A stretch of 64,000 bases of DNA from Malacoraja senta (Eukaryota), in assembly GCA_038087875.1 (NCBI GenBank), contig CM075993.1, positions 1,738,001 through 1,802,000 on the forward strand, read 5' to 3'. Made by a program: the position numbers and the translations under genes. The notes below the pieces were generated by a model, which saw only the letters and a program-made list of their open reading frames with translations, was not told where the DNA came from and did no database searches. Shown in pieces: positions 1 to 64,000 of the stretch. Numbering within the stretch: position 1 is the first letter of the stretch; each line of letters begins with the position of its first letter.

Positions 1-1129
1 TGTGTTTGAAGGCTTTAAAATAACTTCTTCAGTCGAATGGATCTTTGGCTCTGAAATGCACAGAGCAAAAATAGAGGTTGTTAGTTAATGTGATGCTAGT
101 GCACAGCGAAAAACAGATGCAGCCAACTCTCAGTCACCAACCACTCGGAAATACAACTCTCTCTCGATGAACTGCTGGGTTTATGCACTTACAACACTGC
201 TATTAACCCAAAAACTGTGCCCACAGCTGACTATTAGCAAAGTAGCAAACACTATTCTCTACAAAAACCCTAATTGCCTTGCAAATTCACTCAATGTGGT
301 TTAGAGCACAATTCACTGAGATTGTAAAAGGCTTGAGATGACCGACAAGTTTGTTGCTGACAAGTTCAAGGTTATTTGCTGTCGCTCTATCTGACTCCAA
401 ATCTGGAGAAAATTGTTTTGTAAAAATGCTGACGCAAATGGAATGCACGGTGAACGCCAGCATCGTCACGACATGACATGTCAGGCTGGCGTAGCTGCAA
501 GCCAAGTCTGCACTTGGCAATGCTGAAATGTGATAATAAAGATAAAAAGATAGGACTAGGCAATTCTGTGTATTGTGAATTTACTATTGACTCCACTACT
601 ATTAATTTAGCCCTGTGCGAGTTGAAAATGGCAGTTTACAATAAGTGGAATTCCATGCATAAAACTCATTCTATGGGTTATATAAAGAATTGCTTCCATT
701 ACTGATTATTTAATTCATTCCCGTGCACCTGACTGTAAATCTACTCTCCATTCTCAAAAGAGTTAAGTGATAAGTTAGCAGGATCTGTCTGGTAATGGTT
801 AGGGTCTCAGACAGGTTTAAATCAGGTGACAATGAGAACTGATTGAGTAAAAAAAAATCAACAGGCCCAATGAATATAATTATTTGAAATTGGAAAATTA
901 AATGATAGAATGAACAATCAAAAACCATTCCCAAAATAAATATGGTGCAGGCAGAATACTAAACACCTCACCAGCACTGTACATTTATTACAGCATCCAC
1001 AATCAAATCCTGGCAACATATACACAAATGTCCTACTTTCAATCTAGGAGAACTTGTACCTTCCGAAGAGTCCACCAGGGACTATACTGGAAGTTGGACA
1101 ATTTTATACTGGACAATTTAAAAAAAAAA

Positions 1130-1328
1130 CATTTATCAAGCCAATTAACCTACAAACCTGTACGTCTTTGGAATGTGGGTGGAAACCGAAGATCTCGGAG
1201 AAAACCTACTCAGATCACAGGGAGAACGTACAAACTCCGTACAGACAGCGCCTGTAGTCGGGATTGAACCCGGGTCTCTGGCGCTGCATTTTGCTGTAAG
1301 ACAGCAACTCTACTGCTGCGCCACGGTG
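1130..1328 (-). mobile_element. HE1-like V-SINE, 5' part
   Basis: Same A/B box head and V-domain. Confidence 0.8.
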
Positions 1329-2989
1329 AACTTATAGTTCAAATAGCTGGAACTAGGGATTTTAAACCCCCCCTAAAATATTAAAACTAAAAGATGCCAT
1401 CAATTTTGGGATGTTTTTTGCTGAGTATAGTCTACACTCTACATGATTGGTTGCTAAACTGAACTTGAACCCGATTATCCAACCCAAATCCAAAGGCTAC
1501 ACACTGGGTTTGGGGTCAGGTACACATCCAGATAAAACACGGGTCTGGGTTTGGGCATGCCAGACCCAGACTGGATCAGTCAGTATTTTATTCAGGATGA
1601 GTTTCTCAGTATTACTACATATGCCCTCTGTTCATCCTCAAATAGATCATTAGTATGTTGCAAAATAACATTGCTAAAGGAACTCAGAAGGTCAGACAGC
1701 ATCTATGGAGGTAGAGGGAAGGTAATTGATGATCCCTCTCCCTCCACAGATGAAGCCTGACCTGCTGTGTTCCTCCAGCAGTTTGTTTTTTGCTCCATGT
1801 TGCCAGTCTCGGACATCTTCAGTCGCATATTTCAGAATGTTACAATCGTATTCCACAATTTATTAAAGGAGTGCTTTCACAGAAAACTTGGTAAATGGTA
1901 CAGGCTCGATAAAATGTATGGTGCTAATTTTTGGTACCGCATAGTCCAAAAGGTATAGAGCAGTACGTTATTCACCAAAGTGAAAAAATAGATTTGGAAA
2001 TCGAGGCACCCTAAAGATTCAGTCGTGTTGAGAAAATTTGCAACCAAGACATGGATAAATCAAGGAACACCTACATTCACAACAATGACTGGGTCAGGTA
2101 TGGGATAAAATTCTACGTATTCGGGTCTGGTTTTATTTTCCCGAGCAAATCTTTAATCTGACATACTGCTATATGTCAGCTGCAAAACCCAATGCAGACA
2201 CATAAATCCAATTACGCTAATGAAAAAACTTTAGCTACGTTTGAGATTAGTAAACTGTTTACTACATTTGAGTGTCAGTAACTAGTTTGCTTCCTCTGTA
2301 AAAAATGTGAAGAGTGTGAGCTAATGAGTCTCCACTGGTGTTGATCATGAGGATTCAAATGCTTAATGCTGTACTTTAAAAAAAAACTATTTCATGCAAG
2401 TCTATTATTATTTTTAATCAATGTCCTTTTGATATCACCAAAATTGTTAATGTCATGTCACTGAAAACTCAGCTTTTAAAGAGCTTATGACCTTCAATCC
2501 CCTCTTTGACAAAGATAACCTACTTCTACCTGCAGAACCGATTTTACCTTCCTCAACATAAGGGCTGGTCCCGCCTTTAAAAGCTTTCCATAATCATCTC
2601 CAGGCATATCCATACCAACACATTAGTAAACGACTTTTTGCTTAACCTGGCCTCTTCTTCTGCCAAAATTCAGTTGTTTGTTTCTTTTTCAGCAGACTTG
2701 TAACTACCGTTTTGTTGATCCACGAATTCCCCTCTCCCAACAGCACTATTCAAACTCCACCTTAAAACAACTTTGTCATCCCTTTCTGGAAATACATTTA
2801 CAAGTATCAATCCCCTCCGCCCATATCTTCAACCTGACCATATTCACATCAGTCTTTCTCCTTGCCATTGGAATTTTAGCTAAGTCTGCAGGCGAACATT
2901 CTCTTCCAAAATATCTCAAATCTGTCCTCAATAAGGACCACTTCACAGCAATCTTCTGCCAGCGTGATAGCACCCTGGGGAGTGTGGTA

Positions 2990-3570
2990 TAACGATGAAA
3001 CCTTGGAGGACAGGCAAATAGTTCCCCGAAAGTGGTGTCAGAGGTAGATGGGATGGTCAAGGCAGCTTTTTGTACATTGGCCTTCATCAGTCAGTGTGTT
3101 GAGGGGGTATTGTATAGAAGTTGGGACACTGTTACAGTTGTACCATACATTGGTGAGTCCACACTTGGAGACTGAATAAAGCTACTCAGTTCTGGTTATC
3201 TTGCTGTAGGAAGGATGTCAGTAAACTAGAATGAGTGCAGAGATTAACATGGATATTGCCAGGACCTGAGGGGCTGAGCTATAGGGAGAGGTTGGGCAGG
3301 CTAGGACTTTATTCCTTGGAGCGCAGGAGACTAAAGGGTAATCTTATAGAGGTGTATAAAATCATGAGGGGAATAGATAGGGTGAATGTCCAGGATAAGG
3401 GAATCAAAAACAAAAGAACATATGTTTACGATGAGAGGGGCAAGATTTAATACACACCTGGGCGGCAACTTTTTCACTCAGAGGGTGGTGGGTGTGGGGA
3501 ACGAGCTGTCTGAGGAGGTAGTTGAGGCAGATACTATAACAGCATTTAAAAGACACTTGGACAGGTACAT
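2990..3570 (+). mobile_element. HER1/CR1-like LINE 3' fragment
   Basis: LPGxEGLSYRERLGRLGLYSLERRRLKGNLIEVYKIMRGIDRV. Related fragments at about 8960-9290 (-), 18150-18820 (+, old), 25455-25880 (+), 35045-35600 (-), 37140-37395 (+), 37985-38170 (+), 61080-61535 (+), 61540-61860 (-) and 62980-63270 (+). Confidence 0.85.
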
Positions 3571-6198
3571 GTATTTGTACACATGACTATGTATTTTATA
3601 TTCTAATCCCCCTTTCCATTGAAATTAAATATTGAATCTTCTGACCCATGGAAAGCAGGAGGGGAACACATTGCCAGGGTCAGTCAGAAAAGCAGCAATA
3701 AGTCAAAACAGTAATAAAATCTCCCTTCACCACATATTTTCACAAACGAGTCAAAATCTAATAGAAAGAAGCTTGAATAAATCATCTTTAAAGAATATAA
3801 TAATATCATGACCTTTTTTTAATTAATTCTAGATAGTATCTAGTGTCCATTCATAACCATTTTGCAAGACTATCGGCCTGGCATAACAGACTGCAAAGAC
3901 AGTAAACCATCCATCCCAATTCTGACCATTCATGAGTCAAGCACTGTCTCAACTGGCATCGCTTCAATGGAATGGAAGTTAAACCTCCAATGTGTTTTCT
4001 TTGACCTGCAGATTGCCTTGAAAAATAAGTTAATTTCAATCATGAATACAATGTTTTACATATTTCAGTCTTGCTTGTTGAAATTTCCAATGCAATAAAA
4101 AATAATAGAAGAAACGAGGTCAGAATTCCACCCCTCTCATCTCAGGAGCAAAGTTAAAGAGGTTTTGCATCTATCTTTCTCTGTATCAGTTTAGATCATT
4201 TTTTTTCTTCCTCACATTAAAAAATGTTTTTTTCCCCACACAGGGGTTTACAAGAATATGTTGAAAAGATTCTAAATCAAAATGTCCTAAGATTACATAT
4301 CACTTGACATCCAAAATAACGAATAAAGGAAACTCAGTACAACTTAGATTGCTGAACTATAAATGGTCAAATGAATAATATTCCATTTGTTGCACGATCT
4401 ATGTGAAATAATAACAAATATGAACATTACCTTAAAGACATGATCCCATTAAAATTAAGCAGGCTATGCCGACTACTTTATGAAAAGCTGATACGATATA
4501 GGAGGCGAAAGTGAATATGGAAAGCAGAGTATAGTTATGGTGTGCTCTAGTCTGTGGGATGGGAAGAATAAGCATGTTGGGGTAGAGATGCAGAGGATTA
4601 AGAAATAATTCTCAGTAGCAGGATCACTGTCTTTAATGATGTACTCACCATCCTGAATGTGGTGTTCTTACAATTAATATCAAATAACTTACCATTAGTA
4701 CTGAAAAATAAAGGATGAAAGGAATACCCTCAAATGAAGAATAATGCAACATTAAACTTTCCATTAACTACAACAGAAGACTAGAAATCATCAACAAATA
4801 TTGTAAATATTCTCTAACATTTCCCACCACTTTAAAATGAAGGCACATGCTACATGCTTTAAATCTTGCTGAACAGCAACTTTTGGGAAAAGGTTATAAT
4901 TCTACCGCATTTTCAAATGTAGATGAAATCTCTTCATGGTGATAAAGGTTGTCCAGATCTCTGAGGTAAAAAGGGTTCCACAAATCTAGCATAATTGCTA
5001 ATACTTATATAGTCATTCTTTCTCTGAACTACCAGATAGAATGCACAAAACGTGATTAACATTTAAGGTTTTTTTTGATGATTAGCAGACTTCACTTTGT
5101 TTAGAGAAGTATGATGAATAAAATCTTTATGTTGGTCTTAGTTGGTTAATATTTTCAATGCTGTGCATTTGCACAATGATAAAATGATATTAGCTCTCTA
5201 GGGGTTATTAGTTAGTTGAAATAGTCATTCAGAAACCATGCAAATCTGGGGCTCAAAACATCTTCTCCCTCATACTCCCAATCAATTCATCTACACACAG
5301 CAAACCTCATGTTTATGGCTTTAAAAAGAAACGTTGTAAAAGTGGAATATATGACCTTCAGCAAACTGCATTTAACATCACTGCAATTCTATCTAAATTG
5401 AAATAACTGCTATATTTGTAATGTCAACTTTTATAAGGTTCAAAATATGCCTAGCTAGTAGAATGCACCATAAAATATTTAATATTCTAGTACTTGGATT
5501 ATGAGCGCACCAAATTTAATCAGTACCAGGATTCAGTATCAAAAATAATTGTAAAACCGCTGTCCTGCACCATTTTGTAATGCCCTGCAGTTGCAGATGC
5601 CAATTAGCATGCGGAGCATCTCTCTTTGCAGTTCGCTATGCCATCTGTCTCGTATCCAGCAAACAGTAAAAATAAAACTTCACATGCACACCCACGCAGG
5701 CATTCATCAGCACTCTAGCGGCTGCCATGACTGCTTCAAAAGAAAATTGATCTGGTTAGCAGCTTTGTGTCCCAAGCACTAAAAGGTTCAATACAATGAT
5801 CGATTAAACACACAACTGCTCAGGCTACAGGGCTCACAATATTCATGGGGAAAGTCAGGAAGAGGAAGGGGGGGGGGGGGGGGGGAGGGGTATACTTAGA
5901 TGGCAAGGGATTTATGGGACACACACATTACAATACATACTACACGATTAATACGGAACTCTGCGTAGTATGGCTTCAATACTGCTTTTTTTTCTAATGG
6001 AAGTTATTCACAAACTAGAGGCATCATGAGGGGGAGAGGCAAGACAAGGTACAATAATCCAGGCATTTCTGGACGATTAAATGGGAGTGCAGGTCTACAA
6101 CATTGTAAATGAGGAGGGTGGTGGGGAAGAATTAAGTAGAGACAAGAGGAAAGGAGCAAGGTCTCAATGACCAGCAGGAACTACTAATGGTACTACTA

Positions 6199-6597
<399 letters not shown>

Positions 6598-9500
6598 TCA
6601 AAGCAGCCCTAAACTCTGAGAATAGTCTTAACTGTAGACATATAAACAGAAATTGTTCATTTCTACATTAGCTTAGAAAACAATACTGGAAAAGAACAGT
6701 GTATATAATTGAAAGAAAATCACAATATTAGGTACAGACATGGAAAAAGGGTACATACAAAAAGTGGAGTATGGAATTTTAATTAATTGTAGGGTCAAAC
6801 TGTCCTCAAAGAATTTGTTAGGAATCATTAAGAAAAGGACAGGCAATCTGAAGAATTGCACAAGACACAAATAATGTAGAAATGGCCAGGGATTTTTTTT
6901 TGGAATTTTTAGAAATTTATGAAATGTGCACAAATTTCAAGAACAACAGGGCAAATAGTTTGTTGCACTCTGTGTAACTGGCCATTTGAGATATATTGGA
7001 AATTTAATCACCTAGCTAGTATTAACTGACATGGATCCTTACCAATCAATACCCAAAACGCAGAGCTTTTTGGACTGTTGAAGCCACTTTACGTGACTGG
7101 AAATACATCCAGAGCAGTAAAGCCCACTAACTTTCTCATAATTACTAACTAATAATCTTAAACTCCACAAAGTATACCCAACTCCATTATACCTCAACAT
7201 CACAGAACAGTCATAAATAAATCACTTGATTCATTTTATTGCACTGGGAAATCTAGTTAGAAGCAGTCATCTTACTGATTATCAACAAACTGAAAAGAGA
7301 GAATGTAAATCTCAAGGAACAATTCAATTTTGCCTGCCATAAATTGGTTTGAACAGATTCCTACATATTTTAGCACTTGCAAAATTCACAAAACACAACC
7401 ACAACCATGTACACAAATAAATTGTAATTAAAATCAAAATAACAAATGTCAAGGGTCCTTTTCTAAACATTTATTTCAGTTTTTAGACAATCTCAATTGT
7501 TAATCAAGCTTTTACTCAAGCGATATACTTTGAAACTCTTAGATAAATAGAAATCATAGCCAATATATCCAAAGGGATACATTGAAGTGCATTTCTGAAT
7601 ATTGAGTTCAACTACCAATTAGCAGATTTTAAAAAACTGGCATTCAGTAATTGACATGAGAAATATCACTGGCACATTTATACTCTTAAGTTAGTTATAT
7701 TGAAAAATAGACCAAAACTAATTGAATTTATTGTCTCAGTTTTAAATTTCTCATTATTCTCATATTCCTCCATAACCTTCATATTTCTCACCATTCATAC
7801 TCTAAAAATCCTCAGACTTCTGCACATCTCTAATTCTGGACACTTACACTTTCAATGTTTAATGACCATCATGTTGGCACATTGCAACGGTTTAGGCCCT
7901 ACATTTTGGAATTCCCTCTGTAAATCTCTTTGCCACTCAATCTTTCTTTATTCAGATACTTGTTAAAACAGCAACCATTCACTCTAATATCTCCATTTGG
8001 TTCTCTATTAAATGTAGTTTTGCCAACTTATTTGCATGTTCTTGTTATCAATGATAATATCATTCATGCCATAGAGCTGAGCATTGAAATGTTGAACCAT
8101 GTCGTGCAATTGTTTGCAATCTAAGGGATCGGCCTTACTGGCACAGAATAGACAATTCTTAACCATGCCACATCTAGCCGAGGAGGCAGTAGCACAAACA
8201 TATACAAGGCTTTTAGTAATCCTAGTGACAAAATATCACTAGTGTATGGAAGTTGGACTGGCTGCTCGATTGGATCATAACAGCAGAAGAATAATATAGG
8301 AAAGGTGTACGTAATTTTAGCATTATGAAGGGGTACATCAAGAATGTACATTATATTAGTAAATTCATACTAACATATGAATAAGAGAAAAGGATGTACA
8401 TTAATCATAGCTGATCAGAGACCAAACCCATATACTGGATTTGTATCAATTCTCGATACCTTGAATTGACAAAATTCAAGGTTTAAAATTAACTAACAAT
8501 TTATAAACACAAACAGTTCAGATTATTAGTACAACCTCCAGATATTACCCATGGAAGGACTGAATCGGATTTTATGTTTGTCTTCTGGTCCTTGTGTAAT
8601 ATTTTACCTTTCAATTAAATCTGCCCTAGAAGCTACAAACATTTGTGGTTCAGAAACAAAGGTATTTAACCAAAAGAACATTATTTTGAAGTATCAACCT
8701 CAGCATCCAATGTAACAGAGAGAAACTTCAAATAATTAATTTGAAGGCAAGATCAGTTTGCAAAGTGAAGGGCCTACTATATATGCATGTCTTGGCTGTT
8801 GTGTACCAACAGGAAAATACTAACCTTTCTGCCATTTTAAGAGCACAATTTGCCAGTCGCATCATACTGCAACAGCTTATAAGCACACAGACTTTATATG
8901 TAAACTCACATGTTTGATGCAAAGTCAAGATGTCCTGCAGTTGCTTAATAGCGTCAAAGAGTGATACGGCGTGGAAACAGGCCCTTCGGCCCAATTTGCC
9001 CACACCGGCCAACATGTCCCAGCTAGACTAATCCCACCTGTCTGCGTTTGGTCCATATCCCTACAAACCTGCCCTATCCATGTACCTGTCTAACTCTTTC
9101 TTAAATGTTGTGATAGATCAACTACCTCCTTTGGCAGCTTGTTCCATGCACCCACCACCCTCCGTGTGTAAACGTTACCCCTCAGATCCCTATGAAATCT
9201 TTTCCCCTTCACCTTAAATCTATGTCCTCTGGTCCTCGATTCACCTACTCTGGTCAAGATACTCTGTGCATCCACCTGATCTGTTCTTCTCAGCATGTAC
9301 GATTATTAAGATGGACGACTCCATAGTTACTAGATGTCAGAAATCCATCTGAACTGACATCTATCTGCCAGCAATCCATGTGAGATGCCAGAGATTGCTG
9401 GATCTTGGATATCAAATTTAAGGTCAGCATAGAAAGCAAATGTTTTGCTTGTCAAAATCCAGCCCAACATGCCTAAATAAAACACATACTTCCCATTAAC

Positions 9501-9665
9501 AACATAAAAAACACAGACAGTGTGATAGGAAAGAGTATTTGAATGAGTAAAGATGGCCTACTGCAATTGCATGAGGCCCAGGTGAGATTGTACCTGGTAT
9601 TTGTGGACACAAGCTTGGTGTCCATACATAAGAGATATAGGCGTACACCAATTTGATTCCTGATA

Positions 9666-12600
9666 TAGATACATAGATACATAGAAAATAGGTGCAGGAG
9701 TAGGCCATTCGGCCCTTCGAGCCTGCACCGCCATTCAATATGATCATGGCTGATCATCCAACTCAGTATCCCGTACCTGCCTTCTCTCCATACCCCCTGA
9801 TCCCTTTAGCCACATCTAACTCCCTCTTAAATATAGCCAATGAACTGGCCTCAACTACCCTCTGTGGAAGAGAGTTCCAGAGATTCACCACTCTCTGTGT
9901 GAAAAAGTTTTTCCTCATCTCGGTGTTAAAGGATTTCCCCCTTATCCTTAAGCTGTGACCCCTTGTCCTGGACTTCCCCAACATCGGGAACAATCTTCCT
10001 GCATCTAGCCTGTCCAACCCCATAAGAATTTTGTACGTTTCTATAAGATCCCCTCTCAATCTCCTAAATTCTAGCGAGTATAAGCCAAGTCTATCCAGTC
10101 TTTCTTCATATGAAAGTCCTGACATCCCAGGAATCAGTCTGGTGAACCTTCTCTGCACTCCCTCTATGGCTATAATGTCCTTCCTCAGATTTGGAGACCA
10201 AAACTGTACGCAATACTCCAGGTGTGGTCTCACCAAGACCCTGTACAACTGCTGTAGAACCTCCCTGCTCTTATACTCAAATCCTCTTGCTATGAAGGCC
10301 AACATACCATTCGCTTTCTTCACTGCCTGCTGCACCTGCATGCCTACTTTCAATGACTGGTGTACCATGACACCCAGGTCTCGCTGCATCTCCCCATTTC
10401 CTAATCGGCCACCATTTAGATAATAGTCTGCCTTCCCGTTTTTGCAACCAAAGTGGATAACCTCACATTTATCCACATTATACTGCATCTGCCAAACATT
10501 TGCCCACTCACCCAGCCTATCCAAGTCACCTTGCAGTCTCCTAGCATCCTCCTCACAGCTAACACTGCCCCCCAGCTTAGTGTCATCCGCAAACTTGGGG
10601 ATGTTGCTTTCAATTCCCTCGTCCAGATCATTAATATAAATTGTAAATAGCTGGGGTCCCAGCACTGAGCCTTGCGGTACCCCACTAGTCACTGCCTGCC
10701 ATTGTGAAAAGGACCCGTTTACTCCTACTCTTTGCTTCCTGTTTGCCAGCCAGTTCTCTATCCACATCAATACTGAACCCCCAATACCGTGTGATTAAGT
10801 TTGTATCCTAATCTATTATGTGGTACCTTGTCGAAAGCCTTCTGAAAGTCCAGATACAACACATCCACTGGTTCTCCCCTATCCACTCTACTAGTTACAT
10901 CCTCGAAAAATCTATAAGATTCGTCAGACACGATTTACCTTTCGTAAATCCATGCTGACTTTGTCCAATGATTTCACCACTTTCCAAATGTGCTGCTATC
11001 CCATCTTTAATAACTGACTCTAGCAGTTTCCCCACTACCGATGTTAGACTAACTGGTCTGTAATTCCCCGTTTTCTCTCTCCCTCCCTTCTTAAAAAGTG
11101 GGGTTACGTTTGCTACCCTCCAATCCTCAGGAACTACTCCAGAATCTAAAGAGTTTTGAAAAATTATCACTAATGCATCCACTATTTCTGGAGCTACTTC
11201 CTTAAGTACTCTGGGATGCAGCCTATCTGGCCCTGGTGATTTATCGGCCTTTAATCCATTCAATTTACCCAACACCACTTCCCGACTAACCTGGATTTCA
11301 CTCAGTTCCTCCATCTCCTTTGACCCGCGGCCCCCTGCTATTTCCGGCAGATTATTTATGTCTTCCTTAGTGAAGACGGAACCAAAGTACTTATTCAATT
11401 GGTCCGCCATATCCTTGTTCCCCATGATCAATTCACCTGTTTCTGACTGCAAGGGACCTACATTTGTTTTAACTAATCTCTTTCTCTTCACATATCTATA
11501 AAAACTTTTGCAGTCAGTTTTTATGTTCCCTGCCAGTTTCCTTTCATAATCTATTTCCCTTTCCTAATTAAGCCCTTTGTCCTCCTCTGCTGGTCTCTGA
11601 ATTTCTCCCAGTCCTCTGGTATGCTGCTTTTTCTGGCTAATTTGTACGCATCATCTTTTGCTTTGATACTATCCCTGATTTCCCTTGTTATCCACGGATG
11701 CACTACCTTCCCTGATTTATTCTTTTGCCAAACTGGGATGAACAATTTTTGTAGTTCATCCATGCAGTCTTTAAATGCCTTCCATTGCATATCCACCGTC
11801 AACCCTTTTAGAACTAATTGCCAGTCAATCTTGGCCAATTCACGTCTCATACCCTCAAAGTTACCTTTCTTTAAATTCAGAACCATTGTTTCTGAATTAA
11901 CAATGTCACTCTCCATCCTAATGAAGAACTCAACCATATTATGGTCACTCTTGCCCAAGGGGGCACGCACAACAAGACTGCTAACTAACCCTTCCTCATT
12001 ACTCAATACCCAGTGTAGAATAGCCTGCTCTCTCGTTGGTTCCTCTACATGTTGGTTTAGATAACTATCCCGCATACATTCCAAGAAGTCCTCTTCCTCA
12101 GCACCCCTGCCAATTTGATTCACCCAATCTATATGTAGATTGAAGTCACCCATTATAACTGTTTTGCCTTTGTTGCACGCATTTCTAATTTCCTGTTTGA
12201 TGCCATCCCCAACTTCACTACTACTGCTAGGTGGCCTGTACACAACACCCACCAGCGTTTTCTGCCCCATAGTGTTTCGTAGCTCTACCCATACGGATTC
12301 CACATCCTCCAAGCTAATGTCCTTCCTTTCCACTGCGTTAATCTCCTCTCTAACCAGCAACGCTACCCCACCTCCTTTTCCTTTCTCTCTATCCCTCCTG
12401 AATATTGAATATCCCTGGATGTTCAGCTCCCAGCCTTGGTCACCCTGGAGCCATGTCTCCGTGATCCCAACTATATCATAATCATTAATTGCTATCTGCA
12501 CGTTCAACTCATCGACCTTATTACGAATGCTCCTTGCATTGAGACACAAAGCCTTCAGGCTTGTTTTTACAACGCTCTTACCCCTTAAACAATTATGTTG

Positions 12601-14020
12601 AAAAGTGGCATTTTGATTTTTGCCCTGGATTTGTCTGCCTGCCACTTTTACTTTTCACCTTGCTACCTATTGCTTCCGCCCGCATTTTACACCCCTCTGT
12701 TTCTCTGCTCACCCATTTAAGAACCCCACCACCTCTTATTCTGTTTATTATTGTTTTCTTCTACCCCCCTACATGTTGGGTCTGAGTGCTTTCCTTCTCT
12801 GCCTCCTGCCTCACACACTGTCTAATAGCATTCTCTATTTGAGTCCCTCCCCCCAACAATTATAGTTTAAAGTCTCCCCAGTAGCCTTTGCAGATCTCCC
12901 CGCCAGGATATCGGTCCCCCTCAGGTTCAAGTGCAACCCATCCTTTTTGTACAGGTCGACCCTTCCACAAAAGAGGTCCCAATGATCCAGAAATTTGAAT
13001 CCCTGCCTTCTGCACCAGTCCTTCAGCCACGCATTTATCCTCCACCTCGCTCCATTCCTACTCTCACTGTCGCGTGGCACAGGCAGTAATCCCGAGATTG
13101 TTACCTTTGCTGTACTTCTCTTTAACTCCCCTCCTAACTCCCTAAATTCTCCTTTCAGGAGGGGAGTTAAAGAGAAGTACAGCAAAGGTAACAATCTCGG
13201 GATTACTGCCTGTGCCACGCGACAGTGAGAGTAGGAATGGAGCGAGGTGGAGGATAAATGCGTGGCTGAAGGACTGGTGCAGAAGGCAGGGATTCAAATT
13301 TCTGGATCTTTTTTTACCTATGTCATTGGTACCTATATGTATCACGACCTCGGGGCTCCTCTCCCTGCCCTTTCAGGATGTCTTGGACACGTTGAGACAC
13401 ATCACAGACCCTGGCACCAGGGAGGCAAACTACCATCCGGGTCTCCCGACTGCGTCCACAGAATCGCCTGTCTGACCCCCTAACTATAGAGTCCCCTATT
13501 AATATTGCCCTCCTCTTCTTTTCCTTACCCTTCTGAGCAACAGGACCGGTCTCTGTATCGGAGGCCCGGCCGCTGTCGCTACCCCCAGGTAGGCTGTCCA
13601 CCCCAACAGTGCTCAAACAGGAGTACTTATTGTCAAGGTGTACAGCCACCGGGGTACTCTCTAGTCCCTGCCTGTGCCCCTTGCCTCTCCCAACCGTGAT
13701 CCACTTGCCTGCCTCCTGTGGTGTTGGAGTGACCACATCCCTGTAACTCCTCTCAATGACTTCCTCGCTCTCCCTGACCAGACGGAGGTCATCGAGCTGC
13801 TGCTCCAGGTTCCTAATACGGTCCATTAGGAGCCCCATCTCGATACACCTGGCGCAGATGTGGACGTCTGGAGGGCTATCAGACTCCATGACTTCCCACA
13901 TCTGACATCCAGAACAGTAAACTGCCCTGGCCCTCATACTCCCCTTACCCGCTCGGGTGTAGCTCCTCCCTCTGCGATCTCTCCAACGGCTCTCAGGCCG
14001 TTGGAGAGATCGTTGGAGAG
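9666..14020 (-). mobile_element. Near full-length CR1-clade LINE, disrupted, in NPTN intron 1 (sense to NPTN)
   Basis: ORF1 from about 13937: CSGC..CARC zinc finger, leucine zipper, GDSIVRG SGNH esterase. ORF2: APE endonuclease (LNARSIRNK, GITETWL, GDFN, SDHN) and RT (GVPQGSVLGP, KFADD), split by frameshifts. 3' end has 8-nt (TATGTATC)n repeats. Confidence 0.95.
12984..13308. repeat. 152-bp inverted duplication with 21-bp spacer inside CR1 ORF1
   Basis: 12984-13135 is the reverse complement of 13157-13308. Confidence 0.92.
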
Positions 14021-14180
14021 GTGTAGGAAAAACTGCAGATGCTGGTTTAAACTGACGAGTCACAAAAAGCTGGAGTAAGTCAGCGGGTCAGACAGCATCT
14101 CTGGAGAAAAGGAGTAGGAGACGGTTCGGGTCGAGACCCTTCTTCAGACTTGCTGAGTTCCTCCAGCTTTTTGTGTCTAT
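14021..14180. mobile_element. Short PLE-terminal-repeat-derived element
   Basis: GGAA(G/A)AACTGCAGATGCTGG terminus, antisense hammerhead, partial inverted arm. Confidence 0.75.
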
Positions 14181-17100
14181 CCTGATAAGGGAGGCTTGGA
14201 TATTCTGTTTACTTAGAAATATGAGAGATAATCTCAATAAAATGAGATTTGACATGGCAGATTCAGAATTGATGCTTTGGCTGGCTCGGGTGTCAAGCCT
14301 TAAATTAAGGGATCAGCTTTGAATCCTTTATCAGGGTATTGAATCATTGGAAATTTTTACCCAAGATGACTGTAAGGCTTAGAGCACATGTTCAATACAG
14401 AAGGAAATAGATTTTTAAATGTTATGGGAATTAAGGGGTACGGGATCAGTGCAAGCACAAGGCAGTGATATAAAAGGTGAGCTTTGACCATGTTGCATAA
14501 GCAAGTAGTTACCAGGGATTGAATGGCTCACTACATACACTCCCTCTCTGACGTTATATTCTTAACTTGGTTTCATGCCACACCCAAGGTTCAAAAATAT
14601 CCAAACCAGAAACAAGTCACATGAATCTGATCCGTCAAATTCAATTCCCGATTCATTCTGAGTTAACTGCAGAGGTTCTGCAGTAACAAGAATCAGCAAA
14701 AAAAAGACCTAATTTCATAGAGAAAATGAGCAGTGAAGAAATAAAACCCAGCCAAGTTACCCAACCCGACTGGAGCTCAGAAAACCTTCTAGAGACTTGG
14801 TTGTCTCTGAAATTATTTATTTTGCCATTAACTCACAGCTACAAAGGTAGCAAGAAAAACTAGGCATTCAGAAGAATGGATGATACAAGACTCTTCATTA
14901 ATCCATCAAGCAGAAAAACATGGAGTGGGGGGGGGGGAGATAAAAAGTAAGCTGCAAGGGCAGTCTGTCCAGACAACGTCATGACCGCTTCGCGAAGGCT
15001 GGAGTTCAAATAGATATTTGGTGCAGTGTCAAAGATTATCTGCGTCAATCTTATGCCAGACCTAACTTGACTCTACATAATGCTGACACGAGCTGCATAA
15101 AAATGATTGCAGCTTCTTTGGATTAAAATAGAATTGTGCTTTGCAGCTCAATGAAACCACGAACAGCTCACTTCTGTGAGAAATGAGCAGAGTATCTGGG
15201 AATGTTACTTTTCTACAAACTTCTTTAATAAGGATTTGGCAATAATTTGATAATATTTAAACCGACAAAGCACTAGTTAACAGATACAAGTAGTCTGATT
15301 TCCCCATCAGTAATCATATAAGCAGATTTATTTTCTGTTAAGGATATAAGTGAACATGCACTGCATTTAAAATGGATACAATTTTTGAATCTATCCAACA
15401 CAATACCATCCAGTACGGCAAACTCTGTTGAAAGTTGCAGTTACTGATAAATCTGCATTGCTGCTCTTTGCCACTATTGTCCTAGATTCCTTGTTCAAAG
15501 GCCGTTTAAACAATCTGACGACAGAAAAAATTATACCACCTCAAAGGCACAAAGATCAATGCAACTATACTTCCATCCAGTGAGTCCTGAACAGTCATCT
15601 GTAGTTCCTTCCTACACAGTCAAGTATTTTGGTCTTTCCATGCAGACATTTTTAAATTAGGCTCCCAATGAACTCAATTGAAAGAGACCTTCAAATTTGG
15701 TACGACATGAATTAATGATCCTACAAACGTCATTTTCTCCTCTCTTTCAGCAAGATGTTTCTCCTAATTTTCTCCCAAAAAGCAGTGTTCACAACGTGAT
15801 ACTGGACAAATCTTATTTTAATAAATTTTTAAAAGAGTAAAGATTGGCCTAGTTTCCCCCCCAACCCCCTCTACACAATATGTAGCACTAAACTTCTTGC
15901 ATGTCTCAAGTGACTACTGAGCTCACAACAACGACTGAGGCAAGTACTGTCCATTGAGCAATGGTTGGGAAATCAGTTCTTGAATAATGACAATTCTCCA
16001 AAAGTGAAGCACTATTTAACCTCTAATTGCTATAAATTAATTCCCCTCTGGCTATATCTATATCAAGCAAGAACACTACTTTTGTGCAATAGTGCTACGG
16101 CATTGAATAAACTTGCTCTATGTAACATTGGCCTTGTGCTTCCAATACTGCAAGGCTTCTCAGAGAGCTAAAAGCTGTTTATATTCGGCAAGTGTGAATC
16201 CTGTTTATAGTTGGCACATAAGAAGCATTGTCCTTTTATGGTAATTGTAAGCACTTCTTGTAATTGTAAGTACACTTCTAATACTGGCTTGTACAGCCGG
16301 CCAGAGATAAATGCCTGAGACATGAGGTAGATCTAAAGTGACGAACACCAGCTTTAACATACTAACATTAAATAATGTGGAATTCATCGTCCAAACTACA
16401 GAATTAGTTTCAAGAACATGACTTGTGTCCTAGCAAACTGCCGGTGTATCCTAAAATCCCCACAAATTACCATTTTGTTCAAAATATGGATCCAAATGAG
16501 CAAATCCCTATATTTTATTTACAGCTACGATGGTGAAAATCCCAATTTTAATAAAAATCTGAACAAATCTCATAAATATTCATGTTGCGTCCAACTCCCA
16601 CGTCTATGAAACACTGATGTGAACAAATAACATTTCTGATGTTTCTTAAGTAAAACACTAAAGACACTGGAGGGTTTGTATGTAATTGAAGCTACTTGAA
16701 ATACTCATCGGATCTGTTAGCATGTGAGCAGATAGAAATGGAGCAAAGGCTTCAGCACAATATTTCATCAGAACCATGAAAGATTGGAGAAAACAGAGGG
16801 GGACAGAAGGAGGAACTGAGAAAACAGAAATAAAAGTGTGACAGAATGAGTTGGGTAGGAAAGATTAAGTAACAAATGGGTTTAAAATAAAAGCAAGAAG
16901 AGCTGTTGCTTCAGAGCTCGGCCAATTCAGTTTAAACCCTGACCTCCATACTGTATGGGTGGAATTTGCATGACCTCCCTGCGATGGTGTGGGCAGCATC
17001 TTCTAGGTGCTCTGGTTTTCTCCCATTTCCCCAAAATGCAGGTGGATAGGCTAATTGCCCACTCGTCACCACCGCCTCTTTTCCATGCTCCATGAACATT

Positions 17101-17535
17101 TGGAGTTCTGATTTTAACAATATCAGTAGCATTATATTTACATCAACATCAGTAAAAGTTCATAGCAAGTTCAAATTAAATTATATTTTTTTGAAATAGC
17201 TACATGTACTAGATGGACCAGAAAGGTCATCCAATAAGCCTGGAAGCTGATTGCACATCCCCATGGATGCTTGGTATATCATTTCTAATAGCAAAGGGTT
17301 TATAACCACAATGTAAATGATGCCTTGAATACAAATGGAAATGTTGAAAACTATACTGCAGTATAGTTTTCAAAACTAAAACTAGCATACACAGAAATCA
17401 TATGGAAACATAGGGGAAAATGGTAAAGTGACTGATGATTTATTTCCTAAACATCACCGCAATTATTGTAAAGATGTATATAACAACAAAACTACCCTAA
17501 AGGGAATCGAGCTAAACAAATGGGAAAATTAAATT

Positions 17536-17714
17536 GTGTAGGAAGGAACTGTAGATGCTCGTTTAAACCATAGACACAAAAAGCTGGAGTAACTCAGCGG
17601 GTCAGACAGCATCTCTGGAGGAAAGGAATAGGTGACCGAAACGTCACCTATTCCTTTTGTTCAGAGATGCTGCCTGATCCGCTGTGTTAGTCCAGCTTTT
17701 TGTGCCTATCTTCG
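17536..17714. mobile_element. Short palindromic PLE-derived element
   Basis: Inverted arms (GCTGGAGTAACTCAGCGGGTCAG...) around GGTGACCGAAACGTCACC, with one-sided tail. Confidence 0.75.
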
Positions 17715-19237
17715 GAGAACTAAATGGATTAATAGAACTCTTATCAAAGTCATCAATAATAGCTTTTGTGAATATAACCAAAGTAGTTGATCCCTTCTTA
17801 GCCTATTGGTGCCATTTGGTTGACAACGTCATTCATCAGCAGTTCACAAGCTCAACGGGAATGGAACATTGCAAGGGTGAGGGGTGACCCAATTAACCAC
17901 AAACTAGTTTGACCTCAGTGCTGGGGACAATTTGAGAAACACAGAAATAATAGTAAGTGTTGGGAAATGGCTGGGAAGGTTGAGGAAAAAGGCTGGAAAT
18001 ACTTAACAGGCAACATCTGTGGAAAACAAAATCTATCATAGTTCTATAAAAGATAGTCAATCTAAAACTTCAACTTTGTTTCTCCCTCCTTAGATAATGG
18101 TTGACGTTTAGTATTTCCAACATTTTCTTAATGGGAGGTCAATGGGAGAAAAATATGATTGATGTGCTATTAATGGACTTACCAAACTTAAGGTGCTACA
18201 TAAAAGTCTTGTCATTAAGATTACAGGCAATGGAATAAAAGAGTAGCACAGACAGAAAACCGACCAACGAACTAGAAAGAGACAGTAGTAGTGAAACTAC
18301 TGGACTGTAGAAGATTGTTTTTCATGCTGGAGATCAGTATACTGTGGGGCTTCCAAGGGTTTGGGAACCACTCTGCCTTTCTCAATATATTATAATGATC
18401 GGGGCTTGGGTTTTCATTGCATACACTCAAAATTTGTTAACAAAAATTGGAGGAACAGTGGGGAAGATAAAAATAGACTTGAAGGAGATGTGGTTGGTGG
18501 ATTGGCCCAAAGGTGAAATTTAACACTGAGAAATGCGAAGCGTTACATTTTGATGTGAAAGAATGACAATAGGTCAATGTAAATTAGAGGACAGAATGCT
18601 AAAAGATGTAGAAGAGAGATCGGGTGACAGGGGCAGGGGGGTTATATGCATTGTTCATTGAAAGTGGCAAGGCAAATTATAAAAGTACATAAAAATATAC
18701 TAGAAATTGGGTTTTATAAAGGCGTAGAATAATACATGTAAGGAAGTCACGATGAGCCTTTATAAAACACTAATTTTGCCACAACAGGGGTACTGTGTTC
18801 ATTTCTGGGCATCACACTTCCTTATTCAGGTAGTAGAAACACAAAAATTGATTGAGATCCCTTTGACATTTTGGTCCCTTGCTATTAAATGGGCTACTAA
18901 ATAATGCAGAGCTGGTCAGATACATTCTAGTTAAGACCAGGAAAAGAGCAAAGATTCTAATCTGACAATGGTTGAAGCTTTTGCTGATGCATAACTGAAT
19001 TACTGAAAATAGCCAGACACATTAAAAAAATAAATGATGTAATATGTGAAATTAAAATCAAGATTTTACAAATAATAAATAAAAGCAATAAATACATACA
19101 AATAATACAAAATTTATTTTGCAAATAATCACCACAAATTTTAAAAACAGTGATTTAAAAATTAGCAGGTTGCAATCACGACCATGAACTGCGTGGAAAC
19201 TATGTTAAAGGAGACGAAGCAACATTGCTGTACAATG

Positions 19238-19475
19238 GTGTACAAAGGAACTGTAGATGCTGGTTTAAACCAAAGATAGACACAAAATGCTGGAGTAACT
19301 CAGCGGGACAGGCAGCATCTCTGGAGAGAAGGAATGGCGAGAAAGAATGGGGGTCTCTCCCCCCACCCCCCCCTGACTCGCAGCCTGAAGAAGGGTCTCG
19401 ACCCGAAACGTCATCCATTCCTTCTCTCCAGAGATGCTGCGTTTCCAGCTGAGTTACTCCAGCATTTTGTGTCTG
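19238..19475. mobile_element. Short palindromic PLE-derived element with intact hammerhead core at 19385-19412
   Basis: Inverted arms, one-sided tail, CTGAAGAAGGGTCTCGACCCGAAACGTC. Confidence 0.8.
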
Positions 19476-21389
19476 TAGTACAATTCATCTGCTACTTGGT
19501 TATCTAGATCTTGCTTAGTGAGAACCTGTAGTTTCACATTACCAAAATGACAGTGTCTGATCTACCAGTAATTGCTTTGTTAGCAAAGACAGGTAAACGG
19601 AGAAACATAGTAAATATTACATGGGATACTGGAGCTCACTGCATTTTCCTTCAAACTAGTTTCCCCTTTACTTATTTAATGGTTGTGGCATAACACTGCC
19701 TGGAGAATTCAATTTGTTCAAATTACATATTTAAAATTACACAGCCTTCTGGGTGAGTTTTATAGCCAAATTTAATTTCAGATCATAGGACAACCTCGTC
19801 TTATAACACATTAACAAAATTATTCCAATCACATGAAGATAAATCGTTTTTTGTGTATTAATTCTATTTTTAGAATTTTGCTCAAGCTGTCACGGCAGAT
19901 GCTCGAATCCAATCTCTAAAATAACACAGCAACCCCACGTCATATTCAAGTGGGAGCGGCCCAGATTTCACATTATAAATCCAAAAGGAGTGCAGGGAAT
20001 TTGATAAAGGTCAAACTATCCAAAAATTAAATATTTAAAACACTTTGTATGCCTGCAAAGCCACCTGTTTTTAACCTGCTCTGTACTGCCCTTGTGTAGG
20101 CCCTGCATACTTAAATGCTCAAAAGGATCACAGCTACATGGAGCACTTGGAAAAGCTAAAAATACGCTGAACATCAGAATTAATCTACAGCGGCTTGTGA
20201 AATGCAGGCAACTCGGATTCAATCGGAACTTTAAATAACAAATATTGTAGAATATATATTGATATCAATTAATAGAGAATATAAGCTCTCAAATTCTGCT
20301 TAAAGCAAAATCATATATACTATAGCATTTGAATTTATTGCTACACTTTTAGTTCTTGAAATCCTGCATAATACAGTTTAATGCTTATAAAAGAATGATT
20401 CTTCAATTTTTTAATTAAGATTATATTTTTGCCTTAATTTGAAGGGATGACTGTATAAAAGATAATGACGGCATTTACTGCGTTCTATGAATGACAGAAG
20501 CAGACTAAACCAGCAACTGCGTGACTGCAGAATCATTCAAAGCCTGGAGCACAATTTTGGTCGTTTACAACGCTGAAGGGGACTCTGATTAAATGTGATG
20601 AATTAAAAACTTAAATGATTATTCAATACAAATATAAACTAAATCCCCCAAAATTCCAATGTTTTTAAACAAAGCACAGGCTTGCCTCAAATAATCACTC
20701 ATGTTTGACGTGTTTAATCTCTAAGCACATGAAAATAGGAAGAGAGGCCAAGCACATAGAACTTTAAAGCAAATTGGAAATATATTTAATTTATGCCTTA
20801 ACACAGCTTTCAGGATTTATGTTTGTTATGGCAGAGCAATATTCCAGAACAGATTTGATTGGAAATGCAGTATGGAATTTCCATTTTTCTCTCATTCTGC
20901 ACGTCAGAATCATTACAATTTGCAATTTAAGTGGCCGTCACTATCCTGCCAATACCTAATGCAACCCGTCTTCAAATTTGCACACCAACATTTTGAAGTT
21001 ATCTTTCCATAAATCTTGCATTCTAACATTAATTATAATTTATTCTTTAACTGCTATTTATTCAATGAATGTCACCTAAACCAATAAACATCTTAACAAC
21101 AAACACTAGATTAATACTGCAACTTGGGTAGCAACTGGAAAGGCAGAGATTCACTGTGATTCAGCACATCGCCAAATCGTTCAAAAGTATCTCATGCTTG
21201 ACCTCCTCGGGATTTTCTTGTTTGTGGATTTGCACTTTAATTGCCCTTTAAACTCGCAGCAGAAAGTCAGCTTCCATAATTGAGCACATGTAACCTACAA
21301 TAAATATTAATGACTGAATCAATCTCTCTTGTCAGAAACTGTTCCGTGGTCTCATTTCTCCAGTACATGAATAGAAACGATTAAAAATT

Positions 21390-21806
21390 TGTAGGAAGAA
21401 ACTGATGCTGGTTTACATCGAAGATAGACACAAAATGCTGGAGTAACTCAGCGAGATAGGCAGCATCTCTGGAGAGAAGGAATGGGTGATGTTTCGGGTC
21501 GAGACCCTTCTTCAGACTGAGAGTCAGGGGAGAGGGAAGACACAGAGATAAGGAAGTGTAAGGTGTGAAAATGAGACATCAAGAGAAATGCGAATCAAGG
21601 AAATTGTAGAATAGATCATTGTTAGCTAGAAGAAGTTGACAACAAAGCAAACAGAGATAAAATGTAATCAACAATAGTCAGACTGGCCGGAGAACTGGGA
21701 AGGGGGAGGGATGGATAGAAACCATTGAGGGAAGGCAAGGGCTACTTGAAGTTAGAGAAGTCAATATTCATACCGCTGGGGTGTAAGCTGCCCAAGCGAA
21801 ATATGA
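21390..21806 (-). mobile_element. 3' end of a PLE, subfamily B (ORF C-terminus, terminal repeat, hammerhead)
   Basis: Minus strand reads IFRLGSLHPSGMNIDF, homologous to the 54404 ORF end, then the terminal repeat. Related piece at 45640-45880. Confidence 0.8.
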
Positions 21807-24800
21807 AATAAAAAGGTCATTGTTACTCTAAGATTTGTGCTCTTCTTCCATTTTTTCTGTCCTTGAACATAATCATTTTTCCTTCACTTTATTTCTATTT
21901 TTACACCTGCTTGGATAATGATTTCAACTACTCCATCTTTTCCTCAGTTCTTCCACTTTATATGTCAATCATTTATCTTAATTCCTGGGGAAGATTTGTT
22001 TTGCCCACCATTGAACTGGATTCACAGATGCTATGCTGCCTTCATTCTATGGGGAACTTGCATTTTAAATTCACCAGACCAGGCTATGAGATACCCCACT
22101 TCAGGGAAAATATGGTTCAAAATCTAAACTATCCACTATAATAATCAGTATTTTTTTGTTATAACTAAGGGGACAAAAGAAAAACATGTTAACATTAAGC
22201 TTGTTCTCTATGCTGACAGCCGAAACAGCAAGACCACTAACCTATCACTCCTATGCTCAAGAATTCAACTTACACATTTGCACAGTCCACATTAGATCCA
22301 ACCAAATCATCACCTTAATGCTGCAGACTAATGCAGTTCAAAAAGGAATGGCACAGAAACAGGTCGACAGCAGATATTCTAATAATGCCAATACATGTTG
22401 CTAGAAGATGCACAATTATTCTGCAGTGGCCATTATACAAGTTGACTTCAGGGAAAACCTGCTCTTGAACAATAGTTCAAAATACAAGAACTTCTAAGTG
22501 CTATAATGCCTAACAATTTAATGCTGTTTAAGACCCTCGGTACTTTTTTTATCTCAATGGAGTGCCCACACAGACAAACATACCCAAGAACATTCATATG
22601 TGTATACACACGAATGGAAACCTTAACATTTAGTTAGTTAATTTTACTATCTGGCCAAAAATGATGAATGCTGCAGTATTCAAGTGAAGAAGGACTCCTA
22701 CATATACTACCTACCAACATTACTGTGCTCTTGCTAAACAAAACAGCTGCATTTTGCAAAAGGAAAACATTTATTAATTAAGGCAGCTATAAACAAAGAA
22801 AAATAACTGGACACAATTACAGTACACAAATGCTACAGCTATTGGGGAATAAATTAAAATACTGCAATAATTTTTAAATGAATCAAGTTTGACACTGTTA
22901 ATACTGTACCTGGTTGTTAATTCTCAAAGAATAGTCACCATAAAAAGCAACTTGCATTAGTCAAATGTTAAACCACATCTTTATGAAATATGAACATTTA
23001 AAGCAAAATATTAATGGTGAGCACATTAATTCTGAAAAATAACATTTTTAATTGATTCATTCTAATCACCTCTGAAAAGTCATGTGAATGTATTATTGCA
23101 TTTATGTAACATTTTACGATGTTGTCACAGACCATCCAGTGAATGTGTCACTTACTTTGTTTACATGGTGCTAAATTTGTAGCATTTTGAATATGATTTG
23201 AACACTGAAACCTCACAATTCTGTATCGGACTACAAATATAAATAATAAATCTGACTCTAACCAGCACATTGAAATAAAGATGGATTTTCACTACATCAT
23301 ATAGGTCCCATATTGCAGGCTTCAGTATGTGCATGCAAATACATGCACACACATTTAATTTTGTAGCTTTGCAGAAAACATTTCTGGCTTTCATTACTGA
23401 GACTAAATGGGCTGGAATCAAAACAAAATTTTAAAAATCTCACAAGACATTGTACTTTTCTACATCGCAGACAGAGCTGTTGGTTGTGAAGCAAGTCTGC
23501 ACTCCCAATAGCACAGGCAACAATTATAATTAATCATAGGTTGCTGCTAAATTAGAGGGTCCTTTTCTGAAAAATTTGGGAGCTAAAATGCACCATAATT
23601 TAGACTGCACAAATAGTGTTTTAAACCAGCAGCAATTTTAGCTTGAAAGGAAAAGGATCTATACTAAAATGGACTTGTTACAGAAAACATTCAACTTTAA
23701 AATACATAAAGTTGAGGAAACACTCAGCATGTGAAGCTGCATTGAGAAAGAAACTGACTTAATGTTTCAAGTTCAAGACTATCAGAACTGGACAACTAAC
23801 ATTCAGTTTCCTCCACCAATTGAGAACATTGGGTTTTACTAGCAAATAGTTTAGTTAAATGCCATTAACATTATAAAATCTAAACGACAATCTTTCACAC
23901 ACTAGCTGACAAGTCAATGGTAAGATTATGGATAGTGTGCAGGTGGAAGAGATTAGTTTAACTTGGCATCATGTTCGGCAAGGACCTTGTAAGCCATAGG
24001 GCCTGATCCCGTGCTGTATTGTTCTGCTTTCTATTATGGAAGATTCACACAACCTGGTCATTTATCCAGCAACCACACAAAATCAATTTCAAAAATAATA
24101 AGACCGTGTTCTAAATAATAATGGACAATGGAAAGGAGAAAGCGATTGAAGAATTTCTCCTGGTTCACCTGAGTAAATCCGTCATCTTAGTTCAAATTAA
24201 AGCCACAGCTGGCAAATGAAAATGTGATGGGGGGGGGGGGGGCAGCTTTTTTCTCCCCTCACCCCTCTTTCCATCCCCAAAACACCATCTATTTGAGATG
24301 AATGACTCCGTATCCCTCACAAGCAACTGCTGTAGCTTTCCTGTTGACTTTCCAAAGTAGGCATGAGAGAAAGGCAAATTAGCCTGACATGCAAGTCACT
24401 TGTAGCTTCTACACCAATTATCCCAGTTTTCCGCAGGTGAAATTCGAAGTTTGGTGGAAGCACCATGTAAACAGAGTAAAGACAGTGAGCACACAAACAG
24501 AACTCAAAAATGCAAACTTCAAGCAGCAGTTGGATTTGATTATAAAGATATAATCTCAATGACATTTCTTCAATGGGTCTGCCCCAGTTTATGTCCCTTT
24601 TGGGTGTGTACTGAACTACACACACAGAGGAGTGATCAGGGGTTCACTTTCCTTCCACTGTGCTTCACTGAGTTAGTAAGTCTCAGTAAATTGGGTGCGA
24701 CAAGCAACTTTCTCTTCTCCAGTTCATGAAAGCAGCCAATGTCAGTGGACATTCCTAGTAATTCCCCATAGACATCGGATAAGATCAGATGAGCCTTGGC

Positions 24801-25171
24801 TGCAAAGTCACTCAACCATCCTGCAATCATTAACCTGACAACTTATGACAAACACAAGTCACTGTGTCAAGAAGGAATTTGCAAAAGATTATTATAATTA
24901 AACAAGTAAATCTCCCTTTACAGCTTGAAACAATACTGAATGGCAGCAAATGCATTTGTCATCTTTGTTTTTTCAATTAAGTTAAAAATCCAAATGCTAC
25001 ATTCTAACTGAATAAATACAATGTGTTCATAAATACGGGTGAAAGGTGTGGGCTTTTTGGATGCGGCCAATCATTTCAATGAAATACTTACTGGAGACAC
25101 AGCACCTTGGAGGACACATTTGGCATTATAACACAGGGAACAAATACCAATGACTTGTTACCAGAGGATCA

Positions 25172-25335
25172 TTAAGGACATGTCCCACTCACACGATTTT
25201 TTCGGCGACTTGCCGGCACCCGTCATAGTCGCAGCAGGTGGCCGACAATTTTCAAAATGTTGAAAATCCAGCGGAGACCAGAAAAAGCTACGACTCTTTG
25301 GGCGACTGCTCACGGCCATACAGGCGTCACCTTTC
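25172..25335. mobile_element. Probable partial Harbinger-like MITE
   Basis: TAAGGACATGTCCCACT resembles the GGGCCTGTCCCACT TIR; CpG-rich body; second TIR not seen. Confidence 0.45.
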
Positions 25336-27469
25336 ACCCCGTATTTATGATTAATAATGAATAAGGCACAAAATATGAAAATATAATATAGAACATCTGC
25401 ATTCACAACCAGGCCTATTTTGTAAGCACCGAGTCCAAATTCAGGTTTAATTAAAGTGTGCAGAGAGGATTTACAAGGATGTTGCCAGGACTAGAGGCCC
25501 TGAGCTGTAGGGAGAGATTGAGCAGACTAGGAGCGGAGGAGGATGGAACGGAGGAGGATGAGGGGTTGTTATTTTACAGAGGTGTATAAGATAATGAGAA
25601 GAATATATAGGGTAAATGCACAGAGTATTTTACTCAGAGTAGGGGATCAAGAACCAGAGCACATAGGTTTAAGGAGAGGGGGTAAACATTTATAGGAACC
25701 TGAGGGGCAAGTTTTTTTTTCACATGAATGGTGGCAGGTATATGCAGAGGAGGTAGTCGAGGCAGGTTCTATCACAACTTTTTAAAAAAACATTTGGACA
25801 GGTACATGAATAGGATTAGAGGGATATGGGTAAACACAGGCCTGGGCAAGTTGGACTGAAGGGCCTGTTTCCATGTTCTATATGGGTTTTCAACAGAGTT
25901 TGTGGATTGTATTTCTGGGGCCACACTGACATTGTAATGCTTGCGATATTTCCTCACAATAGTCGCTGGAGTGCATCGAATTATCGAAAACGACTCCCTG
26001 AGAGGATAATTCTGACAGGACAAAATAAAATGTGTATTAAAAACAATGGCTCAGACATCAGAGTCCAGATATAGAATTTCATAAATTTTAAATTACTGTT
26101 GACAAAATAAAAATGATTAATAATGAATAAGGAACAAAATATGAAAATAGAATAATGAATCCTCTGCAGCCAGTTTATTACAGTTCAACAAGATGATTTC
26201 AAATGCATTTGCTACTGCCTCAAACCACACAAAAGCCGCCTACTGATAACCTAGAAATGTTTAATTTCTAGTTCAAGTTATTGCCTTTCAATATTTTACC
26301 TTTCCTGCATGTTCTGGCCTAGATTGCAAAGTGGAATATGACAAGGAAATTAATAACATCACTGCACTGCAGTACTGTTCACTGTTTGCAAATGGATCAT
26401 TACTGCAGAACAGCCCTCAATCCCATTTTAATGCAATATCACAATTGTTCCAATTAGAAAATGCTGCTGCATTTTGACCCTTTGCAGGCACTTGGCCTAT
26501 ATTTAATTGAAAGGTGGGAAAACATTGAAAACATTAAATAGGTTGCACGGCAAGGGGAGAAATGGAATTCCAGTGCATTGAGTTTGCATTTGTTTGTGTT
26601 GACAGTTATAAAATATAAAAAAAACACATGTATAAGGTGATGCATCATAGCTGGTTAAAATAAAGCATTTATATAATAAGACTCCACCCCATCCTTGGAT
26701 ATTTGTGCAAAACCAAGGTTATCATTCACTAGGACAAGGGCAATCTTTCCTTCCTTCATATTGGATCTTCCTAGCTCCACTCTCTGTTACACTGCAAGGC
26801 CCAAGACCTCACTCTTCCACCTATCATGGATACAGGTATGCTGCCACTGTACCCCATGCACCCAACCAGCCCCCCCCAATTCCTCACTCCATCCAACATT
26901 GTGCCAGTCCTTTGACTCCCCCACCCTTGCCCCTCATCACACACCTGGGAATCCACTCCAGGATCACCCCCCCTGCCAATGCACAGGTTTCTTAGTCCCC
27001 TCATCGACACCCTTCCCTCTGGGTTTCCTCAGTTATTTTCTGACTGCCCTAGATCAAACCCACCCCAGTACTTTGCTCCTATCCCCTGACTGTCCGAGCA
27101 CGCCAATCCCTCTTCCGGCACCCACTCCTCCCTGTTTCCTGGCCATCCCTCTCTACAACATCCCCAACAAATAATACCCGGGCTCCCATTCCATCACCTG
27201 CGTCCAACTCCTGTCTCTTTGCTCCTCCAGCACCCCCCTCTCTTCCCCCATTGCACCCCTTCCCCACCGCCCCCCCTCTCCTGGTCCTCCAGCCCACATC
27301 CCCATGTCCTGCAGCTCCCTTCCTCTTCCCACCCTGGTTGGTCAACCCCCCCCCCCCCCCCCCCACCACCTTTGTCCATCCCCCGACCCCCACCGGGTCT
27401 TCCAACTCTCCCCTCGCCCCCAGCAAGTCCTCATTTCCCATTCTCTCCCCATCTCTACCCGCTTCCTCC

Positions 27470-28230
27470 CCCCACTCCCTCCCTGCCTCCCCCTCCCCCC
27501 TCCCCTTCTCTCTCCCCCATCCCTCCCTCCCTTCTCTCTCCCCTCTCCCCCCTCCCCTTCTCTCTCCCCTCCCTCCCTCCCCTTCTCTCTCCCCCCTTCT
27601 CTCTCCCCCATCCCTCCCTCCCCTTCTCTCTCCCCTCTCCTCCCCCCTCCCCTTCTCTCTCCCCTTCTTTCTCCCCCTCCCTCCCCTTCTTTCTCCCCCT
27701 CCCTCCCCTTCTTTCTCCCCCTCCCTCCCCTTCTTTCTCCCCCTCCCTCCCCTTCTTTCTCCCCCTCCCTCCCCTTCTTTCTCCCCCTCTCTCCCCTTCT
27801 TTCTCCCCCTCCCTCCCCTTCTTTCTCCCCCTCCCTCCCCCCTCTCTCCCCCCTCCCTCCCCTTCTCTCTCCCCTTCTTTCTCCCCCTCCCTCCCCTTCT
27901 TTCTCCCCCTCTCTCCCCTTCTTTCTCCCCCTCCCTCCCCTTCTTTCTCCCCCTCCCTCCCCCCTCTCTCCCCCCTCCCTCCCCTTCTCTCTCCCCTTCT
28001 TTCTCCCCCTCCCTCCCCTTCTTTCTCCCCCTCCCTCCCCTTCTTTCTCCCCCTCCCTCCCCTTCTTTCTCCCCCTCCCTCCCCTTCTTTCTCCCCCTCC
28101 CCCCCCCCTCTCTCCCCCCTCCCCTTCTCTCTCCCCTACCCTCACTCTCTCCCCCCCCCCCCAATTTCACTCCTCTACCCCCACTCTCTCCCCCTCCTCT
28201 TCTCCCTGTGCTTCTCTCTCTCTCTCTCCC
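27470..28230. repeat. About 760-bp polypyrimidine/polypurine tract with a 22-bp unit (CTCCCTCCCCTTCTTTCTCCCC)
   Basis: Almost only C/T on the plus strand; accounts for the long Pro/Ser/Leu and Gly/Glu/Arg ORFs. Confidence 0.92.
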
Positions 28231-28303
28231 GCCATCCCGGCCTCAGCCCAGGCCCCAGGCCCCCCGCTCCCGGTCTCCAGGCCCCGGACCCGCACTCACT
28301 CAC

Positions 28304-28397
28304 CGCTCTGTCCGCGGACCGGCTCCGGCCGGAGCGAGAGCGCGAGGAGCGCGCACACGGCGGCGCCGAGGCGAGCAGGGCCGCGAGCCGTTGCCAT
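28304..28397 (-). CDS. NPTN: Neuroplastin coding exon 1 (signal peptide MATARGPARLGAAVCALLALSLRPEPVRGQS, phase-1 end)
   Basis: ATG in strong context (GCACCATGG) inside a CpG island; hydrophobic leader; donor G|GTGAGT at 28303. Splices in frame (G+CT=Ala) onto the 6560 exon, giving GQSAGFVKSP, like the mammalian neuroplastin QNAGFVKSP. Confidence 0.9.
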
Positions 28398-28569
28398 GGT
28401 GCTGGGGGGGACGGGGGAGGGGACGGAGCCGGGGCCGCCGCTGCTCAGGACTCGGTGTGTCCGCGCGACTGCCGCCCGCTCGCCCGCTCCTCACGCACCG
28501 CCCGCCGTCGCCACCCGCCCCGCCCCGCTGTAGGCCGCGGTGACGCAGTGCTCCCCTCCCCGCCGCCGG

Positions 28570-28940
28570 GGGCGCTGCCGGGCTCACTCCGCGACCTGCC
28601 ACAGGAGGCGCTGCCGAGCCCACTCCGCAACCTGCCACAGGAGGCGATGCCGAGCCCACTCCGCACTCTGCCACAGGAGGCGCTGCCGAGCCCACTCCGC
28701 ACTCTGCCACAGGAGGCGATGCCGAGCCCACTCCGCACTCTGCCACAGGAGGCGCTGCTGAGCTCAATCCGCACTCTGCCACAGGAGGCGCTGCTGAGCT
28801 CACTCCGCACTCCGCCACCAGTGGCGCTGCGTTTCCGCACTCCCGCCGCCGGTGGCGCTGCCGAACTCACTGCTCCGCAACCTGCCACAAGAGGCGCTGC
28901 CCTGCGTTTCCTCGCTCCGCCACTGGTGGCGTTACTAAGC
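28570..28940. repeat. GC-rich 36-bp minisatellite directly upstream of NPTN exon 1
   Basis: ACAGGAGGCG recurs at 28601, 28637, 28673, 28709, 28745 and 28781, then degenerates. Confidence 0.9.
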
Positions 28941-28944
28941 TCAC

Positions 28945-29150
28945 TCCGTGACCTGCGTGGGTTTACTCCGGGTGCTCCGGTTTCCTCCCGCACTCCAAAG
29001 ACGTACAGGTTTGTAGGTTAATTGACTTGGTATAAATGTAAATTGTCCCTGGTGTGTGTAGGATACTGTTAGTGTGCGGGGATCGCTGGTCGGTGCGGAC
29101 TCGGTGGGCCGAAGGGCCCGTTTCTGCACTGTATCTCTAAACGAAACTAA
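28945..29150 (+). mobile_element. HE1-like V-SINE, 5'-truncated
   Basis: V-domain and 3' tail; abuts the minisatellite. Confidence 0.82.
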
Positions 29151-29749
29151 ACTCTTAGTGCAAATGGAGAATACTCCTTTACTTGCGTAGGAAGGAACTG
29201 CAGATTTGTTGGGGAGGGAAAGAGAGAGGAAGAGAAGAGGGGCCCCAGGGAGGGATAGAAAGAGACAAATGGGCCTAGAAAAGGAGGGAGGTGGAAATGG
29301 ATATATAGATGACAGATGGAGAGGGTGAGGGAGATACCAAGAGATGGAGCCATTTCACCAAAGGCAGCTGCTGGTCACATTAATTTTCAATGGGGAATAC
29401 ATTTGCCATGCGTCCTTAAAAAGAGGCATGGATGAAAGAAAGATAAAAGGGAAAGCAGAAATGTAGATTGAAAATTCCATGGATGTTTCAATGGATTCAA
29501 GTCAGTGGATATTTTTAAGGCTTGATTAGTACGGGTGTCAGGGGTTATGGGGAGAAGGAAGGAGAATGGGGTTAGGAGGGAGAGATAGATCAGCCATGAT
29601 TGAATGGCAGGGTAGACTTGATGGGCCGAATGGCTTAATTCTGCTTCTTTACCTTTATGACCTGATGGCCTTGAATTGACTCCCGCAATCTTGCTATGTC
29701 ATAAGGCCACAAAATGTGTGGTGGAGGTAAATGTTCTCCTCTTTATGGA

Positions 29750-30150
29750 GGGGGGATCTTATAGAAACTTACAAAATTCTTAAGGGGTTGGACAGGCTAG
29801 ATGCAGGAAGATTGTTCCCGATGTTGGGGAAGTCCAGAACAAGGGGTCACAGTTTAAGGATAAGGGGGAAGTCTTTTAGGACCGAGATGAGAAAATCATT
29901 TTTCACACAGAGAGTGGTGAATCTGTGGAATTCTCTGCCACAGAAGGTAGTTGCGGCCAGTTCATTGGCTATATTTAAGAGGGAGTTAGATGTGGCCCTT
30001 GTGGCTAAAGGGATCATGGGGTATGGAGAGAAGGCAGGTACAGGATACTGAGTTGGATGATCAGCCATGATCATATTGAATGGCGGTGCAGGCTCGAAGG
30101 GCCGAATGGCCTACTCCTGCACCTATTTTTTATGTTTCTATGTTTCTATG
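29750..30150 (+). mobile_element. CR1 3' fragment, same family as the 9666-14020 element
   Basis: GDLIETYKILKGLDRLDAGRLFPMLGKSRTRGHSL and (TATGTTTC)n tail. Related fragments at about 29500-29660, 32750-32865, 33615-34055, 34700-35040, 39805-39890, 42370-42520, 43070-43204, 43428-43640, 48930-49302, 51765-52278, 58140-58340, 60090-60265, 61880-62540 and 63920-64000. Confidence 0.88.
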
Positions 30151-30323
30151 TTTTATAAAGTGTTATCGTCACCAACACATCGTTTACGGGGCATGTGATT
30201 GTTCCCCAGTCTGGTCTATTATGTCCGGACCCATCAATGTGGTTGACCCAACAAGACCTTCATTTCAGGGAGTAATTGGGGATGGACACTGAAGACTGAT
30301 CTTGCCAGAGACATTCACCTTTG

Positions 30324-30574
30324 GGGCAGCATGGTGGCGCAGCGGTAGAGTTGCTGCCTCACAGCTCTTACTGCGCCAGAGACCCGGGTTCGATCCAGAC
30401 TACGGGTGCTGTCTGTACGGAGTTTGTACGTTCTCCCCGTGAGCTGCGTGAGTTTTGTCAGAGATCTTCGGTTTACTCCCACACTCCAAAGATGTACAGG
30501 TTTTGTAGGTTAATTGGCTTGGTATAAATGTAAATTGTCCCTAGTGTGTGTAGGCTGTATCTCTAAACTAAAAT
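30324..30574 (+). mobile_element. HE1-like V-SINE
   Basis: A/B boxes, V-domain, short tail. Confidence 0.82.
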
Positions 30575-30799
30575 TAACCTCTTGTGAATTAATACATTTT
30601 TTAAAGTTTTTTTAGTTCAGTTTAGTAAGTTTTTTTTAGAGTCTGTAAGGCGGCAACTCTACCTCTGCGCCACCATGCCGCCCAAAGGAAAGATTAAAGA
30701 AAATATATTTTTTAAATCTCCCTATTCTGGTCTGGAAGGTGAGTGGTGGGGCAATTTATCCATTGTCCCTCTACAGGCATTAGGAAATAACAAACCAAC

Positions 30800-31395
30800 C
30801 TTCCTTCCATTGCCTCCATCCACACCACACTGCCTCGACAAGGCCAGCAGTATAATCAAGGACGTGTCTCATCCCGATCGCTCCCTCTCCTCCCCCCCTC
30901 CCATCTTCTTCTTTCTGTGTCCATCTTGTTACAAACGTTGACCTCGCTGTCATCGTCCGTCCTGCAAAGGACGCAAGCTTCCGGCGACAATCAGTGGGAG
31001 CCATCACTTGTGGCAATAGATGATGGTGGTAGCAGAATTAGCGCAGGATACTTCCAGTTTCCAGCCCCGCGACGTGGACGCTACTACCATGGACGCTACT
31101 ACCTCTCCCATCAGGCAATAGGTACAGATGTGTGCAAACACGTATCTCCAGATTCAGGGAGAGTTTCTTCCCAGCTATTATCAGGTAATGGTCCTCTCAT
31201 CGGCTTGAGTGCAGGCCTGACCCATCTATCTCATTGGAGACCTTTGATCTATATTTAATCAGACTTTATCAGACTTCAATGTTATATCTGGCACTAAATG
31301 TTTCACCCTTTATCTGTACACTGTGTTCTGCTTGATTGTAATCATGTGCAGTCTTTTCTTTCACTAGATAGCAGGAAACAAAAGCTTTTCACTAG
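30800..31395 (+). mobile_element. Rex1/Babar-like LINE 3' fragment, host of the 30906-31104 insertion
   Basis: HCLDKASSIIKDVSHP...LPSGNRYRCVQTRISRFRESFFPAIIR resembles the Rex1 C-terminus. Confidence 0.6.
30906..31104 (-). mobile_element. Second (GAA)n-tailed short retroelement with a degenerate HDV-like ribozyme (31028-31088)
   Basis: 8-bp TSD CTCCCATC (30898-30905 and 31105-31112); tail ACAGAAAGAAGAAG; GCG-UCCACGU-CGC P3/L3, CUAA J4/2, P2 GGUAGUA/UGCUACC; 5' strand of P1 missing. Confidence 0.7.
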
Positions 31396-31639
31396 TTTAG
31401 TTTAGTTTCTTGTCACATGAACTGAGGTGCAGTGAAAATCTTTTTTGGTGCATGCTATCCAGTTAGCGGAAAGACTATACATGATGACAATCAATTTGTC
31501 CACAGTGTACAGATACTGGATAGTGCATGATAACTAACATGCATAAAGATAGTCCCAAGATCTCCAGTGATGTAGATAGTAGGTCAGGACTGCTCTCTGC
31601 TTGGTGATAGGATGGTTCAGTTGCCTGATAACATCTTTG

Positions 31640-31945
31640 GGGCGGCACAGTGCACAACAGCTGAGTTGCTGCCTTACAGCGCCAAAGACCCAGGTTCGAT
31701 CCTGACTACAGGTGCAGTCTGTACAGAGTTTATATTTTCACCGAGTGAGTGAGTGGGTTTTCTCTGGGTGCTCAGGTTTCCTCCCACACTCTAAAGATGT
31801 ACAGGTTTGAAGGTTAATCGGTTTCTGTAAAAGTGTAACTTGTCCTTAGTGTGTAGAATAGTGCTAGTGTTTGGGGTAATCGATGGTCAGCATGGACCCG
31901 GTGGGCTGAAGGGCCTGTTTCCGCGCTGTATCTCTAAGGTCTAAA
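31640..31945 (+). mobile_element. HE1-like V-SINE
   Basis: Full head-to-tail similarity to the other copies. Confidence 0.8.
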
Positions 31946-32049
31946 GTAGAGTCTGAAAAAGCTGGGATGGAACTGTCCCTGAATCTGGGTGTATGTGTTT
32001 TCAAGCTTCTGTACCTCTTGTAGATCTTGGTACACGTGACAATAACTGT

Positions 32050-32130
32050 ACTAAACTACACTACACTCAACTCAACTCAACTCAACTACACTAACCTACA
32101 CTCAACTACACTCAACTAAACTCAACTAAC
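32050..32130. repeat. Pentanucleotide (ACTCA/ACTAC)n microsatellite
   Basis: Direct inspection. Confidence 0.8.
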
Positions 32131-32419
32131 AAAACTTTAAGGAAGGGAGCTAGTAAAGGGCTGGAGTTTGCAAACATACAAACCAAAACATGCCTCTCAG
32201 TCTTAAAATAGCAGATGATGTATTGCAGTTGTGACAATTCACATTGTTTTAGCGGAGGTTATGATTGTTCAGCTGCCGTTCTTCAGACAGAGGGATCCAC
32301 GTGTTGCTGGAGTCACCATCACGAGACAGTGGCAGCCAGCCGCTGAATCAGTGAGAAGAGGAGCTGCTAACTTTCACATCACACAGAGAGGTAGGAGTAG
32401 GCCACTTGGCCCCTCAAGC

Positions 32420-32641
32420 TACACACTATGGAAATTTGCATTCATACCAAGCCAATTAACCTACAAACCTGTACGTCTTTGGAATGTGGGAGGAAACCGA
32501 AGATCTCAGAGGAAACACAACGCAGGTCACAGGGAGAACGTACAAACTCCGTACAGACAGCACCCGTATTCGGGATCGAACCTGGGTCTCTGGCACTGTA
32601 AAGGCGGTAAGGCAGAACTCTACCGCTGTGCCACCGTGCCA
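32420..32641 (-). mobile_element. HE1-like V-SINE
   Basis: Head and V-domain. Confidence 0.8.
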
Positions 32642-33307
32642 CAACTTTCCTTGTCATGTTCTCTTATGGTCCGATAGGTTTCAAGACGATCACCTCTAAT
32701 TCATCTACATCCCAGAGGGAACGGATCAAACCTTTTTAGTAGTCCAAATAGCGGAGTCAGGGGATATGGGGAGAAGGCAGGAACAGGGTACTGATGGTGG
32801 ATGATCAGCCATGATCACATTGAATGGCGGTGCTGGCTCCTGCACCTATTGTCTATTGTCTATTGTCCATAATGAGACAACGCGCTCTGGAATTAGCTTT
32901 GTTGATCGCTATTGGATTGCAACGAACCCATCTCAGTCTGGTGGGCACATCCTAAAACAGTTTGTGGTGATCAGAAAATTGAACTGTGTCCAAAATAAAG
33001 GGTGGTTTACAACTGACCCTTTGAGTAAGTCGGGCAAAGCCGATGAAGAAAAAAAACACAGGTTGGCCTCACACCTCATGTCCTGCCGACATCATTCAAT
33101 ACAGTAGCTCCTCTGAGCCAAAGTCCTGGCTAATTAATCAACTGCTTTTTAAAATAAACATTTGCTACGGTACTGAAAATTATTTAAACTTAATTCAGTT
33201 TAGTTCCAGCCATTTCCATGTAAAGAGAGGTCCCAAGGCAGTCAGAAAACTTGGAATACAAATCGTCAAGTCATCAGTTCCACATCAGGGAGTCAGTCTT
33301 ACACAAT

Positions 33308-33546
33308 GTGCAGGAAGGAACTGCAGATGCCTTACACTGAAGATAGACACAAAATGCTGGAGTAACTCAGTGGGACAGACAGCATCTCTGGAGGGAAGGA
33401 ATAGGTGACATTTCGGGTCGAGACCGTTCTTCAGACACGAAATGTCACCCATTCCTTCCCTCCAGAGATGCTGCCTGTCCCGCTGAGTTACTCCAGCATT
33501 TTGTGTTTATCTTTGATTTAAACCAACATTGCAGTTCTTTCCTGCG
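33308..33546. mobile_element. Palindromic PLE-derived element
   Basis: Long inverted arms, both reaching the GGAA(G)GAACTGCA terminus. Similar copies at about 1670-1800, 36960-37130, 40580-40752, 43025-43415, 44430-44620, 58950-59150, 59185-59320 and 59592-59803. Confidence 0.75.
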
Positions 33547-35739
33547 CAAATCTACAAACCTGTTTCCGCCTTTGGAGTGCGGGAGGGAACCGGAGCGCTC
33601 GGAGAAAATCTACAAGGCTTGTATTCACTGGAGTTTAGAAGGATGAGGGGGGTTCTTATAGAAACATATAAAATTATAAAAGAACAAGTGGACAAGCTAG
33701 ATGCAGGAAAAATGTTCCCAATGTTGGGCGAGTCCAGAACCAGGGGCCACAGTCTTAGAATAAAGGGGAGGTCATTTAAGACTGAGGTGAGAAAAAACGT
33801 TTTCACCCAGAGAGTTGTGAATTTGTGGAATTCCCTGCCACAGAGGGCAGTGGAGGCCAAGTCACTGGATGGATTTAAGAGAGAGTTAGATAGAGCTCTC
33901 GGGGCTAGTGGAGTCAAGGGATATGGGGAGAAGGCAGGCACGGGTTATTGATAGGGGACGATCAGCCATGATCACAATGAATGGTGGTGCTGGCTCGAAG
34001 GGCCGAATGGCCTCCTCCTGCACCTATGTTGTAGACCTATTTTCTATGTCTATGTCTAAGGCCATCAGCAGTCACCAACTTAATACTTGTCCATTGTCTA
34101 ATGCACACCATTGCTTTTTGGTCTTTGAATGAGAGTGGAGGGGTACGGTGACAAGTTAGCTGGAGCTGGTGTTACCGTTGCATCTTTGTGTCACTCCAGG
34201 CAGATGGCAGATTTCCTCTAGAGAAGGACGGGAGGAAACAGCTGGGTCTACAACAATCACGTCCAGTTAGTCATACCACGCATGACAGACTCACTTGGCT
34301 AAATTTAATCTTTGCTAGTGCTGTGTGTGTATTTACATCATCCTGTCCTTGATGACTGCACACAGTGTAACCATCTGTCTGCCATTCCCAGATAGAGTCA
34401 TATACTTACCCACACAGGCCAACATGTTTAGTTTAGAGATACAGCGTGGAAACAGGCCCTTCGGCCCACCGAGTCCGCGCCGGCCAGCGATCCCCCGCAC
34501 ACTAACACTATCCCTGACACACACACACTGGGGGACAATTTACATTTATACCAATTAACCAAGCCAGAGGGTGGTGAATCTGTGGGATTCTCTGCCACAG
34601 ACGGCGGTGGAGGTCGTCAGTGACGCCGACCAACGATCCCCGCACACTAACACTATCCTACATACACTGGGGGACAAGTTACTATCTTTACTGAAGCTAA
34701 TATGGCTGATCATCTAAAATCAGTACCCCGTTCCTGCCTTCTCCCCATATCCTTTGATTCCGCTAGCCCTTGGTTGACAGTCTCAATCTAACACTATAAG
34801 ACTCCCTCAGTACATATTAATGTTATTACAAACAACATAGGCCATTCGGCCCTTCGAGCCAGCACCGCCATTCATTATGATCATGGCTGATCATCTAAAA
34901 TCAGTACCCCGTTCCTGCTTTCTCCCCATATCGCTTGGTTCCGTTAGCCCTAAGAGCTAAATCTAACTCTCGCTTGAAAACATCCAATGAATTGGCCTCC
35001 ACTGCCTTCTGTGGCAGAGATTTCCACAGATTCACAACTCTTTGATGGAAAACAGGCCCTTTGGCCCAACTTGCCCACAACATGTCCCATCTACACAAGT
35101 CCCACACCGACCAACATGTCCCATCTACACTAGTCCCACCCCGACCAACATGCCCCATCCACACCAGTCCGACACCGACCAACATGTCCCATCTACACTA
35201 GTCCCACTTGCCTGCGTTTGGCCCATATCCCTCTAAACCTGCCCTATCCATGTACCTGTCTAATTGCTTCTTACATTTTGCGATAGTCCCTGTCTCAACT
35301 GCCACCATACACCCAGCACCCTTTGCGTGAAAAAGTTACCCCTCAGATTCCTATTAAATCTTTACCCCTTCACCTTAAACCTATGTCCTCTGGTCCTCGA
35401 TTCCCCTACACTGGGCAAGAAATTCTGTGCATCTACCCGATCTATTCCTCAACTGATTTTTATACACCTCTATAAGACCACCCCTCATCCTCCTGCATCC
35501 CAAGGAATACAGTCCCAGCCTGCTCAACCTCTCCCTGTAGCCCAGACACTCTAGTCCTGGCAACATCGTTGTAAATCTTCTCTGCACCCTTTCCAACTTT
35601 GAACTGTGTTTGGTTATTGAAGATGCAGGAGGGTGGTTGTGGTTTGTGGTGGAGTTTATACACAGTGTAGGCAGGACCGAGACAGGGAGTGTGATACGGA
35701 ACCGCTTTTGGAAACTCCTTCAAACTCTTGCCCTTAAAG

Positions 35740-36010
35740 TTGCAACCAATGAAAAGTAGCTGAGAACCATTTTTCCCAGCGCGACGCCACCGGCGCCGGG
35801 CAAGATTGCAAGGAGGCTGCTCACAACATCCACGTTGTTTCTTCCCCCTGAAGTTTTGACCCTCCGGTCCTGTTGGTCCCCGCTAAGCCCGAGCCCCGCT
35901 GAGTGTTTGCAGGCTTGGCTTTGACCAGCGCCCGGTGTTAGGAGCCCCGCGGCCGGTCAGCCGCCCCACTGGCTCCGGCTCCGGCCACGGCCACGGCCAC
36001 GCCTCGCAGG
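35740..36010 (+). promoter_or_regulatory. CD276: Probable CD276 promoter and non-coding first exon
   Basis: Non-repeat CpG-rich patch, CCAAT at 35746-35750, strong donor CAGG|GTAAGG at 36011, upstream of the signal exon on the same strand. Inferred; no transcript evidence. Confidence 0.55.
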
Positions 36011-36494
36011 GTAAGGTCCGCTCTTTTGTCTCCATTGACGCTGAAAAAAAACTGGGACGAGCTGGAGGGAGGGCTGACGGAAACGGTGGGACACAAAGAG
36101 GAAGTCTGGTGGATCCAAGCAGAGGATATTTTTGCAATTGAACTTAAAATGAAATTGCATCTTTAGAGGAATATCAGCTGTGAATCAGTGAGTGCCGGCA
36201 GTCAATGCAACCCCCTCTCTTCAGCTTAACTTCAGTTTTTTCTTTAGTTATAACACACTATTGACTAGTTTTACACTTTCTTTGTGTAGGAAGAAGCTGC
36301 AGATGCGGGTTTAAACCGTGGACACAAAAAGCTGGAGTAACTCAGCGGGACAGACATCTCTGGAGAGAAGGAAGACTGTAGGTAATGTTTGGGGGTCGAG
36401 ACTCTTCCTCGTTTTAACTGTCTTGTTGCAAGTGGGGATTGTTTCAGGAGCTACTCTGTGTGTGCCTGCAAAACTATTTCACCCCCAACTGTAT

Positions 36495-36818
36495 GGGTCT
36501 GTAACGAGTCCGTAGGAGGTCGTAGGAGTCCTTAAATATATCATAGCAGGTCGTTATGCCAGCTGTAGGTACTCGTGGCATCAGGTAAGTCGGGACGTTT
36601 TTTCCAGTCCGATAAAAAATGTCCACGAGTAAAAAAAATGGTCCGGATGAAAGAAATTGCAACATTTTACTCGTAAGGAGGGCATCGAAATAGTCGTGGG
36701 AATTCGTAGACATACTCATAGGAGTTTGTAGATTACCACGATTTGATTTTTTTTTTTTTAGGTCCTTTAAACTCAGCAGAGGTTTTGAATTAGGTCATGA
36801 AAGTAGGACAGGCCCTTA
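36495..36818. mobile_element. Probable partial Harbinger-like MITE
   Basis: Ends AGTAGGACAGGCCCTTA (TIR-like plus TTA); CpG-rich body with recurring TCGT motifs. Confidence 0.5.
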
Positions 36819-37395
36819 AGCCTTCAAATATGTTCTGTATTCTTTGAAAGTGTTGGCAGATCTTTTCCCACATCCCCACCACCTTTATAACTAAAAAATC
36901 TCGCCTAGCCATAACGTGTAGTTTTACAAGATGTTGGCGAGGCCACATTCAGAATGTTGTAGACAGAGACAAAATGCTGGAGTAACTCCGCGGGACAGGC
37001 AGCATCTCTGGAGAGAAGGAACCCTATACCTATCCCATTCCTTCTCTCCAGAGATGCTGCCTGTCCTGCTGAGTTACTCCAGCGTTTTGTGTCTATCTTC
37101 GGTGTAAACCAGCATCTGCAGTTCCTTCCTTAACGCTTAGAGTATTGTGTTCAGTTTTCATCACCTTGTGATAGGAAGGAAGGATGTTACGTTGGAAAGG
37201 GTGCAGAGAAGATTGACCAGGATGTTGCCAGGACTTGAGGGCCTGAGCTTTCGGGAGAGGTTGAGCAGGCTGGGACTTTATTCCTTGGAGTGGAGGATGA
37301 GGGGTGATCTTATAGATAGGGTAAATGCATGGAGCCCGTTATTCAAGCTCGGGCAATCAAGGTTTAAGGTGAGAGAGGGAACCTGAGGGGCAACT

Positions 37396-37984
37396 GGAGT
37401 AGCGATGAAGGGGTGGGGCCTCGTGGACAGATTGTTATGGGCTTGGACACGCTAGAGGCAGGAAACATGTTCCCGATGTTGGGGGAGTCCAGAACCAGGG
37501 GCCACACACAGTTTAAGAATAAGGAGTAAGCCATTTAGAACGGAGACGAGGAAACACTTTTTTCTCACAGAGAGTGGTGAGTCTGTGGAATTCTCTGCCT
37601 CAGAGGGTGGTGGAGGCAGGTTCTCTGGATGCTTTCAAGAGAGAGCTAGATAGGGCTCTTAAAAATAGCTGAGTCAGGGGATATGGGGAGAAGGCAGGAA
37701 CGGGGTACTAATTGGGGATGATCAGCCATGATCACATTGAATGGCGGTGCTGGCTCGAAGGGCCAAATGGCCTACTCCTGCACCTATTGTCTATTGTCTA
37801 TTGACCGCGCCTCCTGCGAGTGTGGGGACCCAACACAGACAGTGGAGCACATCGTCACCAGTTGCCCCAAACACCGGCCACCGAATGGTGAACAAGGTCT
37901 GATTGACCTGGACGATGACACGTTGGCCTGGCTCGCCTCAACGGAGCTGCAGGTCTAAAAGACACACGACAGAAGAAGAAGAAG
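37396..37984 (+). mobile_element. 3' end of an Ingi/Vingi-like LINE (CCHC zinc knuckle, (GAA)n tail), interrupted by a CR1 3' fragment at 37429-37802
   Basis: Removing the CR1 insert gives AMKGWGLVD-RASCECGDPTQTVEHIVTSCPKHRPP...WLASTELQV*, followed by ACACACGACAGAAGAAGAAGAAG. Clade assigned from the CxCG..QT..H....CP motif only. Confidence 0.65.
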
Positions 37985-39073
37985 GGACAACCTTTCTTGC
38001 GCTAAGGGTGGTGGGTGTTTGGAATGAACTGCAGGAGGAGGCAGGTACTATCACAATGATGACAAAAACAAATTGGGACAGGAACATGGATAGGAAAGCT
38101 TTAGAAAGGTACTAGATGGGCCAAACGCAGGCAGGTGGGACTAGTGTAGATGGGGCATGTTGGTCGGAGTGTGCCTTACAGTGCCACAGATCAAGGTTCG
38201 ATCCTGATCTCGGGAACTATCTGTAGAATTTGCATGTTCTCCCTGTGACTGCTGGGTTTTGTCCGGGTGTTCCGGTTTCCTCCCACATCCCAAAGACGTG
38301 CGGGTTTGTAGGTTGATCGGCCCTCTGCAAATTGCCCCTAGTGTGTAGGGAGTGGATGGGAAAGTGGGATACCACAGAACTAGCGCGAATGGGTGATCGA
38401 TGGCCGGCATGGAATCGGCAGGCCGAAGGGCCTGTTTCCATGCTGATCTTTAAATCCATCAATTTGCCGTGACGTCTCGTCCACAAGGCGCATTAAAGAG
38501 CAGCAGTGTAATTGGTGTAAAAGTAATTAATTTTCCCCAATATGCAAGCGGGTGTGAGTGTACGATGCTTGCAAGGAACGAGCTGGTGAGACCAGGAAAA
38601 CTCTCCTTGTTGACCTCGGCTAACTTCGCCAATTGTGATGAAGTCTTAACGAGACTTCCGCGTCCCCTGGCTCTGTGAAAGGAAATGAAACATTTGCCAG
38701 AATTCTTCCCTGTCTATAGCGTCATTCCTCAATTGCGATGTGGATAATTGTGAATAACAGAGTCTATATCCAAGGCTGTGACCCCACCCATCAATCCCGG
38801 CCAACTGACCTACTTTACATTCCGGCTCGGAAGAGCGGTTTTAGAGCTCGCATTCTAGGTTCAAATCCTCTTCACTCCCTATTCCTCATAATCATTTGTG
38901 TTTGCACAGTGAACAGACAGGGCAAGGACGGCAAGCTCTCGTCTCTGAGTGGTATCAGTAAACCAGACAGCTTTCTACACCAATCTGGTAGTCTTGTAAT
39001 TATTACCAATGACTATATAAGTCGTAGGAGCGGAATTAGGCCATTTGGCCCATCACGGTGGATCTGTAGTTCA

Positions 39074-39308
39074 AAGTGCTGGAGAAACTCAGCGGGTGCA
39101 GCAGCATCTATGGAGCGAAGGAAATAGGCAACGTTTCGGCCCGAAACCCTTCGGGTTTCGTCCCGAAACGTTGCCTATTTCCTTCAGGGTTTCGGCCCGA
39201 AACTTTGCCTATTTCCTTCGCTCCGTAGATGCTGCTGCACCCGCTGAGTTTCTCCAGCACTTTTGTCTACCTGCGATTTTCCAGCATCTGCAGTTCCTTC
39301 TTAAACAC
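39074..39308 (+). mobile_element. Mini palindromic PLE derivative, subfamily A, with TSD
   Basis: 14-bp TSD GGATCTGTAGTTCA (39060-39073 and 39309-39322); terminus GTTCCTTCTTAAACAC matches that of the 52279 element. Confidence 0.88.
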
Positions 39309-41085
39309 GGATCTGTAGTTCAGTTCAGTTTTATTTGTCATATGTAGGTTAACACAGGGTCAACAGTACAATGAAATGTGTTTGACAACACAACGGGTCA
39401 CCTCAGCAATTATATTACAAGGATAAAAATAAGATCAAATAAGATAAAAGTGACATTGGTAGGTAAAAGACAATAATAAATAAAATAATCAACATATATG
39501 ATGTGTTTATGAGTTCAGAACCCTGATGGCCTGATGGTAAAAACTGTTCTTAAGTCCCCCCTAAACCAACATCTGCTGTTCCTTCCTACACATTACAGCC
39601 GTTGATTTATTTAATAAGGATTCAGTGCAGCATTAATTATTCAGTCATAGGAGAGGTGGGTTATTAAAAAAAAGTTGGATTTTAACCTTGGCCAGAGAGA
39701 AACATTTAACAATTTGAGCAACAGTAACTGAATTTTATTTTATTAGGGGGGAAAAAAGCACTGGTTTTGCCACAGAATCACCTGCAAAATAAAAGCTCAG
39801 TTCAGATGATCAGCCATGATCACCTTGTATGGCGGTGCTGGCTCGAAGGGCCGAATGGCCTACTCCTGCACCTATTGTCTATTGTCTATAGTATTGCACG
39901 TGTACCGAGGTACAGTGAAAGTTTTAATTTTAATATTTTTATTAGAAGCATATACATATAATAGCAGAACACGATTTGTTTACCAATTACATAGATACAA
40001 AGCTTCTATTTTTTTTATAATAATTTTTTTGTGAATGATAGAGCTGTAGAGAGAAAAAGAAATAAGATAATTTTTTAAAAATAAACTAATAGAGAGGGGA
40101 GGGAAAAAGGAAATGACCAATAACACAATTTTGGAGATAGGTCTGCAGATTATAAGGTGTAATTATTCATCCAGTCCTGGACTCAAGTTTTTAGTTGCCT
40201 GCTAACCAGTCAGCGGAAAGACAATACATGATTACAATCGAACCATGTACAGGGTATAGAGAGATTCAAGATTGGAGAGCGATTGTAATATGAGTTTGTA
40301 GATCTGATTGTGAAGCCAGCACACAGATAATCAGTCACCTGCGTTGGGACCATCTTGGAAGGTGGACTCGATTAGACACCACCGTTTGTACCGAGACATC
40401 ACCGTGTGAGCATTTATCTTGGCAAAGAATCATGAATTCACCAGGCCTAAACCGTTCTCCAGCTGCTACTGATTACATGCAGACTCTCTGATTTTTAGCA
40501 GATTAAAGACTAGCAGGTGAAACAAATGGCACAGCCAACCGCTTGCTGTTTTAATCGGTATCCAAACTAGCCTGGTCAACATGGAGAGACGCAAAATGCT
40601 GGAGTAACTCAGCGGGACTCTGGGGAGAAACAATGGGTGATGTTTCTGGTCGAGACCTTTCTCCGGTTCTCGACCCAAAACATCTCCCGTTCCTTCTCTC
40701 TGGAGATGCTGCCTGTCCCGCTGAGTTACTCCAGCATTTTGTGTCTATCTTCCAATTTCTTTACTGTATCTGAGGCATCCAAAACCAAGGCCATGAAGCC
40801 TGGCACCAGTTGTGGTTTGATGAAGAGTTGACCTCAGTTGTACTTGCTTTCCCTGTCTGGTTTGACACCTTCCTTCCTACCCACTGGTCAGCATGGGTTC
40901 AGATTAAGGACGGAAAGTGATCTCATCCTGTTATTTTTAGATCTTGCATCTGGAAAAAAAAAAGCTGCCTGTTTCTTGAGAATCCAATCTTGCCTCTCCT
41001 TCCTCACATGCTTTCAAAAAAGTAATTGCATTGCAGAGTTGTTGGCAGGATAAGAAAATCGTTGCTTTGAAGAAAGTTGAAGAGT

Positions 41086-41373
41086 GGCACAGTGGTGCAG
41101 CGGTAGAGTTGCTGCCTCACAGCACTAGAGACCCGGGTTCGATCCTGACTACGGGTGTTGCCTGTGCAGAGTTTGTACGTTCTCCCCGTGACCCGCGTGA
41201 GTTTTCTCCGACATCTTCGGTTTCCTCCCACACTCCAAAGACGTACTGGTTTGTAGGTTAATTGGCTTGGGGTATAAATGTAAATTGTCCCCAGTGTGTG
41301 TAGGGTAGTGTTTGGTGTGTGAGACTCGGTGGGCCAAAGGGCCTGTTTCCGCGCTGTATCTCTAAACTAAACT
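41086..41373 (+). mobile_element. HE1-like V-SINE
   Basis: A/B boxes, V-domain, tail. Further copies or fragments at about 16935-17060, 34425-34700, 38172-38445, 42540-42890, 43992-44262, 44870-45405 (two), 45510-45640, 46440-46683, 51063-51303, 56870-56995 and 59808-60035. Confidence 0.85.
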
Positions 41374-42000
41374 GAAGTTGTTTCTTTGCTCTGTCTTTGA
41401 TGCTTCAGTTTGAAGGAATAGGAAGGAAGTACATGGAAATAGTGAGACTGCCTCACCTTTACACCTGCACCTACTGCTGACACTAATTGAACCTTGCGGG
41501 CAGCATCTCAGTGAGTCATGCCCCATACATCCCACAAAGCTTTACCCACCAGCTGACATCTACGTGTTATATTGGTTTTAACTCTCTCTAAGCGGTGATT
41601 ATCTCTGTGTGCCTTGTGCTTAAATACATTTGCACTTTGTCAGGAGTGTCGAGAGAAAAAATACAGCGCAGTATTTGGATAGTGTCATTGGAAACATGAA
41701 CCACGAGAATGCACGCACATAACTTACGCCAAGAGCCAAGAGCTCCTTCAGATCCTATGTCGAGGGGCAATCAAAACTGTTTTATCACAAATATTCATTG
41801 CCAGCTTTAGTTTCCATCCTTTTGATTTTCAAGTCTTTGGAAGGTTGATTGCTCGGGATTTAGGGCGTAGATAGAGTGGATGTGGAGAGGATGCTGCCAC
41901 TTGTGGGAGAGTCTAGGACTCAGAATTGATGTGTCGAAAGGAACTGCAGATGCTGGTTTACACCGAAGAGTAATTCTTCAGTCTGCAGAAGTGTCTCCGC

Positions 42001-42136
42001 CTTCTTCTTTCGTGTGGCGTGCACAGCCTAAAGTTGTTGGACAACTTGTTCTATTTGATCTTCCGTTTGTGCACGTCGAGTTGATTGCATTAGTCGAAAC
42101 AGGGCAGACCACGTGAAGGTTGCAATCTTCCACCCC
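42001..42136 (-). mobile_element. Short non-autonomous retroelement with a 5' HDV-like ribozyme and a (GAA)n tail
   Basis: 5' end is the ribozyme G1; 3' end CACACGAAAGAAGAAG; flanked by direct repeat TGTCTC (41992-41997 and 42137-42142); interrupts a PLE-derived hammerhead motif. Confidence 0.8.
42083..42136 (-). ncRNA. Minimal HDV-like (CPEB3-type) self-cleaving ribozyme fold, 54 nt
   Basis: GGGGUGG AA GAUUGCA ACC UUCACGU GGU CUGCCCU GU UUCGA CUAA UGCAAUC. P1 7 bp with G1.U wobble; P2 7 bp perfect; P3 ACC/GGU; L3 UUCACGU fits UYCHCGY; J4/2 CUAA carries the catalytic-position C; P4 nearly absent. Confidence 0.85.
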
Positions 42137-45100
42137 TGTCTCGACTTGAAACGTCACCTATTCCTTCTATCCAGTGATGCTGCCTAATCCACTGAGTTAC
42201 TCCAGCATTTTGTGTCCAGCCTCAGAATTTTGTTTAGTTTTTTGCCCAATGAATAGAATGTTGGAACAGACTTGTTGGTCTGAAGGACTTTCTCTCAGTT
42301 CTACGTTTCTATATCCTTTCATTGGTGCATCTTCACCCAAGAATAAAGGAGATTCAGGTGTTGTCATTTAGCTCTTAGGGCTAATGGAATCAAGGGATAT
42401 GGGGAAAAAGCAGGAATGGGATACTGATTCTGGTTGATCAACCATGATCTTATTGATTGGTGGTGCTGGCTCAAAGGGCCAAATGGCCTCCTCCTGCGCC
42501 TATTTTTTATGTTTCTATGTCACAAGCTTTATTGGAGAGTCTGTTTAGAGATACAGCAGGGAAACAGGCCTTTTGGCCCATCAAGTCCACGCTGTCCACT
42601 GATCACCCGTTCACACTAGTTTTATGTTATCCCATTTTCTCATCCATTCTCTCCACACTCAAGTAACCGCCAAACTCGCGTTGTAGGTCGATCCTGACTA
42701 CGGGTGCTGTCTGTACGGAGTTTGCACGTTTCTCTGGGTGCTTCCCGCATTCCAAAGATGTGCGGGTTTGTAGGTTAATTGGCATCTGTGGATTGTCCCT
42801 AGTTTGTAGGATAGAACTCGTGTGTGGGTGATCGCCCCTCGCTGCAGACATGGTGGGCCGAAGGGCCTGTTTCAATGCTGTATCTATAAACTGCAGGCTT
42901 GGTTACTATCTCCATTCTTTTCTCCCCAACGTGACCCATCTAGCAATCAACCCCCCCCCCCCCTCCCCCCCTCACCTGGATCTACCTATCATAGATTCTT
43001 ACAGAGTGGAAACTTGCCATCACTTAAGATAGACACAAAATGCTGGAGTAACTCAACGGGACAGGCAGCAACAGTCAAGGGATATGGGGAGAAGGCAGGA
43101 AATGGGTACTGATTGTAGATGATCAGCCATGATCACAGTGAATGATGGCGCTGCCTCGAAGGGCCGAATGGCCTACTCCTGCACCTATTATCTATTGTCT
43201 ATTGCATCTCTGGAGAGGAGGAATGGGTGACGTTTCGGGTCGAGACCCTTCTTCACTTGCCCATATCTTGCTAGCAATCCATTATTTTTCTCTTTACTCC
43301 ATTAGTAGGGTCCCGACCCGAAACGTCGTCTGTCCAATTCCCTCCACAGACGCTGCCCGACCCGCTGAGTTGCCCTGGATGTTTGTCTTCTTTTTAACTC
43401 GAGAGTCCAGCATCTGCAACCTCTTGTGTCTGTGGAATTCTCTGCCTCAGAGGGCGGTGGAGGCGGGTTCTCTGGATGCTTTCAAGAGAGAGCTAGATAG
43501 GGCTCTTAAAGATAGCGGAGTCAGGGGAGAAGGCAGGAACGGGGTCCTGATTGGGGATGATCAGCCATGATCACATTGAATGGCGGTGCTGGCTTGAAGG
43601 GCCAAATGGCCTGCTCCTGCACCTATTGTCTATTGTCTGTTACTGTCAATCATTAGAACTCCTCGACTGTAAAATATTGCAGGGGGATTCCTGACATGAC
43701 AGCACATCCAGATGCGAGCCTTCCTTTCATTCCACGAGTTCTTGCTCTCAGTTAGTTCTGTATGTTGTTCTGTGTCTGCCTTCATCGCTGGCTGCTTACG
43801 ATCAACATCTGGAACGCAGTAAGATACTTTGACTGAGTGCGAGTTTTATGAAAACACTGGAACAACTAGAGGATATTGGCGAGTGAGTAAGTGCTGTCAT
43901 CAATTAGATATTCCTAAGTATGATCACAGATGTCAATGCTGTACATGTGGCACTGAAGCCAGACCTCTGCAGTGGACTTCCATGGACTCCAGTTTAGTTT
44001 AGAGATACAGCGCGGAAACAGGCCCTTCAGGTCCGCACCGACCAGCAACCCCCACATATTAACACTATCCTACACACACTAGGGAGAACTTTTTTTACAT
44101 TTACCAAGCCAATGTACCTACATAGCTGCAAACGAAGATCTCGGCGAAAACCCACGCGGTCACGGGGAGAATGTACAAACTCCGTACAGAAAAGCACCTG
44201 TAGTCGGGATCGAACCCGGGTCTCTGGCGCTGCAACTCCTACCGCTGCGCCACCGTGCCGCCCAGTATTGCCGGCAGTGATATCTCCCATTCAACAGGCC
44301 AACATTCCTCACTGTTGATCAGTTTTCCTGGTTAAGGGAAGAATGTTGGCAAGGCCACCGGGAGCAATCCCCGCCTTTCTTTCATTTGAGGAGTGTTGTA
44401 GAGCGGAGAGATCTAGGAGTGCGGGTTCAATGTGCAGGAAGCAACTGCAGGTGCTAGTTTATACCAAAGGTGGACACAAAGTGCTGGAGTAACTCAGCGG
44501 GTAAGGCAGCATCTCTGGAGAAAAAGGATTGGTGATGTTTCCGGTTCGACCCAGGACTGAAGAAGGGTTCAGACCCGTAAAGTCAACCGTCATTTTTCCA
44601 GCATCTGCAGTTCCTTCCTGCAGCTATAAACATAATTCTATGTTAAGCTGATTTAAACCTTGAAACACAGGCAACTCATCATGCCTGTTAATTTCTGTAC
44701 TTGCATCGAGAAAGTTAGGTTAAAATTAACCCTAAAGGATCATTTGTGGGAATTGAATGAGATCTTATTGAGGATTTATGGTATATTAATCTGTTGTGTT
44801 GTTACAATGGGCCCGTATAGCTGCTGCTCGTAAGGATTTCATTGTTCTGGCCTCGATACGTATGACGAGGGGGTACAATGGTGCAGCGGGTAGAGCAACT
44901 GCCTCACAGCACCATGAGACACGGGTTCAATCCTGACCTCGGGCGCTGTCTGTGTGGAGTTTGCACGTTTTCCCGGTGACCGCGTGGGTTTCCTCCGGGA
45001 GCTCCGGTTTCCTCCCACATCCCAAAGACGAGCGGGTTTGTAGATTAATTGGCCTCTGGGTTGAGAATGGGGTAACAAAGAACTAGTGATGACTGGTGAT

Positions 45101-46165
45101 TGAAGGTTGGCATGAATTCAATGGGCCGAAGGGCATCTCCAAAACTAAAACCTCACAGTGCCAACACCCCGGTTCGATCCTAACTACAGGTGCTGTCTGT
45201 ACGGAGTTTGTACGTTCTCCCGTGACCTGCGTGGGTTTTCTCCGGGTGCTCCGGTTTCCTCCCGCACTCCAAAGACGTATTGGCTTGGTATAATTAGAAA
45301 TTGTCCCCAGTGTGTGTAGGATAGTGTAAGTGTGCGGGGATCGCTGGTCGGTGCGGACCTGGTGGGCCGAAGGGCCTGTTTACGCACTGTATCTCTAAAC
45401 TAAACTACTCAGCAGGTCTAATAACATCAATGGGTTTGAGAAAAGGGACTGGTGTTTCAGTTGGGAGACCTTTCATCGGAACCTGTGAGGAAACTAGTTT
45501 CGTTGCACAGAGACCGAGACCACTCCGACCAGCGATCACCCCGTACACTAGTTCTATCCTATACACCAGGGACAGTTTACAGAAGCCAATTAACCTACAA
45601 ACCTGCACAGCTTTGGGATGTGGGAGGAAACCGGAGCACCCGGTCAGTGAAACTGGTCGGAGAACTAGGGTGGGGGAGGGACGGAGAGAGAGGGAAAGAA
45701 AGGGTTTCTTGACAGCCAGCCTGGAGAAGGGTCTCGACCCGAAACATCACCCATTCCTTCTCTCTCTCTGGCAGAGATGCCGTCTGTCCCGCTGAGTTAC
45801 TCTAGCATTTTGTGTCTATCTGAGGGTTACTTGAAGTTAGAGAAATCAATATTCATAGGGCTGGGTTGTAAGCTGCCAAAGGAAGAAGTTTGTTATTATC
45901 TGTCAGATCCTTTCAAAGGTGTGAGCTGTTTAGACTGATGCTGGGGTCAATATCCTGTCTCTCAGCTGCTCAGGGAGAGAGGCCTGGACTGTGATCAGGG
46001 GCACAGATGGAGGAAATGGTGCCCTTGGGCCTACTTCCATCTATTGTCACATTCGAGGTTGATCGTTGGCAGATGTCCCCTAAGTTGAGCTCAGGGTGGC
46101 ATTTTGTACGGCCTAACTCTATGTGAAGGATATACTTTTATTGAATCTGTTGCTAGGATGAAGGG

Positions 46166-46392
46166 TTTAAGGAGGAACTGCAGATGCTGGAAAATCGAAG
46201 GTAGACAAAAATGCTGGAGAAACTCAGCGGGTGCAGCAGCATCTATGGAGCGAAGGAAATAGGCAACGTTTCGGGCCGAAACCCTGAAGGAAATAGGCAA
46301 CGTTTCGGGACGAAACCCGGAAGGGTTTCGGGCCGAAACGTTGCCTATTTCCCTCGCTCCATAGATGCTGCTGCACCCGCTGAGTTTGTCTA
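46166..46392 (-). mobile_element. Mini palindromic PLE derivative, subfamily A, with TSD
   Basis: Direct repeat GCTAGGATGAAGGG (46152-46165 and 46393-46406); core nearly identical to the reverse complement of the 39074 element. Confidence 0.88.
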
Positions 46393-47037
46393 GCTAGGAT
46401 GAAGGGGCTGTCTTCGTTGCAACTTAGTTTCATCCAGAGATCCAGCGTGGAAATAGGTCCTTCGGCCCACCGAGTCCGCGCTAACCAACGATCGCCGGTT
46501 CACACTAGTTCTGTCCTACACGCACCAGGGACAATTTTACCGAGGCCAGTCGACCTACAAACCCGCACGTCTTTGTGATGTGGGAGGCACCTGAGGAAAC
46601 CCACACGGTCACAGGGAGAACACGTAAACTCCGCACAGACAGCACCCGTAGTGAGGATCGAACCTGGTCTCTGTGCCACTGTGTTACTCTATCTGTTCCG
46701 GTTTTCCCGCCACCTGCGAAACAGAATTTGACCAGATAATACTATTCATAAATATAATCCAGCCAGACTCCAGCACAGTGGAAACGGTAGCTCAAAGGGG
46801 AAGATGCAGAGTGCCGAATAAACTCTAGGTTTGTACGAGAAGTGCTGGGGAGTAGCACTGGCAGATTTTTCTCCATCAACAGGGGCAACAGGGTCTATTT
46901 TAGTGTTACATTTCAGTGATTCTAATAAATGGAGCCACAGTTTTGGAGTCTCGTTGCTGACGAGATGACAGTGCTGGAAGTGTATTAGCTGTCCAAGATC
47001 CTGCTCCCTATCGCCACCTAATGATCCTTGCTGGATG

Positions 47038-47960
47038 GTTTAGTTTAGTTTGGAGATACAGTGCAGAAACAGGCCCTTCGGCCCACCGGGTCCGTGCCGA
47101 CCAGCGATCCCCGCACATTAACACCATCCTACACACACTAGGGAAGAATTTACAATTTTAACCGAAGCCAATTAACCCACAAACCTCTGCGTCTTTGGAG
47201 TGTGGTAGGAATGTTGGCCTTTATAACGAGAGGAATCGAATATAGGAGCAAAGAGGTCCTTCTGCAGTTGTACAGAGCCCTAGTGAGACCACACCTGGAG
47301 TATTGTGTGCAGTTTTGGTCCCCTATTTGAGGAAGGACATTTCTTGCTATTGAGGGAGTGCAGCGTAGGTTTACAAGGTTAATTCCCGGGATGGCGGGAC
47401 TGTCATATGCTGAGAGAATGGAGCAGCTGGGCTTGTACACTCAGGAGTTTAGAAGGATGAGAGGGGATCTCATTGAAACATATAAGATTGTTAAGGGTTT
47501 GGACACGCTAGAGGCAGGAAACATGTTCCCGATGTTGGGGGAGTCCAGAACCAGGGGCCACAGTTTAAGAATAAGGAGTAAGCCATTTAGAACGGAGACG
47601 AGGAAACACTTTTTCTCACAGAGAGTGGTGAGTCTGTGGAATTCTCTGCCTCAGAGGGCGGTGGAGGCAGGTTCTCTGGATGCTTTCAAGAGAGAGCTAG
47701 ATAGGGCTCATAAAAATAGCGGAGTCAGGGGATATGGGGAGAAGGCAGGAACTGGGGCACTGATTGGGGATGATCAGCCATGATCACATTGAATGGCGGT
47801 GCTGGCTCGAAGGGCCGAATGGCCTACTCCTGCACCTATTGTCTATTGTCTATTGAAACCGGAGCACCCGGAGAAAATCCACGCGGCCACAGGGAGAACG
47901 TGCAAACTCCGTACAGACAGCACGCAAGGTCAGGATCGAACACGGGTGTCTGGCACCGTG
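47038..47960 (-). mobile_element. HE1-like SINE split by a plus-strand CR1 3' fragment (about 47205-47855)
   Basis: SINE tail on the left, SINE head on the right; CR1 RT C-terminus (LVRPHLEYCVQFWSP) and (TATTGTC)n tail in between. Confidence 0.82.
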
Positions 47961-48758
47961 AGACACTGTGTTATATCCTTTGTCAGATCCTTGAGATGAG
48001 CAGTTTTTAACGGTATAGATACACTTTTAAAGAAAAGGCAGGAAAGTTGATTCACAGTGCAGGTCAACCAATGATCTTGGTGAATGAGGAACAGCCTCAG
48101 AAGGCTGAGTGGTCTGTTTGAGCCCAATGTTTCCCTGTATAATCCCATCACTTTGGTTATGTTTCCCAAGATGCAGCACAGAACGCCACAGGAGATCCTT
48201 CTTCCTTGTGGCTATCAAACTGTACAACTCCACCCCCTTCTGTCGTGGGGTAGACTGAGACTGACTCCCCTTCCCCAATCTTTGCACATCCCCAAACCTT
48301 TCCACTCATCACTTTAATTTAGTGTTTATAATGGTTGAACACAAACTCAAAACCGACGCTAGGGTCGGGTGAGCAGGCGTAGGGAAAGGTAGTGGGATAT
48401 ATCTCCACTTCTTCCTTAGTTTTTCTCTTTTCTTTTTCGTGTCTTTTTCGAAATTCTTTTCTATTTCTTTTCTTTCTTTCCCTTTAAAAAAAAAAATAAT
48501 AATAATAATTTAGTGGTTCATGCAGCTTGTGTTTTTATGACTGTAGGCAGATCAATTTCCCTCCTGTGATCGATAAAGTTCTATGGTATTGTATGTGGAT
48601 TCTTTAACCCCTGATCAACATTTGCTTGTTTGTCAACCCTGCAGACACGTAGTTGATGTTGTCGGGGTCGTGAAGGGCAGTGCGTCGTCTGACGAGGCAG
48701 ACCTTCTGGCCTATCCTAATTCTGCCTTCCTCACCAACACTCGCCACCATCCTCAGCG

Positions 48759-48819
48759 ATGCCCTTCGCCATCTTGCTGGTGTGTTTCGCAATGCCTCTA
48801 CTGCTGGGACTTTGTAGAG
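48759..48819 (+). CDS. CD276: CD276/B7-H3 signal-peptide exon, coding part (MPFAILLVCFAMPLLLGLCR, phase 1); exon probably starts at 48645
   Basis: Hydrophobic 20-aa leader followed by donor G|GTAAGA. G+GA gives Gly in frame with the IgV exon (GLCRG-ALDIQVP). Upstream acceptor CCCTGCAG ends at 48644. Confidence 0.8.
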
Positions 48820-49944
48820 GTAAGACGCCAACTTTGCATCGCATTCGTCTGCTCGCCTTCCAAGGCACAAGGCAGGCGCAGTCGTGCAGCACAGAAGCAG
48901 GCCCTTTGGCCCAACTCGTCCATACTGGCCAATTGTTAAGAGCTTGGACAGGCTAGAGGCAGGAAACATGTTCCCGATGTTGGGGGAGTCCAGAACCAGG
49001 AGCCACAGTTTAAGAATAAGGGGTAAGCAGCCATTTAGAACGGAGACGAGGAAACACTTTTTCTCACAGAGAGTGGTGAGTCTGTGGAATTCTCTGCCTC
49101 AGAGGGCGGTGGAGGCCGGTTCTCTGGATGCTTTCAAGAGAGAGCTAGATAGGGCTCTTAAAAATAGCGGAGTCAGGGGATATGGGAGAAGGCAGGAACG
49201 GGGGTACTGATTGGGGATGATCAGCCATGATCACATTGAATGGCGGTACCTGGCTCGAAGGGCCAAAAGGCCTACTCCTGCACCTATTGTCTATTGTCTA
49301 TTGACCAAAATGCTCCATCTACGATTGTCCCATTTTGGCCCATAGTCCTTGAAGCTTTCCATAAGACAGAGGAACAGAATGAGGCCATTAAACCCATTGA
49401 GTCTACTCCACTATTAAATCATTGCTGATCTATTTTCCCACAGAACTCCATTCTCTTGCCTTCCCCCATAATCTTTGACGCCCTTCCTAATCAAGTACCT
49501 ATCAATCTCCGCTTGAAAATACCCAAGTTGGCCTCCGCAGCCGTCTGTGGCAATGAATTCACCACCCTCTGGCTTAAGAAATTCTTCCTCATCTCCTTTG
49601 TAAACCAACCCAGTCTTACTACTTTCCAAACAATCGATGGGATAGCTAAACAAACTTTCCTGGAATTTCCTTGCTGCATGTATGAAAAAGTTGGTCATGA
49701 CCAGACTGGCTCGTTCATGTTAGTTTGTTGTTTCCAGGTGAACCGAGAAAAAATGACAAAACTTTGTCTGCTATCCTTTCAAATCATGCTGTACACGAGA
49801 ATAATCAAACCACACAGAAGTAGGGCGTGAAGAAGGGTCTCGACCCGAACTGTCACCCATTCCTTCTCTCCAGAGATGCTGCCTGTCCCGCTGAGTTACT
49901 CCAGCATTTTGTGTCTATCTTTGGTGTACACCAGCATCTGCCAC

Positions 49945-49947
49945 GCG

Positions 49948-49980
<33 letters not shown>

Positions 49981-49984
49981 ACGC

Positions 49985-50032
<48 letters not shown>
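49945..50032. repeat. (CA)n/(CACACG)n microsatellite; degenerate GT-rich tract at 50260-50470
   Basis: Direct inspection. Confidence 0.9.
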
Positions 50033-50034
<2 letters not shown>

Positions 50035-53000
50035 ACAACAGGGAGTGTAAAGGAGAAAGAGCTAGAGTTCAGAATATAGTGTTACAGAACTATAGCTTTA
50101 CAGTTACAGAGGAAGTGCAAGAAAAAAATGCAAGTAACACAGTGAGGTAGGGTGGAAGATTGGGACGACACCCCAGCTAATAGTCTAAGGAAATGGTCGA
50201 ACTGTTGATCTACAAACTTGTACTTGCTTGGCACAAACAACCAAAAACAACACACAAGTGATGTGTGTGTGCGAGTGGGTGGGTGTGTGCGCGAGTTGGT
50301 GTGTGAGAACGCAGAGAGTAAGAGAGTGGACGAGATGTAAGAGAGTGGACGAGAGTTTGTGAGGGGGAGCGTGTGCGGGGTAGTGTGTGTGAGAGGGTGT
50401 GTGTGTGCGCGCGTGCACGCGCGTGTGAGCGTGCGCGGGGGAGTGTGAGGGTGAGTGTGGGCGAGTGTGCAAGGGCACTGATGAGTGAGAGGAGCGTACA
50501 GAGAGAGATTCGATCCTGGTGCAGGTTGAATGAGTGTGTGTTGCAGTGGGTAAAGTAAGCGAGGTTTGGGTGACAGATCACACAGCAGTATCTGCTCCTC
50601 TGCCGCAGCCCTGTCACTGTCAAAGGCAAGAATGATGTGGCGTTTGTGAAATGGATTTTAAAGATGGTTCCCATGCTGTGATTACATCTTCTGACCCAGT
50701 TATCCCCAACTATAATATACCATCACTGCCACATTCCATATCCACAATCCATGGTGCCTTTGCTTTCCCGACCTTAGTCTTAAAACAATGATGTAAACAG
50801 TCCTGCAGGGACTGTCTGAGGTAAAATATAGTCCCTGTAAAAGAGCGATTGAAAGACTATAATTCTATCTTGCAGCAGTAATAATAATGCAGGCTGGCTT
50901 TTCTTCTCAGGTTTATGGCAGTTCTAAAACCCCTTAATCAAATAACTCTTAAATTACTTATTTTAACCGTCCACAATCACAGGTTTGTGACACTTCTACG
51001 GGAGTACTCTTGAGGTAGAAGTTCGCTGGTTCAAGTCCCGCACCGGCCTTAAATCTTGACAAGGGCGGCCACGGTGACGCAGCGGTCGAGTTGCTGCCTT
51101 GCAGCGCGTGCACGCTGGAGACCCGGGTTCGATCCCAACTACGGGTGCTGTCTGAACGGAGTTTGCACGTTCTCCCCGTGACCTGCGTGGGTTTTCTCCG
51201 AGATCTTCGGTTTCCTCCCACACTTTCCTCCCACACTTCAAAGACGTACAGGTTTGTAGGTTAATAGGCTTGGTATATAAGTGTAAATTGCCCCTAGTGT
51301 GTACCGCTGAGTTACTCCAGCATTTTGTGTCTATCTTTAAGGTTTCAATTGGCGACTTCACAAGTGTCTGTCTCCACAGACGCTGCCTGGTCTGATGACT
51401 ATGTTCAACAAATTCCAAATTAATTTAGATCTCTACATTCTGTTGCCTTCTCCTTTGGCACGGTAGAACTGCGTAATTAACACTGGGAGAAGATAAACAC
51501 AGCGTTGAGAAAATACAGGCTTTGAATATTTTGTTGTGTTGTGCTCAAATTGCATTTTTAAAAAAAGCTTTGGAATTTTTTATCTGTAAGGAAGCAAGAA
51601 AAGTATATGTAGGCACTAGGAACTGCAGATGTTGGTTTATTTAAAAAAAACAGCAAAGTGCTGGAGTAACTCAGCGGGTCAGGCAGCATCTCTGGAGAAC
51701 ATGAATAGGCGACATTTTGAACTGTGGCTTTGCCCGTGAGGGCTGGTGGGGCAATGGTGCCAAATGAGTACCGGTAGATGGTCTGCATCCATATCTGAGG
51801 AAGGATGTGCTGGCCCTTGAGAGGGTCCAGAGGAGGTTTACAAGAATGATCCCAGGAATGAGTGGGTTTATGAGTGTCTGTCGGCACTGGGCCTGTACTC
51901 GCTGGAGTTTAGAAGAATGAAGGGGGGTGGTGGGGGGTGGCCTGATTGAAACTTACAGAATAGTGAAAGGCTTGGATAGAGTGGATGTGGAGAGGATGTT
52001 TCCACTAGTGGGAGAGTCTAGGACCAGAGGTCGTAGCCTCAGAATTAAAGGACGTTCTTTTAGGAAGGAGGTGAGGAGGAATTTCTTTAGTCAGAGGGTG
52101 GTGAATCTGTGGAATTCTTCGCCACAGAAGGCTGTGGAGGCCAAGTCAATGGATATTTTTGGCAGTGATAGATAGATTCTTGATTAGTACGGGTGTCAGA
52201 GGTTATGGGGAGAAGGCAGGAGAATGGGGTTAGGAGGGAGAGATAGATCAGTCATGATTGAATGGCAGAGTAGACTTGGTGTTAAAGAAGGAACTGCAGA
52301 TGCTGGAAAATCGAAGGTACACAAAAATGCTGGAGAAACTCAGCGGGTGCAGCAGCATCTATGGAGCGAAGGAAATAGGTAACGTTTCGGGCCGAAACCC
52401 TTCTTCAGACTGATAGGGGGTGGGGAGAAGAAAGGAAAAAAGGAAAAGGAGGAGGAGGAGCCCGAGGGTTGGGGGAGGGGAGGAGACAACCAGATGGCTG
52501 ATGAAGGGGAGGGGACAGCCAGGGCTAGCAGAATTGGGAGAATTCAACGTTCAGGCCACCAGGGTGTAGACTGCCCAAGCGGAATATGAGGTGCATTTCC
52601 TCCAATTTACGGTGTTGCTCGCTGTGGCCATGGAGGAGACCCAGGACAGAGAGGTCAGATACGGAATGGGAGGGGGAGTTGAAGTGCTGAGCCACCGGGA
52701 GTTCAGGTTGGTTATTGCGGACCGACCGGAGGTGTTCGGCGAAACGATCGCCAAGCCTCCGCTTGGTCTCACCGATGTAGATCAGCTGGCATCTAGAGCA
52801 GCGAATGCAATAGATGAGGTTGGAGGAGATGCAGGTGAACCTCTGTCGCACCTGGAACGACTGCTTGGGTCCTGGAATGGAGTGGAGGGGGGAAAGTGAA
52901 GGGACAAGTGTTGCATCTCTTGCGGTTGCAAGGGAAAGTACCAGGGGAGGGGGTGGTATGGGAGGGAAGGGAAGAATTGACAAGGGAGTTACGGAGGGAG

Positions 53001-53466
53001 CGGTCTTTGCGGAAGGCAGACATAGGGGGAGATGGGAAGATGTGGCGAGTGGTGGGGTCACGTTGGAGGTGGCGAAACTGACGGAGGATCACTTGTTGTA
53101 TGTGACGGCTGGTGGGGTGAAAGGTGAGGACTAGGGGGACTCTGCCTTTGTTGTGAGTGGGGGGATGGGGAGAGAGAGCAGTGTTGCGGGGTATGGCAGA
53201 GACCCTGGTGCGAGCCTCATCTATGGTGGAGGAGGGGAACCCCCGTTCCCTGAAGAATGAGGACATTTCAGATGCCCTGGTGTGGAACGCCTCATCCTGG
53301 GAGCAGATGCGGCGTAGACGGAGGAATTGGGAGTGGGGGATGGAGTCCTTACAGGAAGCAGGGTGGGAAGAAGTGTAGTCCAGATAGCCATGGGAGTCGG
53401 TAGGTTTGTAGTGGATGTCGGTAAGGAGTCTATCACCTGCGATGGAGATAGTGAGGTCAAGGAATG

Positions 53467-54404
53467 TCCTTGACCTCACTATCTCCATCGCAGGTGATAG
53501 ACTCCTTACCGACATCCACTACAAACCTACCGACTCCCATGGCTATCTGGACTACACTTCTTCCCACCCTGCTTCCTGTAAGGACTCCATCCCCCACTCC
53601 CAATTCCTCCGTCTACGCCGCATCTGCTCCCAGGATGAGGCGTTCCACACCAGGGCATCTGAAATGTCCTCATTCTTCAGGGAACGGGGGTTCCCCTCCT
53701 CCACCATAGATGAGGCTCGCACCAGGGTCTCTGCCATACCCCGCAACACTGCTCTCTCTCCCCATCCCCCCACTCACAACAAAGGCAGAGTCCCCCTAGT
53801 CCTCACCTTTCACCCCACCAGCCGTCACATACAACAAGTGATCCTCCGTCAGTTTCGCCACCTCCAACGTGACCCCACCACTCGCCACATCTTCCCATCT
53901 CCCCCTATGTCTGCCTTCCGCAAAGACCGCTCCCTCCGTAACTCCCTTGTCAATTCTTCCCTTCCCTCCCATACCACCCCCTCCCCTGGTACTTTCCCTT
54001 GCAACCGCAAGAGATGCAACACTTGTCCCTTCACTTCCCCCCTCCACTCCATTCCAGGACCCAAGCAGTCGTTCCAGGTGCGACAGAGGTTCACCTGCAT
54101 CTCCTCCAACCTCATCTATTGCATTCGCTGCTCTAGATGCCAGCTGATCTACATCGGTGAGACCAAGCGGAGGCTTGGCGATCGTTTCGCCGAACACCTC
54201 CGGTCGGTCCGCAATAACCAACCTGAACTCCCGGTGGCTCAGCACTTCAACTCCCCCTCCCATTCCGTATCTGACCTCTCTGTCCTGGGTCTCCTCCATG
54301 GCCACAGCGAGCAACACCGTAAATTGGAGGAAATGCACCTCATATTCCGCTTGGGCAGTCTACACCCTGGTGGCCTGAACGTTGAATTCTCCCAATTCTG
54401 CTAG
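53467..54404 (+). pseudogene. Truncated PLE ORF: RT C-terminus/thumb, Cys-rich linker, GIY-YIG endonuclease
   Basis: LDLTI...YKPTDSHGYLDYTSSHP...SQFLRLRRICS (RT end), CNRKRCNTC linker, NLIYCIRCSRCQLIYIGETKRRLGDRFAEH (GIY-YIG). The mirror copy on the minus arm has a 1-nt insertion near 52893. Confidence 0.9.
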
Positions 54405-54512
54405 CCCTGGCTGTCCCCTCCCCTTCATCAGCCATCTGGTTGTCTCCTCCCCTCCCCCAACCCTCGGGCTCCTCCTCCTCCTTTTCCTTTTTTCCTTTCT
54501 TCTCCCCACCCC

Positions 54513-54556
54513 CTATCAGTCTGAAGAAGGGTTTCGGCCCGAAACGTTACCTATTT
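54513..54556 (+). ncRNA. Minimal type I hammerhead ribozyme motif in the PLE terminal repeat (mirror copy about 52373-52416, minus)
   Basis: CUGAAGA-A-GGGU(UUCG)GCCC-GAAA-CGUU with palindromic AACGUU at helix III, as in PLE hammerheads; proximal helix I only 2 bp. Confidence 0.65.
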
Positions 54557-55039
54557 CCTTCGCTCCATAGATGCTGCTGCACCCGCTGAGTTTCTCCAGC
54601 ATTTTTGTGTACCGGCAGAGTAGACTTGATGGGCCGAATGGCCCAATTCTACTCCTATCACTTATGACCTTATGACCAGGCAGCATCTCTGGCGAGAAGG
54701 AATGAGTTGGGGTTTCTTCTATCTAACTTCAATCGAGGATATCTCAGTGATAGCAGCTTTCTCTTTAATTTGCAGTAACATATTTCTAATAAGCACCCAC
54801 TTGAGCATGTGATGGGATGTGTGTGATCACCCAGTGGCCTGCAGCACCGCTGGTAATCAACATTACTATTATTCATTGAAAGACAGAAATATTTGTCTGA
54901 TGAAAAGGAATCAGTGGCTCAGATGGAAAGCTGGTATCTTTAATGTTAGGTTTTAGAGTTACTGCGTGGAAACAGGCCCTTCGGCCCACTGAGTCTGCGC
55001 TGACCAGTGATCCCCACACATTAACACTATCCTACACAC

Positions 55040-55244
55040 CAGGGGCTGCCAACCTTTCTCGTCCCGTTTACCTCCGGCAACTTTAATAGCACGTAACAAT
55101 GTTATTTCACTTATTTATGAACAACCTGTGTTGAACGGATACCGGTATAGCAGAACCAAACACAGTCAGTCAAACATATGTCCAAATCCAGAATCAACAA
55201 CTTTACCCCCAGGGGGTAAATGTACTCCAGGTTGGGAACCCTTG
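55040..55244. mobile_element. hAT-type MITE inserted in a SINE
   Basis: 8-bp TSD CTACACAC (55032-55039 and 55245-55252); imperfect 16-bp TIRs CAGGGGCTGCCAACCT / AGGTTGGGAACCCTTG. Confidence 0.8.
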
Positions 55245-55439
55245 CTACACACACTAGGGACAATTTACTTATACACCAAGCCAATGGACCTCCAAACCTG
55301 TACGTCTTTGGAGTGTGGGAGGAAACCGAAGATCTCAGAGAAAACCCACGCAGGTCACGGGGAGAACGTACAAACTCCGTACAGGCAGCACCTGTAGTCT
55401 GGATCGAACCCGGGTCTCCGGTGCTGCAAGCGCTGTAAA

Positions 55440-55647
55440 TGCCCCTGTCCCACTTAGGAAACCTGAACGGAAACCTCTGGAGACTTTGCGCCCCACCCAA
55501 GGTTTCCGTGCGGTTCCCGGAGGTTTTTGTCAGTCTTCCGACCTGCTTCCACTACCTGCAGCCTCCGGCAACCACCTGCAACCTCCGGGAACCGCATGGA
55601 AACCTTGGGTGGGGCGCAAAGTCTCCAGAGGTTTCCGTTCAGGTTTC
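55440..55647. mobile_element. Harbinger-like foldback MITE lacking its right tip, inserted in a SINE head
   Basis: Starts GCCCCTGTCCCACT; 68-bp inverted arms 55458-55525 and 55580-55647. Confidence 0.75.
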
Positions 55648-56129
55648 TCCCGCTGCGCCACCGTGACTGGCCTACAGTTGTCTCTCTATGTGCTGGGATG
55701 ACCTTCAGACGAGAGAAAATATTTTGTGCTTGCACGAGGCTTGATTCACACCCTGGTGCTCCCTGTTCGACACTTTGCAATTTGTAGGCTGCTGCTGCTC
55801 CCAGTCTTGCCAGCCAACCTGCTGTAACAAATGGAAGCTATCACCGGCGCTGGCAGCTCATTACCAGAGTAACAGACACAACTGTAACAGCACCGGGATT
55901 ATCTGCACCATCTCCACACTGTTACTCACCGCTCTATGTCCAACCTCTTATCTTGCTCCAGATGAGTAACATTAATGCGTTATTGACTGAGTAGAGAGTG
56001 AAGCGGGATGCGGCGGGCTTGTTGGCAGATGGGACACTGGCCAGGGAGCATTGCAAAGATTGTCGCAAGTGCTGCAGTGGTTGGATGAGGCTATCCATTA
56101 AGTTAACACTGGCGGTGAATGTAATAACA

Positions 56130-56490
56130 CAATGGCGCAGCCGTAATGTTGCTGCCTTACAGCACGTACAGACAGCACCCGTAGTCGTGATCGAACCTGG
56201 GTCCCCAGCGCTTCCAACGCTGGGCACCCAGGTTCGATCCCGTCTACGGGCGCTGTCTGTACGGAGTTTGTACCTTCTCCCCTGTGTCCTGCCTGGGTTT
56301 TCTCCGAGATCTTCGGTTTCCTCTCACACTCCAAAGACGCACAAGTTTGTAGGTTATGTGGCTTGGTGTAAATATAAATTGTCCCTAGTGTGTGTGTAAG
56401 ATAGTGTTAATGTGCGGGGAGCGCTGGTCGGCGAAGACTCGGTGGGCCGACGGGCCTGTTTCTGCGCTGTATCTCTAAACTAAACTAAAC
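56130..56490 (+). mobile_element. HE1-like SINE with a 46-bp inverted duplication in its tRNA-derived head
   Basis: 56165-56210 is an imperfect reverse complement of 56218-56263. Confidence 0.8.
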
Positions 56491-56590
56491 TTAGAATGTG
56501 AAGGAAGGGTGGAGATGAGATGAATGATGAATGCATGAATACTTTATTTCATTCAAGTCCCGGGTTCATTCTTTGTCTGAGGTTTGTCAA

Positions 56591-56626
56591 GAGTCTGAAG
56601 AAGGGTCTCGACCCGAAACGTCACCT
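56591..56626 (+). ncRNA. Hammerhead motif of the second PLE subfamily, in a half-element at 56591-56690
   Basis: CUGAAGA-A-GGGU(CUCG)ACCC-GAAAC-GUC. Also at 19385-19412 (+); variants at 14120-14150 (-), 21488-21520 (-), 33407-33436 (-), 45721-45750 (+) and 49827-49856 (+). Confidence 0.65.
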
Positions 56627-57506
56627 ATTCCTTCTCTCCGGAGATGCTGCCCGTCCCGCTGAGTTACTCCAACTTTTTGTGTCTATCTTTGTATGCAAAC
56701 AGTCGCTACATAAAGGGCACCAACAAAATATCCCATGCTGGGTCCTTCTTTTTGAAGCCCCCCTCCCCCCTCTCTCATGGCGAATATCAATATGATATTA
56801 ATTATATGATGCAGATCACGCATTGTGTATCATCCTGGTTACATCCTGCCACTTATTACATCTCTTGCCTCAGAGCACCTGAGACACGGGTGCTGCCCTC
56901 ACCTTGGGTGCTGTCTGTGTGGAGTTTGCATGTTCTCCCTGTGACAGCAAAGGATTCTTTCGGGAGCGCCAGAATCCTCCCACATCCCAAACCATGCGGT
57001 GATGCAGACCAGTAAAATGCAATGAAGCTGCTGATTTATTCCAGATATCTGCAGGACTTTCCAGTTCGTCTAATATTCCTCATTGATGATGACGGTTCCA
57101 TAAGGCTTCACTGTATAATTAATGGGATGAATAATACAGGCTCGCATTCCATCAATAAGTTAAGATAGAGTCCCAGTTTGTGTGGGATTACTCCATACAG
57201 TATCGTGCAATCATTAGATAGCTTCCCCTCTGGGCTCCAAGTTCCTGCTTAACTGCAAAGTGCATGGGATTTGAAATAAAAACTGGGGATCAACATTAAA
57301 GATTCAGGAGTTCGGGCAGCTTCTGAGGAAGGAATATTTGCCAAGGTTTTTAGTTTCCGAAGTGTTTGGCATAAGGTGTGGAATTTAAATCTAGCAATTT
57401 AAATCGTGTAATTCTTTGGGAATGAGTCAAAAGCCATGTTTGACAACAGCCCCAACGTGTCTTGACAATTTAGTTTTGGTCAGCGTTTAGTTTATTTTGT
57501 AAAAGG

Positions 57507-58134
57507 ACAGAGTGCTGGAGTAACTTAGTAAGGCAGGCAGCATCTGTGGAGAACATGGATAGGTGACGTTTCACAGAGTGCTGGAGTAACTCAGCGGGTC
57601 AGGCAGCATCTGTGGAGCGAAGGAAATGGGCAACCTTTCGGGCCGAAACCCTGAAGGAAATAGGCAACGTTTTAGGCCGAAACCCGGAAGGGTTTCGGGC
57701 CGAAACGTTGCCTATTTCCTTCGCTCTATAGATGCTGCCGGAACATGGATAGGTGACGTTTCACAGAGTGCTGGAGTAACTCGGCGGGTCAGGCAGCATC
57801 TGTGGAGAACATGGATAGGTGACGTTTCACAGAGTGCTGGAGTAACTCAGCGGGTCAGGCAGCATCTGTGGAGAACATGGATAGGTGACGTTTCACAGAG
57901 TGCTGGAGTAACTCAGCGGGTCAGGCAGCATCTGTGGAGCGAAGGAAATGGGCAACCTTTCGGGCCGAAACCCTGAAGGAAATAGGCAACGTTTTAGGCC
58001 GAAACCCGGAAGGGTTTCGGGCCGAAACGTTGCCTATTTCCTTCGCTCTATAGATGCTGCCGGAACATGGATAGGTGACGTTTCACAGAGTGCTGGAGTA
58101 ACTCAGCGGGTCAGGCAGCATCTCTGGGGAACAT
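57507..58134. repeat. Higher-order tandem array built from PLE terminal repeats (66-bp monomer, 322-bp higher-order period)
   Basis: ACAGAGTGCTGGAG starts at 57507, 57573, 57763, 57829, 57895 and 58085; two 190-bp units contain the subfamily A mini-palindrome core. Confidence 0.88.
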
Positions 58135-58384
58135 AACCCTGCCATGGGAGGCAGTTGAGGCCAATTCACTGGATGTATTCAAAAGAAAGTTGGATATATT
58201 AGGGCTAATGTGATCAAGGGATATGGGGAGAAAGCTGGAACGGGTTACTGATTCTGGTTGATCAGCCATGATCATATTGAATGGCGGTGCTGGCTCGAAG
58301 GGCTGAATGGCCTACTCGTACACCTATTTTCTGTGCTTCTATAGACAGGTGATATTTTGGGTCGAGACCCTTCTTTGGACTGGT

Positions 58385-58707
58385 TTGGTTTAGTTTAGAG
58401 ATACAGCATGGAATCAGGCCCTTCGGCCCACCGAGTCCATGCTGACCAGCGATCACCCATTCACACTGGTTCTATGTTATCCCACTTTCTCATCCACTCC
58501 CTACACACTTGAGACAATTTACAGAGGGCCAATGAACCTACAGGCCCGCACATCTTTGGGATGTGATAGGAAACCGGAGCACCTGGAGAAAACCCACGCG
58601 GTCACAGGGAGAACGTACAAACTCCGTACAGGCAGCACTTGTAGTCGGGATCGAACTCGGGACTCTGGCGCTGTGAGGCAGCAACTCTACCGTTGCGCCA
58701 CTGTGCC
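58385..58707 (-). mobile_element. Full-length tRNA-derived V-SINE (HE1-like)
   Basis: A box (TGGCGCAACGG), B box (GAGTTCGATCC), V-domain GGTGCTCCGGTTTCCT, LINE-derived tail GGGCCGAAGGGCCTG..TGTATCTC(TAAAC)n. Confidence 0.88.
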
Positions 58708-60315
58708 GATTAACTAGTTGTGAAGTCGATTCCGAATATGCAGAAGAGTGTTTGGGAATCTTTCACTCCTTCCACTGTTGCAGGAGCAATGATAAAGGCC
58801 ATTTGGCCCATCCAACTCTACTCCTTGCCCAGATAACCCATACATGTTCCAATTTGCTTATTGGAGGAGACGTTTGGCCCATTGCGTCTATGACCGCCCT
58901 CGGAGTGGCCCATTCTCTCTCATTTATTAGTGTCTGTGCCCAAACATGCTGCCACCTGCTGGAGTACCTCAGCGGGTCAGGCAGCATCGCTGGAGAACAC
59001 AGATAGGTGACGTTCTGGGCCGGGACCCTGAAGATTGTTGACCTTTTGGTAGGGGCCCTTGAGAAATGTCCTGACCCAGTATATCACCTATCCATATTCT
59101 CCCCAGGGATGCTGACTGACCCCCTGAATTACTCCAGCACTTTGTGCCTTTTTTAATCATTGACATGTTTGTTAATCAAGTATGTGTAACCAGGAACTGC
59201 AGATGCTGGTTTAAACCGAAGATAGACACAAAATGCTGGGGTAACTCAGCGGGACAGGCAGCATCTCTCGAGAGGTGCATCCCACATGCTGCCTGACCCG
59301 CTGAGTTACTCCAGCACTTCTAAGTCACCAGCAACTGAAGGTTTTTGTATCTCGTGGTATTTGCTGTTCGGTGAAGGGAACTGTGTCTATTTATCTTTCA
59401 AGATATCAAATGCTTTCTCCTCAGCAGATGTTTTTTCCAGCTGTTGTCTTAGCGCTGATTCACTGGAGTTTACCGGCTGTCTATCTCGTACACACCTTGC
59501 CTTCCGCGGGGAATAATTCACTCCTGTCTCAAGTCGTGCGTGATGCTTACTAGTTTTACTCTCCTGTGCCGCAGTGCGTGCACCGATCGGTTTGTAGGAA
59601 GGAACTGCAGGTGCTGGTTTACACCGAAGATAGACGCAAAAAGCCAGAGTAACTCAGTTGGACAGGCAGCATCTCTGGAGAGAAGGAATGGGTGACGTTT
59701 CGGGGCGAGACCGTTCCTCAGACTGGTCAGAATGGTCTCGAACCCGAAACCCATTCCTTTTCCCCAGAGATGCTGCCTGACCCGCTGAGTTACTCCAGCT
59801 TTTTACTTCAGTTTAGAGATACAGTGCGGAAACAGGCCCTTCGGCCCACCGAGTCCGCGCCGACCAGAGATCCCCGCACATTAACGCTATCCGACACCCA
59901 CTAGCGACAATTTACACGTACACCAAGCCAATTAACCTACAAACCTGCACGTCTTTGGAGTGTGGGTGGAAACCGAAGATCTCGGAGAAAACCAACGCAG
60001 ATCATGGGGAGAACGTGCAAACTCCGTACAGACAGTATAGAATCTATAGAGTTTGTGTGTTCTCCCTGTCTCCATGTGTAAAACGTTCATGTATTCAAGA
60101 GAGAGTTAGATAGAGCTCTTGGGATGGCTAACGGAATCAAGGGATATGGGGAGAAAGCAGGAACGGGGTAGTGATTTTGGATGATCTGCCATGATCATAT
60201 TGAATGGGGGTGCTGGCTCGAAGGGCCGAATGGCCTACTCCAGCACCTATTTTCTATGTTTCTGTTTTGTGCTGCTGGCTGGCCTCACAGATGAATTCTC
60301 TTTGATTGCTTGCAG

Positions 60316-60666
60316 GAGCTCTGGACATCCAGGTTCCAGTCGACCCAGTGATTGCCCGCTACGGGGAGGATGTCACGCTGAACTGCTCGTTCACCCTGGA
60401 GGGCAACTTCTCCTTGGGGGACGTGAGCGTGATCTGGCAGTTGACCGAGACAAAGACCATGGTGCACAGCTACTCCCGGCAGTGGGACGTGCAAAGCGAG
60501 CAGGCGGAGAGCTTCGTCAACCGGACGGCCATGTTCCTGGACCAGCTGGGCAAGGGCAACGCCTCGCTGCTGTTGAGGAAGGTGAAGATTGAAGACGAAG
60601 GCAGCTTCACCTGCTTCGTCCGCGTCGAAGACCACAACAGTGCCCCCATCATGCTCCAACTAGCAG
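60316..60666 (+). CDS. CD276: CD276/B7-H3 IgV exon (351 nt, phase 1-1)
   Basis: ALDIQVPVDPVIARYGEDVTLNCSF...IWQLTETKTMVHSY...NRTAMFLDQLGKGNASLLLRKVKIEDEGSFTCFV matches B7-H3 IgV. Acceptor TTGCAG, donor G|GTACCG. Confidence 0.93.
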
Positions 60667-60779
60667 GTACCGTATACTATCCTAAACATACTTCCAAATC
60701 TGACGTGGAACATAGAACGCTACAGCACAAAGATACAGGAAAGATATTGTCAAACTTCAAAGGGTTCAGAAAAGATTTA

Positions 60780-61079
60780 AAGCCCTGTCCCACGGTTAAA
60801 GTTCATTCCAAGAGCTCTCTCGAGTTTGCCCTGATTCGAACTCGGAGATTTACGGTAATGGCTCTCGTGGACATTTTTCATCATGTTGTAAAATCTTCAC
60901 GAGTCTTCCCGTGCATACCTGCCGTTAGCGAGTCTTCCCGAGTACCTGCCGTTAGCGCTAAGAGACGTCCCCGAGCTCCGACGTACCCGCTACGTTCATT
61001 CTCCGTGCTTACCACGAGTTTTATTTTTTTAAAACTCAGGAGAACTCTTGGAATGAACTCGTACCGTGGGACAGGGCTT
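60780..61079. mobile_element. PIF/Harbinger-type MITE
   Basis: TIRs AAGCCCTGTCCCACGGT / ACCGTGGGACAGGGCTT plus subterminal inverted repeats; TTA TSD (60777-60779 and 61080-61082); interrupts a LINE fragment. Confidence 0.88.
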
Positions 61080-62602
61080 TTACGAGGATGTTGCCAGGGC
61101 TAGAGGGTGTGAGCTATAGGGAGAGGTTGAATAGGCTGGGTCTCTATTCCATGGAGCGCAGGAGGATGAGGGGTGATCTTGTAGAGGTGTACAAAATCAT
61201 GAGAGGAATAGATCGGGTAGATGCACAGAGTCTCTTTCCCAGAGTAGGGGAATCGAGGACCAGAGGACATAGGTTCAAGGTGATTGGGAAAAGATTTAAC
61301 AGGAATCTGAGGGGTAACCTTTTCACACAAAGGGTGGTGGGTGTATGGAACAAGCAGCCAGAGAAGGTAGTTGAGGCTGGGACTATCCCAACGTTTAAGA
61401 AGCAGTTGGACAGGTACATTGATAGTACAGGTTTGGAGGGATATGGACCAAGAGTAGGCAAGTGTGTAGCTGGGACTTGTTGGTCGGTGTGGGCGAGTTG
61501 GGCCGAAGGGACTGTTTCCACGCTGTATCACTCTACGACACAAGAACTTACCCTTCGGCCCACAATGTCCGTGCCGAACATGATGTCAAGACCATCTTTT
61601 ACCTGCCTGTCTGAGATCCATATCCCTCCATTCACTGCAAGTATGTCAATCCAAAAGCCTCTTAAATGCCGCCATCATATCTGCCTCCACCACCACCCCT
61701 GGCAGCGCGCTCCTGGGATTCATCACTCTGTGTAAAGACTGTGTAATCACTCTCTTGCTATTTGATTATTCCATCCTAGGGGAAAAGGCTCTGACTGTCT
61801 ACCCTATCTACACCTCTTATTATTTTATATACTTCGATCAAGTCTCCCTTCAATCTTCAACATTTTATGTTTGTTTGTGATAGGAGCAGAATTTGGCTAT
61901 CCAGGTGTACTCCGCCATTCAATCATGGCTGATCTATCTCTCCCTCCTAACCCCATTCTCCTGCCTTTTCTCCATAACCCCTGGCACCCATACTAATCAA
62001 GAATCTATCTATCTCTGCCTTAAAAATATCCACTGACTTGGCCTCCACAGCCTTCTGTGGCAAAGAATTCCACAGATTCACCGCCCTCTGACTGAAGAAA
62101 TTCTTCCCAAAAGAACGTCCTTTAACTCTGAGGCTGTGACCTCTAGTCCTGGACTCTCCCACTAGTGGACAAAACCTCTCCACATCCACTCTATCCAGCC
62201 CTTTCACTATTATGTATGTTTCAATGAGGCCCCCCCTCATTCTTCTAAACTCCAGCGAGTACAGGCCCAGTGCCGACAAACGCTCATCATAGGTTAACCC
62301 ACTCATTCCTGGGATCGTTCTCGTAAACCTCCTCTGGACCCTCTCCAGGGCCAGCACATCCTTCCTCATAGAAACATAGAGACATAGAAAATATGTGCAG
62401 GTGTAGGCCATTCGGCCCTCCCAGCCAGCACCGCCATTCAATATGATCATGGCTGATCATCCAGAATCAGTGCTCCGTTCCTGCTTTCTCCCCATATCCC
62501 TTGATTCCATTAGCCCCAGGAGCTAAGTCTAACTCTCTGTTGACAGGGCACAAGCCCTCAGATGTGGTTCCACCATGCTGATGCCCCCACCTCTTCTTTC
62601 AG

Positions 62603-62899
62603 CCTCTTACTCCAAGCCCAACCTGCACCTGGAACCCAACAAGAACCTGAAGCCTGGAGATGAGGTGAGCATTGCCTGCCATTCCTCGGGGGGCTACCCA
62701 CAGGCAACGGTGCTGTGGTTCGACGGGAAGGGGGGCAACATCACGGACAACGTCAGCACCTCGCAGGTGGCCAACGAGCGGGGCCTGTTCGCGGTGCGCA
62801 GCGTGATGCGAGTCATCCTGGAGCCCAACAGCTCCTACAGCTGCACGGTGAGGAACGAGCTACTGGGTGAGGAGACCCATGCTGCCGCCACCATCACAG
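62603..62899 (+). CDS. CD276: CD276/B7-H3 IgC exon (297 nt, phase 1-1)
   Basis: SYSKPNLHLEPNKNLKPGDEVSIACHSSGGYPQATVLWFDGKG...NVSTSQVANERGLF...YSCTVRN matches B7-H3 IgC. Acceptor TTCTTTCAG, donor G|GTCAGT. TM and cytoplasmic exons not seen in the window. Confidence 0.93.
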
Positions 62900-64000
62900 G
62901 TCAGTCCCACCTCACCGCCAGGCCCAACACTCTCCTCTCCTCTGGAGGGACAACTACCCACCAATGCTAACATGCACATCTCACACAGAGGGTGGTGGGT
63001 GTATGGAACAAGTTGCCAGAGGAGGTAGTTGAGGCTGGGACTGTCCCAACGTTTAGACAGGTACATGGATAGAACAGGTTTGGAGGGATATGGACCAAGC
63101 ACAGGCAGGTGGGACTAGTGTAGCTGGGACATGTTGGCCGGTGTGGGCAAGTTGGGCCGAAGGGCCTGTTTCCACACTGTATCACTCTATGACTAGTGTT
63201 GCTGGGACATGTTGGCCGGTGTGGGCAAGTTGGGCCGAAGGGCCTGTTTCCACGCTGTATCACTCTATGACACTACCTACCGCCTGAGATCAGATGCCAT
63301 TAACGAAACCCGAAATGAGACAAGAGTAATGTCTGGTGAGAATTGTGATTTTCATAAGCTTATTGGATTTGAAAAGCTACACTTAATGCCGTGTAAGTTC
63401 AAGGAGGGCTGTTTCAATCTGTATTTCCAAGCACACATGCAAAATGGTTTTAAAAGACATGATTGCTACTGTGTGATTGATGTGGAATGCACCGGTCCTG
63501 GGCCCTGTCACATTGACATTAGATCAAAGGATTGACTGATGCAACCTTCCGGTTCATTCCGCAGTCATCCATCTTGTCCGTTATTTAGTGGGACAAAGGC
63601 ATGCGTGTGCCCATTATTGGGTAAGTGTGTAATCTCGCTGATATTAAATGCCATTGACTTGCCAAATATTAAGTGAACTAAGCTGACGGGGAAACTGTAG
63701 ACGAAGGAATCTGGCCTCCAACAAGGCACAAATATCCACCTGAGACCCGTCCCAGAAGTCAGCCTTTAGTTCTATTAACATACAGAGGGAATTATTAACT
63801 AAATACTAGACGTATAAAGCGAGTTGGAAGAGCAACGTGTTTGAAGGATATACAACCATACAGCGGAAATGTTCCATTTGGATTCCCTCTGGTTTTAACA
63901 CGTTAATGGAATGAAAGGATATATTTAAGGCAGAGATAGATAGATTCTTGATTAGTACGGGTGTCAGGGGTTACGGGGAGAAGGCAGGAGAATGGGGATG

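What the first reader, a model, noticed from the sequence alone, without database searches (positions are those of the whole stretch)
42001..42136. 136-bp retroposon headed by a complete minimal HDV/CPEB3-like ribozyme
Seen: the minus strand from 42136 reads GGGGUGG-AA-GAUUGCA-ACC-UUCACGU-GGU-CUGCCCU-GU-UUCGA-CUAA-UGCAAUC. All elements of the HDV nested double pseudoknot are in order: P1 with the G1.U wobble, a perfect 7-bp P2, P3, L3 UUCACGU followed by GU (as I recall from mammalian CPEB3), and CUAA with the catalytic-position C. P4 is almost deleted. The predicted cleavage site is exactly the element's 5' boundary next to the TSD, and the other end is a (GAA)n tail. Known: R2, RTE and Ingi/L1Tc non-LTR elements and their short derivatives use 5' HDV-like ribozymes to cut themselves out of host transcripts. 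Inference: this is a promoter-less ribozyme-headed SINE that defines its own 5' end by self-cleavage. It has no tRNA head or A/B boxes. I do not know of a description in elasmobranchs.
Basis: partly seen in the sequence, partly recalled or inferred. Interest (0 to 1): 0.92.

Follow-up and report, generated by a model that had tools for sequence, protein, structure and literature searches.

The report
Self-cleaving ribozyme heads a short retroposon
A 136-base jumping-gene copy that occurs about 2,400 times in this genome begins with a miniature self-cutting RNA fold of the same family as the mammalian CPEB3 ribozyme, which hints at where that mammalian ribozyme came from.

Summary
The minus strand 42136..42083 has every element of an HDV-like nested double pseudoknot, with a 5-nt linker in place of P4. 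A descriptor scan finds this one site in the window and none in 200 shuffles.

It is a real, young retroposon. 2,433 places in the 1.94-Gb genome match the 54-nt head. All 30 fetched copies start at G1, 27 of 30 have a TSD of 10 nt or more abutting G1, and all carry (GAA)n tails.

Two distantly related single-ORF LINEs with (GAA)n tails start, at their shared 5' boundary, with HDV-like ribozymes that keep P4. LINE-B and four further repeat families pass Rfam's gathering score for the "mammalian" CPEB3 ribozyme, at 43.7-64.2 bits against 35.

Across 24 heads, 91.5% of cells pair against 74.3% when shuffled, and 16 of 24 pairs change on both sides.

Cleavage itself was not tested, and one RNA-seq lay was inconclusive.

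Verdict: a LINE-dependent, ribozyme-headed SINE, which is a known kind in a new variant (P4-less, CPEB3-type). It suggests that the CPEB3 ribozyme came from a retroposon.

The parts
42083..42136 (-). 54-nt P4-less HDV-like (CPEB3-type) ribozyme head. P1 42136-42130 pairs with 42107-42101. J1/2 is 42129-42128. P2 42127-42121 pairs with 42089-42083. P3 42120-42118 pairs with 42110-42108. L3 is 42117-42111. J1/4 (GU) is 42100-42099. The 5-nt linker that replaces P4 is 42098-42094. J4/2 (CUAA) is 42093-42090, with the putative catalytic C at 42093. The predicted cleavage site lies 5' of G at 42136.
42016..42082 (-). SINE body. It folds into a long-range stem, CGUGCACA (42075-42068) with UGUGCACG (42025-42018), which encloses the hairpin AAGUUGU-CCA-ACAACUU (42047-42031). 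It may be the module that the reverse transcriptase recognises. Independent 5'-truncated copies often start at element base 78 (42059).
   Evidence: (z -1.62)
42001..42015 (-). 3' terminal motif ACACGAAAG followed by the (AAG/GAA)n tail. The 8 nt ACACGAAA and the tail are shared with the 3' end of LINE-B.
42137..42142 (-). Upstream copy of the target-site duplication (gagaca), directly abutting G1.
   Evidence: L002
41992..41997 (-). Downstream copy of the target-site duplication (gagaca), after the tail and 3 extra bases.
   Evidence: L002
37803..37983 (+). 5'-truncated copy of LINE-A. It holds the end of the ORF with a CCHC-like motif, the stop codon, AAGACACACGACA and a (GAA)n tail. LINE-A is one of the two ribozyme-headed LINE families with the same kind of tail.
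30904..31097 (-). A second short retroposon, about 189 bp, of another family. Its head is CPEB3-type-like and its tail is ACACAGAAAGAAGAAG. Its P1 looks non-canonical or decayed.
   Evidence: (28.3 bits, E 3.3e-6)

Best explanation
The 136-bp element is a non-autonomous, LINE-dependent retroposon: a SINE-like element with no small-RNA head. Its first 54 nt form a minimal, P4-less HDV-like self-cleaving ribozyme of the CPEB3 type.

Proposed cycle:
1. Copies are transcribed passively inside longer host or read-through transcripts. This is inferred.
2. The head folds into the nested double pseudoknot and cuts 5' of G1, which gives the RNA its exact 5' end. The fold and the 5' ends are shown; the chemistry is inferred.
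3. The reverse transcriptase of a (GAA)n-tailed, single-ORF APE-type LINE primes on the terminal ACACGAAAG(AAG)n at a nicked target. LINE-B is the best candidate and LINE-A the second. Both carry HDV-like ribozymes at their own 5' ends. The partner is inferred.
4. Target-primed reverse transcription copies the RNA up to G1 and leaves TSDs of about 10-16 bp. The TSDs, tails and boundaries are shown.

The head is a P4-deleted member of a set of CPEB3-type ribozymes that head several LINE and SINE families in this genome.
For: Fold:
- It is present at the stated place and is not expected by chance: 1 site in the window against 0 in 200 shuffles.
- In 329 kb of other genomic loci the same descriptor hits only SINE heads (37) and one LINE-A head.

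Family:
- 2,433 places match the head; the reversed-pattern control gives 0.
- All 40 scored matches are 99-100% identical over 1-136.
- 30 of 30 copies begin at G1. 27 of 30 have a TSD of 10 nt or more ending at base -1. All have (GAA)n tails.

Relatives:
- LINE-A copies share a 5' boundary at G1 of their own HDV-like fold: GGGGGAG/CUCCUCU, AAAGACA/UGUCUUU, GCC/GGC, with the AUG inside P2'. This holds for 3 of 3 aligned copies, and 13 of 39 further hits start exactly there, 21 of 39 within 4 nt.
- LINE-B copies (5 of 5) start at G1 of a ribozyme that scores 57-64 bits on RF00622.
- 8 of 8 loci tested from five families pass the gathering score of 35.
- LINE-A and LINE-B are only 27% identical over 106 aa at the start of the endonuclease domain, so the arrangement is old.

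Covariation over 24 heads:
- 91.5% of 515 cells pair, against 74.3% when shuffled (0 of 500 shuffles reach it) and 35-45% when the partner is slid.
- 16 of 24 pairs change on both sides.
- P2 is 97.5% paired, with 6 of 7 pairs compensatory.
- The P1.1 pair switches from C-G to U-A in LINE-A.

Within the SINE, the four head positions that vary in 10% or more of reads are all tolerated ones: J1/2 base 8, base 31 (G.U to G-C), linker base 42, and the N of CNAA at base 45. The 82-nt body has 10 such positions (table 3).

There is no tRNA, 5S, 7SL or snRNA head.

The kind is established in print for R2/SIDE, L1Tc/NARTc, RTE and baggins (abstracts and passages).
Against: - No cleavage was measured.
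- The SINE head scores only 19.8 bits on RF00622, below the gathering score of 35. It lacks P4.
- Nested-only folding of the head is unremarkable (z 0.18). This is expected, because pseudoknots are not modelled.
- The one raw-read poly(A) RNA-seq run, from a coded and possibly different organism, showed no pile-up of read starts at G1. 131 reads crossed the site into unlike flanks.
- The link to a partner LINE rests on the tail repeat and 8 shared terminal bases. The 82-nt body has no significant similarity to either LINE's 3' end: 558 and 859 of 2000 shuffles score as well.
- An exhaustive pattern search found no LINE with the SINE's exact 29-nt 3' end.
- The rows of the covariation alignment were chosen and put in register by a structure-aware parse, and rows within a family are related. 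The statistics therefore lean towards the structure.
Confidence: 0.8

Rival explanations
1. The head keeps the HDV-like fold, but in this P4-less SINE it no longer cleaves. It is retained for another role, such as binding the LINE protein or helping 5' junction formation, as the R2 protein binds its ribozyme region. The uniform 5' end would then be inherited from a few master copies whose transcripts happen to start at G1.
For: - P4 is missing, and the Rfam score is below the gathering score.
- RNA-seq showed no excess of molecule starts at G1, and many reads cross the site.
- The review passage on R2 says the protein binds a pseudoknot within the ribozyme region and that the ribozyme may have roles beyond cleavage.
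Against: - The putative catalytic C and the two As of CNAA are kept in every subfamily and sister family, while the N between them varies among G, U and C.
- A second P4-less family (F) has the same 5-nt linker, different helices, and a score of 43.7 bits.
- P4-less HDV-like ribozymes are reported as active in vitro (passages of PMC10879173).
- A promoter that places the start exactly at G1 in a 136-bp element with no known promoter motif is an extra assumption.
Confidence: 0.1
2. This is an ordinary Pol III-type SINE, or another repeat, whose 5' end happens to look like an HDV ribozyme. The fold is a coincidence.
For: - A uniform 5' end, TSDs and a LINE-like tail are what any SINE shows.
- The nested MFE is not unusual.
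Against: - 0 of 200 shuffled windows contain the motif.
- There is no tRNA, 5S, 7SL or snRNA similarity.
- Independent LINE and SINE families in the same genome have the same architecture at their 5' ends with compensatory helix changes.
- Several of these families pass Rfam's curated threshold.
Confidence: 0.02
3. The element is mobilised by a LINE other than LINE-A or LINE-B, or is an internal-deletion derivative (SIDE) of an unsampled LINE whose head and 3' end match it exactly.
For: - The SINE's helices differ in sequence from those of both LINEs.
- The body shows no significant similarity to their 3' ends.
- Reverse-transcriptase hits at 57-69% identity show that further related LINE families exist.
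Against: - An exhaustive search for the SINE's 29-nt 3' end joined to non-SINE sequence gave only SINE derivatives: 62 of 62, with 15 loci examined in detail.
- A search for the head joined to non-SINE sequence gave, among the 100 of 225 places listed, only older subfamilies and interrupted copies.
- LINE-B shares the exact 8 nt ACACGAAA next to the same tail.
Confidence: 0.25

Closest known systems
Mammalian CPEB3 ribozyme (Rfam RF00622)
   Same: - L3 (UUCACGU), J1/4 (GU) and, in the older SINE subfamily, J4/2 (CGAA) are identical to the Rfam consensus.
- P1.1 has the same weak make-up, one C-G pair plus U.U, as described for CPEB3 (passages of bioRxiv 10.1101/2022.09.22.508989).
- Sister families in this genome pass the family's gathering score at 43.7-64.2 bits.
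- A family-D copy, L092, is identical to the consensus at 54 of 67 positions by my count on the alignment. The matches include the P2 and P4 helix sequences.
   Different: - The SINE head itself scores 19.8 bits, under the threshold of 35, and has no P4. Its P1, P2 and P3 sequences differ.
- It is multi-copy and sits at the 5' end of a mobile element. It is not a single copy in a CPEB3 intron.
- No CPEB zinc-finger exon lies on the contig of the most CPEB3-like copy tested.
R2 SIDEs: non-autonomous R2 derivatives of Drosophila (PMC3414825; title and abstract start seen)
   Same: A short non-autonomous element. Its 5' end is made by an HDV-like ribozyme that cuts it out of a co-transcript, and its 3' end is used by the LINE's protein for target-primed reverse transcription.
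   Different: - SIDEs are internal deletions that keep the parent's own ends, and they insert at a specific site in 28S rDNA.
- This element is dispersed, with variable TSDs.
- Its body is unrelated to the candidate LINEs, and its ribozyme is much smaller (54 nt, no P4).
L1Tc/NARTc and the ingi clade of trypanosomatids (PMC3185411, PMC4035085, PMC3383444; abstracts seen)
   Same: A dispersed LINE and its short non-autonomous partner share an HDV-like ribozyme in the first tens of nucleotides. The ribozyme releases the element from longer transcripts.
   Different: - There the same 77 nt also act as an internal promoter, and LINE and SINE share the sequence.
- Here no promoter function is known. 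The LINE and SINE heads share architecture and core motifs, but not helix sequences.
RTE and baggins HDV-like ribozymes (Ruminski et al. 2011; paper not held, known from the review passage in PMC6765202)
   Same: Promoter-less non-LTR elements that are transcribed as parts of other transcripts. They have a ribozyme at the 5' end, and the ORF starts at or just after it. In LINE-A the AUG lies in the 3' strand of P2.
   Different: - Those are invertebrate elements with larger ribozymes.
- No CPEB3-family sequence likeness is reported in the passages I saw.
Minimal (P4-less) HDV-like ribozymes and theta ribozymes (PMC10879173, passages)
   Same: P4 is replaced by a few nucleotides, while the catalytic C stays at the first position of J4/2.
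   Different: Those come from metagenomes and phages and are associated with tRNAs. This one heads a eukaryotic retroposon and derives from CPEB3-type relatives that keep P4.

Membership tests
HDV-like (delta-like) self-cleaving ribozymes | Nested double pseudoknot in the order P1-J1/2-P2-P3-L3-P3'-P1'-J1/4-(P4)-J4/2-P2' | tested here: met
   (1 site in the window, 0 in 200 shuffles), and 75 (91.5% of cells paired against 74.3% shuffled; 16 of 24 pairs with changes on both sides).
HDV-like (delta-like) self-cleaving ribozymes | Cleavage site at the first nucleotide of P1, typically a G1.U wobble | tested here: met
   The sequence has G1.U. 30 of 30 copies have their 5' boundary at G1, with TSDs abutting it. 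This is a boundary, not a measured cut.
HDV-like (delta-like) self-cleaving ribozymes | Catalytic cytosine at the first position of J4/2 | tested here: met
   C at 42093. CNAA is kept in all subfamilies and in the seven lineages compared, while N varies.
HDV-like (delta-like) self-cleaving ribozymes | P4 helix | tested here: not met
   A 5-nt linker (UUCGA) takes its place. This puts the head in the 'minimal' subclass that lacks P4 (PMC10879173 passage). Family F has the same architecture.
HDV-like (delta-like) self-cleaving ribozymes | Mg2+-dependent self-scission that a C-to-U change abolishes | not testable with these tools
   This needs a bench assay. The RNA-seq lay was inconclusive.
Rfam RF00622 CPEB3 ribozyme | Covariance-model score at or above the gathering score (35 bits) | tested here: not met
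   The SINE head scores 19.8 bits. Sister families B, C, D, E and F meet it: 39 of 59 scored places in the genome and 8 of 8 loci.
Rfam RF00622 CPEB3 ribozyme | Single copy in an intron of the CPEB3 gene of mammals | tested here: not met
   The head is multi-copy at 2,433 places. CPEB zinc-finger exons lie on other contigs than the CPEB3-like copy L086. The host taxon was not established.
LINE-dependent non-autonomous retroposon (SINE in the broad sense) | Dispersed, multi-copy, with variable TSDs and occasional 5' truncation | tested here: met
   and 13/15 (truncated copies with TSDs).
LINE-dependent non-autonomous retroposon (SINE in the broad sense) | 3' end shared with a LINE of the same genome | tested here: inconclusive
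   Only ACACGAAA plus (GAA)n is shared with LINE-B. The body is not significantly similar.
Classical SINE | Head derived from tRNA, 5S, 7SL or snRNA, with an internal Pol III promoter | tested here: not met
   No such Rfam match. ARAGORN finds 0 genes.
SIDE (internally deleted LINE) | Both termini identical to those of a parent LINE | tested here: not met
   The head helices differ from LINE-A and LINE-B. No LINE with the SINE's termini turned up in the pattern searches. An unsampled parent is not excluded.

The most novel reading that the evidence does not exclude
The CPEB3 ribozyme is not a mammalian invention. It would be the domesticated 5' head of an old vertebrate LINE/SINE lineage. This genome still holds that lineage alive: LINEs and SINEs whose 5' ends are made by CPEB3-family ribozymes, including P4-less miniatures amplified to thousands of copies. 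The intronic CPEB3 ribozyme of mammals would then be a fossil retroposon insertion that was kept.
Probability: 0.5. Interest if true: 0.88.

Novelty: new variant of a known kind. Interest (0 to 1): 0.8.

Why it matters
Ribozyme-processed non-LTR retrotransposons are known from insects, trypanosomes and a few other groups. Three points here are new as far as my searches reach.

1. A P4-less "minimal" HDV-like ribozyme has a clear job, defining the 5' end of a highly amplified eukaryotic retroposon. The theta-ribozyme paper says that the origin and function of minimal variants were open (passage seen).

2. The sequence family that Rfam calls the "Mammalian CPEB3 ribozyme" occurs here as the head of active-looking LINEs and SINEs. 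This turns the long-open question of where the CPEB3 ribozyme came from into a testable one.

3. The set of natural variants is a ready-made mutational series for the CPEB3-type core: seven lineages with different helices, with and without P4, and with the J4/2 N as G, U or C.

My searches in the held library found no paper that links the CPEB3 ribozyme to vertebrate retroposons. Two key papers were not held (Ruminski 2011 and Kojima 2011), and Rfam's own list of full hits could not be seen. Prior description therefore cannot be excluded.

Tried and rejected
1. A false LINE lead. At L073 a SINE head appears to be followed by a 5' UTR, ORF1 and ORF2. It is an old SINE copy interrupted at about base 58 by another repeat of about 240 bp, followed by an unrelated poly(A) L1-type element. 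Rejected as partner.

2. Pattern searches for a LINE that carries the SINE's exact 29-nt 3' end or its head. The 3'-end search gave only SINE derivatives with indels, truncated copies and older subfamilies. The head search also gave copies interrupted by other sequence (only 100 of 225 places were listed). The partner candidates came instead from looking for other (GAA)n-tailed ends and from RF00622 hits.

3. RNA evidence. The look-up of sequencing runs and read laying gave no verdict:
- There was no pile-up of molecule starts at G1.
- 131 reads crossed 42136 and 117 crossed 42001 into unlike flanks.
- Depth on the SINE body was 2-2.7 times higher for one mate orientation, while the flanking repeats were near 1:1.
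- The library type is unknown and the organism is coded. Poly(A) selection would not capture a small uncapped RNA.

4. Is the most CPEB3-like copy (L086, on C10) the orthologous intronic ribozyme? CPEB zinc-finger exons lie on C2259, C2128, C15 and C17, and none lies on C10. Not supported.

5. Similarity of the SINE body to the LINE-A and LINE-B 3' ends or to the LINE-B 5' UTR is not significant.

6. The clade of the LINEs was not determined. Pfam gives only RVT_1 and Exo_endo_phos. A compact single ORF with no RNase H domain found fits what a review says of Vingi, but no reference sequences were at hand.

Papers PMC3308841 and PMC3002237 were not held.

8. The extent of family D is unclear. 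Another repeat swamps the search, and no tail was seen.
Full report
**1. Observation**

One search confirms the sequence letter for letter. On the minus strand from 42136 it reads GGGGUGG AA GAUUGCA ACC UUCACGU GGU CUGCCCU GU UUCGA CUAA UGCAAUC. P1 has 7 pairs and starts with G1.U. P2 has 7 Watson-Crick pairs and abuts a 3-bp P3. L3 has 7 nt. J4/2 is CUAA and directly precedes the 3' strand of P2. Five nucleotides stand where P4 would be.

I wrote a descriptor for this architecture: G1, a 7-bp P1 with G.U allowed, J1/2 of 0-5 nt, a P2 of 5-7 bp next to a 3-bp P3, L3 U[UC][UC]NCG[UC], P1' straight after P3', a 2-nt J1/4, 0-80 nt, then CNAA and P2'. It finds this site alone on both strands of the real window. 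It finds none in 200 dinucleotide-preserving shuffles, and 2 in 200 with the loosest settings.

Rfam finds nothing at gathering thresholds in the whole window and no ribozyme family (three unrelated weak matches) in a 2-kb E-value scan. In a 111-nt scan it ranks RF00622 (CPEB3 ribozyme) first at 19.8 bits, against a gathering score of 35, with E 0.0022. HDV-F-prausnitzii scores 14.2 bits. Both alignments use the P1 and P3 that I read.

**2. It is a retroposon family**

The window's assembly has 1.94 Gb in 6,182 contigs. It gave 2,194 first-look candidates for the 136 bases, and all 40 that were scored match positions 1-136 at 99-100%. A pattern search for the 54-nt head with up to 2 mismatches counts 2,433 places. 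The reversed-pattern control counts 0.

In the 30 loci fetched with flanks, 30 of 30 copies start at the same G with unrelated DNA upstream. All end in ...CCACACGAAAG(AAG)n. A TSD of 10 nt or more (at most 1 mismatch), whose upstream copy ends exactly at base -1, was found in 27 of 30. One of these, L021, is doubtful. The other three, including the window copy, have 5-7 nt.

5'-truncated copies with their own TSDs exist. These are the marks of target-primed reverse transcription by a LINE.

There is no tRNA-like gene and no small-RNA family match.

**3. Subfamilies**

Two young variants differ at base 31 (U or C), which switches G6.U to G6-C in P1. Older subfamilies read CGAA instead of CUAA in J4/2. 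Their bodies differ by several substitutions and a 10-nt duplication (first 100 of 225 places listed).

Reads and contigs of four coded runs were laid on the locus. The head has four positions where 10% or more of reads differ:
- base 8, in J1/2;
- base 31, the wobble switch;
- base 42, in the linker;
- base 45, the N of CNAA.

The 82-nt body has ten such positions (table 3). None of the four touches a Watson-Crick pair, L3, the putative catalytic C or the two As. Three of the four lie in the 8 head positions that I count as unconstrained (2 in J1/2, 5 in the linker, 1 in CNAA). By my own hypergeometric estimate, which is not a tool result, three or more of four random positions would fall there with p of about 0.008.

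**4. LINEs with the same design**

In 329 kb of fetched DNA, the only other element ending in (GAA)n was a LINE 3' end. It is also present in the window at 37803-37983. I call it LINE-A.

- Its C-terminal 51 aa gave 3,296 first-look candidates.
- An open frame of 609 aa holds RVT_1 (E 1.4e-35).
- Walking upstream reached three copies whose mutual similarity starts at one base.
- In a search of 39 other copies, 13 start exactly there and 21 within 4 nt. A further 17 start 8 nt in, all on small unplaced contigs, which is probably one amplified copy.
- From that base, the actual copy L077:1714-1798 passes my descriptor unchanged. It reads P1 GGGGGAG/CUCCUCU, J1/2 AC, P2 AAAGACA/UGUCUUU, P3 GCC/GGC, L3 UUUACGC, a P4 region of 36 nt, and J4/2 CCAA.
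- The ORF's AUG lies inside the 3' strand of P2. The endonuclease domain follows at once (Exo_endo_phos 24.1 bits against a cut-off of 24.5).
- The element is about 3.1 kb with a single ORF. This is my arithmetic.

**5. CPEB3-family ribozymes in many copies**

Searching the genome with RF00622 gave 59 scored places. Of these, 39 are above the gathering score, and the best reaches 64.2 bits (E 2.7e-14). None of 14 control genomes is above the cut-off. I fetched 28 of the places. They fall into families.

| Family | P4 | Features |
|---|---|---|
| B (LINE-B) | yes | GGGGAUC AA GGUAGAA GCG UUCACGU CGC GAUCCCU GU, P4 of 8 bp, CGAA UUCUACC |
| C | yes | P3 is GCA/UGC in L084; J4/2 is CUAA |
| D | yes | L3 is UUCUCGU; P2 AGCAGGA; P4 CAGAUUCU..GAAUCUG |
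| E | yes | P4-bearing (5-bp stem); P2 AGAAGGA/UCCUUCU |
| F | no | 5-nt linker (UUCCA or UUUCA) and CCAA, like the SINE |

LINE-B in detail:
- About 30 nt after the ribozyme, an ORF starts with an endonuclease domain.
- Five copies share their 5' boundary at G1.
- Two copies end in ...stop, about 20 nt, ACACGAAAAG(AAG)n.

Eight of eight loci from families B-F pass Rfam's gathering score in a standard cmscan, at 43.7-61.3 bits.

On the alignment, a decayed family-D copy (L092) is identical to the Rfam consensus at 54 of 67 positions by my count. Two of the mismatches are a compensatory pair in P2. The identity extends through P2 and P4, where structure alone would not require it. I read this as common descent rather than convergence.

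The exact 22-place core GCGUUCACGUCGCGNNCCCUGU occurs only 32 times. This fits rare full-length LINE 5' ends and decay at three CpGs.

LINE-A and LINE-B are 27% identical over 106 aa at the start of the endonuclease domain. The ribozyme-then-ORF design therefore predates their split.

**6. Covariation**

Twenty-four heads aligned in register over 85 columns (A4): 3 SINE, 5 F, 7 B, 4 C, 3 D, 1 E and 1 LINE-A. The results for P1, P2, P3, one P1.1 pair and 6 pairs of P4 are as follows.

| Measure | Observed | Control |
|---|---|---|
| Cells forming a standard pair (of 515) | 91.5% | 74.3% shuffled (0 of 500 reach it); 35-45% with the partner slid by 1-3 |
| Pairs with changes on both sides | 16 of 24 | 11.3 shuffled mean (0 of 500 reach it) |
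| Covariation score | 0.476 | 0.172 (0 of 500 reach it) |
| P2 cells paired | 97.5%, with 6 of 7 pairs compensatory | - |
| P1.1 pair | C-G in 22 rows, U-A in LINE-A | - |

Caveats:
- I chose the rows and set their register with a parse that looks for these helices. I left out 4 parsed copies (L095, L098, L103, L104) because their 5' ends are decayed or truncated or their core has an indel. Four copies that did not parse (L094, L101, L102, L109) were also left out.
- Rows within a family are related, so the shuffle control overstates significance.
- The slid control and the count of distinct helix sequences in seven lineages do not share that weakness.

**7. Mechanism**

*Shown:* the fold, the family, exact 5' boundaries at G1 in the SINE and in two LINEs, TSDs, tails, and conservation of pairing and of CNAA.

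*Inferred:*
- The RNA is made as part of longer transcripts. There is no recognisable promoter, and published relatives are promoter-less according to the review passage.
- The head cuts itself 5' of G1.
- A (GAA)n-tailed LINE copies it. LINE-B is preferred because it shares ACACGAAA next to the tail and the CPEB3-type core.

The SINE body folds into a long stem (CGUGCACA/UGUGCACG; 10 bp in the older subfamily by my reading) around a 7-bp hairpin (z -1.62). This may be what the reverse transcriptase recognises.

*Against:* the body has no significant similarity to either LINE's 3' end. The one raw-read RNA run showed no excess of molecule starts at G1, and many reads crossed it. I treat that test as no verdict. 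The library is poly(A)-selected, the organism is coded and may differ, and both strands are mixed.

**8. Comparison with what is known**

The kind is established for the following elements:
- R2 and its SIDEs;
- L1Tc and NARTc;
- RTE and baggins;
- twister variants in Schistosoma non-LTR elements.

For these I saw abstracts or abstract starts of PMC3414825, PMC3185411, PMC4035085 and PMC8501958 in the listing, and passages of the review PMC6765202. That review also says that some LINEs and SINEs of diverse metazoans use HDV-like ribozymes.

P4-less HDV-like ribozymes are known from metagenomes and phages (passages of PMC10879173).

The CPEB3 ribozyme is described as mammalian, conserved for more than 100-170 million years, and of unknown origin (passages).

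My searches found no paper that ties it to vertebrate retroposons:
- 'HDV-like' + ribozyme + shark: 2 irrelevant papers.
- 'CPEB3-like' + ribozyme: 1 irrelevant paper.
- 'CPEB3 ribozyme' + 'transposable element': 6 papers.
- 'CPEB3 ribozyme' + 'non-LTR': 14 papers.
- A broader search over four terms.

For these I saw listings, and passages of three papers. Ruminski 2011 and Kojima 2011 were not held.

**9. Verdict**

It is a new variant of a known kind. The wider result is that the 'mammalian' CPEB3 ribozyme family heads living-looking LINEs and SINEs here. That result is what makes the finding interesting.

Noticed in passing
window 30904-31097 (-): A second short retroposon family of about 189 bp. 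My model R1 matches its head at 28.3 bits (E 3.3e-6). It ends in ACACAGAAAGAAGAAG and has the TSD atgggag(a/g)gg. The genome gives 2,016 first-look candidates. 37 of 39 scored copies start at the same base (31092), a few bases inside the predicted P1, so its P1 may be non-canonical or the window copy differs at its tip.
   Followed up: partly
element base 78 = window 42059; loci L052, L061, L067, L068, L062-L064: Five independent 5'-truncated SINE copies, each with its own TSD, start at the same base (ATCAAATAG...). That base lies inside the internal loop of the body's long stem. It may be a pause or stop point of reverse transcription, or a second RNA end.
   Followed up: partly
window 41928-41969 and 42138-42221: The SINE sits inside a very abundant repeat (...gctggagtaactcag...gacgtttc..gtcgagac|..cttctgcagactgaag). 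Reads and contigs join 41969 to 42216 on opposite strands (125+115 reads in X24), so the host repeat also occurs in an inverted or hairpin arrangement elsewhere.
   Followed up: no
window 42001-42136, run X24: In the poly(A) RNA run, depth on the SINE body is 2-2.7 times higher for first mates on the minus strand (100-183) than on the plus strand (40-87). The flanking repeats are near 1:1. This could mean fewer sense-strand SINE transcripts, through self-cleavage or selection against sense insertions in genes. The library's strandedness is not known.
   Followed up: no
30 loci L001-L030, base -1 of the SINE: The base just upstream of G1, which is the last base of the TSD, is T in 17 of 30 copies, A in 6, C in 5 and G in 2. 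The first TSD base next to the tail is usually preceded by AG or A in the target. This suggests a target preference and microhomology with the (GAA)n tail.
   Followed up: no
L073/L074 (G000:C5:52393200-52400800): A nested mosaic. An old SINE copy is cut at about base 58 by a GC-rich repeat of about 240-260 bp (2,637 first-look candidates). Then comes an L1-type element with ORF1 (280 aa), an ORF2 of about 1,294 codons with one in-frame stop, AATAAA and a poly(A) tail.
   Followed up: partly
G000:C2:2650559-3776432: Six exact copies of the CPEB3-type core with a P1' variant (GGACCCU) not seen in the fetched families lie within 1.1 Mb of contig C2. They may be a local cluster or a segmental duplication.
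   Followed up: no
small contigs C96, C4511, C6117 and many C1xxx-C5xxx: A truncated SINE copy and a LINE-A copy that starts 8 nt inside its head recur with identical flanks on many small unplaced contigs. They are probably parts of a satellite-like or segmentally amplified block.
   Followed up: no
families C, D, E, F and LINE-A (loci L084-L109, L077): The bases straight after P2' read ACCAC (or UCCAC) in five of the seven lineages, although their helices differ. This is a conserved motif of unknown role just 3' of the ribozyme.
   Followed up: no
family F copies L087, L100, L104-L107, L109: Genomic copies of the P4-less family F begin GGGGUC, one G short of a 7-bp P1 with G1.U. Either P1 has 6 bp with a G1-C pair, or one base is lost at the 5' junction on insertion.
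   Followed up: no

Follow-up and report, generated by a model that had tools for sequence, protein, structure and literature searches.

Penelope-like elements (PLEs) characteristically insert as a head-to-head inverted copy with a tail, enclosed by a target-site duplication (TSD), as set out in the accounts of insertion structure given by Craig et al. 2021 (PMC8557442) and Arkhipova et al. 2013 (PMC3846280); the first of these treats the way in which PLEs produce inverted copies as an open question. In the canonical EN+ PLEs of those accounts the inverted copy is 5'-truncated and the tail measures 30-40 bp, and in the examples the inverted pLTRs are short and the junction palindromes span 18-38 bp. 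Biochemical data come from PAc, a Poseidon PLE of the green anole, for which both target strands were cleaved and extended in vitro (Frangieh et al. 2024, PMC11167929). According to the same paper, reverse transcription (RT) of PAc begins at two start sites that bracket the tail, downstream of the hammerhead, and the protein is predicted to be a dimer. The start site was the same between strands in vitro, which counts against assigning one site to each strand, and inverted insertions are not discussed in the paper, where the sole 'inverted' is a blocking dT (PMC11167929).

We analysed a 64,000-nt stretch of Malacoraja senta contig CM075993.1 (the window), which contains a 2.3-kb palindromic insertion. 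It resembles the canonical EN+ PLEs as described in an inverted copy at the 5' end, a one-sided 37-nt tail, a TSD round the whole unit and a junction palindrome, as well as in a C-terminal GIY-YIG domain with CCHH and a putative hammerhead near the 3' end. It differs in that the two copies are cut at nearly the same point, giving a single 2.3-kb hairpin with a 3-nt loop, and in a TSD of 15 bp as against the 8-10 bp given for rotifer PLEs. Unlike PAc as described, it belongs to a different clade and its target is not AT-rich. Its structure is the documented norm for PLEs, of which it is a clean, extreme example, and not an oddity.

Anatomy of the insertion

The insertion and its flanks consist of the following.

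52279-54613: whole insert, near-perfect palindrome, flanked by the TSD
52264-52278, plus strand: left TSD copy, 15 bp, lying in the 3'-terminal part of an older LINE-like fragment
52279-52315, minus strand: 37-nt tail, outermost 3' sequence of the element, on the left arm and absent from the right (alignment, sibling ends)
52316-53463, minus strand: left arm, 5'-truncated PLE 3' end in antisense (global alignment, ORF reading)
53464-53466, minus strand: 3-nt spacer or loop, ATG, native continuation of the left (tail-bearing) arm
53467-54613, plus strand: right arm, the same 3' end in sense, without tail (global alignment, ORF reading)
54614-54628, plus strand: right TSD copy, 15 bp, exact match to the left copy
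51796-54677, plus strand: target, an older LINE-like repeat represented by its 3' part, interrupted by the insert (51796-52278 and 54629-54677)

Global alignment of the left arm (1148 nt) with the reverse complement of the right arm (1147 nt) gave no substitutions and one gap, at 52893, where the left arm carries an extra A directly after a G6 run that shifts the frame ahead of the GIY-YIG domain. The tail-bearing arm exceeds its partner at both ends, the loop being native to it: read with the left arm, the loop gives xCA-TTC, the (T/P/S)-F of a conserved FLD motif, and the left arm thereby has FLD as in 9 of 10 homologues (F in all 10, the tenth having NFLD), while the right arm has VLD. Possible microhomology at the inner joint amounts to 1 nt at most. 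The tail-less end comes after a TTTTGTGT-like motif, and the window contains no N letters.

The target, which we take to be CR1-like, has an uninterrupted paralogue at 29521-29670 in which the TSD letters are present once, and the 15-nt repeat is therefore a true target-site duplication. Thus the architecture given in the preliminary description, namely arms of 1148 and 1147 bp with a 3-nt spacer and a single 1-nt indel near 52893, a 15-bp TSD and a one-sided 37-bp tail, was reproduced in full.

It is very improbable that assembly or polishing created this structure, either from one arm only or from an asymmetric unit whose halves consensus calling evened out in length or sequence. In a chimeric fold-back read the flank, too, would be mirrored, whereas on the right of the insert the interrupted LINE picks up again exactly where the 15-nt duplication ends; the tail and the native loop are biologically placed asymmetries common to sibling copies (see below), and the left flank is identical to run X1 over 400 of 400 letters. 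Polishing could, on the other hand, yield perfect arm identity, and the single indel lies in a homopolymer context. When the left flank and left arm were used for read mapping (4 of 24 listed runs), paralogues dominated the matches, and among the matches listed no contig piece bridged either junction or the centre. Summed depth was 2.1-4.5 million on most arm bins, against 31-42 on unique flank in run X1; the figure is not a copy number and serves here only to call the element very abundant. Searching metagenome and viral contigs with a 32-letter pattern built on the ends of the skate element gave 0 loci. A candidate empty allele was rejected, the 1,102 X22 RNA reads leaving at 52278 being another species' uninterrupted LINE copies. 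A>G counts from this mapping do not measure editing.

The insertion is real and fairly recent. Arm divergence is bounded at <0.26%, and flank divergence to two relatives was 5-9%. With the shark mutation rate quoted in PMC10587355 (7e-10 per generation), the bound corresponds arithmetically to about 1.9 million generations. Of the earlier label 'very young', recency stands while the age itself is only loosely bounded.

Identity of the element

The following features were read from the arms.

53467-54404, plus strand: C-terminal ~310 aa of the PLE ORF, with RT end and thumb, CX4CXXC linker and GIY-YIG with CCHH
52381-52408, minus strand: putative minimal hammerhead core, left arm (CUGAAGA, stem II, GAAAC-GUU; helix I of 2 bp)
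54521-54548, plus strand: putative minimal hammerhead core, right arm (from sequence)

Judged by the domains encoded, each arm represents the 3' end of a 5'-truncated PLE of Neptune/Nematis type. The right-arm frame is open up to a stop at 54404. It matched Pfam GIY-YIG at E=2.9e-4 and 21.5 bits, slightly below the 22.6 gathering cut-off, and alignment with homologues placed two Cys in the interval from LIY to YIG, along with two His, as in the CCHH type. Eighty homologues were found at E<=1e-20, most with RVT_1, which in the longer ones lies upstream. The RT catalytic core is missing from the insert, which retains only the RT end and thumb. A C-X4-C-XX-C linker was found in the right-arm ORF, comparable with the CX2-5CxxC linker that precedes the C-terminal GIY-YIG in Neptune/Nematis and is absent from Penelope/Poseidon in the clade descriptions of PMC8557442. 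The Penelope/Poseidon clade was rejected on this Zn-finger-like motif; the placement, made by the linker in an insert lacking the RT core for an RT tree, is to Neptune or Nematis jointly. The claim that this is a Penelope-like insertion in inverted configuration thus agrees with the GIY-YIG domain with CCHH, the RT thumb, the one-sided tail and the TSD. The insert has no direct repeat (pLTR) and no full ORF; it is a dead truncated copy, which lowers the case for an active element and not that for PLE family membership. A MITE or DNA fold-back transposon was also considered and rejected, as 37 nt of tail stay unpaired at one end and an RT thumb and GIY-YIG are encoded in the arms.

The putative hammerhead was recognised by eye, following the core architecture described in PMC4209133; it has the core, an extra base before stem II, a G-C pair and a palindromic ACGU, with a helix I of only 2 bp. 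Rfam returned 8 hits, all under gathering scores, and no hammerhead match; the top ones are generic miRNA hairpins on the palindrome centre, and the hits were rejected. Stem II forms in the MFE fold and the ribozyme does not. In pre-mRNA the right-arm hammerhead would base-pair with the left arm.

Miniature siblings in the window

Two miniature head-to-head units of the same family, and older hairpins, lie elsewhere in the window.

39074-39308, no strand: miniature sibling, arms head to head, 14-bp TSD, tail at the right end
46166-46392, no strand: miniature sibling, arms head to head, 14-bp TSD, tail at the left end

The tail sequence of the large insert also terminates these siblings, at 39308 and 46166, and their inner turns match, one base apart. 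A third miniature sibling, at 57.6 kb, is duplicated in tandem. The miniatures at 39.1, 46.2 and 57.6 kb occupy independent sites and have in common the inner turn, a 33-nt duplication and a flipped central base, which indicates that turns can be inherited in this skate PLE family. By extension the turn of the large insert could have arisen once elsewhere, a palindromic master being retrotransposed as a whole hairpin RNA, a reading that we consider improbable. While the miniatures end at scattered places, the large insert has its tail-less end precisely on the canonical boundary; RT copies a perfect RNA duplex of 1.15 kb poorly; and, as a weaker point, no strand-change joint occurred among the joints listed in the read mapping. 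Among the old hairpins of the window (9 examined), the tail was on the shorter arm in 2 of the 5 one-tailed cases, one of them clear (19.2 kb).

Head-to-head pairs in a related family

A comparison set of 80 related loci, which represents a different family (39-59% best-segment protein identity) and draws 76 of its 80 loci from one record series, yielded 12 head-to-head pairs, leaving 68 loci without a pair; a looser earlier screen had given 19 of 80. Ten pairs were scorable, L042 and L020 being left out because of contig edges, although L020 looks like a seventh case with the tail on the short arm. Exactly one arm carried a tail in 10/10 scorable pairs, and a TSD of 13-16 nt was found in 9/10 (all but L069) as against 0/42 cross-pair controls. 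Tail-less ends lay within about 6 nt of a TTTTGTGT-like motif; since such a motif precedes the tail-less end both here and in the related family, this end represents a fixed site.

The tail was on the shorter arm in 6 of the 10 pairs (one partial) and on the longer arm in 4. This count bears on pure fold-back, whereby a single tail-primed cDNA copies itself and endonuclease cutting or repair leaves the second arm 37 nt short. Self-priming has been proposed for PLE palindromic junctions, in the relevant passage of PMC3846280, and EN-mediated resolution for the tail, in that of PMC8557442, and the nested geometry of the skate insert matches. However, pure fold-back predicts that the tail is always on the longer arm, contrary to the related pairs and the window hairpins, and the tail boundary coincides with an RT start site reported in vitro (PMC11167929). 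As no arm templated by a tail-primed cDNA can outgrow that cDNA, pure fold-back, going by these tail positions, is not the general mechanism, and for the skate insert itself it seems hardly likely. The fold-back priming put forward in the preliminary description therefore fits the nested geometry of this locus but not the tail on the shorter arm of related pairs or the fixed tail-less end.

Arms differed from each other less than from the median other copy in 12/12 loci compared, and in 5/6 long-arm loci no other copy was closer than the partner arm; this similarity points to one template or master. Inner joints overlapped by at least 4 nt in 4/17 cases, compared with 22/400 random joints, and 11/17 contained filler or unassigned letters; from their sequence these joints look more like end-joining. 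All 12 related pairs had very unequal arms and none was near-symmetric, with loops of 395-1188 nt; near-symmetric pairs are perhaps missing because assembly loses perfect palindromes.

Proposed two-site priming and probable snap-back

Our preferred reading, which we hold with belief and doubt about evenly balanced, is a single PLE retrotransposition in which both overhangs prime, the tail-primed cDNA snaps back and the second cDNA closes the gap. The GIY-YIG endonuclease would cut the target strands 15 nt apart, a spacing taken from the observed TSD, and so leave two 3' overhangs, from each of which a cDNA would be started on the element RNA, in one case at the start site of the tail end and in the other at a second site 37 nt further in. 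The tail-primed cDNA would stop after 1188 nt, snap back around the 3-nt loop and be copied into sense DNA until it meets the cDNA from the other overhang, whereupon the gap would close, and the product would be a dead hairpin insertion without RT. The inner joint is probably a snap-back: the arm with the tail outreaches the other at either end and has the loop as its own continuation, as snap-back of a tail-primed cDNA requires, and by our estimate the chance that two unrelated stops fall within 3 nt of each other in some 1.2 kb is about 0.6%. If the right arm was copied from the left, the extra A has to stem from sequencing error or from mutation after the insertion. The junction left by snap-back is the same as that left by joining the ends of two cDNAs.

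Twin priming without fold-back, in which cDNAs are primed from both overhangs on a single RNA, the RT that started at the tail strips off the first cDNA, the two copies finish at a common RNA break or stop and a blunt join leaves the 3-nt difference, is the less expected course, though a credible one. It recalls LINE-1 twin priming, in which the second target overhang primes a second cDNA to give an inversion within one TSD; in LINE-1, however, the inverted stretch lies upstream, does not overlap the first and depends on a chance internal site, whereas the second skate copy covers the 3' end once more and starts from a fixed site. One mechanism would then cover the identical arms, equal inner ends, one-sided tail, TSD and tail-on-short-arm loci; it dispenses with microhomology (11/17 related joints are without overlap), and an extra A private to one arm would be a natural RT slip. 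Against this, both copies must end within 3 nt, while related pairs are very unequal in 12/12 (a biased set), and strand displacement on one RNA is hypothetical for a PLE RT in the sources cited above.

More broadly, and a little more tentatively than for the skate locus, head-to-head PLE insertions may arise by a PLE-specific twin target-primed reaction on one RNA with two fixed start sites, where the tail marks the site used and whole-insert palindromes are the limiting case. If true, this ties the 2024 in vitro result to long-unexplained inverted genomic structures, a link that we did not find stated in the literature searched, which lay outside subscription papers and supplements. The value of the locus is mechanistic, a modest lead on an otherwise ordinary structure: counting whether the tail arm is the longer arm separates the models, and can be applied to any long-read skate or shark assembly.

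Host gene

CD276 exons were located by tblastn with 8 chondrichthyan CD276 proteins, together with GT/AG splice sites.

48759-48819, plus strand: CD276 signal-peptide coding exon, upstream of the insert (tblastn, GT/AG sites)
60316-60666, plus strand: CD276 IgV exon, downstream of the insert (tblastn, GT/AG sites)
62603-62899, plus strand: CD276 IgC exon (tblastn)

The insert lies between the signal-peptide and IgV exons of this immune gene, in keeping with its earlier placement in a CD276 intron. A search with the flank listed no RNA run of M. senta, an outcome that has no bearing on expression. If transcribed through the insert, CD276 pre-mRNA would carry ~1.15 kb of dsRNA, with probably slight consequence for the host. 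Young skate PLE bursts would, if the twin target-primed reaction holds, keep supplying introns with perfect dsRNA of kilobase length. Should reads confirm the structure, a 2.3-kb perfect palindrome maintained in a vertebrate intron would also allow the stability of palindromes and the handling of intronic dsRNA to be studied in a natural setting. On its plus strand the insert is free of AATAAA/ATTAAA and carries two candidate pyrimidine-AG motifs, at 53691 and 54414.

Anatomy of the insert and its target

The palindromic insertion of a Penelope-like element (PLE) consists of the following parts.

52279-54613, whole insert
52279-52315, 37-nt tail, outside the left arm (extreme 3' end of the skate PLE)
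52316-53463, left arm, antisense, 1148 nt
ATG, spacer between left and right arms
53467-54613, right arm, sense, 1147 nt

Alignment of the left arm with the reverse complement of the right gave no substitutions and a single gap, an extra A at 52893 that shifts the frame of the left arm. The whole insert is bordered by an exact 15-nt direct repeat and entered an older LINE-like fragment, presumably CR1-like, at its 3' end; in a paralogue of this target (29521-29670) the duplicated letters are present once. The insert is real, an artefact being very improbable, and the anatomy in the preliminary description (arms, 1-nt indel, 3-nt spacer, 37-nt one-sided tail and 15-nt repeat) was accurate. The spacer belongs natively to the left arm, where it completes a conserved FLD motif that reads VLD in the right arm, and thus the tail-bearing arm is the longer at both ends.

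The insert is a further case of an already described insertion type, for which L1 twin priming offers a comparison. The available text of PMC8557442 reports an inverted 5'-truncated copy adjoining the 5' end, plus a 30-40-bp tail 'at either end', and that of PMC3846280 head-to-head units with palindromic junctions, tail and target-site duplication (TSD), for which self-priming was proposed; the portions available of PMC8969392 and PMC7599744 contain general statements only.

Coding content of the arms

The right arm carries an ORF, open to a stop at 54404, which encodes the end of the RT with its thumb, a C-X4-C-XX-C linker and a GIY-YIG domain with CCHH residues. By the clade definitions in the available text of PMC8557442, the encoded domains place the arms with C-terminal-EN PLEs of the Neptune/Nematis type and not Penelope/Poseidon. 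At least 80 longer homologues were found at E 1e-20, most with RVT_1; the missing RT core leaves the copy itself dead and gives no basis for tree placement. A minimal hammerhead core, a putative ribozyme, precedes the tail-less end by 65 nt and the tail end by 102 nt, and its architecture is like that in the accessible part of PMC4209133; an Rfam search did not detect this core.

Other hairpins in the window

Hairpin insertion is habitual for this PLE family, and at least nine older hairpins of related families lie in the window besides these siblings.

39074-39308, sibling miniature, 14-nt TSD, one-sided tail
46166-46392, sibling miniature, 14-nt TSD, one-sided tail
57579-57740 and 57901-58062, degraded tandem pair of miniatures near 57.6 kb

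Miniatures at three independent sites have in common an inner turn, a 33-nt duplication and a flipped central base of the hammerhead stem-II palindrome, which suggests a non-autonomous unit with an inherited turn. Their single inner turn also speaks for the copying of a preformed palindromic master, although for the insert we regard this as improbable.

Around the tandem pair, 57507-58134 is a 322-bp tandem duplication (97%) composed of PLE ends, inside which a 66-bp segment is triplicated. An old PLE hairpin at 33312-33543 has the tail on both arms, consistent with both primings at the tail-end site. A 155-bp inverted duplication (12981-13311, 99%, 21-nt loop), which lies in a long LINE copy within its upstream ORF region, gave no PLE derivation by blastn, and short inverted-repeat units at 55458-55647 and 60779-61080, unmatched by the PLE end, are possibly DNA-transposon remnants.

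Position of the tail and mechanism of insertion

Pure fold-back of tail-primed cDNA predicts a tail-less arm always nested in the tail arm. Among 80 loci encoding relatives of the PLE ORF, 76 of them from one record series, head-to-head pairs were present in 12, and 10 were scored after two were dropped for contig edges. Direct repeats of 13-16 nt stood at the predicted ends of 9/10 pairs as against 0/42 cross pairs, and the pairs are therefore single insertions. Exactly one arm bore the family's conserved ~55-nt tail in every scored pair: the shorter arm in six (one partial) and the longer in four, a proportion no different from one half (p=0.75) and irreconcilable with zero. In the window, the tail-less arm is likewise longer in two of five old one-tailed hairpins, clearly so in one. 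Pure fold-back is thus an unlikely source of the insert.

The counts agree with what an anole PLE does in vitro: in the available text of PMC11167929 it cuts both target strands, extends each of them and begins reverse transcription at two sites bracketing the tail. We infer that the counts transfer from the distant family, a single dataset, to the skate family, and the two outer ends of the insert are best explained as two primings. In the related loci a single site marks the tail-less end to within ~6 nt. This end follows a TTTTGTGT-like motif at window position 54613 and in four of these loci (L004, L009, L052 and L054); the motif is common to the skate and distant families and is perhaps a conserved RT start signal.

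At the inner ends of the insert, agreement within 3 nt with microhomology of at most 1 nt favours snap-back, and we infer a priming order in which tail-primed cDNA would snap back and then be resolved against the other primed end, a course to which we give an even chance. The main rival, in which both cDNAs run off one RNA end, is a more doubtful possibility. The fold-back proposed in the preliminary description is half right: it would survive as the snap-back step, and is unlikely as a sole mechanism given the six shorter-arm tails.

In 12/12 loci the two arms diverged less from one another than from the median other copy, and no other copy was closer than the partner arm in 5/6 long-arm loci, which would reflect a single template or master, or else subsequent conversion. 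Inner joints overlapped by at least 4 nt in 4/17 cases against 22/400 random joints, but filler or letters without assignment, in part a product of divergence, stood in 11/17. The inner joints of three related loci (L044:4940-5000, L069:2044-2100 and L022:612-670) contain short, stuttered re-copies of element sequence from close by, which look as if from repeated template jumps.

Abundance and age

The unique flank matched sequencing run X1 at 400/400 letters, which makes X1 probably a run of the same species and possibly the source sample itself; two relatives differed at 36/393 and 18/355 letters. Summed depth over the arm was very high in all three contig sets. At ten of the arm positions listed, the relatives' contig sets and a relative's RNA reads mostly had a different letter, which X1 carried in only 2-86% of depth; these differences point to a lineage-specific young subfamily. 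With no substitutions in 1147, arm divergence is bounded at <0.26%, ~1/20 of the divergence from the nearest of the relatives measured, although conversion or polishing could mask more. To call the insert very young, as had been done, is fair as regards youth and loose as regards degree: at the epaulette shark mutation rate of 7e-10 per generation (PMC10587355, available text) the bound would still allow ~1.9 million generations.

The CD276 intron

CD276 exons were mapped by tblastn with eight chondrichthyan CD276 proteins.

48759-48819, signal-peptide exon, GT/AG borders
60316-60666, IgV exon with 88% identity to Amblyraja radiata CD276, best of 42 matches
62603-62899, IgC exon, GT/AG borders

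The match to Amblyraja radiata makes a skate the probable host. The intron that took up the insert is 11.5 kb long and already holds several smaller PLE hairpins; the insert stands near its middle, with ~3.5 kb between it and the donor and 5.7 kb between it and the acceptor. Read-through would, by complementarity alone, form a ~1.15 kb duplex; the consequences for the host earlier drawn from it (editing, siRNA or splicing effects) are speculation. A second gene, which we take to be neuroplastin-like, has an Ig-domain exon on the opposite strand (6196-6597, -), and between it and CD276 lie a GC-rich island and a 22-bp C/T array at 27-29 kb.
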